Shown one piece after another: positions 1 to 64,000 of a DNA stretch of 64,000 nucleotides. A model generated the notes under the pieces. It was given only the letters and a program-made list of their open reading frames with translations, was not told where the DNA came from and did not search any database. Location of the stretch: contig UQAX01000009.1 in assembly GCA_900539145.1 (NCBI GenBank), positions 8,035 to 72,034 of the forward strand, given 5' to 3'. Source of the stretch: an uncultured Blautia sp. GTDB taxonomy: Bacteria > Bacillota > Clostridia > Lachnospirales > Lachnospiraceae. A program made the position numbers and the translations under genes. Numbering within the stretch: position 1 is the stretch's first letter; each line of letters opens with the position of its first letter.

Positions 1-819
1 GCCTCTTTCTTCTACACCTTTACTAAGGTTACACATCAGAGATACCTCCTTTTCTAAATTTTGCGTCATTTTTATGTTGAAATCATCATGAAGAATTTCC
101 TCTTTTTCATCGGGTGTTTTTTTGGAACATAGCAGGACGTCTAAAAGCTTTAAAACACCGGTATAATTTTGGCTGTTTGAATTGCCTAAGCAAATTAAAA
201 TAGTAGATAGTAAGTCATAATGTTCCGGTGCTTCAGAAAAGTGTCCTACAAGTTGTTTTTCTGTAATAGAGTATTCTGTAATTGTATTTTCCCATTTTTT
301 TGGTGGATTTGGACAAATCCAAATACTGTATACTTTTTTAATATTCTCATAGTGGGAAGCAGTAAATTCTGTCCCGTATTGTGCGGAAATCATACGACTG
401 CAATAGTATATGCCACGTTTTAAAAGAGGATACCCGGGATAGAAATCGTTTTGTGCTTCTATGTTGAGAATTAAACGGATAAAATCTTTGGATTTCGGTG
501 CTGTCGCCAGAAATCGTATGTCGTATGTAACAGTACCTTCGGTAATGGTTTTATCTTCTGTGCTTAGACCTTTAATCATGGAGTTGGTAACGATATTCGT
601 TTCATCTGGTGTAACGGGAACCTTTGCGATTTGAGGTTCACCCTCGATGTAATTGTCCATAATTTCTTGAATACTGCAATTTCGGTATTCTTTTAGACAA
701 TTCTTCATAATCCATGCAAGAATAACCTTGTCTGAAAGAAGACGCTTGCAAGCGGCATCATAATCAGCATGGCTTCTCGCTGTATGAAGTGTTTTGGATA
801 ACGTTGTTCCGACCTCCAA
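1..819 (-). CDS. Rpn-family PD-(D/E)XK nuclease / putative transposase (TIGR01784-like), partial; C-terminus lies beyond window start
   Basis: The minus-strand frame is open from the window edge to a TTG at 817-819 that follows an AAGGTGGTGA ribosome-binding site. The translation (…LSDKVILAWIMKNCLKEYRNCSIQEIMDNYIEGEPQIAKVPV…MCNLSKGVEERG) matches the conserved Rpn/YhgA-like layout. The ORF track misses it because the gene is truncated and uses a non-ATG start. Confidence 0.6.
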   Translation of the reverse strand, partial: MEVGTTLSKTLHTARSHADYDAACKRLLSDKVILAWIMKNCLKEYRNCSIQEIMDNYIEGEPQIAKVPVTPDETNIVTNSMIKGLSTEDKTITEGTVTYDIRFLATAPKSKDFIRLILNIEAQNDFYPGYPLLKRGIYYCSRMISAQYGTEFTASHYENIKKVYSIWICPNPPKKWENTITEYSITEKQLVGHFSEAPEHYDLLSTILICLGNSNSQNYTGVLKLLDVLLCSKKTPDEKEEILHDDFNIKMTQNLEKEVSLMCNLSKGVEERG

Positions 820-956
820 TAAATCACCACCTTGCTTGTCTTACAATCAGTATAAGACAGCCCATATAGAAATACAAGGGGAAAACAGAAAAATAGAATG
901 ACGGATAACTGTGAGAATGATATAATTTTCAATAACAAAAACAGGAGGTTGTGATT

Positions 957-1379
957 ATGGAATATAGAAAATTTCAAAATAAAATCATTGTGAGAATGGA
1001 TAAGGGCGAGGAAATTTTAGAAAAAGTCCGTGAGGTAGCGGAGAAAGAAAAGATTAAATTGGCAGACATCAGCGCACTGGGAGCGGTCAGTGAATTTACA
1101 GTGGGTGTGTTTGATACAGAGGCAAAAGAATATCATGCCAATGAATTTAAAGGAAGCTTTGAAATAGTTTCTTTAACAGGGACAATCAATACTATGAATG
1201 ATGAATTCTACTGCCATCTTCACATGAGTGCAGGAAATGAAAAAGGGCAGGTGTTTGGGGGACATTTAAACAAAGCAATTATCAGCGCCACATGTGAAAT
1301 GGTTATTACGTTAATAGAGGGCAGAGTAGACAGACGATTTGAGGAAAAAGTGGGATTAAATCTGTTTCAATTTCAGTAA
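957..1379 (+). CDS. PPC (DUF296) domain DNA-binding protein
   Basis: 140-aa ORF. AGGAGG lies 8 nt upstream of ATG 957. The sequence pattern (…FTVGVFDTEAKEYHANEFKGSFEIVSLTGTI…GHLNKAIISATCEMVI) is typical of PPC/DUF296 proteins. Confidence 0.6.
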   Translation: MEYRKFQNKIIVRMDKGEEILEKVREVAEKEKIKLADISALGAVSEFTVGVFDTEAKEYHANEFKGSFEIVSLTGTINTMNDEFYCHLHMSAGNEKGQVFGGHLNKAIISATCEMVITLIEGRVDRRFEEKVGLNLFQFQ

Positions 1380-1452
1380 ATGTGGAAATATTTTTAAAAC
1401 TGTGATACAATACTTGAACAAAGAAACTCAAGGCTAAGGAGGTAGTTGCTTT

Positions 1453-1791
1453 ATGAAAATGATTTTTGCGATTGTACGAAAAGAAGATGAGGGATTTGTA
1501 ATAGAGCGATTAAATAAAGAGAAAATCAGTGTGACAAAGCTTTCCAGTACAGGTGGATTTTTACGTAAAGGAAACGCCACATTGATGATTGGTACAGAGG
1601 ATGAACAGGTAGATACGGTACTTCAGATTATTAAAGAAGAATGTTCCAGACGTCAGGAGGTCATGATGAACCCTGCTTATTCTGCCGGCACAAAAGGTCC
1701 TGTTATGGGATATGCAGCTCCGCCGGTAACCATTGAAGTAGGCGGTGCAACGGTATTTATTGTAAATGTAGAGCAGTTTATTAAATTATAG
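1453..1791 (+). CDS. darA: cyclic-di-AMP receptor protein DarA (YaaQ/PII-like)
   Basis: 112 aa. It aligns closely with B. subtilis DarA motifs (TKLSSTGGFLRKGNATLMIGTEDEQVD … GGATVFIVNVEQF). GGAGG ribosome-binding site upstream. Confidence 0.75.
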   Translation: MKMIFAIVRKEDEGFVIERLNKEKISVTKLSSTGGFLRKGNATLMIGTEDEQVDTVLQIIKEECSRRQEVMMNPAYSAGTKGPVMGYAAPPVTIEVGGATVFIVNVEQFIKL

Positions 1792-1823
1792 AGAAAAATA
1801 GAATAGGCATAGGAGAAAATAAT

Positions 1824-2276
1824 ATGTTAGAAATCGGTACAAAGGCGCCGGATTTTTCATTGCCGGACCAGAACGGAGAAATTCATAGTCTGGAAGAATA
1901 TAAAGGAAAAAAAGTAATTTTATATTTTTATCCAAGAGACAATACCGCAGGCTGTACAACGCAGGCTTGTGGTTTTGCCGAGCGATATCCTCAGTTCTTA
2001 GAAAAAAACGCTGTGGTTTTAGGGGTAAGCAAGGACAGTGTTGCTTCACATAAAAAATTTGAGGAAAAGTATGAGCTTCCTTTTACATTGTTATCTGATA
2101 CGGAATTATCCTGTATTCAGGCTTATGATGTATGGAAAGAGAAAAATAATTACGGAAAGAAGACTATGGGTGTGGTTCGCACCACCTATTTAATTGACGA
2201 GCAGGGAATAATCGTAAAAGCTTTCGGAAAAGTGAAAGCAGCAGATAATCCTGCACAGATGTTAGAGGAATTATAG
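1824..2276 (+). CDS. bcp: thioredoxin-dependent thiol peroxidase (peroxiredoxin Q/Bcp)
   Basis: 150 aa. The sequence FYPRDNTAGCTTQACGF contains the peroxidatic-Cys motif, and the AhpC/TSA fold is evident. GGAGAA ribosome-binding site. Confidence 0.85.
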   Translation: MLEIGTKAPDFSLPDQNGEIHSLEEYKGKKVILYFYPRDNTAGCTTQACGFAERYPQFLEKNAVVLGVSKDSVASHKKFEEKYELPFTLLSDTELSCIQAYDVWKEKNNYGKKTMGVVRTTYLIDEQGIIVKAFGKVKAADNPAQMLEEL

Positions 2277-2284
2277 GATTATTT

Positions 2285-3025
2285 ATGAAGATTATTATTT
2301 CACCGGCAAAGAAAATGAATGTAGATACAGACTGTCTGCCGATACAGGGGCTGCCAAAGTTTTTACCGGAGGCAGAAAGCTTATGTGAGAAAATCAGGGG
2401 ATATACTTACGAGGAGCAGAAAGCATTGTGGAAATGCAATGACAAAATCGCAAGACTAAACGCAGAGCGTTTTCGTGATATGAATTTGAAGACAGGTCTT
2501 ACACCGGCAATCCTGTCCTACGAGGGCTTGCAGTATCAGCACATAGCGCCACAGGTTTTCACAGAAAAAGAGCTGACCTATATTCAGGAGCATTTGTGTA
2601 TTTTATCGGGATTTTACGGGGTGTTAAAGCCTTTTGACGGAGTGACACCTTATCGTTTGGAAATGGGAACCAAGCTGGAAACAGAAGGGTGCAAAGATTT
2701 ATATGAGTTCTGGGGAGATAAGTTGTATCAAGAAGTAATAAAGGACGACGGAATTGTCATTAATCTGGCATCTAAAGAATACTCTCAAAGCATTTCCAAA
2801 TATATTTTGCCAAAGGAGCGCTTCATTACGGTAGAATTTGGAGAAGTTCATAATGGAAAGGTAAAGCAGAAAGGGACTTTTTCAAAGATGGCGAGAGGCG
2901 AGATGGTTCGTTATATGGCGGAAAATCAGATAGAAGATATTGAAAAAATAAAAGAGTTTCATGTTATGGGACTGCAGTATGCAGAAGAGTTTTCAAATGA
3001 AAATAAAATGGTATTTACTGTATAA
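2285..3025 (+). CDS. yaaA: peroxide stress protein YaaA (UPF0246/DUF328)
   Basis: 246 aa. It starts MKIIISPAKKM, which is the canonical YaaA N-terminus, and the length matches the family. Confidence 0.8.
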   Translation: MKIIISPAKKMNVDTDCLPIQGLPKFLPEAESLCEKIRGYTYEEQKALWKCNDKIARLNAERFRDMNLKTGLTPAILSYEGLQYQHIAPQVFTEKELTYIQEHLCILSGFYGVLKPFDGVTPYRLEMGTKLETEGCKDLYEFWGDKLYQEVIKDDGIVINLASKEYSQSISKYILPKERFITVEFGEVHNGKVKQKGTFSKMARGEMVRYMAENQIEDIEKIKEFHVMGLQYAEEFSNENKMVFTV

Positions 3026-3047
3026 AAATGATATTGGGAGCATAAAA

Positions 3048-3100
3048 ATACCGACAATCTACGGACAGTAAAATGTCTGAAAGATTGTCGGTGTTTTATT
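3048..3100. terminator. bidirectional rho-independent terminator between convergent yaaA and ilvE
   Basis: An 11-bp stem (accgacaatct / agattgtcggt) is flanked by T-runs on both strands. Confidence 0.7.
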
Positions 3101-4124
3101 ATTCTATTACATAAATCCAGTCCTTCGGAGCTTCAATAGTTCCCATCTGAATTCCTGTAAGGGTATTGTATAACTGTTTTGTCACTTCGCCCATGGCTTC
3201 CATGCCGCTTGGGAAACAGATTTCTTTTCCGTGGTCTACGATTTTGCCTACTGGAGAGATTACAGCGGCAGTTCCGCAAAGACCGCACTCTGCAAAGTCC
3301 TGAAGCTCATCCAGATAAACTTCTCTTTCTTCTGCTTCCAGTCCCAGATAATCTTTTGCAACCTGTAAAAGGGAACGGCGTGTAATAGAAGGAAGAATAC
3401 TGTTGGATTTCGGTGTGACTACTTTTTTGTCCTTTGTGATAAAGATAAAGTTTGCACCACCGGTTTCTTCTACTTTTGTTCTTGTTGCTGCATCTAAGTA
3501 TAGGTTTTCATCATAACCTTCTTTATGTGCATCTACAATAGCATGCATACTCATGGCATAGTTCAGTCCTGCTTTAATGTGTCCTGTTCCACAAGGAGCA
3601 GCTCTGTCAAAATCGCTGACTCTTAAAGTGAGTGGCTTTACACCACCTTTAAAGTAGGGGCCTACCGGTGTGGTAAATACACGGAACTGATATTCATCTG
3701 CTGGTTTTACGCCGATAACAGGATTTGCTCCAAACATATATGGTCGGATATACAGAGAAGCACCGGAACCATAAGGAGGAACAAAAGCAGAATTTGCTTT
3801 TACTGTTTTAGCCACTGCATCGAGAAATCTTTCAGCAGGAAATGGCGGCATTTCCAGTCGGTTTGCTGAGTCCACCATACGCTGGGCATTTAAGTCAGGG
3901 CGGAAGGTTACTATCTTTCCATCCTTTGTGGTATATGCTTTTAAGCCTTCAAAGACAGTTTGTGCATATTGCAGCACACCTGCACATTCATTAATAACTA
4001 CATTGGCATCTGTTGTCAAAGTGCCTTCGTCCCATTTCCCCTCTTTGAAATTGGATACATAACGGTAGTCTGTCTGCATATAACCAAATCCAAGATTTTT
4101 CCAATCAATATTCTTTTTATCCAT
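3099..4124 (-). CDS. ilvE: branched-chain amino acid aminotransferase
   Basis: 341 aa class-IV aminotransferase (…QTVFEGLKAYTTKDGKIVTFRPDLNAQRM…). I chose the start at the second ATG because GGAGGA lies 5 nt upstream of it. Confidence 0.85.
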   Translation of the reverse strand: MDKKNIDWKNLGFGYMQTDYRYVSNFKEGKWDEGTLTTDANVVINECAGVLQYAQTVFEGLKAYTTKDGKIVTFRPDLNAQRMVDSANRLEMPPFPAERFLDAVAKTVKANSAFVPPYGSGASLYIRPYMFGANPVIGVKPADEYQFRVFTTPVGPYFKGGVKPLTLRVSDFDRAAPCGTGHIKAGLNYAMSMHAIVDAHKEGYDENLYLDAATRTKVEETGGANFIFITKDKKVVTPKSNSILPSITRRSLLQVAKDYLGLEAEEREVYLDELQDFAECGLCGTAAVISPVGKIVDHGKEICFPSGMEAMGEVTKQLYNTLTGIQMGTIEAPKDWIYVIE

Positions 4125-4310
4125 TTTCATCCTCCATTCTGCTGCATAGCTGAGCGAAAACAGCTTTTATGTAATTTTTTAACATTATAAAACTTTAACG
4201 TGTGAATTGCAAGAGATGTTCCGTTGCTTTTTTACAATCTTTCATATATAATTTAAGGAAACAGTAATCACAGGTTGGTAAATTGGACTGTTAGAATAGG
4301 AGTGAATGAC

Positions 4311-5504
4311 ATGCCGGTGAATGATTGGAATAATCTGGGGAGAGATGTAAAGGACATTGTGCAGCACGCAATTAACAGCGGAGATTTCAGTGCGCTAAAC
4401 AGAGACTTAGGTGCGACTCTTGACAGCGCCCTTGGAAATGTTGCACAGAGTATGAAAAGAGCGGGAAATGCTTACAGCAATAAGTATAGTTACAGACCTT
4501 TTGGGGGCTATCGAAGTCCTTCTCAAAAGGAACGAATGAAGGAAGCCAGAGAAGAATTTGCCTTATTTGTCAATACAAACGGAGCAAAGGCATTGGGACT
4601 TCTTTTTACAACATTGGGAATTGCCCTTACTATTATGTTTGGCGTAACAGCGGGAATATTGGGGATTTTATCTCTTTTTATAGGAAGCATTGCTTCTAAA
4701 ATCGGTACGGTAATGATGATTTTCCTGCCGGCTATGGGACTTAGCGCTATTATGGGTATCTGCGGAAACCGTTTGCGAAAGAAAATTAAAAGATTTCGTT
4801 CTTATGTAAAAACTTTAAACGGAAAACCTTATGCAAATGTAAAGGATTTGGCAAAAAGCGTCAGAAAATCAGAAAAGTTTGTACGTAAGGATTTAAAGAA
4901 AATGATTGACAAACGAATGTTTTTGGAAGGTCATCTGGATAAAAACGGCGTGTGTTTTATGGCGACAGACGATGCTTATGAGCAGTATTTAGAGACAGAA
5001 CGAAACATGGAGGAAAGAAAAGCAGAAGAAGCAAGAAGACCGAAAACACAGCTTTCCGAGGATGTGCAAAAGGTTATTGAGGAGGGCAATCGTTATATCG
5101 AAGAAATCAGAAGAAGCAACGATGCCATTCCGGGAGTGGAGATTTCCAATAAAATGTATCATCTGGAAAATGTAATCCGGAGAATTTTCCAGAGGGTAGA
5201 AAAGCATCCGGAGCTTATCAACGATTTACATAAGTTTATGGATTATTATCTTCCGACTACCATGAAGCTTTTGAATGCTTATGAGGAATTGGATAAGCAG
5301 GATATGCAGGGAGAAAATATTAAAACAGCAAAATCAGAAATCGAAAATACATTAGATACCATTAACGTTGCTTTTGAAAATCTGCTGGACAGCTTTTATA
5401 AAGAAACCGCATGGGACGTATCATCGGATATATCTGTTTTAAAGACCATGTTTGCCCAGGAGGGACTGACAGAAAAAAATAATTTTCAGGGAAAGGATAA
5501 TTAA
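4311..5504 (+). CDS. XpaC-like (5-bromo-4-chloroindolyl phosphate hydrolysis protein family) membrane protein
   Basis: About 398 aa with central transmembrane helices and a C-terminal helical domain. It sits immediately upstream of a TelA-family gene, as in B. subtilis xpaC-yaaN. I preferred ATG 4311 with GGAG 8 nt upstream over the upstream TTG; the family assignment is from memory. Confidence 0.5.
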   Translation: MPVNDWNNLGRDVKDIVQHAINSGDFSALNRDLGATLDSALGNVAQSMKRAGNAYSNKYSYRPFGGYRSPSQKERMKEAREEFALFVNTNGAKALGLLFTTLGIALTIMFGVTAGILGILSLFIGSIASKIGTVMMIFLPAMGLSAIMGICGNRLRKKIKRFRSYVKTLNGKPYANVKDLAKSVRKSEKFVRKDLKKMIDKRMFLEGHLDKNGVCFMATDDAYEQYLETERNMEERKAEEARRPKTQLSEDVQKVIEEGNRYIEEIRRSNDAIPGVEISNKMYHLENVIRRIFQRVEKHPELINDLHKFMDYYLPTTMKLLNAYEELDKQDMQGENIKTAKSEIENTLDTINVAFENLLDSFYKETAWDVSSDISVLKTMFAQEGLTEKNNFQGKDN

Positions 5505-5507
5505 ATT

Positions 5508-6650
5508 ATGAGTGATGAATTAAAAGATTTTACAGTGACACCTACCCTTACCTTTGAGCCTTTGCAGGAACAGGCTCCTGTGGCAGAGGTGAAGAAAGAA
5601 GAACCGGCAAAGCCTGAGATGGACGACAGTATTTTATCTGAGGAAGAAAGAAAAATCGTAGATGATTTTGCACGTCAGATTGACATTCGAAATTCAGCGG
5701 CAATTTTGCAGTACGGAGCAGGAACACAGAAGAAAATGGCTGATTTTTCAGAGGATGCTCTTGAAAAGGTGCGCACAAAGGATTTAGGCGAAGTAGGGGA
5801 TTTGCTGGAAAATGTGGTGACAGAATTAAAGAATTTCGATGCGGAAGAAGAACGCAAAGGAATTATGGGCTTTTTCAAAAAGGGTGCAAATAAACTGGAA
5901 GCCATGAAGAACAAATATTCCAAAGCAGAAGCAAATGTAAATAAAATTGTGGAAACTTTGGAAAAACATCAGATACAGCTGATGAAGGATGCGGCAATTA
6001 TGGATAAAATGTACGCATTAAATTTAAACTATTTTAAAGAGCTGTCTATGTATATTTTGGCCGGAAAGAAGAAATTGGAAGAAATCCGTTCCACAGAGCT
6101 GCCTCAGCTTATGGCAAAAGCACAGGCAAGCGGTCTTCCGGAGGATGCGCAGGCTGCAAAGGATTTGGACTCTCTGTGCGAACGTTTTGAAAAGAAAATT
6201 CATGATTTGGAGCTGACACGTATGATTGCCGTACAGACAGCGCCGCAAATCCGTCTGGTACAGGGAAATGATACGTTAATGGCAGAAAAAATCCAGTCTA
6301 CCATTGTCAATACCATTCCTCTTTGGAAAAGTCAGATGGTAATTGCTCTTGGCGTGGCACATTCCACAGAGGCCGCAAAGGCGCAGAGAGAAGTAACAGA
6401 TATGACAAATGCTCTTTTACAGAAGAATGCTCAGACTTTAAAAATGGCTACCATAGAAGCTGCAAAAGAGTCTGAAAGAGGAATTGTAGATATTGAAACA
6501 TTACAGAAAACAAACGAGTCCTTAATCAGCACCTTTGATGAAGTTATGAATATTCAGCGGGAAGGCAGAGAAAAGAGACGTGCAGCAGAGGCAGAAATAT
6601 ATCGTCTGGAAGGTGAATTGAAACAGAAACTTTTACAGATTAATCATTAA
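5508..6650 (+). CDS. telA: toxic anion resistance protein TelA family (YaaN-like)
   Basis: 380 aa helical protein with the TelA signature layout (…NLNYFKELSMYILAGKKKLEEI…LTRMIAVQTAPQIRLVQ…). It lies 3 nt downstream of the xpaC-like gene. Confidence 0.75.
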   Translation: MSDELKDFTVTPTLTFEPLQEQAPVAEVKKEEPAKPEMDDSILSEEERKIVDDFARQIDIRNSAAILQYGAGTQKKMADFSEDALEKVRTKDLGEVGDLLENVVTELKNFDAEEERKGIMGFFKKGANKLEAMKNKYSKAEANVNKIVETLEKHQIQLMKDAAIMDKMYALNLNYFKELSMYILAGKKKLEEIRSTELPQLMAKAQASGLPEDAQAAKDLDSLCERFEKKIHDLELTRMIAVQTAPQIRLVQGNDTLMAEKIQSTIVNTIPLWKSQMVIALGVAHSTEAAKAQREVTDMTNALLQKNAQTLKMATIEAAKESERGIVDIETLQKTNESLISTFDEVMNIQREGREKRRAAEAEIYRLEGELKQKLLQINH

Positions 6651-6664
6651 TTGGAGGTGTCTTT

Positions 6665-7717
6665 ATGTATCGTGAGCATACAAAGGTTGTGCAGATTGGG
6701 GATAAGAAAATCGGTGGGGGAAATCCCATTTTAATACAGTCCATGACCAATACAAGAACAGAAGATGTAGAGGCAACCGTACAGCAGATATTGGCGCTGG
6801 AGGCAGCAGGATGTGAGATTGTCAGATGTACCGTGCCTACCTTAGAGGCAGCAGAGGCATTAAAAGAGATTAAAAAAAGAATTCACATTCCGCTGGTGGC
6901 AGACATTCATTTTGACTATAAAATGGCCATTGCCGCTATGGAAAACGGAGCGGATAAAATTCGTATTAATCCGGGAAATATCGGCAGCATTGACAAAATA
7001 AAAGCAGTGGTAGACGTTGCAAAAGAGAGAAATGTTCCTATTCGTGTAGGTGTAAACAGTGGTTCCTTGGAGAAAGAGCTGGTGGAAAAATATCACGGTG
7101 TCACTGCTGAAGGACTGGTAGAAAGTGCCCTTGATAAAGTGAGAATTATTGAAGATTTAGGGTATGATAATCTTGTAATCAGCATTAAATCCTCTGATGT
7201 AATGATGTGTGTAAAGGCACATGAATTGCTGGCAGAACAGACCAATTATCCCCTGCATGTAGGCATTACGGAGGCAGGGACTTTATATTCCGGAAATATT
7301 AAATCAGCCGTAGGTTTGGGGATTATCTTATATCAGGGAATTGGAGATACTATTCGTGTGTCCCTGACCGGCGACCCGGTAGAGGAAATCAAATCAGCAA
7401 AGAGAATTTTAAAGACCTTAAATCTCAAAAAAGGCGGAATTGAAGTGGTATCCTGTCCAACCTGCGGAAGAACGAAGATTGATTTAATCGGACTGGCAAA
7501 TCAGGTGGAAACTATGGTGCAGGAATTTCCTCTGGATATTAAGGTTGCCGTTATGGGCTGTGTAGTAAATGGTCCCGGAGAAGCAAAAGAAGCAGATATC
7601 GGCATTGCGGGAGGTAAGGGAGAAGGTCTTCTGATTAAAAAAGGAGAAATCGTGAAAAAAGTTCCTGAGGCAGAGCTTTTATCTGTGCTTCGGGAAGAAC
7701 TTGAAAACTGGAAATAA
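6665..7717 (+). CDS. ispG: 4-hydroxy-3-methylbut-2-en-1-yl diphosphate synthase (flavodoxin)
   Basis: 350 aa GcpE family protein with the C-terminal Fe-S motif (…VVSCPTCGRT…GCVVNGPGEAKEADIGIAGG). GGAGGTG ribosome-binding site. Confidence 0.9.
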   Translation: MYREHTKVVQIGDKKIGGGNPILIQSMTNTRTEDVEATVQQILALEAAGCEIVRCTVPTLEAAEALKEIKKRIHIPLVADIHFDYKMAIAAMENGADKIRINPGNIGSIDKIKAVVDVAKERNVPIRVGVNSGSLEKELVEKYHGVTAEGLVESALDKVRIIEDLGYDNLVISIKSSDVMMCVKAHELLAEQTNYPLHVGITEAGTLYSGNIKSAVGLGIILYQGIGDTIRVSLTGDPVEEIKSAKRILKTLNLKKGGIEVVSCPTCGRTKIDLIGLANQVETMVQEFPLDIKVAVMGCVVNGPGEAKEADIGIAGGKGEGLLIKKGEIVKKVPEAELLSVLREELENWK

Positions 7718-7735
7718 GTATGGAGGCATTGTTTC

Positions 7736-10700
7736 ATGGAGAAAGAATTTCTGGATGTGTTTCGAAATCTGGAAGTAGGTGAGGAGCTTCGTGCGCTTTT
7801 AAAGGAAGTGGCGGTTACGAAGATTGCCGTTAATCCGCAGAAGGACCGTATCCGAATTTATATCCGCAGCCGCCAATGGATACATAAAAAGTATATTTAT
7901 ACCTTGGAAAGAGCAGTTTCGCAGCAGTGCTTTCCGGGGGTGAGCATGGAGGTAAAGGTGCTGGAAAGGTTTACCCTTTCCAGTCAGTATACCCCTCAGT
8001 TATTCTTTGAGGCGTACCAATCGTCCATGGCTCTGGAGCTTAAAAATTACAGCATTCTGGTCTTTAATATGTTCCGGAATGCTGTAATTACGTTTCCGCA
8101 GACAGATACCATGCACATACTTTTACAATCCACAGTGTTGGCGAAAAGCAAGGAAGATGAATTGGTACAGTATATAGAAAAAATCTTTTGTGAAAGATGT
8201 GAGTTTTCTTTAAAAGTAGAGACAGAATATGAGGAAATAAAGGAAAGTAAATTCCGCAAAAACAGCGATATCCGTATTGCGCAGGAAGCGGCTCATATTG
8301 TAGAAATGTCTTCTCTCGGAAAAGAAAAAGAGGAACTTGAGGAGATAAAAGAAGAACCGAAGAAAGCTCCTGTAAAACAAAAGGAAAAAGAAAAGGCAAA
8401 AACGGAGAAGAAAGAAGCGCCTGCAAAACGTGGATTTTCTGACTTTAAACGCAGTGTAAAACGTTCTGACAATCCTGATGTACTGTATGGAAGGGACTTT
8501 GATGACGAAGTAATTCCATTGGAAAACGTGCAGACAGAAATGGGAGAGGTCTGTGTCAGAGGAAAGATTATGTCTTTGGAAAAGAGAGAAATCCGAAACG
8601 AAAAAACGATTATTATCTTTTCGATTACCGATTTTACAGACTCCATTACCGTAAAAATGTTTGCCAGAAACGACCAGGTAGAGGAGATTACAGAGGGCGT
8701 TAAGGAAAAAGCATTTGTAAAGTTGAAAGGAATTACCACCATTGACCGATACGACAGTGAGCTTACCATAGGCTCTGTGGTGGGAATTAAGAAGATTGCC
8801 AGCTTTGAAAACAGTCGTTCCGATAATTATCCGGAGAAGCGTGTGGAGCTTCACTGCCATACAAAAATGAGTGATATGGACGGAGTATCCGATGCAAAAG
8901 CTTTGATTAAACGTGCTTATGAGTGGGGGCATAAAGCTATCGCCATTACCGACCACGGGGTTGTGCAGGCATTTCCTGAGGCGAACCATTGCTTTGACTC
9001 ATGGGGAGGCGTCGTTCCTCCAGAGGCGGATTTCAAGGTGATTTATGGTGTGGAAGCTTACCTTGTAGATGATTTAAAAGGAATTGTGCAAAACAGCAAA
9101 GGGCAGAGCTTACATGCGCCTTATGTTGTATTTGATATAGAAACCACAGGATTTTCCGCTTTAAAAGATAAGATTATTGAAATCGGTGCGGTGAAGGTGG
9201 AAAACGGAAGAATTACAGAGCGCTTTTCAGAATTTGTAAATCCTCAAATTCCTATACCTTTTCGCATTGAGGAGCTGACCAGTATCAACGACAATATGGT
9301 AGCAGATGCGCCTACCATTGATGTTATTTTGCCTAAATTTGAAAAATTCTGTGAGGGCTGTGTTATGGTAGCACATAATGCAGAGTTTGATATGAGCTTT
9401 ATCCGGAAGAATTATGAGGATTTAGGTATTGAAAGAGAAGATACGGTAGTGGATACTGTGGGTATGGCAAGATTTCTCCTGCCCCAGCTTAACCGCTTTA
9501 AGCTGGATACGGTAGCAAAGGCAGTGGGAGTTTCCTTAGAGCATCACCACAGAGCAGTAGATGATGCTTCCTGTACAGCTGATATTTTTGTAAAGTTTAT
9601 TCAGATGTGTGAGGAAAGAGATATTTTTAATCTGGACGAATTAAATGAAAAGGGAACAGTTTCTGTTCATTCCATACAGAAAATGCCCACCTATCATGCC
9701 ATTATTCTGGCAAAAAATGATGTGGGAAGGGTAAATCTGTATCATTTGATTTCAGACTCCCATTTGATTTATTACCATAGACGTCCCCGTATTCCAAAGA
9801 GCCTGTTTTTGAAATATCAGGAGGGACTTCTTATCGGCTCTGCCTGCGAAGCAGGAGAGATTTATCAGGCTGTTTTGAATGGAAGACCGGAGCAGGAAAT
9901 TGCCCGTCTGGTGAATTTCTATGATTATCTGGAAATCCAGCCTCTGGGCAACAACGCCTTCATGTTAAAGAATGAAGACCGCTCGGATATTACTTCATGG
10001 GAAGATTTGCAGGAAATCAATAAGAAGATTGTAAAGCTGGGCGAGGCATTTAACAAACCCGTAGTTGGTACTTGTGATGTGCATTTTCTGGATCCGGAAG
10101 ATGAGGTGTATCGAAGGATTATTATGGCGGGAAAAGGTTTTGATGATGCAGATGATCAAGCTCCTTTATACCTTCGTACAACAGAGGAAATGTTAAAGGA
10201 ATTTTCTTATTTGGGAAGGGAAAAAGCAGAAGAAATCGTGATTACCAACCCCAATAAAATCGCAGATATGGTAGAGAAAATATCGCCTATTCACAAGGGA
10301 AAATGTCCTCCTGTTATTGAAAATTCCGATGCTATGTTAAGGGAAATCTGTTACAGTAAAGCCCATGAAATCTACGGAGAAAACCTGCCGGAAATGGTAG
10401 AAGCACGCTTGGAAAGAGAGCTGAATTCCATTATTTCCAATGGGTATGCCGTTATGTATATGATTGCCCAGAAGCTGGTTTGGAAAAGTAACAGTGACGG
10501 ATATTTGGTAGGTTCCCGTGGTTCTGTTGGTTCTTCCTTTGCAGCCACCATGTCGGGAATTACAGAGGTAAATCCTCTAAGTCCGCATTACTATTGTGCA
10601 AAATGTCACTACGCAGATTTCGACTCAGAGGAGGTGCGGGCATATTCGGGAAGGGCAGGGTGCGATATGCCGGATAAGAAATGTCCCGTATGCGGAGAGC

Positions 10701-12199
10701 CTCTGGTCAAAGAAGGATTTGACATTCCTTTTGAAACCTTCCTTGGGTTTAAAGGGGATAAAGAGCCTGATATTGACTTGAACTTTTCCGGTGATTATCA
10801 GGGAAAGGCGCACCGCTATGTAGAGGTTATTTTCGGTGCAGGACAGACGTTTAAGGCGGGAACCATCGGTACTCTGGCAGAGAAAACAGCTTTTGGCTAT
10901 GTAAAGAACTATTATGAAGAACGTGGTCAGAGAAAGCGTTATTGCGAAATCAACAGAATTGTGCAGGGCTGTACAGGGGTAAGACGTACCACAGGACAGC
11001 ATCCGGGAGGAATTATTGTACTTCCTATCGGTTGGGATATTGAGGAATTTACGCCGGTTCAGCACCCGGCAAATGATATGAACAGCGATATTATTACTAC
11101 GCATTTTGATTATCACTCCATTGACTCCAACCTTTTGAAACTGGATATTCTGGGGCACGATGATCCTACCATGATTCGTATGCTGGAAGACCTTACCGGT
11201 ATCAACGCCAGAGAAATTCCGTTGGACTCAAAAGAGGTTATGTCCTTATTTAAAAATACAGATGCACTGGGAATTACACCGGATGATATTCGAGGCTGTC
11301 CTTTGGGCTGTCTTGGCATTCCGGAGTTTGGTACAGATTTTGCCATGCAGATGTTAATTGATGCCAATCCCACTTCTTTTTCTGACTTGGTTCGTATTTC
11401 CGGTCTGTCTCACGGAACAGACGTGTGGCTGGGAAACGCACAGGATTTGATTAAGTCCGGAACGGCGACCATTACCACCTGTATCTGTACACGAGACGAT
11501 ATTATGATTTATCTGATTAACAAAGGCTTGGAACACGGACAGGCATTTACCATTATGGAGAGCGTGCGAAAGGGTAAGGGATTAAAGCCGGAATGGATTG
11601 AAGAAATGAAAAAACATGATGTTCCGGACTGGTATATTGAGTCCTGTAAAAAGATTAAATACATGTTCCCGAAAGCCCATGCGGCAGCGTATGTTATGAT
11701 GGGCTGGCGAATTGCTTACTGCAAAATTTTTCATCCGCTGGCATATTATGCAGCTTATTTCAGTATTCGTGCAACGGCGTTTTCTTATGAGCTTATGTGT
11801 CAGGGAAAAGAAAAGCTGGAATATTTTATGGACGATTATGAGAAGCGAAAGGATACATTGAGCAAAAAAGAGCAGGATACTTACAAAGATATGCGAATTG
11901 TGCAGGAGATGTATGCCAGAGGCTTTGACTTTGTTCCCATTGATATTTATAAGGCAAATGCACATACATTCCAGATTATAGACGGAAAGCTGATGCCTGC
12001 GTTGGATACCATAGAAGGTCTGGGAGACAGGGCGGCCGATGCCGTGGTGGCGGCGGCAGAGGAAGGAAATTTCCTGTCACTGGACGATTTCAGAAATCGA
12101 ACAAAGGTTACATCCTCTACCATTGATTTGATGAATGATTTGGGATTGTTTGGGAAATTGCCTAAGTCTAATCAGATGTCGTTGTTTGATTATCAATAA
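7736..12199 (+). CDS. polC: DNA polymerase III PolC-type (Gram-positive replicative polymerase with PHP and proofreading exonuclease domains)
   Basis: 1487 aa. It has the exonuclease motifs (YVVFDIETTGF, HNAEFDMSF), the PHP domain (ITDHGVVQAFPE) and a zinc finger (YYCAKCHYADF…CPVCGEPL). The ispG-polC synteny is typical of Firmicutes. Confidence 0.95.
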   Translation: MEKEFLDVFRNLEVGEELRALLKEVAVTKIAVNPQKDRIRIYIRSRQWIHKKYIYTLERAVSQQCFPGVSMEVKVLERFTLSSQYTPQLFFEAYQSSMALELKNYSILVFNMFRNAVITFPQTDTMHILLQSTVLAKSKEDELVQYIEKIFCERCEFSLKVETEYEEIKESKFRKNSDIRIAQEAAHIVEMSSLGKEKEELEEIKEEPKKAPVKQKEKEKAKTEKKEAPAKRGFSDFKRSVKRSDNPDVLYGRDFDDEVIPLENVQTEMGEVCVRGKIMSLEKREIRNEKTIIIFSITDFTDSITVKMFARNDQVEEITEGVKEKAFVKLKGITTIDRYDSELTIGSVVGIKKIASFENSRSDNYPEKRVELHCHTKMSDMDGVSDAKALIKRAYEWGHKAIAITDHGVVQAFPEANHCFDSWGGVVPPEADFKVIYGVEAYLVDDLKGIVQNSKGQSLHAPYVVFDIETTGFSALKDKIIEIGAVKVENGRITERFSEFVNPQIPIPFRIEELTSINDNMVADAPTIDVILPKFEKFCEGCVMVAHNAEFDMSFIRKNYEDLGIEREDTVVDTVGMARFLLPQLNRFKLDTVAKAVGVSLEHHHRAVDDASCTADIFVKFIQMCEERDIFNLDELNEKGTVSVHSIQKMPTYHAIILAKNDVGRVNLYHLISDSHLIYYHRRPRIPKSLFLKYQEGLLIGSACEAGEIYQAVLNGRPEQEIARLVNFYDYLEIQPLGNNAFMLKNEDRSDITSWEDLQEINKKIVKLGEAFNKPVVGTCDVHFLDPEDEVYRRIIMAGKGFDDADDQAPLYLRTTEEMLKEFSYLGREKAEEIVITNPNKIADMVEKISPIHKGKCPPVIENSDAMLREICYSKAHEIYGENLPEMVEARLERELNSIISNGYAVMYMIAQKLVWKSNSDGYLVGSRGSVGSSFAATMSGITEVNPLSPHYYCAKCHYADFDSEEVRAYSGRAGCDMPDKKCPVCGEPLVKEGFDIPFETFLGFKGDKEPDIDLNFSGDYQGKAHRYVEVIFGAGQTFKAGTIGTLAEKTAFGYVKNYYEERGQRKRYCEINRIVQGCTGVRRTTGQHPGGIIVLPIGWDIEEFTPVQHPANDMNSDIITTHFDYHSIDSNLLKLDILGHDDPTMIRMLEDLTGINAREIPLDSKEVMSLFKNTDALGITPDDIRGCPLGCLGIPEFGTDFAMQMLIDANPTSFSDLVRISGLSHGTDVWLGNAQDLIKSGTATITTCICTRDDIMIYLINKGLEHGQAFTIMESVRKGKGLKPEWIEEMKKHDVPDWYIESCKKIKYMFPKAHAAAYVMMGWRIAYCKIFHPLAYYAAYFSIRATAFSYELMCQGKEKLEYFMDDYEKRKDTLSKKEQDTYKDMRIVQEMYARGFDFVPIDIYKANAHTFQIIDGKLMPALDTIEGLGDRAADAVVAAAEEGNFLSLDDFRNRTKVTSSTIDLMNDLGLFGKLPKSNQMSLFDYQ

Positions 12200-12207
12200 G
12201 TAAAATA

Positions 12208-12369
12208 CAGCATTCCACTGATAAATGCGGATATTTTCTTGTTTTTCTGCGCCGCTTATGGATAGTTTGTACGCCAAACTCGTGCTTACGCACTCAAACA
12301 CGGCTTCCAAACTATCACTATGCTCGAAAAACTGCGAAAATATTCCGATTATTTCTCAGTGGAATGCTG
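12208..12369. repeat. about 160-bp imperfect palindromic element, probably a rho-independent terminator of polC and a divergent member of the intergenic repeat family
   Basis: It has an outer 14-bp inverted repeat (cagcattccactga … tcagtggaatgctg) with inner symmetry (gcggatattttc…gaaaatattccg) and a T-rich run after it. It shares TGCTCGAAAAA and ttttNtgcgc segments with the elements at 13875 and 52746. Confidence 0.5.
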
Positions 12370-12508
12370 TTTTGTATTTAATTAAAAAGGCTGTTACATT
12401 GGCAATATTAGGAGTTTTTCTCCTGTTTTTGATGTAGCAACTTATTTTTAAATACGAAAATATAATAATAATTTGAAATAAAGAAAACTACTCTATTAAC
12501 CAAAACCA

Positions 12509-12558
12509 GAATATGGATACATTTTATTAGATTTGTCAGATAAAATGTATCCATATTC
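12509..12558 (-). terminator. terminator hairpin of the MFS transporter gene (perfect 19-bp stem)
   Basis: gaatatggatacattttat [12-nt loop] ataaaatgtatccatattc is a perfect inverted repeat sitting just past the MFS stop codon on the minus strand. Confidence 0.6.
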
Positions 12559-12574
12559 TCGCTATAAGCAAATA

Positions 12575-13828
12575 TTACATTGTTTTTTCATAAAGACTGA
12601 AATAAACATTCTTGTCCAGTCTTAAATAAATACTATATAAAATCATCAAAAATAAACCGATTACCGCTATAATTATCCATACAGTACGGAACGGATAATA
12701 GTCGATCAGTGTTCCTATTACATAGTTACTTAAAACTCCGATTAATCCGGCGAAGCTGTTGGTAATACTTAATACTCTGCCACGATGTGTGTCCGGTATT
12801 CTCTTTGTAAGGTAAGGTGTTTTTGATATAGAGCCGAATATTTCGCCTATGGTAAAGAGTATCATCCCCACAATCGCAATGATAAAATAATGATTTAAAA
12901 AGATAAAAAAGGCAAGTCCCAATGACTCTAATAGCTGTCCAAAATACATAATTCGGATATCGATTACTCCGGAAAGCTTTTGGGTGAATATCGGCGTGCC
13001 TATTACCACAACAACGGCATTGATGCTTGTTAAAATTCCAAATTTAAAAGCTCCTGAACCACGAAAGACTTCCTCCAGATGTAAAGGCATCAAAAAGCTA
13101 AATTGATTATAAATCAGCGCAGCTATACCGGAAATAACAAATAGCAGAAAAAATAATTTTCGTTCAGAAAAAACCTTGAATATTGAGCCGGTTTCACCTT
13201 TCTCATATTCGTTCATTGTTTTAGTATCCTGATTATTAGCTTTTACATTCTTAATAAAAACCAATAGCAGCAACGTACTGCTTATATCTGCCAGACCGTT
13301 AATGAAAAAAGACAGGCTGAGATAATTATTAAATAAAATGCCGCCGATAGTCGGAGCTAAAACCAGTCCTAAATTCATCGAAAGATAATTCAGGGAATAG
13401 GCTCTTTCTCTATCCTTGTAGGTTGTCAAGTCAGCAATCAGGGCATCATAAGCCGGCTGTTCCATTGCCTGAAATAAAGAAGCAATCGCTAATAAATACA
13501 GTGTTGTCATGGACATTGGCAATACAGCGCAAACGAAATAGAGGCTGTTTCCGATTAAGTCAAAGGTAACGATGATATGCTTTTTATTATATTTGTCAGC
13601 CATCTTACCTCCCAGCAAGTAAAACGGTCCCATAAACATAGAAAACATCATCATATACAGACCAATCGTCTGTCCGTTCAGTCCCAGTTTTTCACTCATT
13701 ATCAAGGTAAGCATGGGCCATATTAAAGCCCCCATACTTGTCATGATTTTACCAAAAGCCAACACATAGATTTCTCTTGGCAAATGGCTGTACATTGAGA
13801 AATGTTTTTTTAGAAATCCCATAGGCAT
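12575..13828 (-). CDS. MFS transporter
   Basis: 417 aa with about 12 predicted transmembrane helices and typical MFS loop motifs (GKMADKYNKK, interhelical R/K). The precise start is uncertain between 13828 and 13822. Confidence 0.7.
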   Translation of the reverse strand: MPMGFLKKHFSMYSHLPREIYVLAFGKIMTSMGALIWPMLTLIMSEKLGLNGQTIGLYMMMFSMFMGPFYLLGGKMADKYNKKHIIVTFDLIGNSLYFVCAVLPMSMTTLYLLAIASLFQAMEQPAYDALIADLTTYKDRERAYSLNYLSMNLGLVLAPTIGGILFNNYLSLSFFINGLADISSTLLLLVFIKNVKANNQDTKTMNEYEKGETGSIFKVFSERKLFFLLFVISGIAALIYNQFSFLMPLHLEEVFRGSGAFKFGILTSINAVVVVIGTPIFTQKLSGVIDIRIMYFGQLLESLGLAFFIFLNHYFIIAIVGMILFTIGEIFGSISKTPYLTKRIPDTHRGRVLSITNSFAGLIGVLSNYVIGTLIDYYPFRTVWIIIAVIGLFLMILYSIYLRLDKNVYFSLYEKTM

Positions 13829-13874
13829 TATTTCCTTTACGTTCTGACAATATTTGCAAGTATCCTATAAAAAA

Positions 13875-14020
13875 GAGTTGTCGCATTAAGTGCATCTCAA
13901 GAATATCTATACATTTTGCGCTCAGTCTGCGCTTGCTTTGAGCTTGTAATCTCAAAGCGTGCTCGAAAAATTCGCCAAAAGTGTATAAATATTTCTCCAA
14001 AATACTTAATGTGACAACTC
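13875..14020. repeat. nested palindromic intergenic repeat: an outer stem GAGTTGTCGCATTAAGT/ACTTAATGTGACAACTC enclosing a roughly 100-bp inverted-repeat-bounded insert; it also acts as the purC terminator on the minus strand
   Basis: The outer 17-bp inverted repeat is at 13875-13891 and 14004-14020. The inner element is bounded by ATCTATACATTTT … AAAGTGTATAAAT inverted repeats and has the core GCGCTCAGTCTGCGCTTGCTTTGAGCTTGTAATCTCAAAGCGTGCTCGAAAAATTCGCC. That core is about 90% identical, in reverse orientation, to the element at 52769-52864. A T-run follows the hairpin on the minus strand. Confidence 0.7.
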
Positions 14021-14033
14021 CGATTATAAAAAA

Positions 14034-14903
14034 TTAGAATTTCTCTCCTGAGAGTAATTCGTAAGCTTCTACATATTTTTCAACTGTTTTGTTGATTACT
14101 TCTTCCGGCAGAAGGAAGTCGCTTTCCGGATTAGCTTTCAGCCAGTCACGAACGTACTGTTTGTCAAAGGATGGCTGTCCCTGTCCAGGTTTGTAGCCTT
14201 CTAACGGCCAAAATCTGGAGCTGTCCGGTGTAAGCATTTCATCACCCAGAACCACGTCTCCGTTTTCATCTAAACCAAATTCAAATTTTGTATCTGCAAT
14301 AATAATGTTTTTTGTAAGTGCGTATTCTGCACATTTTTTATACAGTGCGATTGTGTAATCACGGATTTTTTCTGCGTATTCCTGTCCACGTCCCGGATAT
14401 AATTTCTCTAAAGTTTCAACAGTATCTTCAAAGGAAACATGTTCATCGTGGTCGCCGATTTCCGCTTTTGTAGTTGGTGTGTAAATCGGTTCAGGCAGTT
14501 TATCGGACTCCTGTAATCCCTCCGGAAGCTTAATGCCGCATACAGTACCGTTTTTCTGGTAGCTTTCCCAGCCGCTTCCTGTAATATATCCACGCACGAT
14601 GCACTCAACAGGGAGCATTTCCAGTTTTTGGCAAAGCATGGTATGTCCTTCGAATTCCGGCTGCTGGAAGAACTCCGGCATATCCTTTACATTTGTAGAA
14701 ATCATGTGGTTTGGAACAATATCCTTTGTAAAATCAAACCAGAATTTTGACATCTTTGTAAGGACAACACCTTTATTTGTAACTGTGTTTTTGAGAATGT
14801 AGTCAAATGCGGAAATTCTGTCTGTTGCATAAATAACTAATTCCTCTCCAATGTCATAAACCTGACGTACTTTTCCTTCTTTAAATGGTTTGTACTCCTG
14901 CAT
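14034..14903 (-). CDS. purC: phosphoribosylaminoimidazole-succinocarboxamide synthase (SAICAR synthetase)
   Basis: 289 aa long-form PurC (…VYDIGEELVIYATDRISAFD…LIADTKFEFG…). AAAGGTGA ribosome-binding site. Confidence 0.9.
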   Translation of the reverse strand: MQEYKPFKEGKVRQVYDIGEELVIYATDRISAFDYILKNTVTNKGVVLTKMSKFWFDFTKDIVPNHMISTNVKDMPEFFQQPEFEGHTMLCQKLEMLPVECIVRGYITGSGWESYQKNGTVCGIKLPEGLQESDKLPEPIYTPTTKAEIGDHDEHVSFEDTVETLEKLYPGRGQEYAEKIRDYTIALYKKCAEYALTKNIIIADTKFEFGLDENGDVVLGDEMLTPDSSRFWPLEGYKPGQGQPSFDKQYVRDWLKANPESDFLLPEEVINKTVEKYVEAYELLSGEKF

Positions 14904-15006
14904 GTGTTTTCACCTTTCCTCTTATATAATTATAGTTTGAAACGCTTTTATTGTAACAAATTTTTGGAAAAAAGAAATAGTATTTCCAAAAAAAGTATAA
15001 AATCTT

Positions 15007-16110
15007 TTAAACTTCGCCAAGAACTTCAGAAAGAGCTTGCAAAAGTTCATTGTTTTTTTCGGGACTCATCATACAGAAACGGATGAAGGAATTGTCCAGA
15101 AACGGGAAAGTGGAGCAGTCACGTATCATAAGTCCTCTGCGGATGCAGTAATCAAAAACCTGCTCGGAGGTAACGTCTTCCTTTAAAATTTTTACCAGAA
15201 GGAAGTTGGAGCAGGAAGGATATACCTTTACACCTTTCCATGAGGATAAGATTTTGAAAAGTCGTTCCCTTTCTCCGGAAATCAAAGCTCTTGTTTTGTC
15301 AATGTACTCTTTATCAGAAAACATGATACAGCCGGCAATCTCTGCCAAACTGTTGATGGTCCACGGATTTTTCTTTGTGTTGATATATTTTAAAAGGTCC
15401 GGATTTCCTGTTACCGCATAGCCCAGACGCAGACCGGGAGCTGCAAAAAATTTAGAAATTCCCCGCAGGACAATGAGATTATTATAATTGTTGGTAAGAG
15501 GAATGGAAGAAATTTTACTGTCCAAAGGGGCAAATTCCTCGTAAGTTTCATCTACCATAACACAAGTTCCGTATTGCATACAGGTGTCTAAGATTTTTCG
15601 CATATCCTTTCTGGTAATAGCGGTGGAGGTAGGATTATTAGGGTTACAAAGTACCAGTAAATCAATGCTGTCGTTTAAGTGTGAACAAAAATCAGAAATA
15701 TTGATTTGGAAATTATCTTCTTCCAGCAGAGGATAGTAAAGCGTTTGTCCGCCTTTTAATGCAATTTCACGCTCGTATTCCGAATAAGTAGGGCCTAAAA
15801 TCAAAGCTTTTTTGGGATTTGTGGTCTGAATAAACAGAGAAATCAGTTCCGTAGAGCCGTTTCCTACAATAATATTTTCAAACTGAGCCCCCGTATAATC
15901 ACAGATGCTTTTGCGAAGCTTTGTGTAGTCACGGTCAGGGTAATTGGTAATGGCATCAATGTGAGTAGAGAGGGTGTCTCTTAACAAAGGAGAGATGCCA
16001 AGGGGATTTACATTGGCGGAAAAACTGGTGATATCCTCTTTTTTTATATGATAGATTTCTTCGATTTTTTCTAAATCGCTTCCGTGGAAGTGGTCTTTAT
16101 GTTTCAGCAT
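15007..16110 (-). CDS. pyridoxal-phosphate-dependent aminotransferase, HisC/CobD family (histidinol-phosphate aminotransferase or threonine-phosphate decarboxylase-like)
   Basis: 367 aa class I/II aminotransferase fold with the PLP lysine context (…LRGISKFFAAPGLRLGY…). AAGGGAGG ribosome-binding site. The exact substrate cannot be told from sequence. Confidence 0.7.
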   Translation of the reverse strand: MLKHKDHFHGSDLEKIEEIYHIKKEDITSFSANVNPLGISPLLRDTLSTHIDAITNYPDRDYTKLRKSICDYTGAQFENIIVGNGSTELISLFIQTTNPKKALILGPTYSEYEREIALKGGQTLYYPLLEEDNFQINISDFCSHLNDSIDLLVLCNPNNPTSTAITRKDMRKILDTCMQYGTCVMVDETYEEFAPLDSKISSIPLTNNYNNLIVLRGISKFFAAPGLRLGYAVTGNPDLLKYINTKKNPWTINSLAEIAGCIMFSDKEYIDKTRALISGERERLFKILSSWKGVKVYPSCSNFLLVKILKEDVTSEQVFDYCIRRGLMIRDCSTFPFLDNSFIRFCMMSPEKNNELLQALSEVLGEV

Positions 16111-16226
16111 GAAATAGCCTCCCTTTTTGTATTAAAGTTGCACAGCAATCCATTGTAGTGTATAATCCATAGTAGCAGAATATTGTTAATTGTTCAATAA
16201 AAAGAAGACGGAGTAAAGGTGATATT

Positions 16227-19200
16227 TTGAAAACACGAATGGACCAACTGATAAACGGAAGATTTGAATACGATGTACCGGGGCTTATTTTATCAACAGA
16301 AAAAATTGTATTAAAGACAATGCCGGAAGAAAAGCTCAGGGGCGAATTAGAATTTGCAGCAGAAGACAGACGAAAAATAAAAGGAATGGCATATTCTACA
16401 CATAGACGGTTTCTTTTAGGAAAAGAAAAATTTGCAGGAGACAAAATTATTCTGCCTTACGGAATAGATGCCAAGGGGCTGAAAAGTGAAGATAAAATAG
16501 AAGGAGAGATTGTGTTAAGCACCAGTATAGGAGAATACAGGGTGCCTTTTTCTATTGAAATAAGGAAAACGCAGGTGCGGACTTCTCAGAGAGCAGTAGG
16601 AACGCTGGAAGAGTTTGTTGCTCTTGCAAAGGAGGATTTCAGAGAGGCGTATCAGCTTTTTGTGGAGAAATCCTTTCCACAGCTTTTAAAGGGAAGAGAG
16701 GAATTGCTGCCTTATTATGAAGCAATGGTGAAAATGCCTGCTCCTTATCAGAATTTGGAAGAATTTTTAATTAAAGCGGGCTTGAAAAAACCGGTTTCTT
16801 TAAGTCTTGAAAAGGAAAAGCTGGAACTTTATGAGGTACAGAGCTCTTTAAAAGATACCCTGCGGATAAGACGCAGCGGATGGGGATTTTTAAGAGCGGA
16901 AATCACTGTATCGGGAGATTTTCTGGAAGTGGAAAAGCAGGTTATCCATGACGGACACTTTATCGGCAGCGTATATGATTTAGAGTATATTATCCGTAAG
17001 GAATGTCTGGGAAAAGGAAAGAACTTTGGAAGAATTTCCATTAAAACCGTATACGAAACCATTACTTATGAAATTATGGTGTCGAAAAACAATCGAATAC
17101 AGGTGGACGTAACCGCTTATGAGAAAAGAAAAAAGCTGGAAGCGGCAAAAGCTCTGTTAGAACTTCAGCTGGGAAAGGTGACTGCTTCAGAATGGTGCGA
17201 GAATACAAAGGCTCTTTTAGATGAATTAAAAGAAAACGGTTATTATTCTACGGAATGTCAGCTTTTTGAAGCTTATATGTGGGTTTTAAGCGGGAGAGAA
17301 GATGAAGCAAGACGACTACTGGACTCTTTGGAAAACAATCAGAGAGTGAAGGACGAAGAAATTTTAGAAGGGGCATTTTTGTACCTTGACGAAATTTCCC
17401 ACAGAAGCACACAGTTGAAAGAAAAGACAGCAGTGCGTCTGCATCAGCTGTACCAAAGACGTGTGGACAGCTGTCTGTTATTATACATGATTTTTGAGAT
17501 GGATGAAGAAGTTCTGAGAACCCAGTCCAGAAAGATGTTCTTTTTAGAGGAACAGTATCGAACAGGCTCAAGAAGTCCGTTTTTATATCTTATGGCGTGT
17601 AAATTGGGCGCAGAGGACGGCTCTGTTTTCCGAAAAATGAATCATTTTACTGTGCAGGTTTATCGCTTTGCACAGAAATACGGAATGCTTACAGAAGAAA
17701 TGGCATTTCGTGCAGTGGATTTAGCAGGACAGTTGAAGCGTTTTTCAAAACCGGTGTATGAAATTTTAACTTATATTTATGAGAAGTATCCTTCAGCGTT
17801 GGTCATCAAAGGCATTTGCCAGTTTGTGATGAAAGGCGAACCGAGAAAACTGGAATATTTTAAATGGTATGATTTGGCAGTGCGTGCAGAACTGAAAATC
17901 ACAGGCTTGTACGAATATTATATTGAAACCATGAGCAGGAATTACCAGAAGGTACTGCCAAAGGTCATCCGTCTGTATTTCGGCTACAATAATACATTAA
18001 GCGACCAGAGAAGAGCATTTATTTACAGCAATATTATTCGAAATAAAGAAACGGACAAGGAAACCTATCAGGCATACAAACAAAATATGGAAGCTTTTGC
18101 CTGCGATAAGATTAAAGAAGGCAGAATGAATGAAGATTTTGCAGTGGTTTATCAGGAGTTTTGTGTAAATTCCGAAGATGAAAATGTGCGTGCAGCGCTG
18201 GCAAAGGTATTGTTTACTTACAGGCTTTACTGTGACGACCCGAAAATCTGCAAGGTCATTGTCCGACACACTGCAATGAAGGAAGAACAGGTGTACCTGT
18301 GCACCGACAGAACAGCCTATATCTCTCTTTATACACAGGATGCGGCAATCTTATTTGAGGACAGCAGCAAGCGCAGATATGCAGGGACAGTAGATTATAA
18401 TCTTCACAAGCTTTTAGATATTGAAGAGCTGTCGGGAAAACTGGCAAAGGACGGGCAGAGATATGCAGGGATGCTTTTACACACCTGTGGGGAATTAAAG
18501 CACGAAAATCCTATTACGGAAGAGAATATTTCCAGCTTTGAAGCCGTTTTAAAGCTGGATATCTTTGAGGAGGATTATCGGCAGGAAATCCGTAAGCGTC
18601 TGCTTCTTTATTATGAGTCACAGATGGACAACCGGAATTTAAGGGAGTCCTTGAAGGAGATGGATTTTAAAGCTTTTGCAAAAGTAAACAAAAGCCTGCT
18701 GGTTACGATTTTGGTAAAACAGGATATGTTTGTGGGAGCTTATGATTTAATCTGCGAATACGGATATGAAGATGTGGATATGTCGGTTCTTTTAAGAATG
18801 TGCAGCAGAATGATTTTGAATTTAGAGTTTGAATACGAGGAAGAATTGCTGCTTCTGGCGGGATATATTGTAAAATCCGGTATTTATGATGAAATTCTTT
18901 TAAAATATATGGCGTCACATTTTGAAGGTCCTGTACGGGAGATGATAGAACTGTGGAAGCGTGTCAGAGGCTTTTCTCTGGACTGCTATGCTTTGGAAGA
19001 GAGAATTCTTCGTTACAGTATGTTCACCAGAATTTATTCTGAGCAGGGGCTGGAGGTTCTGAAAGATTATATACAGCAGGGTGGAAATGAGCATGTTATT
19101 TTGGCTTATCTGACTTTTGAGTCTTACGGCTATTTTGTAGGCGGAAAAGAAACAGGGGAAATTCTCTTTGAAGCATTAGAAAATCTCATGAAAAAAGAAT

Positions 19201-19766
19201 GGGAGTGCGATATTATCTGCAGATTGGCTCTTTTAAAGCATGACACAGAGCAAAATAAATGGGATACAAAGAAAAAGCAGAGAGCTCAGAAAATTTTGGA
19301 GGAATGTAGAAGAGAAAGGCTGAAATTTGAATTTTTCCAGAATATGCCAAGGGAGCTTTTGCAGGCATGCCAGATGGAAGATAAAATGTTTGTGGAATGT
19401 AAGGCAGGACCGAGAGCGAAGGTTACGCTTTACTATCAGGTGGAGAGAGAACATGTGATTTCCGAAGAAAAAACAGAGCCTTTAAAAGAACGGTATCAGG
19501 GTATTTATAACAAAGAATTTATCTTGTTTTACGGAGAAAAGCTTTTGTATCGTTTTGTAATCGAGCGAAACGGACAGACACGGGAAATTCCACAGCAGAT
19601 TTTACAGGTAGAGGCTGCGGAAGCATATGGACACAGTAAATATCAGTTGTTAAATCGAATGTTAAAGCTTTTGGAGGAAGGAAAGACAGAAGAGCTTTCA
19701 AAGCTGGAGCAATCTTATTTGAAACAGGAAAGACAGGTGGCACAATTATTTGAATTGCTGGATTAA
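16227..19766 (+). CDS. large uncharacterised protein (1179 aa); I recall proteins of this kind being annotated as DUF5717-like in Lachnospiraceae
   Basis: Long ORF with TTG start 7 nt after AGGTGA. The N-terminal ~120 aa look beta-rich and the remainder is a Tyr/Leu/Glu-rich helical repeat region. There are no Walker, J-domain or other catalytic motifs. It is translationally coupled to the next gene by a 3-nt gap. Confidence 0.6.
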   Translation: MKTRMDQLINGRFEYDVPGLILSTEKIVLKTMPEEKLRGELEFAAEDRRKIKGMAYSTHRRFLLGKEKFAGDKIILPYGIDAKGLKSEDKIEGEIVLSTSIGEYRVPFSIEIRKTQVRTSQRAVGTLEEFVALAKEDFREAYQLFVEKSFPQLLKGREELLPYYEAMVKMPAPYQNLEEFLIKAGLKKPVSLSLEKEKLELYEVQSSLKDTLRIRRSGWGFLRAEITVSGDFLEVEKQVIHDGHFIGSVYDLEYIIRKECLGKGKNFGRISIKTVYETITYEIMVSKNNRIQVDVTAYEKRKKLEAAKALLELQLGKVTASEWCENTKALLDELKENGYYSTECQLFEAYMWVLSGREDEARRLLDSLENNQRVKDEEILEGAFLYLDEISHRSTQLKEKTAVRLHQLYQRRVDSCLLLYMIFEMDEEVLRTQSRKMFFLEEQYRTGSRSPFLYLMACKLGAEDGSVFRKMNHFTVQVYRFAQKYGMLTEEMAFRAVDLAGQLKRFSKPVYEILTYIYEKYPSALVIKGICQFVMKGEPRKLEYFKWYDLAVRAELKITGLYEYYIETMSRNYQKVLPKVIRLYFGYNNTLSDQRRAFIYSNIIRNKETDKETYQAYKQNMEAFACDKIKEGRMNEDFAVVYQEFCVNSEDENVRAALAKVLFTYRLYCDDPKICKVIVRHTAMKEEQVYLCTDRTAYISLYTQDAAILFEDSSKRRYAGTVDYNLHKLLDIEELSGKLAKDGQRYAGMLLHTCGELKHENPITEENISSFEAVLKLDIFEEDYRQEIRKRLLLYYESQMDNRNLRESLKEMDFKAFAKVNKSLLVTILVKQDMFVGAYDLICEYGYEDVDMSVLLRMCSRMILNLEFEYEEELLLLAGYIVKSGIYDEILLKYMASHFEGPVREMIELWKRVRGFSLDCYALEERILRYSMFTRIYSEQGLEVLKDYIQQGGNEHVILAYLTFESYGYFVGGKETGEILFEALENLMKKEWECDIICRLALLKHDTEQNKWDTKKKQRAQKILEECRRERLKFEFFQNMPRELLQACQMEDKMFVECKAGPRAKVTLYYQVEREHVISEEKTEPLKERYQGIYNKEFILFYGEKLLYRFVIERNGQTREIPQQILQVEAAEAYGHSKYQLLNRMLKLLEEGKTEELSKLEQSYLKQERQVAQLFELLD

Positions 19767-19769
19767 GGG

Positions 19770-21026
19770 GTGAAAGAAATGAACGAAACGAGAAACATTA
19801 TAGTAGGGCTGGAAATCGGAAAGCTTCAATCACAGCTTTGTTATTACGACAGGAAAGAGAAAGAGCCGATTTCTGTTTCTGTAAAGGCAGGGAGTAATCA
19901 GTATCTTTTTCCCACCCTGCTATCCGTAAATCCGGAAAAGGAAATCTGGCACTACGGGCTGGAGGCAGAATATTTTTCAGCCAATGAAGGGGAAATTGCA
20001 GTAAACGGACTGTTAGGTATATGGGGAGAGGCAGAACCTGTCCGTGTAGGAGAAAAGGTTTTTGAGGCTGCCAAGCTTATGGAAGCTTATTTAAAAGGCG
20101 TATTATCTCTTTTGGGAGTGGGAGAGCCTGTAAGACAGATAAAGGGGCTGATGATTACCGTTCCAAAGCTGTCTTCCTCTATGGTACAGGTGGTTTATGA
20201 GGCAGCCGCAGGCATGGGATTTTCCAGAAATCAGATTTTTTTGCAGGATTATGATGAGAGCTTTTATTATTATGTTATGAACCACAGGAAGGATAATTGT
20301 ACAAGAAAAATCGGCTGGTTCTTATTTGACAATAATCAGGTGTCCTTTGCAAGATTGGTGATGGACAACCAGAAAAGACCGGCAATGGCGTATATTGAGC
20401 ATGGAATTACAGCGGAATTATCCACAGATCCGGTAAAGAGAGATGAGGATTTCTACCGTTTAATTGACCGTTCCTGTGGAAAAGATCCTTATTCCAGTAT
20501 TTATATGGTGGGAGAAGGATTTGATCAGGAGTGGGCAGTGCGTTCTGTTCCGTTTTTGTGCAGAAATCAGAGACACGTTTTTTATGGAAATAATCTCTAT
20601 GTAAAAGGGGCTTGCTATGGAGCCAGAGAGAAATGTGATGAAGGAATTTTAAAAGGATATTTGTATTTAAGTCCTTCTTTGATACAAAATAATGTGGCAA
20701 TGGAAATGCTAGTGAACGGTTCCCCGAAGACGTATCCTTTGGTAGAAGCAGGTAAGAACTGGTATGAAATTCATACAGAGCTGGAGCTTATTTTAGACGA
20801 AAAAGAGGATTTGGAATTTGTAGTGACACCCATGGAAGGCGGAAGTAAGACCAGATTTAGCATGAAGCTTCCGGGACTTCCCAAAAGACCGAATAAAACC
20901 ACAAGATTAAAAATCTGTATATCCTACGAGAGCAGTGAAACCTGTGTGATTGTTGTGGAGGATATGGGCTTTGGAGAGATGTTTCCTTCCAATGGAAACG
21001 TATGGACAGAGAAAGTGTCATGGTAA
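19770..21026 (+). CDS. divergent Hsp70/actin-fold (ASKHA) ATPase-like protein; I recall it as DUF5716-like
   Basis: 418 aa. The N-terminus IIVGLEIGKLQSQLCYYD resembles the Hsp70 phosphate-1 motif (IIGIDLGTTNS). The segment EPVRQIKGLMITVPKLSSSMVQVVYEAAAGMGF…DYDESFYYY aligns with DnaK [31 protein letters not shown]…[19 protein letters not shown] ribosome-binding site. Confidence 0.6.
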   Translation: MKEMNETRNIIVGLEIGKLQSQLCYYDRKEKEPISVSVKAGSNQYLFPTLLSVNPEKEIWHYGLEAEYFSANEGEIAVNGLLGIWGEAEPVRVGEKVFEAAKLMEAYLKGVLSLLGVGEPVRQIKGLMITVPKLSSSMVQVVYEAAAGMGFSRNQIFLQDYDESFYYYVMNHRKDNCTRKIGWFLFDNNQVSFARLVMDNQKRPAMAYIEHGITAELSTDPVKRDEDFYRLIDRSCGKDPYSSIYMVGEGFDQEWAVRSVPFLCRNQRHVFYGNNLYVKGACYGAREKCDEGILKGYLYLSPSLIQNNVAMEMLVNGSPKTYPLVEAGKNWYEIHTELELILDEKEDLEFVVTPMEGGSKTRFSMKLPGLPKRPNKTTRLKICISYESSETCVIVVEDMGFGEMFPSNGNVWTEKVSW

Positions 21027-21038
21027 AGGAGGACAGGA

Positions 21039-21815
21039 ATGAGCGGATATATTTTATGTCAGTTAAAAAGAGCAGAAATTCCCTATTATATCGAGAATAT
21101 CAGCACCAATATTTATAGTATTGAGGAGCTGTGCTATTATTTTTACCATAACATTTATCTTTTGGATGAAAGTATATTAAATGAGCATCTCTGTGATTGG
21201 ATTCGTAAAGAATTTGGTCTGGAGAAATTATATCGCCGTCTTTATAAGGTATTGGAAGAAAATATGGGAACAGGAGAATTTATTCTCGCTGTATTTAAGG
21301 AAATCAATTATCTGACACATCAGGAATTTAAGAAATTAAATGAGCAGATTTCTCTTTTGGAGCAGCAGCCTAAGGTTCTTCGTGAGAAGAAAAAGGGAGA
21401 TTATCTGGTAGAAAACAAAATGTATGTAAATGCTGTGAAGATATATGAAAATGCTCTTTTAAAAGAAGATAACGAGGGGCTGGGAGAACAGTTCCGTGGC
21501 GGCATTTATCACAATATGGGATGCGCTTATCTGCATTTGTTTCAGTTTGAGGAAGCAGCAGAATGTTTTTTGAAAGCCTATCAGTTTCTGCATACAAAGC
21601 AGGTGCTTTCCCATTATCTTACGGCGTGCTGTATGGGAAATCCGGAAGAATTTTCGGGTATATGCAACCGTATGGGAGTTTCTCCCCAGATGCAGGAGGA
21701 AATAAAAGAAAAGCTGAAGGAAGCCGGTGAAACGGTGGAGGAACCGCAAAATCAGGAGCCGGGAAAATGTTTAGAAGGTTTTATTAAGGAATATCACAGA
21801 AGCACAGGATTTTAG
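21039..21815 (+). CDS. uncharacterised protein with TPR-like repeat
   Basis: 258 aa. AGGAGG lies 7 nt upstream. A TPR-like stretch (AVKIYENALLKEDNEGLGEQFRGGIYHNMGCAYLHLFQFEEAAECFLKAY) is present. This is the third gene of the co-oriented block. Confidence 0.5.
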   Translation: MSGYILCQLKRAEIPYYIENISTNIYSIEELCYYFYHNIYLLDESILNEHLCDWIRKEFGLEKLYRRLYKVLEENMGTGEFILAVFKEINYLTHQEFKKLNEQISLLEQQPKVLREKKKGDYLVENKMYVNAVKIYENALLKEDNEGLGEQFRGGIYHNMGCAYLHLFQFEEAAECFLKAYQFLHTKQVLSHYLTACCMGNPEEFSGICNRMGVSPQMQEEIKEKLKEAGETVEEPQNQEPGKCLEGFIKEYHRSTGF

Positions 21816-21922
21816 AGAATGGTTTTTTCGGGAGTATTTTCGTCTTGTGTTTTTAAAGGTAATGATATATAATCCAGATGTATTACACTGAGTAAGTATA
21901 AGAAAGCAGAGGTAAGAAGAAT

Positions 21923-23356
21923 ATGAGTACAGACAGATATGTAAGCCCATTATCCGAACGTTATGCAAGCAGAGAAATGCAGTATATTTTTTCTCCGGAT
22001 ATGAAATTCCGCACATGGAGAAAGCTGTGGATTGCTTTGGCTGAAACTGAAAAGGAATTAGGTTTGAATATTACCCAGGAACAGATTGATGAATTAAAAG
22101 CTAACGCAGATAACATCAATTACGATGTGGCAAAGGAAAGAGAAAAACAGGTTCGTCATGATGTTATGTCCCATGTTTATGCTTATGGGGTACAGTGTCC
22201 AAAAGCAAAGGGAATTATTCATTTAGGTGCAACAAGCTGTTATGTAGGTGACAATACAGATATTATTGTTATGACAGAGGCGTTGAAACTGGTTCGTAAA
22301 AAACTGGTGAATGTCATTGCAGAATTGGCAAAATTCGCAGAGGAGCACAAAGCTCTGCCAACACTTGCATTTACTCATTTTCAGCCTGCACAGCCTACAA
22401 CCGTAGGTAAGAGAGCAACTCTTTGGATGCAGGAATTCTTATTAGATTTAGAAGATTTAGATTTTGTACTTAGTACCATGAAGCTGTTAGGCTCTAAAGG
22501 AACAACAGGAACACAGGCAAGCTTTTTGGAATTATTTGACGGCGATCAGGAAACCATTGATAAAATCGATCCGATGATTGCACAGAAAATGGGCTTTAAG
22601 GAGTGTTATCCTGTTTCCGGACAGACTTATTCCCGTAAAGTGGATACAAGAGTTTTAAATGTGCTGGCAGGAATTGCTGCAAGCGCTCACAAATTTTCCA
22701 ACGATATTCGTCTGCTTCAGCATTTAAAAGAAGTAGAAGAGCCTTTTGAAAAGAGCCAGATTGGTTCCTCTGCTATGGCATACAAGAGAAACCCAATGAG
22801 AAGTGAAAGAATTGCGTCTCTGTCCAGATTTGTTATGGTAGATGCGTTAAATCCTGCTATTACATCTGCAACACAGTGGTTTGAAAGAACACTGGACGAC
22901 TCTGCAAATAAACGTCTTTCTGTTCCGGAAGGTTTCCTTGCCATTGACGGTATTTTAGACCTTTGTTTAAATGTAGTAGACGGCTTGGTTGTATATCCGA
23001 AAGTTATTGAAAAACGTTTGAGAAGTGAGCTTCCGTTTATGGCAACAGAAAACATTATGATGGATGCTGTAAAAGCAGGGGGAGACCGTCAGGAATTACA
23101 TGAAAAAATTCGTGAGCTTTCCATGGAAGCAGGAAGAAATGTAAAAGTAGAAGGTAAAGACAACAACCTTCTGGAACTGATTGCTGCTGACCCGGCGTTT
23201 AACATGACACTGGAGGATTTACAGAAGACTATGGACCCGGCTAAATATACAGGACGTGCGGCAGTTCAGGTAGACAACTTCTTAAAGAAAGTAGTTCATC
23301 CTGTTTTGGAAGCAAACAAAGAGCTTCTGGGTATGACAGCAGAAATCAATGTGTAA
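21923..23356 (+). CDS. purB: adenylosuccinate lyase
   Basis: 477 aa with PurB signature regions (…GATSCYVGDNTD…SSAMAYKRNPMRSERI…). Confidence 0.9.
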   Translation: MSTDRYVSPLSERYASREMQYIFSPDMKFRTWRKLWIALAETEKELGLNITQEQIDELKANADNINYDVAKEREKQVRHDVMSHVYAYGVQCPKAKGIIHLGATSCYVGDNTDIIVMTEALKLVRKKLVNVIAELAKFAEEHKALPTLAFTHFQPAQPTTVGKRATLWMQEFLLDLEDLDFVLSTMKLLGSKGTTGTQASFLELFDGDQETIDKIDPMIAQKMGFKECYPVSGQTYSRKVDTRVLNVLAGIAASAHKFSNDIRLLQHLKEVEEPFEKSQIGSSAMAYKRNPMRSERIASLSRFVMVDALNPAITSATQWFERTLDDSANKRLSVPEGFLAIDGILDLCLNVVDGLVVYPKVIEKRLRSELPFMATENIMMDAVKAGGDRQELHEKIRELSMEAGRNVKVEGKDNNLLELIAADPAFNMTLEDLQKTMDPAKYTGRAAVQVDNFLKKVVHPVLEANKELLGMTAEINV

Positions 23357-23383
23357 AATACAACAGAAATGAGAGGACATGGT

Positions 23384-24670
23384 ATGAAACAGGAAAAGAA
23401 GGGGAGAGCTTCGGCGCTTTTACCCATTGGAATATTCCTTGTCATCTTTATCGGTGCGGGAATTATTTCCAATGACTTTTATACAATGCCTGCCATTGTG
23501 GGATTTTTAATCGCCTTGGTTGTGGCGTTTTTACAGAACCCCAGAGTGCGTTTTCACGATAAAATTTCCATTATTTCAAAGGGCATCGGAGAAGAAAATA
23601 TCGTGACAATGTGTCTGATTTTCCTTGCGGCAGGGGCTTTTTCCGGCACGATTAAGGCAGCAGGGGGAGTAGAAAGTACCGTAAACTTAGGTCTTTCTAT
23701 TATGCCGTCATCTATTGCGGTAGTAGGCTTGTTTATTATTGGATGCTTTATTTCCATCTCTATGGGAACATCTGTGGGGACCATTACGGCAATGGCTCCG
23801 ATTGGTGTGGGAATTGCAGAAAAAACAGGGATTTCCATGCCGATTTGCATGGGCGCGATTGTATGCGGCGCTATGTTCGGTGATAATTTATCCATGATTT
23901 CCGATACAACCATTGCCGCTGTTCGAACACAGGGCTGTGAAATGAAGGATAAATTTAAGGAAAACTTCCTTATTGTACTGCCGGCAGCAATTATAACAGC
24001 TGTTATTTTTTTCTTCATTGCCAGCGGAAACGCAGGAAAAATTGATGAAGAGCTGAATTATGAAATTGTAAAGGTAGTACCGTATTTGGTAGTATTGATT
24101 GGCGCATTAGTGGGAATTAATGTGTTTGTTGTTTTGATTGCAGGAACGGTTTTATCCGCTATTGTAGGTGTGGGAACAGGCGCCTTTGCCATTGGAGAGG
24201 TATTCCAGAAAATGGGCGAAGGAATTACCAGTATGTATGATATTACCGTTATTTCCATTATTGTGGCTGCTATTGTAGCCTTAGTGAAGGAATACGGCGG
24301 AATTGAATTTATTTTGAATGTGATTAAGAAGCGAATTAACGGACCGAGAGGAGGAGAATTTGGTATCTCCATTCTGGCTTTACTGGTAGATTGCTGTACA
24401 GCAAATAATACAGTGGCAATCGTTATGTCAGGCCCTATTGCAAAGGAAATCAGTGAGGAGTTTGACGTATCTCCGAGACGAAGCGCTTCTTTACTGGATA
24501 TTTTCGCATCGGTAGGACAGGGAATTATCCCTTACGGAGCACAGCTTTTGACAGCAGCAGGACTTTCTGCATTGTCTCCGGTACAGATTATGCCATATCT
24601 GTTTTATCCGATTTTGATGGGTGTTAGTGCAGTGTTATTTATTCTGTTTAGAAGAAGAACCGCAAAATAA
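23384..24670 (+). CDS. nhaC: Na+/H+ antiporter NhaC family transporter
   Basis: About 428 aa polytopic membrane protein with NhaC-family motifs. I chose ATG 23384 because GAGAGGA lies 7 nt upstream; the ORF-track start at 23369 has no ribosome-binding site. Confidence 0.75.
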   Translation: MKQEKKGRASALLPIGIFLVIFIGAGIISNDFYTMPAIVGFLIALVVAFLQNPRVRFHDKISIISKGIGEENIVTMCLIFLAAGAFSGTIKAAGGVESTVNLGLSIMPSSIAVVGLFIIGCFISISMGTSVGTITAMAPIGVGIAEKTGISMPICMGAIVCGAMFGDNLSMISDTTIAAVRTQGCEMKDKFKENFLIVLPAAIITAVIFFFIASGNAGKIDEELNYEIVKVVPYLVVLIGALVGINVFVVLIAGTVLSAIVGVGTGAFAIGEVFQKMGEGITSMYDITVISIIVAAIVALVKEYGGIEFILNVIKKRINGPRGGEFGISILALLVDCCTANNTVAIVMSGPIAKEISEEFDVSPRRSASLLDIFASVGQGIIPYGAQLLTAAGLSALSPVQIMPYLFYPILMGVSAVLFILFRRRTAK

Positions 24671-24672
24671 AA

Positions 24673-24712
24673 AACAGCAATAGGTTATGTGGCCTATTGC
24701 TGTTTTTTATTT
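24673..24712. terminator. bidirectional rho-independent terminator (nhaC / HAD hydrolase convergent pair)
   Basis: The stem aacagcaatagg / cctattgctgtt is followed by a T-run on the plus strand and a T-rich stretch on the minus strand. Confidence 0.7.
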
Positions 24713-25540
24713 TACTCCGAAATCCAATAATTGCCGAACAGCATTTTTCTTACTTGTGAAATGAACAGCATGAAAACCAAGTGCTCGTGCTTCAGCGATA
24801 TTGTCCATTAAATCATCAATAAAGACGGCTTTCTGCGGAACAATTTCAAAATCTGTAATCAGCTTTTGATAGATTTCCGGTTCCGGCTTTATGCAGTGTA
24901 TTTGCCAGGACATGTATCCTCCGTCTACAAGCTTTAGAAAATCCAGTTCTTTTGTACACCGGTCATAAACAGGTTTCGCAAAGTTGGATAAAATATAAAT
25001 TTTATATCCTCGTTTTTTTAAATAACTCAGCCAGTCTTTTGTGTAAGAATAGGTAGAAATGGTTTTTCCCACAGCATCAAAGGTTTCACGAATTTCTTTT
25101 TCGTAATCAGGTGCATTGGAAATAAAAGTCTGTAAAAGTTCTTCTTCTGACAGAATTCCACGGTCTGCTTCCGCCCATTCCTTGCTGAGAAAAACAGCTT
25201 TGGCTACGGCAGTTCCCGTTTTTTCATCATATCCTAATTCTTTTAAGAGTTTCTTCCAGTCATATTTTGCAAGCACATTGCCAATATCAAAAATCAGCGT
25301 ATCGATTTCGGAAGCTTCCGCAGAGATTTTGGGTATTTCTTCATCCTTGGGGTGTGTCCATTTGTATACCAGCATAAAAGCATACAAGAGAACAGGTATC
25401 ACCACAGTCGCATAAAGAGATGCCATAAGCATGCCGCCTGTTTTGGAGTGGTCTGTCAGGGATAAAATAAAGGTCAACACGTACATACCCACTAAAAGAC
25501 CGACTCCGATGATTGCAAGAAGTCGTTTGATATTTTTCAC
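24707..25540 (-). CDS. HAD-IA family hydrolase with N-terminal membrane anchor (two TM helices)
   Basis: 277 aa. HAD motif I variant IFDIGNVL, motif III YILSN(F) and C-terminal FIDD. GTG start sits 7 nt after AAGGGAGA. Confidence 0.65.
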   Translation of the reverse strand: MKNIKRLLAIIGVGLLVGMYVLTFILSLTDHSKTGGMLMASLYATVVIPVLLYAFMLVYKWTHPKDEEIPKISAEASEIDTLIFDIGNVLAKYDWKKLLKELGYDEKTGTAVAKAVFLSKEWAEADRGILSEEELLQTFISNAPDYEKEIRETFDAVGKTISTYSYTKDWLSYLKKRGYKIYILSNFAKPVYDRCTKELDFLKLVDGGYMSWQIHCIKPEPEIYQKLITDFEIVPQKAVFIDDLMDNIAEARALGFHAVHFTSKKNAVRQLLDFGVK

Positions 25541-25604
25541 TTCTTAATCTCCCTTACTTGTAATATCTATTGTACTATTATAATAATTTTCGAGGGTATC
25601 GTCA

Positions 25605-26492
25605 ATGTATAATGAGAGAATTTTACAATATGAACATGAAACTATGGGAAAAGAAATAAGAGATTTGCTGTATAGGTATCAGGGAAACATTTGGCTTGAC
25701 AGCGTGGGAAGGAGCTTTGATGACAGAGAAATTTACAGAATAATTGTGGGGAATAGAACAGCAGAAAAGAAAATTTTATTTACAGGAGCCATTCACGGAA
25801 GAGAATATATGACAGCAAAGCTTCTGGTAAAACAGACGGAGCATTTTCTTCAGTATATGTGCGAAGGGGGGAATGAGGATTTTGATGTGGCAGTACATGT
25901 AATTCCTATGGTCAATCCTGACGGAGCAGCGCTGTGTCATAGGGGCATAGAGGGAATTAGGAAAAAAGAATTAAAAGAAAAGCTTTTGAAAATAAAGGAA
26001 AAGGAAGATTTTGTTAGGTGGAAATCCAACGCAAGAGGCGTGGATTTAAACAGAAATTTTGATGCTTTTTGGAACGAATATTCCTGTGAAAAACAAAAAC
26101 CTTCTGCGGAAAAATATAAAGGCGCATATCCGGAGTCAGAGGTGGAAACAAAAGCACTTACAAGGCTTACAAGAAAGGAAAAATTTCAGGCAACCATAAG
26201 CTATCATTCCTCAGGAGAGGTGATTTACTGGGATTTCGGACAGCAGGGAAAATTAAGGGAAGACACCAAGAAGCTGGCAAAAGTGATAGGAGATACAACG
26301 GGATACGAGATAATAGACGGGTGGGATAAAATAGCACCGGCGGGATACAAGGACTGGGCGCTTCTGGAAATGAAAATTCCCAGTGTTACCATAGAAATCG
26401 GAAAAGGGGACTCCCCGCTTTCGGAAAACGAATTTCCTGAAATATGGGAGAAAAATAAAGATATCTGGAAGAATATTCTTCGTATTATGTAG
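25605..26492 (+). CDS. M14 family zinc carboxypeptidase (gamma-D-glutamyl-diamino acid peptidase-like)
   Basis: 295 aa. The zinc-ligand motif HGREY and the M14-typical VDLNRNF and YHS..E motifs are present. Confidence 0.75.
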   Translation: MYNERILQYEHETMGKEIRDLLYRYQGNIWLDSVGRSFDDREIYRIIVGNRTAEKKILFTGAIHGREYMTAKLLVKQTEHFLQYMCEGGNEDFDVAVHVIPMVNPDGAALCHRGIEGIRKKELKEKLLKIKEKEDFVRWKSNARGVDLNRNFDAFWNEYSCEKQKPSAEKYKGAYPESEVETKALTRLTRKEKFQATISYHSSGEVIYWDFGQQGKLREDTKKLAKVIGDTTGYEIIDGWDKIAPAGYKDWALLEMKIPSVTIEIGKGDSPLSENEFPEIWEKNKDIWKNILRIM

Positions 26493-26875
26493 GAGAATGA
26501 GGGTGCTTTCAAACACCCTCAAAAAGGGGAGGATAAAGTATTTCTACTTTTTCTTTTGTTGTCTGCAGGGAGGGATGCGTCTTTGTATCATCTCCCTGTG
26601 GACTATTTGTAGTATAGACAGAAATTGAAAAGTTATACAAAAATAAAAAGAAAATAAAAAAAATTTCACTTTACTCTCTCGCAGGTTTCTTATATACTGT
26701 ATCCTAAATAAATTATAAGAGAAGGGAGTAAGACACTGCACAATGGATGAAGATGACTGTACCAATAAGGAAAATCCTTCTGTACATCTGATGTTGCGCT
26801 GGATAGGCGTAAGCCTGTATTTGCGGGAATGAGAAAAAAGCAATCAGATATCAGATTATTTAAGGAGGAAAGAAA

Positions 26876-28207
26876 TTGGGAAGTACAATTATTTTTATGA
26901 TTTTATTACAGGTAGTATTGATTTTATTAAATGCGGTTTTTGCATGTGCGGAAATTGCAGTGATTTCCATGAACGATAATAAAATGGAAAAGATGGCGGA
27001 AGAAGGAAATAAAAGGGCGAAGCGGCTTGTAAAGCTTACAAGTCAGCCGGCACGTTTTCTGGCAACTATTCAGGTGGCAATTACCTTGTCCGGTTTTCTG
27101 GGCAGTGCTTTTGCAGCAGAGAACTTTTCCGATGTGCTGGTAAAAGGTATTCAAGGACTGGGAATTGCTATTCCGGTTCAGGTTTTAGAGTCTGTTTCCG
27201 TTATTTTAATTACCATTGTGTTGTCTTATTTCACACTTGTATTTGGAGAACTTGTTCCAAAGCAGATTGCCATGCGAAAAGCAGAGCCCTTTGCTCTTGG
27301 AATTTCAGCTTTGATTGACGGAATTTCAAAGATTTTTTCACCTCTGGTGAGCTTTTTGACATTTTCCACAAACTCTGTTTTAAAGCTTTTAGGCATTGAT
27401 ACAGACAAAGAGGAGGAACAGGTCAGCGAAGAGGAAATTCGCATGATGGTTGATGTGGGAACGGAAAAGGGCACCATTGACTGTGAAGAAAGAGAATTTA
27501 TACAAAATGTATTTGAATTTGATGATTTATCCGCAGAGGAGATTGTGACACACAGAACCGACGTGGTGATGCTGGATATGGAAGATGACATGGAAACGTG
27601 GAGAGAAACCATTTACCATACCAGATATACCATGTATCCTATCTGTGAAGAAACAGCGGACAAAATTATCGGTGTGTTAAATGCAAAAGAATACTTCCGT
27701 CTGGAAGATAAAAGCCGCAGCGTTGTTATGGAGCATGCAGTAAGCCAACCATATTTTGTGCCGGATACGGTAAAAGCGGACGTGCTGTTCCGAAATATGA
27801 AAAAGAAAAAATGCTCTATGGCAATCGTACTGGATGAATATGGTGGAATGACGGGAATTGTAACCTTAAATGACTTAATCGAACAGCTGGTAGGGGAACT
27901 GGAAGAGGATACCTTTCCCGAGCTCGAGCCTTTGGAAAACGGGGCATGGAAGGTGAGAGGAACGGCATTGCTGGAGGAAATGTCTGAAATGCTGGCAATC
28001 CCACTTCCAAGTGAGGAATATGATACCTTTAACGGTCTTGTATTTCATGCGTTGGGGAGTATTCCGCAGGATGGTACAGAGCTGTCTTTAGAAATTGACC
28101 GATTATGTATCACAGATATGAAAATTCACAATCATAAAGTTGAGAGTGCAGTTGTCACTATAAAAGAGACCTCTGACACGGAACAATCCGAAGAGGAAAG
28201 AAAGTAA
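26876..28207 (+). CDS. HlyC/CorC family transporter (DUF21-CBS pair-CorC_HlyC; CNNM-like divalent cation efflux)
   Basis: 443 aa. It has an N-terminal DUF21 membrane domain, CBS pair and a CorC C-terminal domain. TTG start sits 7 nt after AAGGAGG. It is preceded by a roughly 350-nt leader. Confidence 0.8.
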   Translation: MGSTIIFMILLQVVLILLNAVFACAEIAVISMNDNKMEKMAEEGNKRAKRLVKLTSQPARFLATIQVAITLSGFLGSAFAAENFSDVLVKGIQGLGIAIPVQVLESVSVILITIVLSYFTLVFGELVPKQIAMRKAEPFALGISALIDGISKIFSPLVSFLTFSTNSVLKLLGIDTDKEEEQVSEEEIRMMVDVGTEKGTIDCEEREFIQNVFEFDDLSAEEIVTHRTDVVMLDMEDDMETWRETIYHTRYTMYPICEETADKIIGVLNAKEYFRLEDKSRSVVMEHAVSQPYFVPDTVKADVLFRNMKKKKCSMAIVLDEYGGMTGIVTLNDLIEQLVGELEEDTFPELEPLENGAWKVRGTALLEEMSEMLAIPLPSEEYDTFNGLVFHALGSIPQDGTELSLEIDRLCITDMKIHNHKVESAVVTIKETSDTEQSEEERK

Positions 28208-28210
28208 GGA

Positions 28211-28239
28211 TTGAAAAAAAGCTGATTTTCGTATATACT
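28211..28239 (+). promoter_or_regulatory. sigma-A type promoter TTGAAA-N17-TATACT
   Basis: Near-consensus -35 and -10 hexamers with 17-bp spacing. The predicted transcription start is at about 28246. Confidence 0.6.
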
Positions 28240-28297
28240 GTATCTGTTGAACCAAATGGTGAAATATGAAAATAAAAACAAAAGGCAGGTAAGATAC

Positions 28298-28801
28298 ATG
28301 GCATTATTACAGGAATGGAGAGATATGGCATACTCTCAGCAGGCTGATAGAGCACAGCTGCAGAAATTCTGGACAGAGTACTTTTTAATTGAAAAGGGAA
28401 TTTACGAAAAACTTCTCAGCAATCCAAATGAAGTTGTAAAAGGTACAGTAAAAGAACTGGCAGAAAAATTCGATGTAGAATTGATGTCTATGGTAGGTTT
28501 CCTTGACGGTATTAACGACAGCTTGAAAATTCAGAACCCAATCGAAGAAATGGATGAAAATACAGAGGTAAATTTAGGATATGATTTAGAAACTCTGTAT
28601 AAAAACATGGTAGACGCAAAAGCAGACTGGTTATACGAGCTTCCACAGTGGAACAGCATTTTCTCAGAAGAAAAGAGAAAAGAACTGTACTTAGAGCAGA
28701 AAAAATCCGGTACTGTTGTAAAAGGTCCTAAAATCGGACGTAACGACCCATGTCCATGCGGAAGCGGTAAGAAATATAAACATTGCTGCGGAAGAAAATA
28801 A
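28298..28801 (+). CDS. SEC-C metal-binding motif protein
   Basis: C-terminal [21 protein letters not shown] motif. I chose ATG 28298 because the upstream TTG and ATG candidates lie at or before the predicted transcription start. Confidence 0.6.
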
Positions 28802-28984
28802 ATAAGTGATAAAGAAACAGAATTTTTTATCAGATACAGGGCAGGCTGTTTGGTAAAAGGTTCTGTTTTTTTATACGATATAGGCTCAGCTACTTCATTT
28901 GCAAATGAAATGCTGAACTTCTATCAATAACAAAAGATTTCTTGTGTAAAATATTATGATAGTTGTATTATTGTAGGAGTAAAA

Positions 28985-29737
28985 ATGGCAGGGATTTGTT
29001 TTCTTTTAGGATTTGTCAGTGTGTTGTATTTTCTGGGGATTTGGAGGATGACGGGATTATCTTCTAAGTTTCCGCTGGTATGGCTGTTGTTTGGCAGCGG
29101 ATTTTTTCTGGCAGGAAGCTGTATTTATTTTGAAATAGAAATTCCGGTATGGTTAAGTGTTTTAACAGGGATTTTTGTAGGGGGATTTTTGCTGTTATTG
29201 GCGTTTACGGAGTATTTGATTATCAGCGCCATGAGACAAGAAGAAGTGAAAAATCTGGATTATATTGTGGTGTTGGGAGCGCAGGTAAACGGAAGGATAC
29301 CCAGCAAATCTTTGCAGTATCGCATTGACAGAGCAGAGAAATATTTACGTGAAAATGAAAAGACGAAGACTGTTCTTTCAGGCGGAAAAGGGGAGGACGA
29401 GGAGATTTCGGAAGCCCAATGTATGGCAGAAGAGCTTGAAAGAAAAGGTGTTGCATCCGGTCGTATGCTTTTAGAAGCCAAATCCAGAAACACAGAGCAG
29501 AATATTGCGTTTACCGTGCCAATTATTCAGCAGGACAGTAAAAAGGTTTTAAAGGAGTTGAAAATCGGAATTGTTACCAATGGATTTCATGTCTATCGGG
29601 GCAGCAGGATTGCTCAAAAGAAAATGCAGTGCAAGGTTTATGGAAGTTCAGCAAAGAACTCTCGATTTTTACAGGCAAATTACTTGCTGCGGGAATTTTT
29701 TGGTGTAATGAAGGACAGACTGGTGGGAAATTTGTAG
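28985..29737 (+). CDS. YdcF/ElyC/SanA family protein (DUF218) with N-terminal TM helices
   Basis: 250 aa. The DUF218 core YIVVLGAQVNG…PSKSLQYRIDRA…GGKGEDEE…SRNTEQN is present. AGGAG ribosome-binding site. Confidence 0.7.
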   Translation: MAGICFLLGFVSVLYFLGIWRMTGLSSKFPLVWLLFGSGFFLAGSCIYFEIEIPVWLSVLTGIFVGGFLLLLAFTEYLIISAMRQEEVKNLDYIVVLGAQVNGRIPSKSLQYRIDRAEKYLRENEKTKTVLSGGKGEDEEISEAQCMAEELERKGVASGRMLLEAKSRNTEQNIAFTVPIIQQDSKKVLKELKIGIVTNGFHVYRGSRIAQKKMQCKVYGSSAKNSRFLQANYLLREFFGVMKDRLVGNL

Positions 29738-29746
29738 AAAAAGAGG

Positions 29747-29781
29747 TTGACAAATAAAAGATATAGGATATATTATGTGGA
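29747..29781 (+). promoter_or_regulatory. promoter TTGACA-N18-TATTAT for the thrS leader
   Basis: Consensus -35 hexamer and a good -10 hexamer directly upstream of the T-box leader. Confidence 0.6.
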
Positions 29782-29787
29782 TAGAAA

Positions 29788-30045
29788 GAGAACACGTTGA
29801 CGAGACGAGTAAAATGTGAAAGGTCACAGAGAGGAGTGTGTATGCTGAAAGCACTCTGTCACGGAAGCATTTGAAAACTACCTCTGAGTGGCCCTAATCC
29901 GGTCCGGTAATTCCGTTATCATTAAATGAAGTGGTTAGTAAAGCATTCGCTTTTAACAAAAAGGGTGGAACCGCGGATAATTGTGAGAATAATCCGTCCC
30001 TTGCAGTCAGAAACAGGCAGCAGGGGACGGAGTTTTTTTATATTT
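29788..30045 (+). promoter_or_regulatory. T-box riboswitch leader (tRNA-Thr responsive) of thrS
   Basis: The conserved T-box sequence AAAAAGGGTGGAACCGCGG is at about 29955-29976. A stem I region contains GAAAACUACC (Thr codon ACU/ACC). The terminator hairpin ccgtcccttgcagtc…gcagcaggggacgg is followed by TTTTTTT at 30031-30037. Confidence 0.8.
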
Positions 30046-30085
30046 ATCACTCCTTTCCTGCAAAAAGAAAGAGAGGAGAATGAAA

Positions 30086-32062
30086 ATGATTGTTACATTA
30101 AAAGATGGTTCAAAAAAAGAGTACGCTGAAAGCAAGTCTGTATATGAAATTGCGCTGGATATCAGCGAAGGTCTTGCAAGAGCAGCCTGTGCAGGTGAAG
30201 TAAACGGAGAAGTAGTAGATTTAAGAACACAGGTGTCAGAAGATTGTGAATTAAACATTTTAACAGCAAATGATGAAAAAGGTCTGGCAGCGCTTCGTCA
30301 TACAGCATCTCATGTATTGGCTGAGGCTGTGAAAAATTTATATCCGGAAGCAAAGCTGGCAATCGGACCTTCTATTGACACAGGATTTTATTATGACTTT
30401 GACCATGAGTCTTTCAGCCGTGAGGAATTAGATGCACTGGAAAAAGAAATGAAGAAAATCATCAAAAAAGGTGCAAAGATTGAGCGTTATACAATGCCAA
30501 GAGAAGAAGCCATCAAATTCATGGAAGAAAAAGGCGAGAATTATAAGGTAGAGCTGATTAAAGATTTACCGGAAGGAGAAGAAATTTCCTTCTATTCTCA
30601 GGGAGATTTTGTAGACTTATGTGCAGGACCTCACTTAATGAGTACAAAGGGCGTAAAAGCATTTAAGCTGATTTCTTCTTCAGGTGCTTATTGGAGAGGC
30701 GATGAAAAGAACAAAATGCTTTCCCGTATTTACGGTACAGCCTTTGGCAAAAAAGATGAATTAAACGAATATTTAGAGCAGTTAGAAGAAGCGAAAAAGA
30801 GAGACCACAATAAATTAGGTCGTGAAATGGGCTTATTCACAACTGTTGATGTTATCGGACAGGGACTTCCGCTTTTAATGCCAAAAGGCGTGATTATGCT
30901 GAAAGAGCTTCAGAGATGGATTGAAGATTTGGAAGATAATGAATGGGGCTATGTTCGTACAAAAACACCGTTAATGGCAAAAAGTGATTTGTATAAAATT
31001 TCAGGTCACTGGGATCATTATAAAGAAGGTATGTTTGTACTGGGCGATGAGGAAACGGACAAAGAAGTATTTGCTCTGCGTCCAATGACTTGCCCATTCC
31101 AGTATTATGTGTATAAAGCAAATCAGCATTCTTACAGAGAACTGCCTATCCGTTACGGTGAGACTTCTACATTGTTCAGAAACGAAGACTCCGGTGAAAT
31201 GCACGGTCTGACAAGAGTTCGTCAGTTTACTATTTCAGAAGGCCATTTAGTTGTAAGACCGGATCAGATGGTAGAAGAATTTAAAGGCTGTCTAGCACTG
31301 GCAAAACATTGTCTGGAAACATTAGGCGTAGCAGAGGATGTTACTTACCATTTATCAAAATGGGATCCGGAAAACAAAGAAAAATATATCGGTGAACAGG
31401 AGGTTTGGGAAGAAACAGAAGGTCATATCAGAAATATTCTGACAGAGCTTGGTGTTCCTTTTGTGGAAGATGTGGGAGAAGCTGCTTTCTACGGACCAAA
31501 AGTAGATATCAACGCAAAGAACGTATATGGAAAAGAAGATACCATGATTACCATTCAGTGGGATGCGCTTTTGGCAGAGCAGTTTGATATGTATTACATT
31601 GATGAAAACGGAGATAAGAAACGTCCGTATATTATTCACAGAACTTCTATGGGATGCTATGAAAGAACACTGGCATGGCTGATTGAGAAATATGCCGGAT
31701 TATTCCCAACATGGCTGTGTCCGGAACAGGTTCGTGTACTTCCTATTTCTGAGAAATACGGAGATTATGCAAATGAAGTTCAGAAACAGTTAAAAGCTAA
31801 CGGAATTCGTTCCAGCGTGGATAATCGTTCTGAAAAAATCGGTTATAAAATTAGAGAAGCACGTCTTGAAAAAGTTCCTTATATGCTGGTTGTGGGAGCA
31901 AAAGAGGAAGAGGATAAAGTTGTTTCTGTAAGAAGCCGTTATTTAGGGGATGAAGGACAGAAACCATTATCTGAATTTATTGATGCAATCTGCAAGGAAA
32001 TCCGTACAAAGGAAATCCGTAAAATCGAAGTAGATGCTCAGGGGAACAGAATTGAAAAATAG
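30086..32062 (+). CDS. thrS: threonine--tRNA ligase
   Basis: About 658 aa. It has a TGS/editing N-terminus, the class II core (…FRNEDSGEMHGLTRVRQFT…) and an anticodon-binding C-terminus. I chose ATG 30086 (MIVTLKDG, as in E. coli MPVITLPDG) because GAGGAG lies 8 nt upstream. Confidence 0.9.
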   Translation: MIVTLKDGSKKEYAESKSVYEIALDISEGLARAACAGEVNGEVVDLRTQVSEDCELNILTANDEKGLAALRHTASHVLAEAVKNLYPEAKLAIGPSIDTGFYYDFDHESFSREELDALEKEMKKIIKKGAKIERYTMPREEAIKFMEEKGENYKVELIKDLPEGEEISFYSQGDFVDLCAGPHLMSTKGVKAFKLISSSGAYWRGDEKNKMLSRIYGTAFGKKDELNEYLEQLEEAKKRDHNKLGREMGLFTTVDVIGQGLPLLMPKGVIMLKELQRWIEDLEDNEWGYVRTKTPLMAKSDLYKISGHWDHYKEGMFVLGDEETDKEVFALRPMTCPFQYYVYKANQHSYRELPIRYGETSTLFRNEDSGEMHGLTRVRQFTISEGHLVVRPDQMVEEFKGCLALAKHCLETLGVAEDVTYHLSKWDPENKEKYIGEQEVWEETEGHIRNILTELGVPFVEDVGEAAFYGPKVDINAKNVYGKEDTMITIQWDALLAEQFDMYYIDENGDKKRPYIIHRTSMGCYERTLAWLIEKYAGLFPTWLCPEQVRVLPISEKYGDYANEVQKQLKANGIRSSVDNRSEKIGYKIREARLEKVPYMLVVGAKEEEDKVVSVRSRYLGDEGQKPLSEFIDAICKEIRTKEIRKIEVDAQGNRIEK

Positions 32063-32125
32063 AGTATAGAATTGCAGAAAAGGAAAATACTATCACTGAT
32101 AAATTAAAATTCAGGAGGTAGTAAG

Positions 32126-32443
32126 ATGCCATTATTAAATTGTACTGTTAAGAACTGTTTGTATAACAAAGATGAGTATTGTGCAAAAGGCGATATTCTG
32201 GTAGACGGAAGAACTGCAAAGATGTCCGAGGGCACATCCTGTAAAAGCTTTGTGGAAAAAAGAGAAAGCGCAAGCAATAGCTGTGGATGCGGTAGTGCAA
32301 CTCCTCATATTCAGGTAGAGTGCAAGGCTTGTGAATGTACTTTTAACAAAGATGAAAGATGCGACGCAGAAGAAATCACCATCGCAGGAAGAAATGCGTG
32401 CAAATGTTCAGAAACAGAATGTGGAAGCTTCTGTGCAAAATAA
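32126..32443 (+). CDS. DUF1540 domain protein (two Cys-rich repeats)
   Basis: 105 aa with two repeats of the C..C.YN…C…I..G..A…T.C.SF pattern. AGGAGG ribosome-binding site. Confidence 0.65.
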   Translation: MPLLNCTVKNCLYNKDEYCAKGDILVDGRTAKMSEGTSCKSFVEKRESASNSCGCGSATPHIQVECKACECTFNKDERCDAEEITIAGRNACKCSETECGSFCAK

Positions 32444-32465
32444 ACAGTAGAATAGCTTTAAAAAG

Positions 32466-32506
32466 ACAGCCGGTATGGAGAAAAATCTATACCGGCTTTT
32501 TTTCGC
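32466..32506 (+). terminator. rho-independent terminator
   Basis: The stem agccggtat / ataccggct is followed by TTTTTTT. Confidence 0.75.
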
Positions 32507-32665
32507 CAACAAATACTTTGCAAATTTCGAAAAAGTATGTTATGCTAATAACGTATCAGTACGGATTTTGAAAATTTCAAGATTTAAAATCAGGTCAATT
32601 CAGACAAAATATTTCCAAATAACTAATAATTGAAGAAAAGGTATAAGTTCGGAAAGGAATATAGA

Positions 32666-34021
32666 ATGAGAGAAAAATATGAGTCCCTGTCACTTGGAGC
32701 ATTAAAGGAAGTGGCAAAAGCCAGAGGCTTAAAAGGAATTTCCACATTGAAAAAAAGTGAGCTGGTAGAGCGTATGGTAGAAGAAGACCAGAAAGAGAAA
32801 AGTATGGAAAATAAAACAGTTGAAACAAAGAGCGCAGAAAATAAAACGGAAGAAGCAAAAAGCTCCAGAGCGCCGATGGAGCAGTCTGAATTAGACAGCG
32901 GTATTACGGTAAAGGGAATTTTAGAGGTATTGCCTGACGGTTACGGATTTATCCGAAGCGATAATTATCTGCCGGGAGAAAATGATGTGTATGTGTCACC
33001 GTCTCAAATTCGCCGTTTTAATTTGAAAACAGGAGATATTTTAAAAGGAAATACAAGAGTAAAAAGTCAGAATGAGAAATTTTCAGCGCTTTTATATGTT
33101 ACACATATTAACGACATCAAAGCCAATGAAATACATCGTATGAACTTTGAAGATATGACTCCGATTTTCCCAAATGAGCGTCTGCATTTGGAACGTCCGG
33201 GCGGAAGTATGGCTATGCGTATTACGGATTTGGTGAGCCCTATCGGAAAAGGACAGAGGGGAATGATTGTATCTCCTCCAAAAGCAGGTAAGACAACACT
33301 TTTAAAGGATGCGGCGAAGTCCATTTTAAAGAATAATCCGGAAATGCACCTGATTATCCTGTTAATCGATGAACGTCCGGAGGAAGTTACCGATATCAAA
33401 GAAGCAATTAAGGGCAAAAATGTAGAGATTATTTATTCTACATTTGATGAGCTTCCGGAGCACCATAAACGTGTGTCTGAGATGACCATTGAAAGGGCAA
33501 AACGTTTGGTAGAACATAAAAAAGATGTTACGATTTTCATAGACAGTATTACCAGACTGGCAAGAGCCTACAACCTGACAGTGCCGCCAAGCGGACGTAC
33601 TTTGTCCGGTGGTCTTGATCCGGCAGCGCTTCACATGCCAAAGAGATTTTTCGGTGCGGCAAGAAATATGAGAGAGGGCGGAAGCCTTACTATTTTGGCA
33701 ACAGCGCTTGTAGATACAGGCAGCAAGATGGATGATGTGGTATACGAAGAATTTAAAGGAACGGGCAACATGGAGCTGGTTCTTGACAGAAAGCTTCAGG
33801 AAAAGAGAGTTTTTCCCGCTATTGATATTGCCAAATCAGGGACAAGGCGTGAAGACCTGCTTTTAACTGCTGAGGAACAGGAAGCAGTGGACATTATGCG
33901 TAAGGCATTAAACGGCATGAAGAGCGAAGAAGCCACAGAAAACATCTTAAATATGTTTGCCAGAACAAAAGATAATGCGGAATTTGTTCAGACAATCAAA
34001 AAACAACGAATTCTTTCATAA
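32666..34021 (+). CDS. rho: transcription termination factor Rho
   Basis: About 451 aa. It has the N-terminal RNA-binding domain, Walker A (SPPKAGKTT), the Q and R loops and a RecA-like core. I preferred ATG 32666 over the upstream TTG. The leader is about 110 nt from a TTGCAA-N17-TATGCT promoter. Confidence 0.9.
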
Positions 34022-34147
34022 AGAATAAAGGATTTCGGGAATAACACTTGCAATTATTATGAGAATATGATATACTGCAAAAGCTGTTTGAATTTGAAAA
34101 CGCAATAAAACAATATAAATAATAAAAATATATAAGAGGTGAATAAA

Positions 34148-34351
34148 ATGAGAGAAGGAATCCATCCAAATTATCAGGAATGTACAGTAACATGCAACTG
34201 TGGAAATACATTTAAGACAGGTTCTACAAAGTCTGAGCTCCGCGTGGAAGTTTGCTCTAAATGTCATCCTTTCTATACAGGACAGCAGAAAGCTGCACAG
34301 GCTCGTGGACGTATTGATAAATTTAATAAGAAATACGGCATGAATAAATAA
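34148..34351 (+). CDS. rpmE: 50S ribosomal protein L31
   Basis: 67 aa starting MREGIHPNY… with the CxxC…CxxC zinc ribbon. AAGAGGTG lies 6 nt upstream. Confidence 0.9.
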
Positions 34352-34360
34352 GAGGTAGGA

Positions 34361-34398
34361 GAGGCTGAGGTTTTACAACTTCAGCCTCTTATTGTGTT
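34361..34398 (+). terminator. rho-independent terminator after rpmE
   Basis: The stem gaggctga / tcagcctc is followed by a T-rich tract. Confidence 0.6.
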
Positions 34399-34409
34399 TG
34401 GAGGAAAAC

Positions 34410-35387
34410 ATGAAATCATCAAACATTGGCGGACAGGCTGTAATGGAAGGAATTATGATGCGCCATAAGGACGTATATTCTGTTGCAGTCAGAAAGCCGG
34501 ATAAAGAAATAGAGGTAAAGGTTGAAGACTATAAAAGCGTTGTAAAATGCAAGAGTCTTCAGAAGCTTCCTATTCTGCGAGGCGTTTTTAGCTTTATTGA
34601 CTCTCTGGTGGTAGGAACAAAATGCCTGATGTACTCTGCCACTTTTTTTGAAGATGAGGAAGATTTGAAAAAGAGAGAGCAGCTGGAAGGGGAAGAAAAG
34701 GAAAAAGAGCTGGCAAAAAAAGAAAAAGCAGATAAAGCTCTGATGACCGGAACGGTTATTTTGTCTGTTGTGCTGTCTGTGGGATTGTTTATCGTTTTGC
34801 CGTATTTGTTGGCAAGTCTGCTTCGGAATATAGGCGTTTCCGAAACAGGGGTAACATTGGCAGAGGCAGGAGTGCGAATTGCTCTGTTTTTAGCCTATAT
34901 GCTGTTGATTTCCAAAATGCAGGATATACAGAGAGTCTTTATGTATCACGGAGCAGAACATAAATGTATTAACTGTGTGGAGCATGGTCTTCCGCTGAAT
35001 GTAGAAAATGTTATGAAAAGCTCCAGATTTCATAAGAGATGCGGAACCAGCTTTTTGTTTTTTGTTATTATTATCAGTATTATTTTCTTTTTGGGATTTT
35101 TTGCAGTGGTTCCAATAAAAACTATGTGGCTTCGTGTGCTGGTTCGTATTTTACTGGTTCCGGTTATTGCAGGAGTTTCTTATGAGGTTATCCGATTGGC
35201 AGGAAACAGCGATAATTCCATTGTGGCGTTTTTTTCAAAACCGGGTATGGCGCTTCAGAAGCTTACAACAAAAGAACCTACACCGGACATGGCTGAGGTG
35301 GCAATTCAGGCAGTGGAAGCGGTGTTCGACTGGAAAGCATATCTAAGAGAGAACTTTCCTGATGTGAAAATAGACGAGGAATGTTGA
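34410..35387 (+). CDS. DUF1385 domain membrane protein (YqhQ-like)
   Basis: About 325 aa. The conserved N-terminus IGGQAVMEGIMMR and the HGAEHK motif are present. GGAGGA ribosome-binding site. It lies upstream of prmC, as is common in Clostridia. Confidence 0.7.
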   Translation: MKSSNIGGQAVMEGIMMRHKDVYSVAVRKPDKEIEVKVEDYKSVVKCKSLQKLPILRGVFSFIDSLVVGTKCLMYSATFFEDEEDLKKREQLEGEEKEKELAKKEKADKALMTGTVILSVVLSVGLFIVLPYLLASLLRNIGVSETGVTLAEAGVRIALFLAYMLLISKMQDIQRVFMYHGAEHKCINCVEHGLPLNVENVMKSSRFHKRCGTSFLFFVIIISIIFFLGFFAVVPIKTMWLRVLVRILLVPVIAGVSYEVIRLAGNSDNSIVAFFSKPGMALQKLTTKEPTPDMAEVAIQAVEAVFDWKAYLRENFPDVKIDEEC

Positions 35388-36244
35388 TGAAGACATACAA
35401 AGACGCTTTAGAGTATGGAAAACAAAGACTTTTGGAATGTAAAATAGAAGATGCAAAGCTGGATGCCTGGCTTCTTTTAGAGCATGTATCAGGGATATCC
35501 AGAAGCTGGTATTTTGTGCACGAGGATGACGAAATCAGTCAGGAGGATATGGAAAAGTATCAAAGGCTGATTGAACAGAGAGGAAAACATATTCCTCTGC
35601 AACAGCTTACCAAGGAAGCTTATTTTTACGGAATGAAATTTTTTGTAAACGAAAATGTACTCATTCCAAGACAGGATACAGAAATTTTGGTAGAACAGGT
35701 TTTAAATTTGTCAAAAGGAAGAGAAAATCTGAAGCTTTTGGATATGTGTACGGGAAGCGGCTGTATTTTATTGGCATTGCTGGCAAATTTAAAAAAAGCG
35801 TCAGGAACAGGCGTGGATTTATCTGAAAAAGCTCTTGAAGTGGCACAGAGAAACGGCAGAGAGCTTGAAATAGAAGCCTCTTGGGTACAGAGCAATTTGT
35901 TTGACAAAGTATCGGGGACTTATGATATCATCGTTTCAAATCCGCCGTATATTGAAACTGCTGTTATTGAAGGGCTGATGGACGAGGTAAAGCTGTATGA
36001 ACCCCGTATGGCGCTGGACGGTACAGAGGACGGACTGTTCTTTTACAGGGAAATTACAGCGCAGGCAGGAAAATATCTGAACCACAACGGGATATTGGCT
36101 TTTGAAATCGGTTACAACCAGGGAAAAGCAGTATCGGAATTTATGAAAAAGAATGGATATGAGGAAGTTCAGGTTTTGCAGGATTTAGCAGGGCTTGACA
36201 GAGTAGTAACAGGACGAATAAAGAAGGAGGAACAACATGTTTGA
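35381..36244 (+). CDS. prmC: peptide chain release factor N(5)-glutamine methyltransferase
   Basis: 287 aa with the SAM motif [10 protein letters not shown] and the catalytic NPPY (VSNPPYI). The start is 35381 or 35387, overlapping the previous stop. Confidence 0.85.
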
Positions 36245-37313
36245 TAAATTAGAGGACATCTTAGTCCGCCTTGAAGAAATTTTAAATGAGTTAAATGAGC
36301 CCACTGTGGCAAATGATACAACAAGATTTCAGAAGCTCATGAAAGAGCAGAGTGAGTTGCAGCCTATTGCAGATGCTTATACAGAGTATAAAAACTGCAA
36401 GGAAACCGTAGAGGACAGCTTGATGCTGCTTAATGAAGAGTCTGATGAAGAAATGCGTGAAATGTTAAAAGAGGAGCTTTCTGATGCGAAAAAGCGTATT
36501 GAAGAATTAGAACAGGAGCTGAAAATTCTTCTTTTACCAAAGGACCCTAATGATGATAAAAACGTTATCGTGGAAATCAGAGCGGGAGCAGGCGGTGATG
36601 AAGCAGCTTTGTTTGCGGCTGAGATTTACAGAATGTATGTAAAATATGCGGAGTCTCAGAACTGGAGAACAGAGATGTTAAGCTTAAATGAAAACGGAAT
36701 TGGCGGTTTCAAGGAAGTGACATTCATGATTAACGGACAGGGCGCTTATTCCAAGCTGAAATATGAAAGTGGTGTACATCGTGTACAGCGTGTGCCGGAA
36801 ACAGAAAGCGGCGGACGTATTCATACTTCTACAATTACGGTTGCAATTATGCCGGAAGCAGAGGAAATTGACTTTGAACTGGACTTAAATGACTGTAAGT
36901 TTGACGTTTTCAGGGCATCCGGAAATGGTGGTCAGTGTGTCAATACCACAGACTCCGCAGTGCGTCTGACACATATTCCTACGGGAATTGTAATTTCCTG
37001 TCAGGATGAGAAATCACAGTTAAAGAATAAGGATAAAGCCTTAAAGGTACTGCGTTCCCGTTTGTATGATATGGAGCTTCAGAAACGTCATGATGCAGAA
37101 GCAGAGGCAAGAAGAAGTCAGGTAGGGACAGGCGACCGTTCTGAAAAAATCAGAACTTATAACTTCCCGCAGGGACGTGTGACAGACCATAGAATTAAGC
37201 TGACACTTCATAAGCTGGACAGTATTATGAATGGTGATATTCAGGAGATTATTGATAACCTGATTGCAGCAGACCAGGCTATACGCTTAAGCGGCTTAGA
37301 AAAAGATGCCTAA
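36237..37313 (+). CDS. prfA: peptide chain release factor 1
   Basis: 358 aa with the GGQ motif ([11 protein letters not shown]) and the PxT-context region. It overlaps the prmC end. Confidence 0.9.
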
Positions 37314-37375
37314 AACCCCTTGATTTTACTGGATTTGTGGGAAAGTAGGGTATTCTGTATTTTGTAAAAAATGGG

Positions 37376-37424
37376 ATAGAAATCGGTCTTACAGATGAAA
37401 ATGTAGCCGATTTCTATTTTTTTG
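37376..37424 (+). terminator. rho-independent terminator after prfA
   Basis: The stem atagaaatcgg / ccgatttctat is followed by TTTTTTT. Confidence 0.7.
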
Positions 37425-37507
37425 CAATTCAAAGACACATTAATAGCCCTAAAAATCACCCATTTATACACTAATAGCCCCATAGAAACACACCCTAAAA
37501 TCTGATA

Positions 37508-37536
37508 TTGGCATCTCTGCTCCTCAGAGTTATAAT
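37508..37536 (+). promoter_or_regulatory. promoter TTGGCA-N17-TATAAT
   Basis: Near-consensus hexamers. A second promoter, TTGACT-N18-TATAAT, follows at 37574-37603. Confidence 0.5.
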
Positions 37537-37637
37537 GTCAGACAATCCAATGGTGTTAGCCGGCTCATTGCCTTTGACTGAACTCATTGGAAACTGTTAT
37601 AATATATCAAAGATTATTTAAAGAAGGAAGTGTTGTT

Positions 37638-37817
37638 ATGTGTGATGTAAAGAAATATGAAAAATTATATCAAGAAATAGAAAAATTACAACCAGAAGAT
37701 ACATTACAACTTGTACTAGAGGCTGAAACAGAAGAACAAAAGGAGTTCTATGAAATGGTCGGAGATTTCTTACTTCAGAAAAAACAGAAAGAAGTAATTG
37801 AAAGGAAACTGTTTTGA
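37638..37817 (+). CDS. small hypothetical protein (59 aa)
   Basis: ATG sits after AGGAAGTG. The protein is acidic and helical (MCDVKKYEKLYQEIEKLQPEDTLQLVLEAETEEQKEF…). It lies downstream of two strong promoters. Confidence 0.3.
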   Translation: MCDVKKYEKLYQEIEKLQPEDTLQLVLEAETEEQKEFYEMVGDFLLQKKQKEVIERKLF

Positions 37818-37916
37818 TAAAGAGATACATTATGATTTAAGGAGAAAGAGTTTGCATAATAATTGAACAAACTGTATTGGAAGGACTATGCAAAGTAAGT
37901 AAAGAGGTATTTAAGT

Positions 37917-38096
37917 ATGACGAAAGTAGCCAGATTATATGAGGAAGAAAGGGTAGAAGCAGTAAATAAGCGTACTCTTGAAATTGCAGAAAATCTTGTT
38001 AAAGCAGGGGCAGATATGCTTATGATTATGAAAGGTACTGGCTTAACCAGAGAACAAATTGAAGAAATACATAACAACATGCTGACAACAAAATAG
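37917..38096 (+). CDS. small DUF4351-like protein (59 aa; resembles the C-terminal tail of Rpn/YhgA-like transposases)
   Basis: ATG sits after AAGAGGT. The sequence MTKVARLYEEERVEAVNKRTLEIAENLVKAGADMLMIMKGTGLTREQIEEI matches the …IAKxLLxxGxxxxxIxxxTGLSxEEIxxL pattern. It is not in the ORF track because it is under 60 aa. Confidence 0.35.
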   Translation: MTKVARLYEEERVEAVNKRTLEIAENLVKAGADMLMIMKGTGLTREQIEEIHNNMLTTK

Positions 38097-38236
38097 GATA
38101 TTAAGAGCAGGCTGCTATTTATTGCAAGATATTTAGTAGCCTTTTCAGCACTTTAGAAGAAAGTTTTGTCAAAGCAATTCATTTATTTTTATCCATTATT
38201 ATAGATGAGAAAATAAAAGGTGAAGGAAACTTTATT

Positions 38237-38821
38237 ATGAAAGAGACATATTTTGAAGGACAAGTAATTCGGGAGAAAAAAATTCAAAGCGAAACAATGG
38301 AATACTTCAAGTTTATAGACTGCGATTTTGAAAATTGTAGTTTTGAAGATTGTAAAATTATAAATTGTACCTTTGTAAATTGTAAATTTTACAATTGTAA
38401 TATTGTAAGTCTAAGTGCTCAATATTCAGAAATCAAAAATGCGGAATTTAAAAAATGCAATTTGATAGGGATACACTGGGGCGGACTTCTTCCATCCGGA
38501 AAATACGCCCGTGCTCTTGAAAAAATAGAAAATTGTTATTTGAAATACAATACCTTTAGTGATATGAATTTGAAAAAATTTGATTTTTCCGGTAATATCA
38601 TACAGGAAAGCTTGTTTGATGAATGTGATTTGAAGGAAAGCAATTTTAAAAGTTGCCGATTAGAGGAAACGCAAATTCATAACAGCGATATTCGTAAAGC
38701 AGATTTTAGAGATAGCAGGGGATATATCATTGATATACCTTCTAATAAACTGAAACAGGCGAAATTTTCTTATCCGGAGGTGGTTTCATTGCTGGATAGT
38801 TTAGAGATAGAAATTGATTAA
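38237..38821 (+). CDS. pentapeptide repeat protein (Qnr-like)
   Basis: 194 aa with tandem A(D/N)LxX-type pentapeptides (CDFENCSFEDCKIINCTFVNCKFYNCNI…). AAGGTGAAGGAAAC ribosome-binding site. Confidence 0.7.
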   Translation: MKETYFEGQVIREKKIQSETMEYFKFIDCDFENCSFEDCKIINCTFVNCKFYNCNIVSLSAQYSEIKNAEFKKCNLIGIHWGGLLPSGKYARALEKIENCYLKYNTFSDMNLKKFDFSGNIIQESLFDECDLKESNFKSCRLEETQIHNSDIRKADFRDSRGYIIDIPSNKLKQAKFSYPEVVSLLDSLEIEID

Positions 38822-38889
38822 ATGAATTTTATGATAAGATGAATGATATAATAATAAATTTGTAGTTCATTATAAGCGGAGAAATAAAA

Positions 38890-39585
38890 ATGGCATCAAT
38901 ATTAGTTTTAGAAGACGAAGACAGCGTAAACAGAGGAATTGAATTTTCCCTGTCCAGAGAAGGATATGAGGTTTCCAGCGCAAAGAGCATACAGGAGGGC
39001 TGGGAATTATTTTTGGCACATCCTTTTGAAATGATTATCTGTGATATTAATTTACCGGACGGAAACGGATTGGACTTTATCAGAAAAGTGCGTGAAAAAA
39101 GCAACGTATATATCATTTGTCTCACTGCCTTAGACCAAGAATTTGATCAGGTTATGGGATATGAAGCGGGAGCGGACGACTATGTGACAAAGCCGTTTAG
39201 CTTGTCGGTATTATTGCTGAAGGTGAATGTGTTTTTCAAAAGAACGGAAAAGAAGCGGGCAGAGCTTCTGGAGTCTGGAGAATGGAGCTTTTCCATTGAT
39301 GAAATGACGGCAAAGAGACGGGACAGTGAGGAAAATATAGAATTTACAAAGAATGAGTGGAAGATGCTGAAATTATTTTTAGATAATCCAAAGCAGATTT
39401 TATCAAAAAACCAGATTTTACAAGGTATTTTTGATTTAGACGGAGAGTTTGTAGACGAAAATACCGTGGCAGTAAATATCCGCAGACTCAGAGAAAAAAT
39501 AGAAGAAAATCCGGGTAAGCCGGAGTATATTCGCAATGTAAGAGGACTTGGCTATATATGGAACAAGGAATGTATCAAGAGATAG
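38890..39585 (+). CDS. OmpR-family response regulator
   Basis: 231 aa. The receiver has the DD/D/K residues (ILVLEDED…MIICDINLPDGNG) and the C-terminus is a winged-helix (…VRGLGYIW). Confidence 0.85.
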   Translation: MASILVLEDEDSVNRGIEFSLSREGYEVSSAKSIQEGWELFLAHPFEMIICDINLPDGNGLDFIRKVREKSNVYIICLTALDQEFDQVMGYEAGADDYVTKPFSLSVLLLKVNVFFKRTEKKRAELLESGEWSFSIDEMTAKRRDSEENIEFTKNEWKMLKLFLDNPKQILSKNQILQGIFDLDGEFVDENTVAVNIRRLREKIEENPGKPEYIRNVRGLGYIWNKECIKR

Positions 39586-40811
39586 AAAATCAAAGAAACG
39601 ACAGGATAAGGATTTTGCGAAAGCTGCTATTGGGGGGACTGCTCTTTTTACTGGGGTGGTCGGCAATTACCGGAATGGAGTATCATTCCTATAAAGAAAA
39701 ACTGGCATTGGCAGCTCAAATGACGAGAGAAGAAACAGACGGACAAACGCCTTTTGCAATTTTAAAAGGTGAGCCTGTTGATATAAATGTAAAAGAATTT
39801 CAGAAGCAATACGGCTATGAAAGACTGGAAAGTAATATTTATGGCAAAGAGTATCAGCAGAAAAGAATTTTCACAGGAATAATTTTGTCTCTGTGCTATC
39901 TTGTATATGCAGGAGCTGTTTTGCAGGAATATAAGTGCTCAAAGAGAGAAATGCAGGAAAGACAATGGAAAATAGCAGAGGCAGTGGAAGATATTGATAA
40001 AGGAAAAGGGCTTTTAAATTTAGAAATCAGTAATCCTGCCTACGAGGCATTGGAGAGATTGGACAGCCATACGCAGAGTGTTTTGCGAAAGGCGCAGGAT
40101 GAAAAAGAGAAGACAAAGGAAATGGTAACGGATATTTCCCATCAGTTAAAAACACCTATTGCTGCTTTAAAATCCTGTTTTGAGGTGCTGGAAAGCGAAA
40201 CACTCACCCAGAAGGAACGCAGAGAATTTGAAAAGCGTATGGAGAAGCAGCTTCAAAATTTGGAGCAGCTTTCAGCAGTACTGGTTAATATTTCCAGAAT
40301 GGAAGCAGGGCTGATTGATATTTCCTTAAAAAACGGAAAGATTTTCGAAACCATTTTAGCAGCAGTGAACGGAATATGGGAAAAGGCAGATGCAAAGGCA
40401 ATAGAAATTGAGATGGACGTTTTTGAGGAAATTGAAAATCTGGAAATCATGCACGACAGTAAGTGGTTGAAAGAAGCAATTTTAAACATTCTGGAAAATG
40501 CGGTGAAATATAGCGAGCCAAACACGAAGATTATAATTGCTGTTAAGAAATGGGTGAATTTTTTAAGAATAGAGATTGCAGATGAGGGAATAGGTATTCC
40601 GAAAAAAGAATATCATAAAATCTTTCAGAGATTTTACAGAAGCGAGAACGAATATGTGCAAAAGGAAGAAGGAAGTGGTGTCGGACTTTACCTTACCAGA
40701 AAAATTGTGGATGCACATAAGGGAATGGCTTTTGTGGAAAGAAAAGAGAAAAAACAGCAGGGAAGTGTATTTGTGATACAGCTTCCGTATGAAAGTCTTA
40801 CGAAAATGTAA
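39558..40811 (+). CDS. sensor histidine kinase
   Basis: 417 aa with two transmembrane helices flanking an ~65-aa extracellular loop. HisKA H-box ISHQLKTPIAALKS and HATPase_c N/G boxes are present. It overlaps the response-regulator stop. Confidence 0.8.
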   Translation: MEQGMYQEIENQRNDRIRILRKLLLGGLLFLLGWSAITGMEYHSYKEKLALAAQMTREETDGQTPFAILKGEPVDINVKEFQKQYGYERLESNIYGKEYQQKRIFTGIILSLCYLVYAGAVLQEYKCSKREMQERQWKIAEAVEDIDKGKGLLNLEISNPAYEALERLDSHTQSVLRKAQDEKEKTKEMVTDISHQLKTPIAALKSCFEVLESETLTQKERREFEKRMEKQLQNLEQLSAVLVNISRMEAGLIDISLKNGKIFETILAAVNGIWEKADAKAIEIEMDVFEEIENLEIMHDSKWLKEAILNILENAVKYSEPNTKIIIAVKKWVNFLRIEIADEGIGIPKKEYHKIFQRFYRSENEYVQKEEGSGVGLYLTRKIVDAHKGMAFVERKEKKQQGSVFVIQLPYESLTKM

Positions 40812-40849
40812 GACTTTTTTTATGAATTGAAAGAATGATGAAAGAGTGA

Positions 40850-41497
40850 TGTTTTATACTTTCTATATCATCAAAAAGAAAGGGCGATAGAGTATGGGGA
40901 ATTACAGAAGATACTTATAAAAATCTTGGATTTGCTGATGCAGAGGAAAACATCGGAACAATCTGGGTAGATTGCAAGAAATCAGAGAGTAAAAATGTAG
41001 AAGCCGCCATAAAAGAGCTTTTGGAAAACAAAGACCATTATGAATTAAGCAGCTTTGAAGGGGAAGTGGAGTCTCTCGACTCAATGATGGCAATGATGAA
41101 AACTATGGGTTACAGCTTCCTGCTGTTAATCGGAATGATTACTTTTATGAATATGGCAAATACCATGATTTTAAATGTTATTACAAGAAAGAGAGAGCTG
41201 GGTGTATTACAGGCAGTGGGAATGACAAATCAGCAGTTAAACAAGATGCTGAGAAATGAAGGTCTGCTGTTTACACTGGGAAGCATAGTGATTTCTCTGG
41301 TTGTGGGAATTCCTGCGGGATACGGACTTTTCCTGTATGGTAAGAAAGCAGGATTAACAGGATTTGACGTTTATCACTTCCCGGGTGTGGAAATTTTAGT
41401 CATGATTTTTGTCTTGGCAGTTCTTCAGATTGGATTATCCTTTATGCTCAGCAGAAACGTGAAAAAAGAGTCACTGATTGACAGAATTCGATATTAA
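40850..41497 (+). pseudogene. truncated FtsX/MacB-type ABC transporter permease (C-terminal ~215 aa only)
   Basis: The frame opens right after a stop at 40847-40849. It encodes the end of the extracellular domain plus the last three transmembrane helices of a FtsX permease (…NVITRKRELGVLQAVGMTNQQLNKMLRNEGL…). There is no N-terminal half, no start with a ribosome-binding site and no ATPase partner. It follows a response-regulator/histidine-kinase pair, as in Bce-type modules. Confidence 0.55.
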
Positions 41498-42385
41498 ATT
41501 ACTCTGGAATTTTGCAGAAGTACGGAAGTCAGAAGGTGTACAGTGTTTATAGTGCTTAAATTGACGTACAAAATAACTGATGTTTTCGTATCCATTATTG
41601 AGTGCAACTTCCGTAATAGGTGCAGGAGTTTTTAAAAGCTGAGCAGCAGCTTGATTAATACGATATTCGTTTAAGTAGGCAAAAGGTGTTTTGCCTACTT
41701 TTTCTTTGAAAAATTTGCAGAAATAATTTTTATTCAGAGGAATACATTCTGCAAGAGCTTCCAGTGTTACAGGCTCCATATAATGCTTTTCTATATAGGA
41801 AAACACAGATTTTAAAGAATGATTTTCAAAATCTTTTTCAGATTCATGCTTTTGGGCAGAAGAAAAGGCGTGTTCCTGAAATAGAATTTCCAATATCTGC
41901 AAGAGTATAATTTTTATGGAAAGTGCAGTATTGGCAGAGGTGTCTTCTAAATAGAGCCTGGCCGCTTTTGATATCAAAGAACCAATTTGCAGGCTGATTT
42001 CCAAAGAGAGAGAACTTCCTTCAGGAAACAGCAGCTTTTTTGACAGTAAAGGAGTAAGAAGCTCATTTTGACAAATATCATATTGAGAAAAACTTAAAAA
42101 TGACATGGGAAATAAAAGAGCATAATGGTGGGAAACTTCACTATGACCGAAAATCCCATGAACCATACCGGGATTGATAAAATATACATTTCCCTCTGTT
42201 AAAAGCTGGGAGTTGGTTTCTGTGCGAAGCATCAGGCTTCCTTTAGTAATATATATAAATTCTGTTTCTTCGTGCCAGTGGTAAGGGGCGAAGTATTGTC
42301 CGCAAAAATCTTCTTGAGACAGAGCCTGGAAAGGAAAGTAAGGTGTTCCGTGTGGATTTTCTTCCTGAATGTTAATTTTATACAT
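41471..42385 (-). CDS. AraC family transcriptional regulator (cupin + HTH)
   Basis: About 305 aa with an N-terminal cupin sugar-binding domain and a C-terminal AraC helix-turn-helix (…YFVRQFKHYKHCTPSDFR). It is divergent from the GH13 gene. I chose the start at MYKINIQ. Confidence 0.75.
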   Translation of the reverse strand: MYKINIQEENPHGTPYFPFQALSQEDFCGQYFAPYHWHEETEFIYITKGSLMLRTETNSQLLTEGNVYFINPGMVHGIFGHSEVSHHYALLFPMSFLSFSQYDICQNELLTPLLSKKLLFPEGSSLSLEISLQIGSLISKAARLYLEDTSANTALSIKIILLQILEILFQEHAFSSAQKHESEKDFENHSLKSVFSYIEKHYMEPVTLEALAECIPLNKNYFCKFFKEKVGKTPFAYLNEYRINQAAAQLLKTPAPITEVALNNGYENISYFVRQFKHYKHCTPSDFRTSAKFQSNLISNSVNQ

Positions 42386-42519
42386 AATAATTTCGCCCTT
42401 TCTTGTAATTACGTAAATAAAAGTGAATATAGTACAAATAAAGAGTAACATATTGCAAGATTTTAAGAAAGAGTTTTTTTATACTGAAAGTAACGAAAAA
42501 GAACTGTGAGGTACATATT

Positions 42520-44184
42520 ATGAATAAAACATGGTGGAAAAATAGTGTAATTTATCAAATTTATCCAAGGAGTTTTGCAGATAGCAATGGAGACGGAATT
42601 GGAGATATTAAGGGAATTACTCAACATCTCGATTATTTAAAGGAACTGGGCGTAGATGTCATTTGGCTGTCTCCTGTTTATCAGTCTCCTAATGATGATA
42701 ATGGATATGATATTTCCGATTATCAGGCAATTATGGAAGATTTTGGAACAATGGAAGATTTTGATGAAATGCTTTCAGAGATGCATAAAAGAGGAATAAA
42801 GCTGGTTATGGATTTGGTAGTGAACCATACTTCTGATGAACACCCATGGTTTGTAGAAAGCAGAAAGTCAAAGGATAATCCTTATCGTGATTACTACATC
42901 TGGAAAGAAGGAAAAAACGGGAAAGAGCCAAATAACTGGGGAGCATGTTTTGGCGGTTCTGCATGGGAATATGATAAGGAAACAGAAATGTACTATTTAC
43001 ATTGCTTTTCTAAGAAACAGCCTGATTTAAACTGGGAAAATGAAAAAGTCAGAAAAGAAGTTTTTGATATGATGACATGGTGGTGTGAGAAAGGTGTAGA
43101 TGGATTTCGTATGGACGTTATCAGCATGATTTCTAAAGATCCTGCCTATCCTGACGGAGTTTCTCATAATGGCTTATATGGTGATTTTGGCCCTTTTGTC
43201 TGCAATGGTCCTCATGTCCATGAGTATTTAAAGGAAATGAACCAAAAAGTGCTTTCCAAGTATGATTTGATTACGGTTGGTGAAGCGTCTGGCGTTACTG
43301 TAGAAGAAGCAAAAAAATATGCTAATTTAGACGGAACTGAGCTAAACATGGTATTCCAGTTTGAACATACAGACATTACATCTGGAAAGAATGGAAAATG
43401 GACAGACGAGAGATTTAAACTCAGAGATTTGAGAAAAATATTGAATAAATGGCAGACAGAGTTGGAGGGAAAAGCATGGAACAGTCTTTATTGGGATAAC
43501 CACGACCAGCCAAGAGCTGTGTCTCGCTTTGGAAATGACGGACCAATGTATCGTGAACTTTCAGCTAAAATGCTGGCAACCTGTCTTCATTTGATGAAAG
43601 GAACACCTTATATTTATCAGGGTGAAGAAATTGGTATGACAAATGCTTATTTTAATAAACTGGAAGATTACCGTGACATCGAAAGTATTCATGCTTTTGA
43701 AGAGATGACAGAAAATGGTCTTCTTACAGAGGAAGAAATGATGAGCGCTTTAAAGGCAGTCAGCCGTGATAATGCCAGAACTCCTATGCAGTGGGACGAT
43801 AGTGAAAATGCAGGATTTACCACAGGCACCCCATGGATTAAAGTAAATCCTAATTATTTACAGATTAATGCAAAGGCGGCTTTGGAAGATAAAGACAGCG
43901 TGTTCTATTATTATCAGAAATTAATACAGATGCGTAAGGAATATGAAATTATTGTGGACGGTATTTTTGAAGGTCTTCTGGAAGACGATGAAAATATTTA
44001 CGCATACCGGAGAAAACTGGGAAATCAGACTTTAATTGTAGCTTGTAATTTCAGCGATAAAAAAGTACCGTGTACTTTGTTTGAGGGAGCAGCAGGCGGT
44101 AAAGAAATGATTGCCAATTACAAAAATCATGAGACAGGAATATTGAAACCTTACGAAGCAAGAGTTGTACTGATAGAAAATTAA
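42520..44184 (+). CDS. GH13 oligo-1,6-glucosidase / alpha-glucosidase
   Basis: 554 aa with the GH13 conserved regions (DLVVNHTSDEHPWF, GFRMDVI, EASG…, YWDNHDQPR). Confidence 0.85.
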   Translation: MNKTWWKNSVIYQIYPRSFADSNGDGIGDIKGITQHLDYLKELGVDVIWLSPVYQSPNDDNGYDISDYQAIMEDFGTMEDFDEMLSEMHKRGIKLVMDLVVNHTSDEHPWFVESRKSKDNPYRDYYIWKEGKNGKEPNNWGACFGGSAWEYDKETEMYYLHCFSKKQPDLNWENEKVRKEVFDMMTWWCEKGVDGFRMDVISMISKDPAYPDGVSHNGLYGDFGPFVCNGPHVHEYLKEMNQKVLSKYDLITVGEASGVTVEEAKKYANLDGTELNMVFQFEHTDITSGKNGKWTDERFKLRDLRKILNKWQTELEGKAWNSLYWDNHDQPRAVSRFGNDGPMYRELSAKMLATCLHLMKGTPYIYQGEEIGMTNAYFNKLEDYRDIESIHAFEEMTENGLLTEEEMMSALKAVSRDNARTPMQWDDSENAGFTTGTPWIKVNPNYLQINAKAALEDKDSVFYYYQKLIQMRKEYEIIVDGIFEGLLEDDENIYAYRRKLGNQTLIVACNFSDKKVPCTLFEGAAGGKEMIANYKNHETGILKPYEARVVLIEN

Positions 44185-44210
44185 AAAATAACTTCTGCAT
44201 GAGATAAATG

Positions 44211-44266
44211 AGGTTGTCGCATTAAATATTTTGGAATAATGTTTAAAGCGACAGCCTTGTTGTTTT
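44211..44266 (+). terminator. terminator hairpin of the TGTCGCATTAA family (no insert)
   Basis: ggttgtcgc ATTAAATATTTTGGAATAATGTTTAAA gcgacagcc followed by ttgttgtttttt. It shares the TGTCGCATTAA stem start with the sites at 13875 and 48820. Confidence 0.65.
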
Positions 44267-44377
44267 TTGGGGGATTTTATTTTCGCTCTTTACTGCCAAA
44301 CTAACATTTTTGCAACATTAGCCATTAGGGCTGTGCAAACGGAAGAGAAAAGTGTAAGATAAAACCGGGTGATGAAC

Positions 44378-45049
44378 ATGAAAATTTTAATTGTGGAAGA
44401 TGATTTTGTATTGGCAGAGGAAATTTTGCGCCTCTGCCAACGATGGGGCTTTGAGGGAGAGTATCTGGAAGATTTTACAGAGGTAGATAAGCAGTGTGAA
44501 AACAGTCATTGCGATTTGGTTCTTATGGATATCAATTTACCTTTTTATGACGGATTTTACTGGTGTCAGAAGATTAGAAGCATATCAAAAGTTCCCATTT
44601 TGTTTTTATCCAGCCGAGACCAGAACTCTGATAAGGTCATGGCAATGGTTTCCGGCGGAGATGATTATGTGGAAAAGCCTTTTGATGCAGAGATTTTGCT
44701 GGTGAAGATACGTTCTCTTTTAAGAAGAAGCTATGAGTATGTCCAAAGTGACAGAGAATATCTGGAGTCCGAACTTATTTATGACCGTGGACAAGGGATT
44801 TTACTCTATAAAAATGAGCCCATAGAAATGACAAAATCCGAAAACAGAATTATGAGTATTTTAGCAGATTATAAAGGTCAGGTGGTAGACAGAGAAACAT
44901 TGATGCAGGGATTGTGGAATACAGATGAATATGTGACAGATGCCTCTTTGACGGTGTTAATATCCAGACTTCGAAGCAAAATTTGTGCTGCGACAGAGGG
45001 GATTTCCTGTATTCATACCAGAAAAGGGAAAGGGTATTATTTAGAATGA
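44378..45049 (+). CDS. OmpR-family response regulator (BceR-like)
   Basis: About 224 aa with a receiver domain (ILIVEDD…LVLMDINLP…) and a winged-helix output domain. I chose ATG 44378 because GGGTGA lies 5 nt upstream. Confidence 0.85.
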   Translation: MKILIVEDDFVLAEEILRLCQRWGFEGEYLEDFTEVDKQCENSHCDLVLMDINLPFYDGFYWCQKIRSISKVPILFLSSRDQNSDKVMAMVSGGDDYVEKPFDAEILLVKIRSLLRRSYEYVQSDREYLESELIYDRGQGILLYKNEPIEMTKSENRIMSILADYKGQVVDRETLMQGLWNTDEYVTDASLTVLISRLRSKICAATEGISCIHTRKGKGYYLE

Positions 45050-45981
45050 AGAAATATTTAAAAGACCGATTGACGGCATTTCTTATAGGCGTTGGGTTTG
45101 TTGTTTTTCTAAATGTATACCTGACACAGCTCTGTGCCACAGCCCTTTACGGACAGGATGTTTTGTATCTGGATGTGCTGCTTGCAGCCTTTGGTACAAT
45201 TCTTTTGATTGGGGATTACAGCCAATGGAAAAAGAAGAAAAAGCAGGAAGAGGAACAGAAGGAGCTTCTTGCATATACGGATAAAGAGCTTTTGGAGTGT
45301 AAAGAAAAGCTGGAAAATCTGTCCGATTATATTACCAAATGGACACATGAAATAAAGCTTCCCCTTGCTGCTTTGCGCCTTATGAACGGAAGAAATCAGG
45401 AAGCTTCTCTAAAAAAAGAAATGCAGGACTGCATTGTACGCATGGAAAATTTACTTCATACCGTGCTTATGGGAAGCAAGCTGCAAAGACCTGAAAACGA
45501 TGTATGTATGGAGCGGATTTCTCTGGAAGAAGCGGTAAAAGAAGCAGTGAAAAATCAATCTTATTTTCTTATCCAGTATGGCTTTGAAATGATTTTAGAC
45601 GTAAAAGACGTATGGGTATACAGTGATAAAAGGTGGCTGGTTTACCTTTTGGATCAACTGGTAGCTAATGCCATAAAGTACAGAACCGATAATCCAAAGC
45701 TTGTATTTTCCTGTGAAAAGCAGGGAGAAAATCAGGTGTATTTAAGGGTGGAAGATAACGGAATTGGAATTTCAAAGGAGGATTTACTTTACATTTTTGA
45801 TAAAGGATATGTGGGAAAAAATTTGAGAAAAGGGGATTATCATTCAACGGGAATGGGACTTTATTTTGCAGGAAAAATAGGAAAAATGCTGAACCTTTCT
45901 TTAAAAGCAGTACCGACACAAGAAAGAGGAAGCTGTTTTGAACTGGGATTTTGCGATATGGCAGAACATTTTATGATGTAG
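45046..45981 (+). CDS. intramembrane-sensing histidine kinase (BceS-like)
   Basis: 311 aa with two N-terminal transmembrane helices and almost no extracellular loop, followed directly by a HisKA H-box (ITKWTHEIKLPLAAL) and HATPase_c. ATGA overlap with the response regulator. Confidence 0.8.
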   Translation: MKKYLKDRLTAFLIGVGFVVFLNVYLTQLCATALYGQDVLYLDVLLAAFGTILLIGDYSQWKKKKKQEEEQKELLAYTDKELLECKEKLENLSDYITKWTHEIKLPLAALRLMNGRNQEASLKKEMQDCIVRMENLLHTVLMGSKLQRPENDVCMERISLEEAVKEAVKNQSYFLIQYGFEMILDVKDVWVYSDKRWLVYLLDQLVANAIKYRTDNPKLVFSCEKQGENQVYLRVEDNGIGISKEDLLYIFDKGYVGKNLRKGDYHSTGMGLYFAGKIGKMLNLSLKAVPTQERGSCFELGFCDMAEHFMM

Positions 45982-46088
45982 CCGTATGTTACAGAAATGT
46001 TAGATTGGAAAGAAAACTGTTGGATAAATGAAAGGATTTTTTGAAACCTCTTTGCTAAAATAAAGATACAGATTAGGAGGTAAGTATC

Positions 46089-46844
46089 ATGAAAAAAGTT
46101 TTAGAAGTCAGAAATCTTTCCAAGAATTACGGAAAAAAAGGATATGAAACTGCTGTGCTGAAAGACATCAGCATGGACATTTACGAGGGTGATTTTATTG
46201 CCATTATGGGACCAAGTGGGGCAGGAAAAACTACATTTTTAAATATGCTGTCTACCTTAGATAAGCCTTCATCAGGGAAAATTCTTTTAGAAGGGCAGGA
46301 TATTACGGCTTTAAGCAACAAGGAGCTTTCTTTAGTAAGACGAGATAAAATCGGATTTATTTTTCAGGAATATAATCTGCTGGATAATATGACAGTGCAG
46401 GATAACATTGCCCTTCCTCTCTCCTTAAACGGAGCGCCGCAAAGAGAAATTATCAGAAAGGTGCAGGCAAGAGCCGTGGATTTTGGACTGGAGTCTCATT
46501 TAAGAAAGTACCCTTATCAGCTTTCCGGAGGACAAAAGCAAAGAGCTGCCAGCGCCAGAGCGTTGATTACAAAACCACGTATTTTGTTTGCAGATGAACC
46601 TACGGGAGCGCTGGACAGCAAGTCCGGAAAGGATTTATTAGGGTGTCTGAAAAATGCCAATGAGCAGGAAAATGCCACGATTTTAATGGTAACTCACGAC
46701 GGTTATACGGCAAGCTATGCAAAGCAGGTATACTTTTTAAAAGACGGAAAAATTCACAGCCGCCTGACGCAAAAAGACAGCAGAAAAGCATTTTTTGAGG
46801 AAATTATGACGATGCTGGCAGTCATGGGAGGTGAGGGAGAATGA
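46089..46844 (+). CDS. ABC transporter ATP-binding protein (BceA-like)
   Basis: 251 aa with Walker A GPSGAGKTT, the signature LSGGQKQR and Walker B ILFADEPT. AGGAGG ribosome-binding site. Confidence 0.85.
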   Translation: MKKVLEVRNLSKNYGKKGYETAVLKDISMDIYEGDFIAIMGPSGAGKTTFLNMLSTLDKPSSGKILLEGQDITALSNKELSLVRRDKIGFIFQEYNLLDNMTVQDNIALPLSLNGAPQREIIRKVQARAVDFGLESHLRKYPYQLSGGQKQRAASARALITKPRILFADEPTGALDSKSGKDLLGCLKNANEQENATILMVTHDGYTASYAKQVYFLKDGKIHSRLTQKDSRKAFFEEIMTMLAVMGGEGE

Positions 46845-48757
46845 AGCTCTTATCTCTGTCCTTTTCCAACTTTAAACGCAGTGTCAGGGAGTACGGAATG
46901 TTAATTCTTTCCCTTACTTTTTCAATTTTTGTATTTTTTAATTTCCAAAGTGTTATTTATTCTGACTCTATGGATGTTCTGGAAAATTATAATAAAGAGT
47001 ATATTGACATTATTGTTCAGGCTGCATCCGTAGTATTCGGTGTATTTTTATTTTTCTTTATCTGGTATGCTTCCAATGTCTTTCTGAACCAAAGGAAAAA
47101 GGAAATCGGAATTTACATTTTTATGGGGCTGGATAATGTAAGAATAGGAAAAATGTATATGCTGGAGTCGGTATTTATCGGGTTGTTCTCACTGCTTGCA
47201 GGGATTGGAACAGGCGTCTTGTTTTCCAAGCTGTTTCAAATGCTTCTTTTAAAGCTGTCTGACATCAGCGTAGACATTAAGTTCTCTTTTTCATGGGAAG
47301 CGATACTGATTACAGCAGGAATGTTTCTTGTTATTTATGGTCTGATGACCTTAAAAAGCTACCATACTTTAAAGACCAGCAGTGTCTTAAATTTGCTTTC
47401 CGGTGCAAAACAGCAGGAAATGCAGAAAGAAAAGTGGATCATTACATTTCTGAAAATTGCAGGTGGTGTGGGTATTCTGCTTTTTGGATATTATTTGGCG
47501 TGGGATACAGGAGATCTCAATTCTTTAGGAAATGCTTTAGGGGCTGTTGTTCTGGTAATTGTAGGGGTTTACCTTTTGTTTTCCGGTCTTATTCCTGCCA
47601 TACTTCGCAAGCTTTCCGGAAACAAATATTATTTGTATAAGAAAGAGCGTACTTTATGGGTAAATAATCTGGCGTTTCGTATGAAAAAAAATTATAGAAC
47701 GTATGCAATGGTAACGGTGCTGATGATTTGCTCTGTGACTGTCATGGCAATTTCCATAGCAATGAAACAGCGCTATGAAAAGCTTACACATTTTGACCAG
47801 ACTTATACTTATCAGGTATTAAGCAGTGAAGAAAAAAACGGAGAAGAAATTGCCAAGGGAATTGAGCAGGAGAATAAGGTGAAATTCTGGAATGAAATGC
47901 AGGTGGCTATGGTAGAGCCTTCTGTGGTTCACAGCAAATATACTTATACAGCTTATGGATTGGTAGCTTTTTCAGATGTGAAACAAGCGGCGAAGAAAGC
48001 GGGACTTCCTTTTGCTTATAAAGAGCTGAAGGACAATCAGGCAATCGAGCTTTCTCATGAAGTCCTGATGGATATATCAGGTGGTGCGATTGAAAACTAC
48101 GAGCAAAAAATCGGAAGTGAAACGTATGACGTGATAAAAGCAGATAATACGCCTTATTTCGGAGCACTGCAAAACGATACGAAGATTTTTATTCTCAGTG
48201 ATAAAACCTTTGAAAGCCTGAAAAATTTAGGAAGCATTACATATTTTTACAATTATAGAATTGAGAATATGAAAAATATGGAGGCGTCCAAATCATATCT
48301 GAATACACTGGCACAAAGCAGTGAGGACGGACAGGCATTTACAGGCGTAAATTATACACAGATAGACGGAAGGCAGGACAGTTGGATAAGAGTCATGTAT
48401 TCCCTTTGCATCTTTATGTTTGTAACCCTTGTACTGGCAGCAGGAAGTATTATCTTTTTGAAAATCGGCAATGAGGTATATGAGGATAAAGAACGATACA
48501 AAATTTTAGAGAAAATGGGAATTCAAAAGAAAAGCCTGAGAAAATCTGTACGAAATGAAATTTGTTTTACTTACTATTGCCCTTTTGTTCTTATGATGAT
48601 TACCTCCTATTTTTCTGTAAAAGCGCTGGGAAATGTTATGAGAGAGGATTTGCTCATGGTGAACATCTGGAGTATGGGAATTATTCTTTTGGTATTTACA
48701 GTGATTTGTGCAATATCTGTTTATACGGCAAAGAAAAAGTTGTCCTTACTTTCATAA
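46841..48757 (+). CDS. ABC transporter permease, FtsX family, 10-TM with large extracellular domain (BceB-like)
   Basis: 638 aa. ATGA overlap with the ATPase gene. The transmembrane topology and extracellular loop are typical of BceB-type permeases. Confidence 0.8.
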   Translation: MKLLSLSFSNFKRSVREYGMLILSLTFSIFVFFNFQSVIYSDSMDVLENYNKEYIDIIVQAASVVFGVFLFFFIWYASNVFLNQRKKEIGIYIFMGLDNVRIGKMYMLESVFIGLFSLLAGIGTGVLFSKLFQMLLLKLSDISVDIKFSFSWEAILITAGMFLVIYGLMTLKSYHTLKTSSVLNLLSGAKQQEMQKEKWIITFLKIAGGVGILLFGYYLAWDTGDLNSLGNALGAVVLVIVGVYLLFSGLIPAILRKLSGNKYYLYKKERTLWVNNLAFRMKKNYRTYAMVTVLMICSVTVMAISIAMKQRYEKLTHFDQTYTYQVLSSEEKNGEEIAKGIEQENKVKFWNEMQVAMVEPSVVHSKYTYTAYGLVAFSDVKQAAKKAGLPFAYKELKDNQAIELSHEVLMDISGGAIENYEQKIGSETYDVIKADNTPYFGALQNDTKIFILSDKTFESLKNLGSITYFYNYRIENMKNMEASKSYLNTLAQSSEDGQAFTGVNYTQIDGRQDSWIRVMYSLCIFMFVTLVLAAGSIIFLKIGNEVYEDKERYKILEKMGIQKKSLRKSVRNEICFTYYCPFVLMMITSYFSVKALGNVMREDLLMVNIWSMGIILLVFTVICAISVYTAKKKLSLLS

Positions 48758-48819
48758 AAAATAAGAAAATTGTTGACAAATAAAGTATAATATGATATAA
48801 AGTTATCCATAACTAACTG

Positions 48820-48880
48820 GAGGGCTGTCGCATTAAGTGCATAATTCAAATGCTGTTTAATACGACAGCCTCTTTTTCTG
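48820..48880 (+). terminator. terminator hairpin of the TGTCGCATTAAGTGCAT family (no insert)
   Basis: gagggctgtcg CATTAAGTGCATAATTCAAATGCTGTTTAATA cgacagcctc followed by tttttctg. The loop begins with the same CATTAAGTGCAT as the stem arm of the 13875 element. Confidence 0.7.
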
Positions 48881-48924
48881 AAATAAAGTAAGTCTAAACT
48901 AACTAATAATATGCGGAGGAAATC

Positions 48925-49329
48925 ATGGGAAAAACAAAACGTGGATTGTGGATAGGAATTGCATTTTTAATGATGGGGGCAGGAGCTGTGGGCGTTGTTT
49001 TGCCGATTTTACCAACAGTTTCCTTTTTAATGGCAGCCTTGTATTGTTTTGCAAGAGGCTCGCAAAAACTGGAAAACTGGTTTCGACAGACTTCTCTTTA
49101 TCAAAAGCATTTAGAGCCTTTTATGGATAAAAAAGAGATGACAAGAAAAGCCAAGCTTACCGTCATGCTTTCTATGACGTTTTTCATGGGAATTGGCTTT
49201 GTCATGATGGAGCAGGTACCTGTTGGAAGAATAATTTTGGCAGCGGTGTGGCTGTTTCATATTCTTTATTTTACTTTGGGAATAAAGACGGTAAAGAAAA
49301 CCTGTGTAGCAGGGGAAAACTTTAATTAG
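48925..49329 (+). CDS. YbaN family inner-membrane protein (DUF454)
   Basis: 134 aa with the N-terminal motif VLPILPTVSFLMAALYCFARGS. GGAGGA ribosome-binding site. Confidence 0.7.
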   Translation: MGKTKRGLWIGIAFLMMGAGAVGVVLPILPTVSFLMAALYCFARGSQKLENWFRQTSLYQKHLEPFMDKKEMTRKAKLTVMLSMTFFMGIGFVMMEQVPVGRIILAAVWLFHILYFTLGIKTVKKTCVAGENFN

Positions 49330-49346
49330 GGAAAAGAGGAGAGAAG

Positions 49347-51090
49347 ATGATTAAAAAAAGACTAATCGGACTTCTAAAAGAGTCTAAAAAATATATTGTT
49401 CAAAATGTACTTTGGCAGTGGCTGGGATTATTGGCACAGATAGTGGCAATTTTAGCCATAGGACAGCTTTTGAATACTGCCATATTTGGTAGTATAACCG
49501 GCAGACAGCTTTTTCTGACGGGGATGATATGCGTAAGTGTTATTTTCCTTAGAATGATAAGCGACAAGAAAGCAGCAGAGGCTTCGTTTCTGGCAAGCTC
49601 TGACGTAAAAAGAGTTTTGCGTGAAAAGATATATGAAAAACTGGTACGCCTCGGCTCATCTTATAAAGAACAGATTTCTACTTCTGAGGTGGTACAGCTT
49701 TCTGTGGAAGGTGTGGAACAGTTAGAAACGTATTTTGGAAGATACTTACCGCAGTTTTTTTACAGTTTATTAGCGCCTGTTACGCTATTTGCGGTACTCT
49801 CCTTTATCAGTTGGAAAGCAAGTCTGGTACTTCTCGTTTGTGTGCCTCTTATTCCTCTTTCTATTGTGGCGGTACAGAAATTTGCCAAAAGACTTTTGAA
49901 AAAATATTGGGGCAGTTATACGGAATTAGGCGACAGCTTTCTGGAAAATTTACAGGGGCTTACAACACTGAAAATTTACCAGTCTGACGAAAGAAAAGCG
50001 CAGGAAATGGATGAAGAAGCAGAAAAGTTCAGAAGCATTACCATGAAAGTGCTGACTATGCAGTTAAATTCCATCAGCGTTATGGATTTAGTGGCTTACG
50101 GAGGAGCTGCCATTGGAATGATTGTTGTGGTAAGGGAATACATAGCCGGAAGCTTGGGGTTTTGCAGGAGCTTTTGCTATTTTACTGTTGGCAGCGGAGT
50201 TTTTTATTCCTCTGCGTTTGCTGGGCTCTTTCTTTCACATTGCAATGAATGGGATGGTAGCCAGTGATAAAATTTTCCGACTGTTGGATATGCCGGAAAG
50301 AGAACAGGGAACAGAAGAAGCTTCGGGAGAGAACTTAGACATCACATTTGAAAAGGTGAGCTTTTCCTACGAAAAAGAACGTCCGATTTTAAAAAATGTG
50401 AGCTTCCATATTTCAAAGGGACAATTCGTTTCTCTGGTAGGAGAGTCAGGGTGTGGAAAAAGCACAGTTGCTTCTTTGATTTTGGGAAGAAACAGACAGT
50501 ATGAGGGACGCATTTTGCTGGGAGGCATGGATTTAAAGAAGATAAAAGAAAAGAGCTTAATGGAGCATGTTACTTTAGTAAGACACAACAGTTATCTGTT
50601 TAAAGGAACAGTAGAGGAAAATCTTCTCATGGGAAATCCCAATGCCACACAGGAGGAAATGACAGAAGCATTAAAAAAAGTAAACTTATGGGAGTTTTTG
50701 AAAGGGCAGGAAGGTCTTTCTACAAAGCTGGCAGAAAAAGGAAGCAATTTCTCAGGCGGGCAGTGCCAGAGACTTTGTATTGCCAGAGCGTTGCTCCACG
50801 ACACAGAAATTTATATTTTCGATGAAGCAGCATCCAATATTGATGTGGAAAGTGAAGAAATTATTATGGATGTCATTCGCCGATTAGCAGAAACAAAAAC
50901 AGTGCTTCTGATTTCACATAGATTGGCAAACGTGAAAAAATCCCATTGCATCTATGTTTTGAAAGAAGGAAAAATTGTAGAAAAAGGAACACACAAAGAA
51001 TTACTGGAACAGCAGGGAGCATATAAGGAAATGTATACGACACAGAAAAATCTGGAAAATTATGGATTAGAACAGGAGGCATCAGCATGA
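49347..51090 (+). pseudogene. cydD: CydD-like thiol-reductant ABC exporter (permease/ATPase fusion) interrupted by a +1 frameshift in a GGGGTTTT homopolymer near 50156-50163
   Basis: ORF 49347..50267 encodes the transmembrane domain and ORF 50146/50188..51090 encodes the rest (…GFAGAFAILLLAAEFFIPLR…, Walker A GESGCGKST, signature FSGGQCQR). Joining them needs the removal of one nucleotide in the run ggggtttt. This is either an authentic pseudogene or an assembly error. Confidence 0.6.
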
Positions 51091-52736
51091 AAAGAAGAAG
51101 CGGAATAAAAGTCATGGGACAGCTTATCGGTCTTATCCTGCCACTTTTACATGTTATGCTGGCAGCAATTTTTTTAGGTGTAGCCGGTTTTTTATGCGCT
51201 ATTTTTCTTACGATTTTGGCGGGAACAGCTCTGATGTATTTTGACACACCGGCGATTGTGATAATCCATATTAAGATTTTAATTGCATTTGCGGTTTTAA
51301 GGGGTATTCTTCACTATGCAGAGCAGGCATGCAACCATTATATTGCTTTTAAATTACTGGCAATTATCCGTCATAAGGTGTTTGTCGCTCTTAGGAAGCT
51401 GTGTCCGGCAAAATTAGAGGGCAAGGACAAAGGAAACTTAATTTCGATTATTACCAATGATATTGAGCTTTTAGAAGTTTTTTATGCACATACCATTTCC
51501 CCTATTGTCATTGCATTTTCTACCTCCCTTATTATGGTAGTTTTTATTGGAAGATACCATATTTATGCAGGTATTTGGGCGCTTGTTTCTTATCTTTTGG
51601 TAGGCGTGGGCGTACCGCTGTGGAATGGAAGAAAAAGTGCTTCTACGGGAATGGAATTTCGTTCCGGCATTGGAGAATTAAACAGTTATGTATTGAATTC
51701 TCTCAGAGGCTTGGAAGAAACCATACAGTATGGGCAGGAAGAAAGCAGAAAACAGGGAATGTCTGAAAAATCACTGGAACTGTTGAAAAAGCAAAAAGAG
51801 TTAAACCGTATGGAAGGAAACACAAGAGCAGTTACCAATTTGTTGATTTTACTCAGCTCTTTTGGAATGCTATTTTTTACTTTATTCCTTTATAAAAATC
51901 AGCAGATGAGCATAGATGCAGTAGTTCTATGTACAATCTCTATGATGGGTTCTTTCGGACCGGTTGTGGCGCTTTCTAACCTTTCCAATAACTTAAATCA
52001 GACGCTGGCAAGCGGAGGACGTGTATTGTCTATTTTGGAAGAAGCGCCGAAGGTGGAAGAAGTTTTCGGACAGAAAGAAGTAAGTTTTGAAAATGCGTCT
52101 TGTGAGCAGGTGACATTTTCTTATGAAGATGAAGTGATTTTAAAAGATTACAGCATTTCTCTGCCAAAAGGAAAAATTATCGGTATTCACGGGAAAAGCG
52201 GTTCAGGAAAATCTACACTTTTAAAATTGTTTATGCGCTTTTGGGATGCAGATAAAGGGGCAGTAAACATTTCGGGAACAAATGTAAAGGACATCAATAC
52301 AAAAAATCTCCGTGATATGGAAGCCTATGTAACACAGGAAACCTATTTGTTTCATGACACCATAGCAAATAATATTAAGCTTGCAAAGCCGGAGGCATCT
52401 CAGGAGGAAATTATAGAGGCGGCGAAAAAAGCATCCCTTCATAGCTTTATTGAAAAGCTTCCCAAAGGCTACGATACACAGGTGGGAGAATTGGGAGACA
52501 TCCTTTCCGGCGGAGAACGCCAGCGAATTGGAATTGCCAGAGCATTTCTTCATCAAGCTCCGTTTCTTATGCTGGACGAGCCGACCAGCAATTTAGACTC
52601 TTTAAATGAGGGCATGATATTAAAAGCATTGAAAGAAGAATGTAGAGAAAAAACAGTGGTGTTGGTATCTCATAGACAGTCTACTATGAAGATTGCAGAT
52701 AAAGTGTATGAGATGGAAAACGGAAGGATTTCTTAA
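51087..52736 (+). CDS. cydC: CydC-like ABC transporter ATP-binding/permease protein
   Basis: 549 aa with a six-TM domain plus NBD (Walker A GKSGSGKST, signature LSGGERQR). ATGA overlap with the upstream gene. Confidence 0.75.
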   Translation: MKRRSGIKVMGQLIGLILPLLHVMLAAIFLGVAGFLCAIFLTILAGTALMYFDTPAIVIIHIKILIAFAVLRGILHYAEQACNHYIAFKLLAIIRHKVFVALRKLCPAKLEGKDKGNLISIITNDIELLEVFYAHTISPIVIAFSTSLIMVVFIGRYHIYAGIWALVSYLLVGVGVPLWNGRKSASTGMEFRSGIGELNSYVLNSLRGLEETIQYGQEESRKQGMSEKSLELLKKQKELNRMEGNTRAVTNLLILLSSFGMLFFTLFLYKNQQMSIDAVVLCTISMMGSFGPVVALSNLSNNLNQTLASGGRVLSILEEAPKVEEVFGQKEVSFENASCEQVTFSYEDEVILKDYSISLPKGKIIGIHGKSGSGKSTLLKLFMRFWDADKGAVNISGTNVKDINTKNLRDMEAYVTQETYLFHDTIANNIKLAKPEASQEEIIEAAKKASLHSFIEKLPKGYDTQVGELGDILSGGERQRIGIARAFLHQAPFLMLDEPTSNLDSLNEGMILKALKEECREKTVVLVSHRQSTMKIADKVYEMENGRIS

Positions 52737-52745
52737 AAGAGTAAA

Positions 52746-52890
52746 AAGCTATCGCATTATGTGATAATCAAAAAATCTATACATTTTTAGCGAATTTGTC
52801 GAGCACGCTTTGAGATTATAAGCTCAAAGTGAGCGCAGACTGAGCATAAAATGTATAGATTTTCTTGATATAAGTTTAAAACGATAGCTT
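52746..52890. repeat. nested palindromic intergenic repeat (reverse-orientation copy of the 13875 element); it also serves as the terminator of the cydC-like gene
   Basis: The outer stem is aagctatcg…cgatagctt. The inner element at 52769-52864 is bounded by AAAATCTATACATTTT / AAAATGTATAGATTTT inverted repeats. Its core, when reverse-complemented, reads ATGCTCAGTCTGCGCTCACTTTGAGCTTATAATCTCAAAGCGTGCTCGACAAATTCGCT, nearly identical to 13915-13975. A T-run follows. Confidence 0.7.
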
Positions 52891-52917
52891 CTTTTCTCGA
52901 TAAACAAAATTTAATTT

Positions 52918-53514
52918 TTACAAGGTCTTATAAACATCCGCCAGCATATTAACCAGAAAATCCTGAGAAAATCGGCTTGTGTCAACGCATAGCTGGTAAT
53001 TATCCAGATTATTCCATTTCTGGTCGGTGAAAAATTCGTAGTAAGATTTACGGGTTTTATCCATCTTTTTCACAAGGGCACGGGCGCTTTTTTCTTCTCT
53101 GCCCAAGCGTTCCATAACTGCTTTGACACGATACTCATAAGGGGCATATACGAAAAGACTCAGGCAATCATCGCCCAGTATATAATTGGCACAGCGTCCT
53201 ACAATGATACAGTCTTCTGTTTTGCCAAGGCGTTCAATAATTTTGGACTCTGTTTCAAAAAGAACATCATTCATAGGATGAAAATGATACTGTGGCTGCA
53301 TCTGCATTTGCTCGTTGATGGGAAGTCTCCACTGATTGGCTTTCTTTTCGTCTACTTTCAGCAGTTCCTCGTAAGGAATATCGTTTTCCTTGCTGGCAAG
53401 GCGGATAAGCTCATGGTCATAGAAGTGTATTCCCAGCTTGTTTGCCAGTGCTTTTCCTAAAAGACGTCCGCCGCTTCCATACATACGATTGATAGTAATA
53501 ATACGATGACTCAT
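52918..53514 (-). CDS. cytidylate kinase-like family protein (P-loop)
   Basis: About 198 aa with a P-loop (MYGSGGRLLGK). I chose the ATG preceded by AGGAGGG at 7 nt over the upstream GTG. Confidence 0.65.
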   Translation of the reverse strand: MSHRIITINRMYGSGGRLLGKALANKLGIHFYDHELIRLASKENDIPYEELLKVDEKKANQWRLPINEQMQMQPQYHFHPMNDVLFETESKIIERLGKTEDCIIVGRCANYILGDDCLSLFVYAPYEYRVKAVMERLGREEKSARALVKKMDKTRKSYYEFFTDQKWNNLDNYQLCVDTSRFSQDFLVNMLADVYKTL

Positions 53515-53753
53515 ACGAAACCCTCCTTTTTTAACGTTCACTTTATATGATAAATTATAACACGAATAGTCCGAAAATTCCAGAAAAAATAAATAAATGT
53601 ACGAAATATATTTAGGGAGATAAAGACATAAACTGCCCTTTTAGGCAAAAAATCGTCTTTCTAAAGGCTAGAAGGTTGCTTTTTTTAGGGATTTATATTA
53701 TATTAAGTTAGGTAATGTCATTTTGGAGATGGCAGTATAAAGGAGAATAGAAT

Positions 53754-55310
53754 ATGGAGAATACAAATAGCAAAAAAAAGATGAGCTCGGCAAAACGAAA
53801 GAAAAAGCGTGTTCGAAAAGCTTTTCGTATAGCCGGTGAGATTTTGGTTGGAATTCAAATTCTTGCGACTCTTGTTTTTATCGGCTTCACATGGAGATTG
53901 GGAATAATTCCTGCCAAGTATGTAGTGGGGTTTGCGGCATTACTTCTTGTTTTTGCGGCATTGCTTTTTACCATGCAGGTTGTAACCAGAGGAAAAGCGA
54001 TTGTCAGTAAAATTGTCAGTGTTCTGATGTCGGCTGTTTTGATATTCGGTTCGGTATATGTGTATCAGACACACGATGCTATTGAGGATATCAGTGGAGA
54101 TACCCTTGGAAAACAGGTACATAGTGTGCTGGTCGTAGTCAGAAAAGATGATGAGGCAGAAAAAGTATGGGATACCAAGGATTATGTTTATGGTGTCCAG
54201 TCAATAGAAGATGACAGCGAAATGGCAGAGGCAATGAAAAAGGTCAATGCCGATGCAGGGAAAGAAGTTTTGACAAAGGAATTTGATACCTTAAACGATC
54301 AGGTGGCAGGTCTGTTAAGCGAAACCGTAGATGCGATTGTGTATGACGAAAGCTTCAGCGGAATTATCGAGGAAGTAAATGAGAATTATAACAGCAAAGT
54401 AAAAGTCATTGCACAGTACAGCATTGAGAGCAAGAGCGACAGCATGACACAGGGAGTTTCTCCTGACGTAAACGTAAAGGACGAACCGTTCAGTATGTTT
54501 ATCAGCGGTATTGACGTCTATGGTCCGATTTCTTCAAAGAGCAGAAGTGATGTAAATATTATTGCAACCGTCAATCCTGAGACAAAGCAGATTTTGCTTA
54601 CCAATACACCGAGAGACTTCTATGTAACAATTCCTGAGGTGTCAGGTGAGAAAAAGGATAAGCTGACACATGCGGGTATTTACGGCGTAGATAAGTCCAT
54701 GGCGGCTTTAGAAGAATTATATGATATTGAAATTCCGTTTTATACAAGAGTAAACTTTACTTCTTTGATTACTATGGTTGACTTAATGGGCGGCGTAGAT
54801 GTAGAGTCAGAATTTGAATTTACTACAAGCGGCGCCGGTGGTGAGATTATGGATGTAAAGAAGGGCATCAATCACTTTAACGGTGCACAGGCGCTTTCTT
54901 TTGCCAGAGAACGTTATAATGTTCCGGGCGGAGACAACCAGAGAGGTAAGGACCAGATGGCTGTTATTCAGGCCATGTTTAAGAAAATGATTACTCCGGA
55001 AATGCTGGTAAAAGCGCCAAAGATGATTTCCGAAGTAAGCAACAGCGTAGAAACCAATATGTCTATGGAACAGATACAAAGATTAATTCAAAGTCAGATT
55101 GACAATGGCGGAGAATGGACGATTAAATCTGTTGCAGCAGAGGGTACAGGGGATCAGGCATTTTGTTACTCTGCACCGGGTACTGCTTTGTATGTTACAA
55201 ATCCGGATGAAACTTCGGTTGCGAACATTAAAGTGCTGATGGACAAGGTGGAAAACGGTGAAATGCTTCCAAGCGACACGCCAAATGAAACAGGGGAAGC
55301 AGTAGAATAA
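53754..55310 (+). CDS. LCP family (LytR-CpsA-Psr) cell-envelope-polymer transferase, with N-terminal membrane anchor and an extended C-terminus
   Basis: 518 aa. The LCP core motifs are present (…NIIATVNPETKQILLTNTPRDFYVTIP…GEKKDKLTHA…RVNFTSLITMVDLMGGVDV…). Confidence 0.8.
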   Translation: MENTNSKKKMSSAKRKKKRVRKAFRIAGEILVGIQILATLVFIGFTWRLGIIPAKYVVGFAALLLVFAALLFTMQVVTRGKAIVSKIVSVLMSAVLIFGSVYVYQTHDAIEDISGDTLGKQVHSVLVVVRKDDEAEKVWDTKDYVYGVQSIEDDSEMAEAMKKVNADAGKEVLTKEFDTLNDQVAGLLSETVDAIVYDESFSGIIEEVNENYNSKVKVIAQYSIESKSDSMTQGVSPDVNVKDEPFSMFISGIDVYGPISSKSRSDVNIIATVNPETKQILLTNTPRDFYVTIPEVSGEKKDKLTHAGIYGVDKSMAALEELYDIEIPFYTRVNFTSLITMVDLMGGVDVESEFEFTTSGAGGEIMDVKKGINHFNGAQALSFARERYNVPGGDNQRGKDQMAVIQAMFKKMITPEMLVKAPKMISEVSNSVETNMSMEQIQRLIQSQIDNGGEWTIKSVAAEGTGDQAFCYSAPGTALYVTNPDETSVANIKVLMDKVENGEMLPSDTPNETGEAVE

Positions 55311-55349
55311 GAAAAAAACACAACTGACGAAAGTCAGGAACGATATTAT

Positions 55350-55582
55350 GATAGAGGTGCAGGTTTCAAGAGTACCCTTTTGCAAGGCAGGGCAGCCGCA
55401 GGAGGGGAAAGGGGAAGCTGCCGAAGTGGGAAAATCTGCCCGAGATTTTCCTGCTGGGACATGGTATAAGATATCATGTACTGTCACGACAAGTGGAGCG
55501 CTATCATCATTGGTCATACTCAATAGATTTCGGTAAAACCATGAATGCGTTCCCAGCAGGGAGTATCGTTCATGGTTTTTTT
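55350..55582 (+). promoter_or_regulatory. lysine riboswitch (L-box) with intrinsic terminator
   Basis: Conserved L-box segments are present: GAGGTGC…AGAGTACC, CTGCCGAAGTGGGAAA and ACTGTCACGACAAGTGGAGCGCTATC. The terminator aaccatgaa…ttcatggtt + TTTTTTT is at 55536-55582. The regulated gene is an NhaC-family transporter. Confidence 0.7.
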
Positions 55583-55613
55583 ATACATTAAAACAAAGAA
55601 AGGAAAATTGATT

Positions 55614-57230
55614 ATGACAAAGAAAAGAAAACTTTTTACCGGTATGGCAATTTTTATGCTGCTTATGATGACCTTTGCAGTCACTGTATTTGCCGGAGGT
55701 GAGACGGAAGCGCCAAAACCGCAGATGTATGCTACTTTTTGGTCTTTAGTACCTCCTGTTGTAGCCATTGTTTTGGCATTGATTACAAAAGAGGTTTACA
55801 GCTCTTTATTTATCGGTATTTTAGTAGGAGCTTTATTCTCAGCAGATTTTGGATTTGAGAAAACAGTAAACAATATTTTGGAAGGTGGCTTTATTAAGGT
55901 CCTTTCCGACTCTTACAATGTAGGTATTTTAATCTTTTTAGTGATTTTGGGAACGATGGTGTGCATGATGAACCATGCTGGCGGTTCAGCGGCTTTCGGC
56001 AAGTGGGCAAGCACCCATATTAAAACAAGAGTCGGCGCACAGATTGCAACGATTTTACTGGGTATGCTGATTTTCGTAGATGATTATTTTAACTGTCTGA
56101 CGGTAGGAAGCGTTATGAAGCCTATTACAGACAAGCACAATGTTTCAAAAGCAAAATTTGCATATTTAATTGACTCCACAGCAGCACCGATTTGTATCAT
56201 TGCTCCTATTTCTTCATGGGCAGCCGCAGTCAGCGGATTTGTGGAAGGGGAAGACGGTCTGGCAATTTTCATGAGAGCAATTCCGTATAACTTCTATGCG
56301 CTTCTTACCATTGTTATGATGTTTGGTCTGGTACTGATGAGAGTGGATTTCGGTTCTATGGCAATCCATGAAGCAAACGCTTTAAAGGGAGATATTTATA
56401 CAACAGGAAAGCGAGTGGATGAAGAAGTTTCAGAGAAAAAACCAAATCCAAGAGGAAAAGTAATTGATTTGGTAGTGCCTATTCTGGTTCTGATTGTTTG
56501 TTGTATTATCGGTATGATTTACACTGGGGGATTTTTCAGTGGAACGGATTTTGTAACAGCGTTTTCCAAAAGTGATGCTTCATTAGCATTATCTATCGGA
56601 AGTGTATTTGCTTTTCTGATTACAGTTGTTTTTTATGTTGCAAGACGTGTGCTGTCCTTCAGAGACTGCATGGACTGTCTTCCTGACGGATTTAAGGCAA
56701 TGGTGCCGGCAATTTTGATTTTAACCTTTGCATGGACATTAAAAGCCATGACAGACAGTCTGGGAGCAGACGTTTTCGTGGCAACAGCTATGGAAAGCGT
56801 AGCAGGAGGTCTGATGAATTTACTTCCGGCGATTATCTTTATCGTAGGCTGTCTGCTGGCATTTGCAACAGGAACTTCATGGGGAACTTTCGGTATCTTA
56901 ATTCCGATTGTTGTAGCTGTTTTTGGAGAAAGTAATCCGCAGCTTATGATTATTTCTATTTCTGCATGTATGGCAGGCGCAGTGTGCGGAGACCATTGCT
57001 CACCGATTTCTGATACCACGATTATGGCATCCGCAGGGGCTCAGTGTAATCATGTAAATCATGTTTCCACACAGCTTCCTTATGCAGTGACAGTAGCCGG
57101 TGTAAGCTTTGTTACCTACATTATTGCGGGCTTTGTTCAGTCTGCATGGATTGCCCTTCCGGCGGGAATTCTTATGATGCTCGGCGTTTTAGCAGTTATT
57201 AAATATAATCACAAAAATAAAAATAGATAA
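55614..57230 (+). CDS. Na+/H+ antiporter NhaC family transporter (probable lysine-regulated amino acid/cation transporter)
   Basis: About 538 aa polytopic membrane protein. ATG 55614 sits after AAAGGAAAA. The ORF-track start at 55545 would read through the riboswitch terminator. Confidence 0.75.
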   Translation: MTKKRKLFTGMAIFMLLMMTFAVTVFAGGETEAPKPQMYATFWSLVPPVVAIVLALITKEVYSSLFIGILVGALFSADFGFEKTVNNILEGGFIKVLSDSYNVGILIFLVILGTMVCMMNHAGGSAAFGKWASTHIKTRVGAQIATILLGMLIFVDDYFNCLTVGSVMKPITDKHNVSKAKFAYLIDSTAAPICIIAPISSWAAAVSGFVEGEDGLAIFMRAIPYNFYALLTIVMMFGLVLMRVDFGSMAIHEANALKGDIYTTGKRVDEEVSEKKPNPRGKVIDLVVPILVLIVCCIIGMIYTGGFFSGTDFVTAFSKSDASLALSIGSVFAFLITVVFYVARRVLSFRDCMDCLPDGFKAMVPAILILTFAWTLKAMTDSLGADVFVATAMESVAGGLMNLLPAIIFIVGCLLAFATGTSWGTFGILIPIVVAVFGESNPQLMIISISACMAGAVCGDHCSPISDTTIMASAGAQCNHVNHVSTQLPYAVTVAGVSFVTYIIAGFVQSAWIALPAGILMMLGVLAVIKYNHKNKNR

Positions 57231-57357
57231 TTGATATTAAATTTAGAAAAATAGCAATATATATAAAAAAAATCGCAAGATGAGCATAGAAATTTTGTGG
57301 AATATTGTATATCCTTAGTGTATAACAAAATGCTTTGAAAATGCGAAAGGAGAAAAC

Positions 57358-59523
57358 ATGAGCGAAACAAATTTTAAAGGTCGTGTAACCATTCCGACAG
57401 ACGTGGACGTGGTACCGGAAACTCTGGAACTGGTAAAAAGATGGGGAGCAGACGCTATCCGTGATTGTGACGGAACAGACTATCCGGAAGAATTAAAAAA
57501 TGTAGATGCAAAAGTATATTCTACTTACTATACAACAAGAAAAGACAATGAATGGGCAAAGGCAAATCCGGATGAAATTCAGCAGATGTACATTATGACA
57601 CCATTCTACACAGCAGTAGACAGTGAGTTATCCATTCATCTGATGAACCACCTCTATCCTGATATGCTGAAAGTAAATTCTCATGACGATATTACACGTT
57701 GGTGGGAAGTTATCGACAGAACAACAGGAGAAGTAGTTCCTGTAACACAGTGGGATTACAGCGAAGAAACAGGTGACGTGACAATCCACGATGCAAAGGC
57801 ATTTCACGATTATACAGTCAGCTTCTTAGCTTACATTATGTGGGATCCGGTACACATGTACAATGCCGTTACAAACGGATGGACAAACTTTGAAAAACAG
57901 ATTACATTTGATGTTCGTCAGCCGAAAACAAAAGAATACTCCATGAAACGTCTTCGTAAATTTATTGAAGATAACCCACATGTAGATGTTATTCGTTACA
58001 CAACTTTCTTCCATCAGTTCACATTGATTTTCGATGAACTGGCAAGAGAAAAATATGTAGACTGGTACGGATATTCTGCTTCGGTAAGTCCATATATTCT
58101 GGAACAGTTTGAGCAGGAAGTAGGATATAAATTCAGACCGGAATTTATCATTGACCAGGGTTATATGAATAACACATACAGAATTCCATCTAAAGAGTTC
58201 ACAGATTTCCAGGCATTCCAGAGAAGAGAAGTTGCTAAACTTGCAAAAGAAATGGTTGATATTACACATGAATGCGGTAAAGAAGCAATGATGTTCTTAG
58301 GTGACCACTGGATTGGTATGGAGCCATTTATGGACGAATTTAAGAACGTTGGTCTTGACGCAGTAGTAGGAAGTGTAGGAAATGGTTCTACTTTACGTCT
58401 GATTAGTGATATCAAGGGTGTAAAATATACAGAGGGACGTTTCCTTCCATATTTCTTCCCGGATACATTCCATGAAGGCGGAGATCCTGTAAAAGAAGCA
58501 AAAGTAAACTGGGTAACAGCAAGACGTGCAATTTTAAGAAGCCCAATCGATCGTATTGGTTACGGCGGATACTTAAAACTGGCTATGGAATTCCCAGAAT
58601 TCATCGATTATGTAGAAAGCGTATGTAACGAATTCAGAACACTGTATGATAACATTAAAGGAACAACTCCATATTGCATGAAGAAAGTTGCTGTTTTAAA
58701 CAGCTGGGGTAAAATGCGTGCTTGGGGTAACCACATGGTACATCACGCAATTTACTACAAACAGAACTACTCTTATGCGGGAATTATTGAATCATTGAGT
58801 GGAGCTCCATTTGATGTGAAGTTCATCAGCTTTGATGATATTAGAAATACTCCTGAAATTCTGGACGATATTGATGTTGTATTAAATGTAGGTGGTGCAT
58901 ATACAGCATACACAGGCGGAGACAACTGGGCAGATGAAAAAGTTGTAACAGCAGTGAAGAAATTCATCTACAATGGCGGTGGATTTATCGGTGTAGGCGA
59001 ACCTACAGCATACCAGCATGAAGGACGTTACTTCCAGTTAGCAGGTGTTATGGGTGTTGAAAAAGAAACAGGATTTACTCTTAACACAGATAAATACAAC
59101 TGGGAAGAACATGATCACTTTATTATCGAAGACTGTAAAGGTGATGTTGATTTCGGTGAAGGACAGAAAGCAATCTATGCTCTGCCGGAAGCAACCATTA
59201 TCAAACAGAAAGATCAGGAAGTACAGATGGCTGTCAATGAATTCGGAGAAGGAAGAAGCGTTTACATCAGCGGTCTTCCATATAGCTTTGAAAACAGCCG
59301 TATCCTTTACAGAGCAATTATCTGGGCTTCTCATGATGAAGAAAACCTTCATAGATGGTTCTCTGACAACTACAATGTAGAAGTTCACGCTTATGTAAAA
59401 AATGGCAAATACTGTGTTGTAAACAATACTTACGAGCCACAGGATACTACGGTATACAAAGGCGATGGAACAAGCTTTGATTTACATCTGGAAGCAAACG
59501 AAATTAAATGGTACGAAATCTAA
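57358..59523 (+). CDS. lnpA: GH112 1,3-beta-galactosyl-N-acetylhexosamine phosphorylase (lacto-N-biose / galacto-N-biose phosphorylase)
   Basis: 721 aa, colinear with Bifidobacterium LnpA (…WGADAIR.CDGT…WEVIDRTTGEVV…EYTVSFLAYIMWDPVHMYN…KEAMMFLGDHWIGMEPF…GVKYTEGRFLPYFFPDTFHEGGDP…ARRAILRSPIDRIGYGGYL…VLNSWGKMR.W…SYYGIIESLSG…FISFDD…). AGGAGA ribosome-binding site. Confidence 0.85.
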   Translation: MSETNFKGRVTIPTDVDVVPETLELVKRWGADAIRDCDGTDYPEELKNVDAKVYSTYYTTRKDNEWAKANPDEIQQMYIMTPFYTAVDSELSIHLMNHLYPDMLKVNSHDDITRWWEVIDRTTGEVVPVTQWDYSEETGDVTIHDAKAFHDYTVSFLAYIMWDPVHMYNAVTNGWTNFEKQITFDVRQPKTKEYSMKRLRKFIEDNPHVDVIRYTTFFHQFTLIFDELAREKYVDWYGYSASVSPYILEQFEQEVGYKFRPEFIIDQGYMNNTYRIPSKEFTDFQAFQRREVAKLAKEMVDITHECGKEAMMFLGDHWIGMEPFMDEFKNVGLDAVVGSVGNGSTLRLISDIKGVKYTEGRFLPYFFPDTFHEGGDPVKEAKVNWVTARRAILRSPIDRIGYGGYLKLAMEFPEFIDYVESVCNEFRTLYDNIKGTTPYCMKKVAVLNSWGKMRAWGNHMVHHAIYYKQNYSYAGIIESLSGAPFDVKFISFDDIRNTPEILDDIDVVLNVGGAYTAYTGGDNWADEKVVTAVKKFIYNGGGFIGVGEPTAYQHEGRYFQLAGVMGVEKETGFTLNTDKYNWEEHDHFIIEDCKGDVDFGEGQKAIYALPEATIIKQKDQEVQMAVNEFGEGRSVYISGLPYSFENSRILYRAIIWASHDEENLHRWFSDNYNVEVHAYVKNGKYCVVNNTYEPQDTTVYKGDGTSFDLHLEANEIKWYEI

Positions 59524-59536
59524 GATAGAAACAAAA

Positions 59537-59575
59537 AAAGAAGTCGTAGAAATTACGGCTTCTTTTTTTTTCGGT
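59537..59575 (+). terminator. rho-independent terminator after lnpA (overlaps the 3' end of the convergent AraC gene)
   Basis: The stem gaagtcgta / tacggcttc is followed by TTTTTTTTT. The same T-run encodes the KKKK tail of the minus-strand AraC protein. Confidence 0.65.
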
Positions 59576-60386
59576 AAGCATTTGGTGTTGTTCCTGTTAA
59601 ACGGCGAAAGGTCTGGGAAAAATAGGATTGGGAAGAAAATCCACTGATTTCTCCTATTTTTGTCACAGAATAATTGGTAGACTCCAGCAAGTGGCGGGCT
59701 TCTTCTACTCTGCGCTGGATTAGGTAGTTAATTGGAGAGATACCTTTGTAATTCTTAAATGCATGAACCAGATAATATTTATTGATATGAACCAGAGCGC
59801 TTAATGTATCCAGTGTAATGTCTTCGTGATAGTGTTCATTGATGTATTGTTCCACCAGCCTGCATTCTCTGGTAGTTTTCTGTCTTGGAGCAGAGAGAAA
59901 TTCCTGTCGTGTACTTCTGGCTACGGAAAGTAAAACCAGTTCCAGCAGGTTTTGGCATATTGTCTGATAACCTGTCTGTTGTGTCTGAATTTCTTTTACC
60001 AAAGTATTTAGATACCATGGGATTTCGGTGTGTTCGCGAGAAAGAGAAAACACACTATAGCTATAAGGAGCCTCTTTCTCTGAATATTGGAATTGGACAC
60101 CTTCAATTCCCAGTGCTATGTATTCCCATGGGTATTCTTTGTTTCCGAATTCCGTGTGTGGAATATTGGGATTGATGAGTACAAGGTCGTTTTTCTGTAC
60201 TGGAATTTGCTTACCTTCAATTTGAAAAAATCCTGTTCCCTTTGTCACAAAGAAAAGCTCAGAGAAATAATGAGAGTGTTCCATACTGTGCCAGTCTTTG
60301 TCAGAAGTGGCGCAGGTGACGTAGAGAAGCTGTGCTTTTAAAAAGTTAGAGTCATAGTTTTCAAAAGGATAGCGGATATTACTCAT
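59553..60386 (-). CDS. AraC family transcriptional regulator (cupin + HTH)
   Basis: 277 aa with a C-terminal AraC helix-turn-helix (…VTKIGEISGFSSQSYFSQTFRRLTG). GGAGGAGGAG ribosome-binding site. It overlaps the MATE gene by 8 nt. Confidence 0.75.
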   Translation of the reverse strand: MSNIRYPFENYDSNFLKAQLLYVTCATSDKDWHSMEHSHYFSELFFVTKGTGFFQIEGKQIPVQKNDLVLINPNIPHTEFGNKEYPWEYIALGIEGVQFQYSEKEAPYSYSVFSLSREHTEIPWYLNTLVKEIQTQQTGYQTICQNLLELVLLSVARSTRQEFLSAPRQKTTRECRLVEQYINEHYHEDITLDTLSALVHINKYYLVHAFKNYKGISPINYLIQRRVEEARHLLESTNYSVTKIGEISGFSSQSYFSQTFRRLTGTTPNAYRKKKKP

Positions 60387-61749
60387 AGGACTTCTCCTCC
60401 TCCTTCATTTCTTTCATGATGCTTTTGTTTACGATAATAGCCAGAACAAAGGCACAAACATCAGCAGTAGGCTGAGATAACTGTATTCCTGGAATTCCTA
60501 AAAGCGGCGGCAGCAGAAGAACAGAAGGAATAAAGAAAATTCCCTGTCGGGCAGCTGCTAAAAGGGAGGCTTTGAAAGTTTTTCCAATGGTCTGTGTCAT
60601 CATGTTGTTCATAATTACCCATCCGGAAAGGGGCAGGGCAACACACTGCATACGCAGAGCAACCGTGCCGATAGCAATAACCTGTAAGTCATCTTTTCGG
60701 AAAACAGAAATAAGAGAACCGGCGAAAAGAAAGCCAGTAATGCCGATAAAAATAAGTACCACAGTAGATACTTTTACGCAGAACCAGAAAGCTTCTCTGA
60801 CACGGCTGAATTTTTTCGCTCCGTAATTAAATCCGCATACCGGCTGAAATCCCTGTCCAAACCCAATCAGTGCAGAAATGGCAAATTGGGAAATGCGGGA
60901 TACAATGGACATAGCGGCAATGGCGGCATCTCCGTAAGGCTTCGCTGCTAAATTCAATGCCAGAATGGAAATACTTCCCAAACCCTGACGAAACAGGGAA
61001 GGAAGTCCGCCCTGTGCAATGATTTTTAAATTAGATTTTAAATATTTCATGGATTTTAATTTCAGAGGAATACAGCCGGATATTTTTATTCCCCAAAGGA
61101 GCAGAAGAAAACTGATAAACTGACTTAAAATAGTTGCCAGAGCAGCTCCGGAGACTCCCATATTAAATTTGAAAATAAAAAGAGGATCCAGAAAAATATT
61201 TAAAATCCCACCGGAGGTAATGCCAATCATGGCGTAAAAAGCATTTCCCTGAAAGCGCAGTTGATTATTCAAAACAAGCTGTGCCGTCATATAAGGAGCG
61301 CCCAGTAAAATAATACCCAGATAATCCTTTGTATAAGGTAAAATCGTAGGCGTAGAGCCTAAAAGCAGGGACAGCGGTTCTAAGAAAAAAAGTCCCAGAG
61401 CCGCTACGCAAAGTCCGCATAAAAATGCAGAAAAAAAGCCAATGCCTGCAAGCTGTTCTGCCATTTCGGTATCCTTAGCGCCCAGTCTTCTGGAAATGGA
61501 ATTTCCGGAACCATGCCCGAAGAAAAAACCGAGAGCCTGTATAATTGCCATAACAGGGAACACAATACCCACAGATGCAGTGGCGCTGGTTCCCAGCTTG
61601 GATACAAAAAAGGTATCGGCAATGTTATAAATAGAAGTAATCAGCATACTGATTATGGTAGGAACTGCCATTTTTCCAATAAGCGAAGGAATAGAGGCAG
61701 TTGTCATCATTTGAAATTTTTCTTCCTGTGCAATTTTATGCTTCAACAT
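60379..61749 (-). CDS. MATE family efflux transporter
   Basis: 456 aa with 12 transmembrane helices and MATE-conserved motifs. AGGAAGGAGC ribosome-binding site. Confidence 0.8.
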   Translation of the reverse strand: MLKHKIAQEEKFQMMTTASIPSLIGKMAVPTIISMLITSIYNIADTFFVSKLGTSATASVGIVFPVMAIIQALGFFFGHGSGNSISRRLGAKDTEMAEQLAGIGFFSAFLCGLCVAALGLFFLEPLSLLLGSTPTILPYTKDYLGIILLGAPYMTAQLVLNNQLRFQGNAFYAMIGITSGGILNIFLDPLFIFKFNMGVSGAALATILSQFISFLLLLWGIKISGCIPLKLKSMKYLKSNLKIIAQGGLPSLFRQGLGSISILALNLAAKPYGDAAIAAMSIVSRISQFAISALIGFGQGFQPVCGFNYGAKKFSRVREAFWFCVKVSTVVLIFIGITGFLFAGSLISVFRKDDLQVIAIGTVALRMQCVALPLSGWVIMNNMMTQTIGKTFKASLLAAARQGIFFIPSVLLLPPLLGIPGIQLSQPTADVCAFVLAIIVNKSIMKEMKEEEKSYE

Positions 61750-61824
61750 TTTGCTCCTTCCTGTTTTGAAATGTAAGCGTTTTATTTATTATAGGCTTTT
61801 TTGAAAGAGCAAACAAGAGAAAAC

Positions 61825-62604
61825 TTACGGATGGAGATAGTTACGCATAGTTTTTAGCGCATGCTTTTCCAGACGACTGACCTGCGCCTGAGAAATACCG
61901 ATTTCTTCTGCTACCTCCATTTGCGTTTTCCCTTCGTAAAAGCGCATGGTAACAATATGCTGTTCTCTGTCATCTAATTTTTTTAATGCTTCCTTTAAAG
62001 CAATGTTTTCAATCCAATTATCTTCTTTATTTTTTTTATCGCTGATTTGGTCCATGACATAAAGGGTATCCCCTCCTTCTGTATAGACAGGCTCATACAG
62101 GCTGACAGGACTTTGAATGGCATCCAGAGCATATACGATTTCCTCTTTATCGATGCCGATTTCTTCGGCAATCTCATTGATGGTAGGTTCTTTTAAATTT
62201 TGCTTTACATAATTTTCTTTTGCATAAATGGCTTTATAGGCAATATCCCGAAGGGAACGGCTGACACGAATGGCGTTGTTGTCTCTTAAATAGCGTCGTA
62301 TTTCGCCGATAATCATGGGAACAGCATAAGTTGAAAATTTTACGTTTAAGGTGGTGTCAAAGTTGTCAATGGCTTTAATCAATCCCACGCAGCCAATTTG
62401 AAATAAATCATCTGCATTTTCATTGCTGCTGGAAAACCGTTTGATAACGCTTAGAACCAGCCGCAGATTACCTTTAATGTATTGTTCTCTCGCTTTAGGA
62501 TCACCTTCTTTAATACGCACAAATAATGCGTCCTTTTCTTCATTTGTGAGAATAGGAAGACGTGAAGTATTTACGCCGCAAATTTCCACTTTATTAAGTG
62601 CCAT
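61825..62604 (-). CDS. sigG: sporulation sigma factor SigG (sigma-70 family, SigF/G group)
   Basis: About 259 aa. It is nearly colinear with B. subtilis SigG (NKVEICGV…GNLRLVLSVI…DDLFQIGCVGL…FSTYAVPMIIGEIRRYLRDNN…GKTQMEVAEEIGISQAQVSRLEK). I chose ATG 62604 because GGAGGA lies 9 nt upstream. Confidence 0.8.
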   Translation of the reverse strand: MALNKVEICGVNTSRLPILTNEEKDALFVRIKEGDPKAREQYIKGNLRLVLSVIKRFSSSNENADDLFQIGCVGLIKAIDNFDTTLNVKFSTYAVPMIIGEIRRYLRDNNAIRVSRSLRDIAYKAIYAKENYVKQNLKEPTINEIAEEIGIDKEEIVYALDAIQSPVSLYEPVYTEGGDTLYVMDQISDKKNKEDNWIENIALKEALKKLDDREQHIVTMRFYEGKTQMEVAEEIGISQAQVSRLEKHALKTMRNYLHP

Positions 62605-62824
62605 AGCAAGAAATCCTCCAATCATGTAATAAAAATACTGCTATGAAAAGCATTCTCCATGAAGCGGTACAATATACGATAAAAGGGGAAATTTAATAAA
62701 GTTTTAGACCTTGACATTAAGATATTGCTTTTTTTTGGTAATACGCCAACAAACTAATTGAATAAAAAATATGAATATAGTAAAATAGGTTTATCAAAAT
62801 ACGTGAAAATAGGAAAAGGAGGAA

Positions 62825-63310
62825 ATGCAGATGAAGGGGAAGCGTGTATTATTTGCGGCAGCAGGGATTGCCATACTGTTATGTTCCGGATGTGCACAAG
62901 ACGAAGGAAAAAGTTCTTCTGCCACAACTGTTCCGGAAAGTTTTTTGAAGGAGGTATTTACCACAGATTTTGAAAAACGATATACAGAATTTCAGAAGGA
63001 CAATGATACAGAAAAGTATTATGATACATTTTCAGATTGCGCTTCCGAGGCGTGTATAGAGGCTATGAGCGGTGACAGAATGCCTTTAAAATACGATAAG
63101 AAAGCAGAGGAGAATTCTGCAAAGGCAAAGGTTTTGGAAGTGAAATGTGAAGTGGATGAAGACGGCGAGGGAGAATTTGAAGTATTGTTAGGATACGAGA
63201 AGGATGAGGATAAAAAAGAGAAAGCCACAGGACAAATCACTGTTACGCAGGAAGACGGAAAAGAGAAAGTAGACTCCTTTTTCCTGAGTAATATTGTTGA
63301 AGTAAAGTAA
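62825..63310 (+). CDS. putative lipoprotein
   Basis: 161 aa. It has a signal peptide with a lipobox-like AILLCSGCAQ. The mature part is acidic and Lys/Glu-rich. AGGAGG ribosome-binding site. Confidence 0.5.
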   Translation: MQMKGKRVLFAAAGIAILLCSGCAQDEGKSSSATTVPESFLKEVFTTDFEKRYTEFQKDNDTEKYYDTFSDCASEACIEAMSGDRMPLKYDKKAEENSAKAKVLEVKCEVDEDGEGEFEVLLGYEKDEDKKEKATGQITVTQEDGKEKVDSFFLSNIVEVK

Positions 63311-63432
63311 ATGGAAGACCTCTGCCGGTTTATATGAAATTCCGGCAGGAAAAGAAAGAGGCAGAGGCATTTTAAGAATTGCAGTTTTAGAAATTTGCTT
63401 TAGAAAATTTTATAAGAATTGTAAAAAAGGTA

Positions 63433-63462
63433 TTGACAATTTGTCAAAAATCAGTATATAAT
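63433..63462 (+). promoter_or_regulatory. strong promoter TTGACA-N16/18-TATA(T)AAT for the tRNA cluster
   Basis: Consensus -35 hexamer and an extended AT-rich -10 hexamer about 35 nt upstream of the first tRNA. Confidence 0.6.
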
Positions 63463-63495
63463 AGCAAGGCAGTCAGCGATAAGCTGACAGGAAAC

Positions 63496-63568
63496 GGGAT
63501 CTTAGCTCAGCTGGGAGAGCATCTGCCTTACAAGCAGAGGGTCACAGGTTCGAGCCCTGTAGGTCCCA
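63496..63568 (+). tRNA. tRNA-Val (anticodon TAC)
   Basis: Cloverleaf checked by hand. Acceptor GGGATCT/AGGTCCC, anticodon stem TCTGC/GCAGA, loop CTTACAA, T-arm ACAGG-TTCGAGC-CCTGT. No encoded CCA. Confidence 0.85.
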
Positions 63569-63600
63569 TTTCTTTTGTAAAAGCAAAGAAAAAAGTAAAT

Positions 63601-63674
63601 GGCGAGATAGCTCAGTTGGCTAGAGCATACGGTTCATACCCGTAGTGTCGAGGGTTCGAATCCCCCTCTCGCTA
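63601..63674 (+). tRNA. tRNA-Met (anticodon CAT; elongator-like)
   Basis: Acceptor GGCGAGA/TCTCGCT with a G1·U72 wobble, anticodon stem TACGG/CCGTA, loop TTCATAC. I recall a similar B. subtilis elongator tRNA-Met. One A·C mismatch in the T-stem. Confidence 0.75.
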
Positions 63675-63699
63675 CTTGTCGAAAGACAAAACATAAAAT

Positions 63700-63772
63700 G
63701 GGATCTTAGCTCAGCTGGGAGAGCATCTGCCTTACAAGCAGAGGGTCACAGGTTCGAGCCCTGTAGGTCCCA
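63700..63772 (+). tRNA. tRNA-Val (anticodon TAC), second identical copy
   Basis: Identical to 63496-63568, and the 32-nt spacer that follows is also identical. Confidence 0.85.
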
Positions 63773-63804
63773 TTTCTTTTGTAAAAGCAAAGAAAAAAGT
63801 AAAT

Positions 63805-63878
63805 GGCGAGATAGCTCAGTTGGCTAGAGCATACGGTTCATACCCGTAGTGTCGAGGGTTCGAATCCCCCTCTCGCTA
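63805..63878 (+). tRNA. tRNA-Met (anticodon CAT), second identical copy
   Basis: Identical to 63601-63674. Confidence 0.75.
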
Positions 63879-63920
63879 CTAAAAGAATAGTTTGTGGGAA
63901 ATAGGCTGTGACTCAGAAAG

Positions 63921-63958
63921 AGTCGTGGCTTTTTTGTTTTGTATGAAATTGTGCTGCT
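63921..63958 (+). terminator. rho-independent terminator after the tRNA cluster
   Basis: The hairpin ggctgtgactc…gagtcgtggc includes G·U pairs and is followed by ttttttgttttg. Confidence 0.5.
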
Positions 63959-64000
63959 GCGTAATCTTTTTTCATTAAAATGTGGTTTTCAATAAATGAA

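Follow-up and report, generated by a model that had tools for sequence, protein, structure and literature searches.

Small palindromic repeats located between genes are well known in Proteobacteria and in some pathogens, and to our knowledge they have hardly been described in the dominant Firmicutes of the gut. Correia elements of Neisseria (CREE/NEMIS) and the ERIC/IRU sequences of enterobacteria are imperfect palindromes of 100-150 bp, which are dispersed between genes, close to where genes end, and are co-transcribed into long hairpins. Both can function as terminators or as sites of processing, and internal-deletion variants are known as well. The terminal repeats of Correia elements are conserved over 26 bp and come with a TA duplication, and we know of no dedicated transposase for either the Correia or the ERIC sequences. 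Among Firmicutes, RUP, BOX and SPRITE of Streptococcus pneumoniae, bcr1 of the Bacillus cereus group and EFAR of Enterococcus are small structured intergenic repeats, often placed near stop codons or terminators, and mobilisation in trans is presumed for them. The ends of RUP are IS630-like and accompanied by a TA duplication, BOX has a modular build, and bcr1 generates a TTTAT duplication. We know of no report that any of these repeats combines an invariant core with covarying arms.

There are also systems in which the recognised substrate is a folded single strand. For example, the PATEs of the IS200/IS605 family are non-autonomous and move as one folded strand without target duplication, and in their recognition a hairpin and a few specific bases outweigh the terminal sequence. 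PATEs carry two different subterminal hairpins, one at the left end and one at the right, and are inserted 3' of a fixed target of 4-5 nt. Similarly, the attC sites of integrons are imperfect palindromes of 55-140 bp that are read as a folded single strand, the strand being set by asymmetric unpaired bases, and their pairing is kept while the sequence varies. attC sites have conserved R''/R' ends (RYYYAAC/GTTRRRY) and no conserved interior, and they occur as cassette arrays beside intI. Furthermore, REP, BIME and REPIN sequences, together with the IS200-like Y1 protein RAYT, represent extragenic palindromes at the 3' ends of genes in which single-stranded DNA hairpins are recognised with a strand-specific asymmetry and without target duplication (PMC3733652, PMC3116915). 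REP loops are in turn insertion sites for other elements such as IS1397 and ISKpn1 (PMC3733652, PMC3116915). With a length of 20-40 bp and a GTAG or CGTC tag, REPs are present in hundreds of copies and are found mostly in Proteobacteria (PMC3733652).

The region at 13875-14020 of the window (the whole stretch of 64,000 nucleotides analysed here, from an uncultured Blautia sp.) is one copy of a lineage-specific palindromic repeat family of about 100 bp in Blautia and related Lachnospiraceae. The repeated unit is called E100 below. E100 forms a dispersed family with a defined hairpin structure, a distinctive conservation pattern, an asymmetry between its strands and a visible course of decay.

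Two nested copies in the window

Copy A extends over 13875-14020 on the minus strand, as delimited from the sequence, the open reading frames and the fold. The first-pass annotation had described this region as a nested palindrome with a 17-bp outer repeat, a second repeat layer and an internal palindrome, and all three are present in the sequence. The outer 17-bp inverted repeat pairs GAGTTGTCGCATTAAGT (13875-13891) with ACTTAATGTGACAACTC (14004-14020) and has one G·T/A·C position. The second layer pairs ATCTATACATTTT imperfectly with AAAGTGTATAAAT, and the central palindrome, CTTTGAG-8 nt-CTCAAAG, is located at 13937-13957. Enclosed by the outer stem is the repeated unit E100 itself (13894-13995, minus strand), with arms of about 20 bp and a core, which is detected by the covariance model with 110.5 bits (E = 8e-24) and by nhmmer with 93.6 bits. 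Its asymmetric conserved core (13918-13976, minus strand), defined by alignments and a pattern count, has the order GGCGAATTTTTCGAGCACG, then the CTTTGAG/CTCAAAG hairpin, then CAAGCGCAGACTGAGCGC. The folding of copy A that had been proposed as a check gives, for the single strand, one long hairpin of -59.4 kcal/mol (z = -9.6), and none of 200 shuffles was as stable. On the minus strand, copy A starts 14 nt past the purC stop codon (14034), its outer stem is directly followed by a T-run (13869-13874, TTTTTT on the minus strand), and the start of an MFS gene (13828) lies downstream. The window's PurC and that of Candidatus Blautia merdavium share 91% identity.

A second copy in reverse orientation had been placed at 52769-52864. 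It is present, and its extent is wider: the full nested structure of copy B covers 52750-52890 on the plus strand, as judged from sequence, alignment and fold, and has a diverged outer stem of its own, AGCTATCGCATTATGT ... AAAACGATAGCT. The E100 unit of copy B occupies 52770-52871 on the plus strand (covariance model 120.7 bits, E = 3e-26), with its core at 52790-52845. Copy B opens 14 nt past the stop codon of an ABC-transporter gene (52736), and a cytidylate-kinase-like gene converges on it, with its stop at 52918. The two copies lie in opposite orientation, with the core on the minus strand in A and on the plus strand in B, and 13870-13994 pairs with 52771-52895 over 125 nt at 82% complementarity. 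A 29-nt stretch of the core is found exactly twice in the window, where no occurrence is expected. Identity between A and B is highest in the core, at about 95%, and drops outwards to about 90% for the arms and about 60% for the outer stem.

Family size and distribution

Scanning one genome per species with two core motifs gave 26 loci, comprising 23 real copies and three chance matches in high-GC genomes. The 23 copies, situated at unrelated housekeeping loci, come from about 15 genomes of Blautia and other Lachnospiraceae from the gut of humans, chickens, mice and deer, and each genome has two to five of them under the strict pattern. One more copy, in Blautia sp. Marseille-P3201T, came from an HMM search. 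In metagenomes, the left-end 18-mer matched at least 119 loci, at least about 47 of which are real low-GC gut copies, the others being chance matches in high-GC coding DNA. Every copy from the genomes and metagenomes is intergenic, and the window itself holds two full copies and one remnant according to the covariance model. The suspected repeat family is therefore a dispersed one and not the outcome of local duplication, given 23 copies at unrelated loci and at least about 47 in gut metagenomes.

BLAST searches of plasmids and phages with copy A gave no match, and a scan of viral contigs produced one chance match only, in a high-GC contig. No Rfam family matched at the gathering threshold anywhere in the window, and a search of 12100-14100 with E up to 10 returned only generic miRNA-like hairpins. 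Literature searches by sequence words and by topic yielded no account of the E100 family, which is apparently undescribed.

Anatomy and conservation of E100

The anatomy of E100 was taken from alignments of 23-39 copies, some of which are related and so not fully independent. The unit of about 100 bp consists of variable complementary arms of about 20 bp, a nearly invariant asymmetric core and a small central hairpin that covaries. The arm consensus is CCAGGAATATTTATACATTTT / AAAATGTATAAATATTCTGG. From 5' to 3', the core consensus is nnGCGAATTTGTCGAGCACG, CTTTGAG-loop-CTCAAAG (a 7-bp stem with its loop) and nnAGCGCAGACTGAGC, or in summary form GCGAATTTGTCGAGCACG ... AGCGCAGACTGAGC. Both the folds of A and B and the covariation describe a single continuous hairpin with one apical stem-loop.

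Conservation is unevenly spread over this hairpin. The arms have a mean pairwise identity of 0.72-0.78, compared with 0.97 for the central stem and 0.93-0.99 for the core motifs, the invariance of the core being partly forced by the search patterns. For motifs not forced by the search pattern the values are 0.845 on the left (including two variable leading bases, genome set) and 0.93 on the right (metagenome set). Standard pairs fill 97.9% of the cells in an alignment that includes related copies, and slid controls reach only 21-48%. Compensatory changes are found in 13 of 30 pairs and, among the arm pairs, in 11 of 15; none of 500 shuffles reached the observed values. The central hairpin covaries as GTTTGAG/CTCAAAC, as CTCTGAG/CTCAGAG and through a change of TT..AA to CC..GG. 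Orthologous copies in different species (L017/L024 and L022/L029 among the fetched loci) have identical cores in surroundings that are 84-91% identical, and their arm changes fall in compensated pairs. A host function, or gene conversion among copies, could likewise account for the conservation of these orthologous cores.

Most copies sit in a homologous outer hairpin, GGAGYTGTCRCnTTAAR ... YTTAAnGYGACARCTCC, with A and T runs flanking it. The shared outer hairpin is missing at the L015/L034 locus, in L100, in L033:1896-1983 and in the GC-rich L017 and L022 types, and a remnant at 12508 described below also has no shared outer stem. Because these copies exist, E100 is separable from the outer stem. 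Pairing runs seamlessly from E100 into the flanks, so that the palindrome is extended on both sides. Among the approximately 50 copies inspected, neither a target-site duplication nor a conserved flanking target is visible, and a fixed insertion target is not readable because the boundaries of E100 cannot be placed.

Strand asymmetry, orientation and gene context

On the core strand, which reads GCGAATTTG..., the non-Watson-Crick pairs comprise 23 independent G·T events versus six A·C events, or about 16 versus two once two badly aligned copies are dropped. Neutral transitions should yield G·T and A·C equally. In 29 of 35 copies, moreover, the core strand gives a better fold than its complement under RNA as well as DNA parameters, which is partly owed to the shared core. 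With G·T as the predominant imperfect pair on the core strand, this strand appears to be selected to fold.

The polarity of E100 is not tied to transcription or replication. At loci with tandem flanking genes the core is co-oriented with the genes at three and anti-oriented at five, and core orientation shows no preference with respect to the gene strand that prevails locally. The T-run at L031 serves the strand opposite the core. Moreover, L032 and L033 have opposite core orientations at one shared locus between divergent bipA and ssb-like genes, which is not a terminator position because the flanking genes are divergent.

Within the window, copies A and B and two further hairpins (44212-44256 and 48820-48872) all lie 14-65 nt past a stop codon and are followed by a T-rich run, and all four have the layout of an intrinsic terminator, with a stem-loop and a T-run just past the stop codon. 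The statement in the first-pass annotation that every copy sits 3' of a gene and ends in a T-run is thus accurate for the window and does not extend to the family, given the L032/L033 copies between divergent genes. A consensus terminator scanner misses A and B because their "loop" is longer than 100 nt. Judged by layout, the outer stem and T-run are a plausible predicted transcription terminator. Promoter-like matches inside E100 or at its edge were not above those in shuffles and were not conserved among copies.

Hairpins without an insert and the decay of E100

The outer-stem word TGTCGCATTAA, with at most one mismatch, has six occurrences in the window, which are both arms of three hairpins, where 1.3 are expected. 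The 17-mer TGTCGCATTAAGTGCAT is exact at 13879 in copy A and at 48826. The same outer stem had been said to form terminators without any insert, and two such hairpins that fold well are indeed seen on the plus strand. One is at 44212-44256 (fold z = -7.3), follows a gene ending at 44184 and has its T-run at 44257-44268; the other is at 48820-48872 (fold z = -4.6), follows a gene ending at 48757 and has its T-run at 48873-48879. The covariance-model score of the hairpin at 44212-44256 is only 17.7 bits (E = 0.15). Its loop contains TGGAATAAT, which is similar to the beginning of the E100 left arm, and the loop at 48820-48872 contains TTGAATTATGCAC, which looks like the outer end of an element arm. 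Similarly, in a relative (L057) the terminator of purC has an outer stem of the related type that lacks E100, and stretches of its loop resemble the outer ends of E100 arms. The sequence of these loops at 44212, 48820 and L057 is suggestive of E100 remnants, and the two hairpins of the window do not serve as clean empty sites, since their loops keep apparent outer ends of E100 arms.

E100 copies erode by processes typical of palindromes, namely internal deletion that leaves short hairpins and template-switch conversion from arm to arm. The first process is visible at 12508-12559 (minus strand), 16 nt past an MFS stop codon, where 20-bp perfect arms, AGAATATGGATACATTTTAT, and a 12-nt loop, CTGACAAATCTA, represent a decayed E100 (covariance model 31.6 bits, E = 7e-5; fold z = -8.0). 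This loop matches the reverse complement of the left end of the core. In strains L001, L003 and L005 the same arms surround ACGCTCAG, the reverse complement of the right end of the core. When these alleles are compared, the two forms are seen to be independent internal deletions of one ancestral copy. The case of 12508-12559 means that simple hairpins can arise from the full element by internal deletion, and because this remnant has decayed to a plain hairpin, the "empty" outer-stem hairpins may be decayed, gutted copies rather than virgin targets. The second process is seen in strain L008, in which the left internal loop of copy A is overwritten by the exact reverse complement of the right loop. 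This change is a quasipalindrome correction, in other words an arm-to-arm conversion, and its junction retains a base specific to the left arm, which argues against an assembly artefact.

A separate nested palindrome, element C, is located 3' of polC at 12205-12385 (minus strand), as defined from the sequence and strain alleles, with the outer stem ACAGCATTCCACTGA. Its likeness to E100 is limited to short motifs (GGAATATTTT, TTTTTCGAGCA and GCGCAGA). Element C was set aside as a member of the family and is treated as a separate palindrome because neither the E100 HMM nor the covariance model detects it and the fetched loci contain no further copy. Strains L004 and L008 have a 117-bp shorter allele of element C. 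This allele was rejected as a virgin target: its loop still holds one arm of the inner palindrome and, for this reason, it is best read as a deletion between AGAAA repeats.

Stability within the species and the search for an enzyme

Strain contigs were looked up via PurC, the ABC-transporter protein, the cytidylate-kinase-like protein and DUF454. Within the species, the E100 copies are stable: all eight strain contigs for copy A contain it, copy B is identical in its ten, each copy keeps a single orientation, and the spacer length at the 48820 hairpin is unchanged in six. Because these contigs (eight for A, ten for B, six for the 48820 hairpin) include no insertion polymorphism of E100, the case for its mobility is drawn from dispersal only. 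PurC homologues at 88-96% identity differ in downstream synteny and have different terminators, and they therefore provide no clean orthologous empty site. As such, the proposed comparison of occupied and empty sites found no clean filled/empty pair among the strain contigs and PurC relatives.

Among the matches listed for the left-end 18-mer, every low-GC one is a complete short element, and no gene-carrying parent was found. Searching about 1 Mb of fetched loci by tblastn gave no match to an IS200/IS605-type transposase, the queries being approximate IS200 and IS608 TnpA sequences, which makes this a weak search. No RAYT-like gene was seen beside any E100 copy in the fetched loci. Two inverted E100 copies that lie 4.7 kb apart in L033, the sole locus with such a pair, were considered as a REPtron, and this candidate was rejected as the genes enclosed are adhE and bipA, with no transposase. 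A likeness of the arms to dif or Ter sites was considered and dropped because the arms are the variable part of E100.

Comparison with described repeats

E100 belongs to the known class of small palindromic intergenic repeats, and its conservation pattern is unusual. Like the Correia and ERIC sequences, it is a dispersed intergenic imperfect palindrome near gene ends with internal-deletion variants. Unlike them, it has variable covarying arms around an invariant interior and no visible duplication, its copy number is far lower (two to five per genome under the strict pattern), and there is no sequence similarity. E100 is comparable in kind to RUP, BOX, bcr1 and EFAR as a small structured Firmicutes repeat by stop codons, but its sequence and architecture are different. 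It differs from REP sequences in being about 100 bp long, low-copy and at home in Firmicutes, and in having no GTAG or CGTC tag.

With attC sites, E100 shares the imperfect palindrome, the pairing that is kept while the arm sequence varies and the asymmetry in favour of one strand, whereas it has no R''/R' ends, does not form a cassette array with intI and does possess a conserved interior. The mechanism that E100 most resembles is that of the PATEs. The ratio of G·T to A·C (23 versus 6) and the better folding of the core strand (29 of 35) suggest a PATE-like, strand-specific single-stranded fold. The architecture is nevertheless unlike that of a PATE, as E100 is one long hairpin with an asymmetric interior and has no distinct left-end and right-end hairpins.

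Interpretation and alternative explanations

We favour the explanation that E100 is a non-autonomous element which is recognised as a folded single strand, lives in terminators and is moved in trans by a putative enzyme, and we consider its chances of being correct to be about even. It is favoured because the interior is invariant and asymmetric, the arms are complementary and otherwise free, wobble pairs favour one strand, no duplication is seen and orientation is random. By analogy, this signature is close to that of known folded-single-strand substrates, among them IS200/IS605 ends, REP/RAYT and attC. We infer that E100 is mobile, that it has a single-stranded intermediate and that it may function in termination.

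Under this folded-strand explanation, E100 would be, or would recently have been, a non-autonomous mobile element with a folded single strand as its cis signal. The signal would consist of the hairpin geometry and the conserved internal-loop sequences of the core strand, and not of terminal sequences, which are the signal in classical MITEs. Movement would be effected in trans by a candidate structure-specific enzyme, for instance of the HUH/Y1 type or another hairpin-recognising recombinase. Terminators would be safe sites for E100, with erosion into ordinary hairpins afterwards, and the leftover hairpins, with outer stem and T-run, might serve, or be tolerated, as transcription terminators.

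A related explanation, which we regard as rather unlikely, departs further from known systems. E100 could be the cis substrate of a novel Lachnospiraceae machine that reads the asymmetric internal-loop signature on any long stem, or the 60-nt core could be a new functional RNA or single-stranded DNA motif, such as a ribozyme or a protein-docking module, which hitch-hikes in terminators.

The first-pass annotation had proposed a miniature inverted-repeat element inserted into a terminator hairpin. The dispersal and the nesting of most copies in a terminator-like outer hairpin with A and T runs agree with this proposal; the class assignment does not. A classical MITE would derive from an insertion sequence by internal deletion and would travel as double-stranded DNA, carried by a DDE transposase bound to its terminal repeats. 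E100 is small (about 100 bp), AT-rich, multi-copy and intergenic, with inverted arms of about 20 bp, and its variable central domain would suit an origin by internal deletion. However, its ends are not conserved in sequence, none of the approximately 50 copies has a target-site duplication, and the palindrome runs on into the flanks. Conservation is lowest in the arms, which accumulate compensatory changes around a nearly invariant interior, and this is the opposite of what is expected for ends bound by a transposase. Moreover, the G·T bias on one strand is left unexplained by a double-stranded substrate, and the matches listed for the left motif include no long version. A classical MITE is therefore an improbable identity for E100.

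To a similar degree, we doubt that E100 is a host-functional structured RNA, whether a 3'-UTR element, a small RNA or a protein-binding or stabilising module, which resides in terminators and has spread by duplication. A small structured RNA had been suggested at the outset, and the part of this suggestion that fits is that one strand appears to be selected to fold. Strong covariation, wobble tolerated on that strand only, very stable predicted folds, cores that are identical between species at orthologous loci and the orientation of all four window copies and remnants with the upstream gene would all be expected of such an RNA. The core, however, occurs in either orientation: its strand is antisense to both flanking genes at five of the eight tandem loci, and the T-run at L031 serves the opposite strand. 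Furthermore, there is no conserved promoter, promoter-like matches remaining within the range of shuffles, no Rfam family matches even at E = 10, and copies are lost or gutted without replacement.

The spread of E100 could also be explained without any transposition, although we hold this to be quite improbable. Homologous terminator hairpins would swap their inserts by homologous recombination or gene conversion, palindromes would change size by template switching, and the core would possibly be a duplex binding site for a host protein. Several observations are in keeping with such exchanges, including the outward decrease of identity between A and B (from about 95% in the core through about 90% in the arms to about 60% in the outer stem), the homology of outer stems in most copies, the L008 conversion as templated repair from arm to arm, and the lack of both a duplication and an enzyme among our findings. 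Contigs L080 and L170 even join the flanks of different copies at E100, but both have low coverage and may be assembly chimeras. In several copies, namely those of the L015/L034 locus, L100, L033:1896-1983 and the 12508 remnant, the shared outer stem is missing, and outer arms of about 20 bp with an identity of only 60-70% offer little for homologous recombination to work on. A duplex binding site would in addition leave the maintained arm pairing and the wobble bias unexplained.

In an inverton, the core would be flipped by a site-specific recombinase that uses the arms as its sites. Such a switch is brought to mind by the opposite core orientation of L032 and L033, two Blautia species, at the same intergenic site, and is very improbable, as the arms are only about 64 bp apart, very short for recombinase inversion when compared with fim-type, Hin-type and C. 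difficile switches, one orientation is found in 8/8 strain contigs for copy A and 10/10 for copy B, the core contains no promoter, and multi-copy dispersal is unexpected for a switch.

Implications for Blautia and its terminators

The combination of an invariant asymmetric interior, complementary free arms and one-strand wobble points to recognition as a folded single strand. The 60-nt core could be used as bait for finding the responsible enzyme or binding protein in Blautia. There is also a practical side to the family, as E100 breaks or chimerises metagenome assemblies of an abundant gut genus. In addition, E100 can be followed within one species from a repeat to terminator hairpins of ordinary appearance, by way of internal deletion and arm conversion, which bears on the origin and turnover of terminators. 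If E100 were the substrate of a novel machine, or its core a functional motif of its own, the decay of E100 would be a regular source of new terminator hairpins.

Length alleles and a probable conversion allele at the polC-purC locus

The spacer between the MFS gene and polC is 77-80 bp long in some strains versus 259-376 bp in others (strain loci L001, L003 and L005 compared with window 12200-12575); the MFS-polC-purC region is a hotspot for structural variation. In one MAG this spacer consists of wholly different DNA, and in a relative a DDE transposase adjoins purC (comparison loci L007 and L056).

Element C (window 12205-12385) is a second nested palindrome; it is located 3' of polC and has an outer stem of its own. 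It is full length in strain loci L002 and L006 and 117 bp shorter in L004 and L008, the length difference being bounded by the 5-nt repeat AGAAA. Because one arm of the inner palindrome is retained in the loop of the short allele, this allele more likely arose by deletion than by insertion. Additionally, the polC reading frame contains a perfect 13-bp inverted repeat, AATTACAGCATTC / GAATGCTGTAATT (window 8045-8089), which has ACAGCATTC in common with the element C outer stem.

Copy A (window 13875-14020) also varies between strains. In its allele at L008:3860-4095, a stretch of approximately 18-22 nt in the left internal loop has been replaced with a copy of the right loop in exact reverse complement, and the centre of the element thereby becomes a perfect palindrome. 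This change looks like a template-switch (quasipalindrome) conversion.

The MFS, purC and aminotransferase genes form a three-gene minus-strand block (window 12575-16110) in an otherwise plus-strand window. This block contains or adjoins copy A, element C and the E100 remnant (window 12508-12559), all with their cores on the minus strand, and the arrangement may stem from an old local inversion. Elsewhere, the window carries a T-box leader (29788-30004), a lysine riboswitch (55344-55511) and a 190-nt tandem duplication with two tRNA pairs (63487-63880).

Other elements, contig ends and contig joins at E100 loci

A 69-bp GC-rich palindromic element, distinct from E100, sits inside an E100 copy at L035:4759-4830 and is missing from the orthologous copy in another species (L066). 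A second copy occurs at L024 around position 5560 and, like the first, lies directly 3' of TTTTATT without a duplication; the pattern resembles target-specific insertion by another small element family. In several Candidatus Blautia species, an E100-like unit (~125 nt) is partially duplicated in tandem directly upstream of the full copy (L017:7120-7330; L035:4880-5060).

E100 copies also coincide with contig ends and joins. The end of contig L037 falls within copy B, and the low-coverage contigs L080 and L170 each fuse a left and a right flank that belong to two different E100 loci. At such sites E100 either disrupts assemblies, through breaks or chimeric joins, or brings about real rearrangements.

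What the first reader, a model, noticed from the sequence alone, without database searches (positions are those of the whole stretch)
16227..21815. Three co-oriented uncharacterised genes: an 1179-aa protein, a divergent Hsp70/actin-fold ATPase, and a TPR-like protein
These three genes are tightly packed in one direction: 3-nt and 12-nt gaps, each with its own ribosome-binding site. They are flanked by an aminotransferase gene on the opposite strand upstream and purB on the same strand downstream, so they are not obviously horizontally acquired.

The middle protein aligns with the DnaK N-terminal lobe (phosphate-1-like IIVGLEIGK and the connect-1 region EPV…ITVP…AAAGMGF…DYDESFYYY). It is only 418 aa and lacks a canonical substrate-binding domain.

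The large protein has no recognisable catalytic motif. It looks like a beta-rich N-terminal module followed by a long helical-repeat scaffold. The third protein carries TPR-like repeats.

An Hsp70-like ATPase, a giant scaffold and a TPR partner recall chaperone/co-chaperone or cytoskeletal-filament logic. I do not know of any characterised bacterial system like this. I believe these proteins correspond to DUF families (DUF5717/DUF5716-like) seen in Lachnospiraceae, but that is from memory.
Basis: partly seen in the sequence, partly recalled or inferred. Interest (0 to 1): 0.7.

Follow-up and report, generated by a model that had tools for sequence, protein, structure and literature searches.

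The report
Lidless mini-Hsp70 operon in Lachnospiraceae
Three tightly linked genes conserved across Lachnospiraceae gut bacteria encode a stripped-down relative of the Hsp70 chaperone, a small repeat-protein adaptor and a giant non-enzymatic scaffold; the genes are real and always travel together, but nobody has shown what they do.

Summary
Three co-oriented genes lie at 16227-21815: A (1179 aa), B (415 aa from ATG 19779, not GTG 19770) and C (258 aa). Pfam confirms A = DUF5717_N + DUF5717 and B = DUF5716_C. No paper in the library describes either.

A-B-C keep the same order and tight spacing in 78 of 80 Lachnospiraceae genomes. They sit at a syntenic chromosomal site behind a sigma-70-like promoter.

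C carries 2-3 TPR motifs, an unknown N-domain and a conserved C-terminal tail. A has PapD/MSP/ASH-like beta-sandwiches alternating with TPR-like solenoids, and no catalytic motif.

In distant clades a fourth gene, D, a two-pass coiled-coil membrane protein, always follows C.

Best reading (inferred): a stable complex in which B is an Ssz1/Hsp110-like structural clamp, not a cycling foldase. Biological role unknown.

The parts
16138..16166 (+). Sigma-70-like promoter candidate (TTGCAC-17-TATAAT, or TGCACA-16-TATAAT as the tool reads it) in the 116-nt divergent intergenic region upstream of A
   Evidence: It is the joint-best consensus match (10 of 12) and the best on the + strand in 15900-22100; sequence read. 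A consensus match only, not shown to be functional.
16227..19766 (+). Gene A: 1179-aa DUF5717 protein, a non-enzymatic multidomain scaffold
   Evidence: Pfam PF18984 E 3.5e-244 plus PF18983 E 2.8e-95. There are 3,491 50%-identity clusters at E<=1e-3, and nearly all of the top 150 are ~1180 aa. AF2 model: pLDDT 86.8, pTM 0.60. No PDB sequence hit.
16281..17084 (+). A N-terminal region: beta-sandwich 1 (model residues 15-110), helical bundle (123-179), beta-sandwich 2 (187-282). Model numbering starts at ATG 16239.
17109..18209 (+). A helical solenoid 1 (model residues 291-657). It contains the most conserved stretch of the protein (~527-600, LRITRLYEYYIETM...IRMYFxYNNTLS).
18216..18410 (+). A beta domain 3 (model residues 660-724)
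18420..19367 (+). A helical solenoid 2 (model residues 728-1043)
19386..19760 (+). A beta domain 4 (model residues 1050-1123) and C-terminal helical hairpin (1134-1174)
   Evidence: lies within Pfam DUF5717 C-terminal family
19779..21026 (+). Gene B: 415-aa DUF5716 protein, a lidless, IIB-less Hsp70 homologue (the GTG at 19770 is an unlikely alternative start)
19779..20654 (+). B nucleotide-binding-domain-like region (residues 1-292). Phosphate-1 is G10-x-[D/E]12-x-G14-xxx-S18-Q19. Connect-1 has D157 and E160-S161-F162. The phosphate-2 hairpin (177-196) has a non-Gly-rich, variable turn. The adenosine motif is V-G245-x-G247-F. Subdomain IIB is absent: only one helix (218-233) lies between the third IIA strand and the VGxG strand.
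   Evidence: Motif register comes from secondary structure plus hhalign, not from a 3D superposition.
20655..21023 (+). B linker (L-K-G-Y-L-Y-L) and eight-stranded SBD-beta-like domain (residues 293-415). Invariant motif: M-x-L-x-x-L-P-x-R-P...T-R-L...D-x-G-x-G. The protein ends straight after the last strand, so there is no helical lid.
21039..21815 (+). Gene C: 258-aa TPR protein. It has a conserved unknown N-domain (residues 1-110, 21039-21368), 2-3 TPR motifs (~115-200, 21381-21638) and a conserved C-terminal tail E-Y-H-R-S-T-G-[FSA] (21789-21812).
   Evidence: Single-sequence TPR hits fall below Pfam cut-offs. An ortholog profile hits consensus TPR proteins at E 3e-17 and Sti1/Sec72/CHIP/Tah1/FKBP51 TPRs at 1e-4 to 4e-2. 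Conservation. The family has 1,673 90%-identity clusters, mostly about 260 aa (256-292 among those listed).

Best explanation
**What is shown**

A, B and C form a vertically inherited, apparently Lachnospiraceae-specific chromosomal operon.
- B is a minimal Hsp70 homologue: an NBD without subdomain IIB, the interdomain linker and an SBD-beta, with no helical lid. AF2 models it with high confidence as one compact unit (pTM 0.89).
- B's catalytic motifs are only partly kept.
- C is a small TPR adaptor with a family-specific N-domain and a conserved C-terminal tail.
- A is a 1179-aa scaffold with no recognisable catalytic motif, built from PapD/MSP/ASH-like beta-sandwiches and TPR-like solenoids.

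**What is inferred**

- The three proteins assemble into one stable cytoplasmic complex.
- B does not run a fast ATP-driven folding cycle. It acts as a structural peptide clamp or holdase.
- The closest analogy is Ssz1 in the ribosome-associated complex (RAC), which holds a partner's peptide as a pseudo-substrate; Hsp110 is a second analogy.
- Candidate peptides for B's SBD-beta are two conserved tails:
  - the flexible N-terminus of A (MKxRMEQLxNGRFEY; pLDDT ~55);
  - the C-terminus of C (EYHRSTG-F/S/A).
- A offers further peptide-binding surfaces (beta-sandwiches, TPR grooves) for a client or assembly substrate that is still unknown.
- In sister clades a fourth gene, D, follows C. It encodes a coiled-coil protein with a two-helix membrane hairpin and would tether the complex to the cytoplasmic membrane. 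The Blautia-type operon in this window lacks D.
For: **Identity and distribution**
- Pfam assignments.
- At least 586 matching stretches in the one-genome-per-species collection encode a B relative. The titles of the 80 retrieved loci are almost all Lachnospiraceae genera or unclassified Clostridia.

**Linkage**
- A-B-C have the same order and tight or overlapping spacing in 78/80 loci, and also in relatives with only 27-32% identity in A.
- Identities of A, B and C to the window co-vary across loci (r 0.96-0.97). This is phylogeny-confounded.

**B is an Hsp70 homologue**
- Foldseek E 9e-18 to 1e-16 to DnaK constructs comprising NBD+SBD-beta, with alignments spanning the whole target.
- Sequence bridge: hhalign 94%, E 1e-7, to an atypical Hsp70 that hits Pfam HSP70.
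- Compact model, pTM 0.89.

**B's site is degenerate**
- Phosphate-1 TTN is replaced by variable charged residues.
- The phosphate-2 turn is variable and not Gly-rich.
- There is no conserved Lys in the IB region.
- IIB is absent.

**A and C look non-enzymatic**
- No Pfam, NCBIfam or PDB sequence hits beyond the DUFs and TPR.
- A gives only PapD/MSP/ASH and TPR local fold matches.

**Housekeeping-like setting**
- The site is syntenic (polC, aminotransferase, A-B-C, purB), with a sigma-70-like promoter.
- No PADLOC hits and no plasmid hits.
- The only 'phage' hits are unverified contigs. The one examined (MT835486) carries valS and mgsA.

**Membrane link**
- D follows C wherever enough upstream sequence exists: ABCD intact in 57 of 84 loci, plus 4 with split ORF calls and 11 partial arrays cut at contig ends.
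- D has two hydrophobic segments at ~171-232.
Against: - No physical interaction has been tested.
- B keeps some cleft residues: the phosphate-1 Asp/Glu, invariant E160, the VGxGF adenosine motif and, in distant clades, the phosphate-2 Asp. Nucleotide binding or slow hydrolysis cannot be excluded.
- The residue mapping to DnaK rests on sequence register and secondary structure, not on a superposition.
- A, B and C evolve much faster than their neighbours: median 39-46% identity against 90% for purB in the same loci. That is unusual for a core housekeeping machine and would also fit a conflict system.
- The client and the cellular process are completely unknown.
- D is absent from this window and from all 80 Blautia-type loci, so membrane tethering may not apply here.
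- Two short D-bearing contigs lack A-B-C upstream; they look fragmentary or possibly chimeric.
Confidence: 0.45

Rival explanations
1. B is an active, ATP-cycling Hsp70 chaperone. A and/or C act as non-J-domain co-chaperones that deliver clients and stimulate hydrolysis, so the operon is a dedicated foldase or disaggregase system.
For: - Hsp70 fold with SBD-beta.
- Retained acidic phosphate-1 residue, invariant E160 and the VGxGF motif.
- Distant clades keep GID and the phosphate-2 Asp.
- TPR proteins are classic Hsp70 partners, and C's profile weakly matches the Sti1/CHIP/Sec72 TPRs.
- In one genome (L056) the triad is followed by four canonical-motif Hsp70 paralogues and a protein that looks GrpE-like by eye.
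Against: - No J domain or HPD-containing module was found in A or C.
- IIB, the exchange-factor docking site and half of the adenine pocket, is missing.
- Phosphate-1 Thr-Thr, the catalytic Lys and the Gly-rich phosphate-2 loop are not conserved.
- There is no lid to trap substrates.
- The TPR clamp position equivalent to Hop N12 is an invariant Asp (D121), and the third-helix basic pair is not conserved. B also does not end in an EEVD-like acidic tail.
Confidence: 0.22
2. The operon is an anti-phage or inter-genomic conflict system. A is a sensor scaffold and B an Hsp70-like switch.
For: - Fast sequence divergence relative to flanking genes.
- A large repeat-rich protein with TPR-like and Ig-like modules resembles sensor architectures.
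- B relatives turn up in records labelled 'Bacteriophage sp.'.
Against: - No PADLOC match for any of the three.
- No effector domain (nuclease, protease, TIR, pore-former) in any component.
- Fixed syntenic position next to polC/purB in several genera, rather than a variable island.
- Absent from plasmids.
- Of the 'phage' records, the one examined (MT835486) is an unverified contig carrying valS and mgsA, i.e. a bacterial fragment.
Confidence: 0.1
3. B is an actin-like (ParM/MreB/FtsA-type) polymerising protein, and the operon builds a cytoskeletal filament organised by A and C.
Against: - B carries an Hsp70-type linker plus SBD-beta, which no actin-like protein has.
- IIB, which contributes to longitudinal contacts in actin-like filaments (from knowledge), is missing.
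- There are no Pfam MreB/FtsA/ParM hits.
Confidence: 0.06
4. B is a small-molecule (sugar or acyl) kinase of the ASKHA superfamily, and the operon is metabolic, perhaps linked to the neighbouring aminotransferase and purine genes.
Against: - Much weaker fold scores than for Hsp70s.
- Degenerate phosphate loops.
- The presence of an SBD-beta domain.
- No kinase family hits.
- In many Blautia genomes the aminotransferase and purB are not adjacent to the triad, whereas A-B-C never separate.
Confidence: 0.02

Closest known systems
Ssz1 (atypical Hsp70 of the yeast ribosome-associated complex) and Hsp110/Sse1
   Same: - Like B they are non-canonical Hsp70s. From knowledge: Ssz1 has a truncated SBD, does not need ATP hydrolysis, and is a permanent subunit that holds its partner's peptide as a pseudo-substrate (PDB 6sr6 appears).
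- B's high-confidence compact model (pTM 0.89) may correspond to their docked NBD/SBD-beta arrangement.
   Different: - B is far smaller (415 aa) and lacks NBD subdomain IIB entirely.
- It has no lid remnant.
- It has no detectable HMMER similarity to any PDB Hsp70.
- Its partners (DUF5717 scaffold, TPR protein) are unrelated to zuotin.
- It is bacterial, and a ribosome link is not indicated.
Canonical bacterial Hsp70s (DnaK, HscA, HscC) with DnaJ/GrpE
   Same: Same two-domain core: NBD, hydrophobic linker, eight-stranded SBD-beta. The conserved motifs are recognisable: GxD/ExG, ITVP, ESF(Y), VGxGF, KGAxY, and LPxRP...TRL...DxGxG, which corresponds to DnaK's GI(N/P)PAPRG..QIEVTFDID..G motif.
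   Different: - No lid and no IIB.
- Degenerate phosphate-1 and phosphate-2 loops, and no catalytic Lys.
- No J-protein or GrpE in the operon.
- Below every Pfam HSP70 threshold.
- hhalign to DnaK is only marginal (E 0.009, probability 4.5%).
Eukaryotic Hsp70-TPR assemblies (Hop/Sti1, CHIP, Sec72 of the Sec63 complex)
   Same: An Hsp70-family protein is paired with a small 3-TPR-type protein. C's ortholog profile weakly matches these TPR domains (E 1e-4 to 2e-2). In sister clades a membrane protein is part of the operon, which loosely recalls the membrane-bound Sec63/71/72-Hsp70 arrangement.
   Different: The resemblance is generic TPR similarity. The carboxylate-clamp Asn is an invariant Asp in C, and the third-helix basic residues are not conserved. 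B has no EEVD tail; here the conserved tail is on the TPR protein instead. No homology of A or D to Sec proteins was found.
PapD-like / MSP / ASH beta-sandwich proteins and TPR solenoid scaffolds (for A)

Membership tests
Pfam DUF5717 (PF18984 + PF18983) and DUF5716 (PF18980) | Score above the curated gathering thresholds over the full model length | tested here: met
   A: 813 bits (cut-off 25) over model 1-874/875, and 319 bits over 1-306/306. B: 357.6 bits (cut-off 34.7) over 2-296/296.
Hsp70 family | Actin-like/ASKHA nucleotide-binding domain that is structurally closest to Hsp70 NBDs | tested here: met
   [not shown]
Hsp70 family | Hydrophobic interdomain linker followed by an eight-stranded substrate-binding beta domain | tested here: met
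   - Eight strands between 304 and 414 follow the L-K-G-Y-L-Y-L linker.
- Foldseek top hits are NBD+SBD-beta constructs aligned over their whole length.
- Sequence-level support is weak (hhalign E 0.43).
Hsp70 family | C-terminal alpha-helical lid (SBD-alpha) | tested here: not met
   B ends at residue 415, one residue after the last beta strand (408-414). There is no helix after residue 288.
Hsp70 family | NBD subdomain IIB | tested here: not met
   Only one helix (218-233) lies between the third IIA strand and the VGxG strand. The NBD is ~292 aa, against ~383 in DnaK.
Hsp70 family | Conserved catalytic set: phosphate-1 D-x-G-T-T, Lys70, Glu171, phosphate-2 D-x-G-G-G-T (DnaK numbering) | tested here: not met
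   - Kept: D/E12 (23 D, 22 E of 45) and E160 (45/45).
- Lost: the TT(N) positions are variable charged residues.
- Lost: there is no invariant Lys in residues 40-125.
- Lost: the phosphate-2 turn (184-187) is variable and Gly-poor.
- Sources; register supported; distant clades.
- The mapping is by sequence register, not by 3D superposition.
Hsp70 family | Sequence-profile membership (Pfam HSP70 PF00012) | tested here: not met
   No HSP70 hit at E<=1 for B or for the C-terminal domains of 19 members at E<=10. The link is indirect only: hhalign E 1e-7 to an atypical Hsp70 that itself hits PF00012 at 1.4e-10.
Actin-like filament formers (ParM/MreB/FtsA/MamK) | Closest structural neighbours are actin-like proteins; nucleotide-dependent polymerisation | tested here: not met
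   [not shown]
TPR proteins (C) | At least two consecutive 34-residue TPR helix-turn-helix motifs | tested here: met
   The single sequence is below the Pfam cut-offs (26.1 bits against 27 for TPR_2). The ortholog profile covers residues ~115-200 against consensus TPR proteins at E 3e-17 to 1e-6.
EEVD-binding 'carboxylate clamp' TPR domains (Hop, CHIP, Sec72, FKBP51) | Clamp residues Lys/Asn (helix A1), Asn (A2), Lys/Arg (A3) that bind a partner's C-terminal carboxylate | tested here: inconclusive
   K117 and N159 are invariant, but the A1 Asn position is an invariant Asp (D121). No conserved basic pair is visible in the third repeat. The assignment is by profile alignment to consensus TPR, and no structure of C was predicted.
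Known anti-phage defence systems | Match to a PADLOC-DB component model, or location in mobile or variable islands | tested here: not met
   No PADLOC hit at E<=1 for A, B or C. Syntenic core location. No plasmid hit.

The most novel reading that the evidence does not exclude
The DUF5717-DUF5716-TPR operon (plus the membrane protein D in sister clades) encodes a previously unrecognised bacterial machine. It is built around a pseudo-enzymatic, lidless, IIB-less Hsp70 that serves as a permanent structural clamp on a giant scaffold at or near the membrane. This would be a bacterial counterpart, by convergence or deep homology, of eukaryotic structural Hsp70 assemblies such as Ssz1-zuotin (RAC) or the Sec63/Sec72-Hsp70 arrangement. 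It would carry out a process specific to Lachnospiraceae, among the most abundant human gut commensals.
Probability: 0.3. Interest if true: 0.75.

Novelty: new variant of a known kind. Interest (0 to 1): 0.6.

Why it matters
- **Chaperone biology.** Hsp70s are among the best-studied proteins. Even so, a form that naturally lacks both the lid and subdomain IIB, has degenerate catalytic loops, and is locked in an operon with a 1179-aa scaffold and a TPR protein does not appear to have been described. No paper in the searched library discusses either DUF.
- **Scale.** The family is large: thousands of 50%-identity clusters and at least 586 matches in the one-genome-per-species collection. It is syntenic in Blautia and other dominant human gut Lachnospiraceae, so it probably reflects clade-specific cell biology that current annotation misses.
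- **A testable model.** It offers a natural minimal Hsp70 (NBD core plus SBD-beta) for asking what an Hsp70 can do without a lid, IIB, a J-protein or an exchange factor.
- **Annotation.** DUF5716 should be re-annotated as an Hsp70-superfamily member.
- **Where to look.** The fourth, membrane-anchored component in sister clades suggests where to look for the function.

Tried and rejected
- **Direct sequence searches.** phmmer and profile hmmsearch of A and B against all PDB sequences gave nothing meaningful. NCBIfam gave nothing.
- **hhalign of B to E. coli DnaK.** The DnaK sequence was validated against PDB. The B profile gave only a marginal local match (E 0.009, probability 4.5%). The SBD-beta sub-alignment gave a non-significant match (E 0.43), although it lay in the expected register.
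- **Pfam scan of 19 B C-terminal domains at E<=10.** No HSP70 hit.
- **Defence and mobility checks.** PADLOC gave no hits and plasmids gave none. The phage-database hits are unverified contigs; the one examined carries housekeeping genes.
- **Literature.** There are no papers on DUF5716 or DUF5717, and broader Hsp70/TPR/Lachnospiraceae searches found nothing relevant.
- **Structure jobs.** The first prediction of A failed and was re-run successfully. The afdb50 fold library was unavailable.
- **Fourth gene D.** A search in the window and in 80 Blautia-type loci by tblastn and HMM found it absent.
- **L056 atypical Hsp70.** A metagenome scan with it found nothing.
- **Rejected ideas.** Sugar kinase, FtsA or ParM identity for B; a J-domain in C or A; horizontal acquisition.

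Full report
**1. Observation**

The window has three + strand ORFs at 16227-19766 (A), 19770-21026 (B) and 21039-21815 (C).

- A's TTG start at 16227 reproduces the family's consensus N-terminus (MKxRM...) and the 1179-aa length of its 99%-identical cluster.
- B's homologues are almost all 415 aa and begin MNExRN. The RBS AAGGGGTG precedes ATG 19779 and overlaps the GTG at 19770. B therefore most likely starts at 19779, and the A-B gap is 12 nt.
- C has an AGGAGG RBS and a 12-nt gap from B.
The aminotransferase is CobD/HisC-like.
- GC content is flat across the region.

**2. Families, distribution and linkage**

Pfam places A in DUF5717_N + DUF5717 (E 3.5e-244 and 2.8e-95) and B in DUF5716_C (E 5.3e-107). 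C has only sub-threshold TPR hits. NCBIfam adds nothing.

No paper in the library discusses either DUF; the single text hit is irrelevant.

The window is from an uncultured Blautia sp. (97% protein identity over B, and 91-99% for most neighbouring genes, to URHS01000010).

Family sizes:
The 80 retrieved loci are almost all Lachnospiraceae genera or unclassified Clostridia by title; three are filed under unrelated taxa (section 11).
- The A profile finds 3,491 50%-identity clusters at E<=1e-3. Nearly all of the best 150 are ~1180 aa.
- The C profile finds 1,673 90%-identity clusters, mostly about 260 aa (256-292 among those listed). Sources name them only 'TPR repeat protein' or 'hypothetical'.

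Linkage in 80 loci:
- B and C are always adjacent, and A is directly upstream in 78.
- Of the two exceptions, one contig is truncated. The other (L023) has an integrase and an AAA_25 ATPase gene in the upstream region where A would be.
- Gaps are mostly -4 to +16 nt.
- The order A-B-C, and even the divergent aminotransferase, persist in relatives with only 27-32% identity in A.
- Identities of A, B and C to the window co-vary (r 0.96-0.97). Their medians are 39-46% where purB is 90%. The module is inseparable but evolves fast.

**3. Protein B**

The AF2 model is confident: pLDDT 91.5, pTM 0.89.

*Fold searches*
- ParM, actins and MreB reach only 11-14.6. Sugar and pantothenate kinases reach ~10-11.6.
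- Foldseek's best hits (E 9e-18 to 1e-16, probability 1.00) are all Hsp70 chains that include the SBD-beta, several of them lid-deleted constructs, e.g. lid-deleted M. genitalium DnaK 5obu and G. kaustophilus DnaK 2v7y. The alignments span the whole target.

*Architecture*
- Secondary structure shows an NBD core up to ~288, a hydrophobic linker (L-K-G-Y-L-Y-L) and eight beta strands between 304 and 414.
- This matches the strand pattern of DnaK's SBD-beta. The DnaK strand positions are from my own knowledge.
- The protein ends directly after the last strand, so there is no lid.
- Only one helix (218-233) separates the third IIA strand from the VGxG strand, so subdomain IIB is missing.

*Sequence evidence*
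- It is weak to DnaK itself: hhalign E 0.009 for B 83-199 against DnaK 97-210, and E 0.43 for the SBD-beta motif register. The DnaK sequence was checked against PDB.
- There is a bridge. The B profile matches an atypical 525-aa Hsp70 from locus L056 at 94% probability, E 1e-7. That protein hits Pfam HSP70 at 1.4e-10 and has canonical DFGTTNS / IDFGGGTLD / VGGFS motifs.

*Motif conservation in 45 family members*
- Phosphate-1 is G-x-[D/E]-x-G, but the Thr-Thr-Asn positions are variable charged residues.
- E160-S161-F162 are invariant, and D157 is present in 35/45.
- The phosphate-2 turn (184-187) is variable and Gly-poor.
- V-G245-x-G247-F and K-G-A-C are conserved.
- There is no invariant Lys in the IB region.
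- Distant clades keep G-I-D and the phosphate-2 Asp, but not the Thr-Thr or the Gly-rich loop.

*Conclusion*
B is a genuine but minimal Hsp70 homologue with a degenerate active site.

**4. Protein C**

An alignment of 26 orthologs taken from the loci shows three parts:
- a strongly conserved N-domain (1-110) with no match anywhere;
- a TPR region (~115-200) that hits consensus TPR proteins at E 3e-17, and Sti1, Sec72, Tah1, CHIP and FKBP51 TPRs at 1e-4 to 4e-2;
- a conserved extreme C-terminus, E-Y-H-R-S-T-G-[F/S/A].

K117 and N159 are invariant at carboxylate-clamp positions. The clamp Asn of helix A1 is an invariant Asp (D121), and the third-helix basic pair is not conserved. B also has no EEVD-like tail. 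A classic EEVD clamp is therefore not supported.

**5. Protein A**

The AF2 model has pLDDT 86.8 but pTM 0.60, so the domains are reliable and their mutual arrangement is not.

Domain order, in model numbering from ATG 16239:

| Residues | Element |
|---|---|
| 15-110 | beta-sandwich |
| 123-179 | helical bundle |
| 187-282 | beta-sandwich |
| 291-657 | helical solenoid |
| 660-724 | small beta domain |
| 728-1043 | helical solenoid |
| 1050-1123 | beta domain |
| 1134-1174 | helical hairpin |

- Invariant residues cluster in 527-600 and include no recognisable catalytic constellation.
- There is no hydrophobic segment in A, B or C, so all three are cytoplasmic.
- A's first ~10 residues are conserved but have low confidence (pLDDT 55). 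This suggests a flexible conserved tail.

A curiosity with no evidential weight: several of A's ASH-domain matches and two of B's Hsp70 matches come from the same ciliary central-apparatus structures (7n6g, 7sqc), where HSP70 is a structural subunit among ASH-rich proteins.

**6. Context**

- The best + strand sigma-70-like site in the region (TTGCAC-17-TATAAT, 16138-16166) lies just upstream of A.
- No terminator-like site separates C from purB. The 107-nt spacer has its own TATAAT-like element, so read-through is possible but not needed.
- PADLOC gives no hit and plasmids give none.
- Five 'Bacteriophage sp.' records hold 22-32%-identical B relatives. All are unverified virome scaffolds. MT835486 carries mgsA, A-B-C-D and valS, so it is bacterial DNA.

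*A fourth gene, D*
- These distant loci, and L081, have a ~390-aa gene right after C.
- The three D proteins are 25-26% identical (E 1e-29 to 7e-41).
- D is coiled-coil-rich and has two adjacent hydrophobic segments at ~171-232.
- In a scan of metagenome contigs with a D profile, A-B-C-D is intact in 57 of 84 loci. Four more show the same order with split ORF calls, and 11 are partial arrays (BCD or CD) cut at a contig end. L082 has ABC only.
- Eleven loci show D alone. Most of these have D at the start of the contig. Two short contigs (L097, L160) have upstream sequence without C and look fragmentary or possibly chimeric.
- D is absent from this window and from all 80 Blautia-type loci.

*The L056 cluster*
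In one locus, L056, the triad is followed by four Hsp70-family paralogues and two coiled-coil proteins. One of the coiled-coil proteins has, by eye, a GrpE-like C-terminus. This adjacency occurs once in 80 loci, so it is a lead and not evidence.

**7. Mechanism**

*Shown:* homology and architecture of B; TPR content of C; modular, apparently non-enzymatic nature of A; strict co-linearity; chromosomal, non-mobile setting.

*Inferred:*
- The three proteins form a stable complex.
- B lacks the lid, IIB, a J-protein partner and an exchange factor, and has degenerate phosphate loops. It therefore acts as a structural clamp or holdase, as Ssz1 does in RAC or as Hsp110 does, rather than as a cycling foldase.
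- Its SBD-beta may hold a conserved tail of A or C.
- A supplies further peptide-binding surfaces for an unknown client.
- D anchors the assembly to the membrane in sister clades.

I put this at ~0.45.

*Rivals:* an active Hsp70 cycle with novel co-chaperones (0.22), a conflict system (0.10), an actin-like filament (0.06), a metabolic kinase (0.02). The remaining probability is for something not yet imagined.

**8. Comparison and novelty**

- B works like, and is structurally closest to, atypical Hsp70s. It meets the fold-level criteria: NBD, linker and SBD-beta.
- It fails the lid, IIB, catalytic-motif and sequence-profile criteria.
- It should therefore be called a divergent Hsp70-superfamily member, not a DnaK-type chaperone.
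- The operon as a whole has no characterised counterpart that I could find.
- I rate it a new variant of a known kind. The families are already catalogued as DUFs, but their nature and linkage appear undescribed.

**9. Limits**

- No multimer prediction was possible.
- No structure of C or D was predicted.
- No expression or fitness data were available.
- Catalytic-residue mapping rests on sequence register and secondary structure.

**10. Leads that gave nothing**

These are listed under 'tried and rejected'.

**11. Also noticed**

- Likely mis-binned Blautia-type contigs are filed under Prevotella, Eggerthellaceae and Ruminococcus bicirculans.
- Bacterial fragments are filed as 'Bacteriophage sp.'.

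Noticed in passing
L083:11002-12177, L081:15690-16868, L084:4222-5385 (and L085-L164): In distant clades a fourth gene, D, directly follows C. It is ~390 aa, with coiled-coil regions on either side of a two-helix membrane hairpin. A-B-C-D is intact in 57 of 84 loci, and most of the rest are cut by contig ends. D is absent from this window and from the 80 Blautia-type loci. It has no Pfam or NCBIfam family.
   Followed up: yes
L056:12069-20940: In one MAG the triad is immediately followed by four Hsp70-family paralogues (502, 527, 519 and 525 aa, with canonical motifs and no long lid). There are also two coiled-coil proteins, one with a GrpE-like C-terminus by eye. The 525-aa paralogue is the only protein with significant profile similarity to B (hhalign E 1e-7). 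This adjacency was seen in 1 of 80 loci only.
   Followed up: partly
window 19770-19779: The mechanically longest ORF for B starts at GTG 19770. Homologue lengths (415 aa) and the RBS AAGGGGTG point to ATG 19779, so the A-B spacer is 12 nt rather than 3.
   Followed up: yes
L023:2220-8142: In one Blautia MAG, gene A is missing upstream of B-C. The upstream region instead holds a phage-type integrase and an AAA_25 ATPase gene. This could be a mobile-element insertion or deletion that removed A, or a mis-assembly.
   Followed up: partly
MT835486.1 (L083), MT835719.1 (L084) in the phage collection: Records labelled 'UNVERIFIED: Bacteriophage sp.' from human faecal viromes carry the A-B-C-D operon. 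In MT835486 the operon sits next to mgsA and valS. That record looks like a bacterial chromosomal fragment, not a phage genome.
   Followed up: yes
L045, L052, L067 (genome contigs): Contigs with Blautia-like A-B-C operons (43% identity in B) are filed under Prevotella sp., Ruminococcus bicirculans and Eggerthellaceae 'cleanbin' assemblies. These are probably binning contamination.
   Followed up: no
window 15007-16110 (- strand); L081:8857-9948; L082:8587-9693: A CobD/HisC-like PLP aminotransferase is transcribed divergently from A. TIGR01140 scores 289 bits against a cut-off of 290.55. The arrangement persists even in lineages where A is only 27-32% identical, but is lost in many Blautia. 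It is unclear whether this is plain synteny or a shared regulatory region.
   Followed up: partly
window 16227-16271 (A residues 1-15) and 21789-21812 (C residues 251-258): There are two short, highly conserved terminal tails: A's N-terminus MKxRMEQLxNGRFEY (low model confidence) and C's C-terminus EYHRSTG[F/S/A]. Both are candidate docking peptides for B's SBD-beta or for TPR grooves. Neither has been tested.
   Followed up: no
L081:18808-19972: In one distant lineage, cotJA-cotJB-cotJC (spore coat) genes lie about 2 kb downstream of the A-B-C-D operon, after a Cthe_2159-like gene. This was seen once and is probably coincidental.
   Followed up: no
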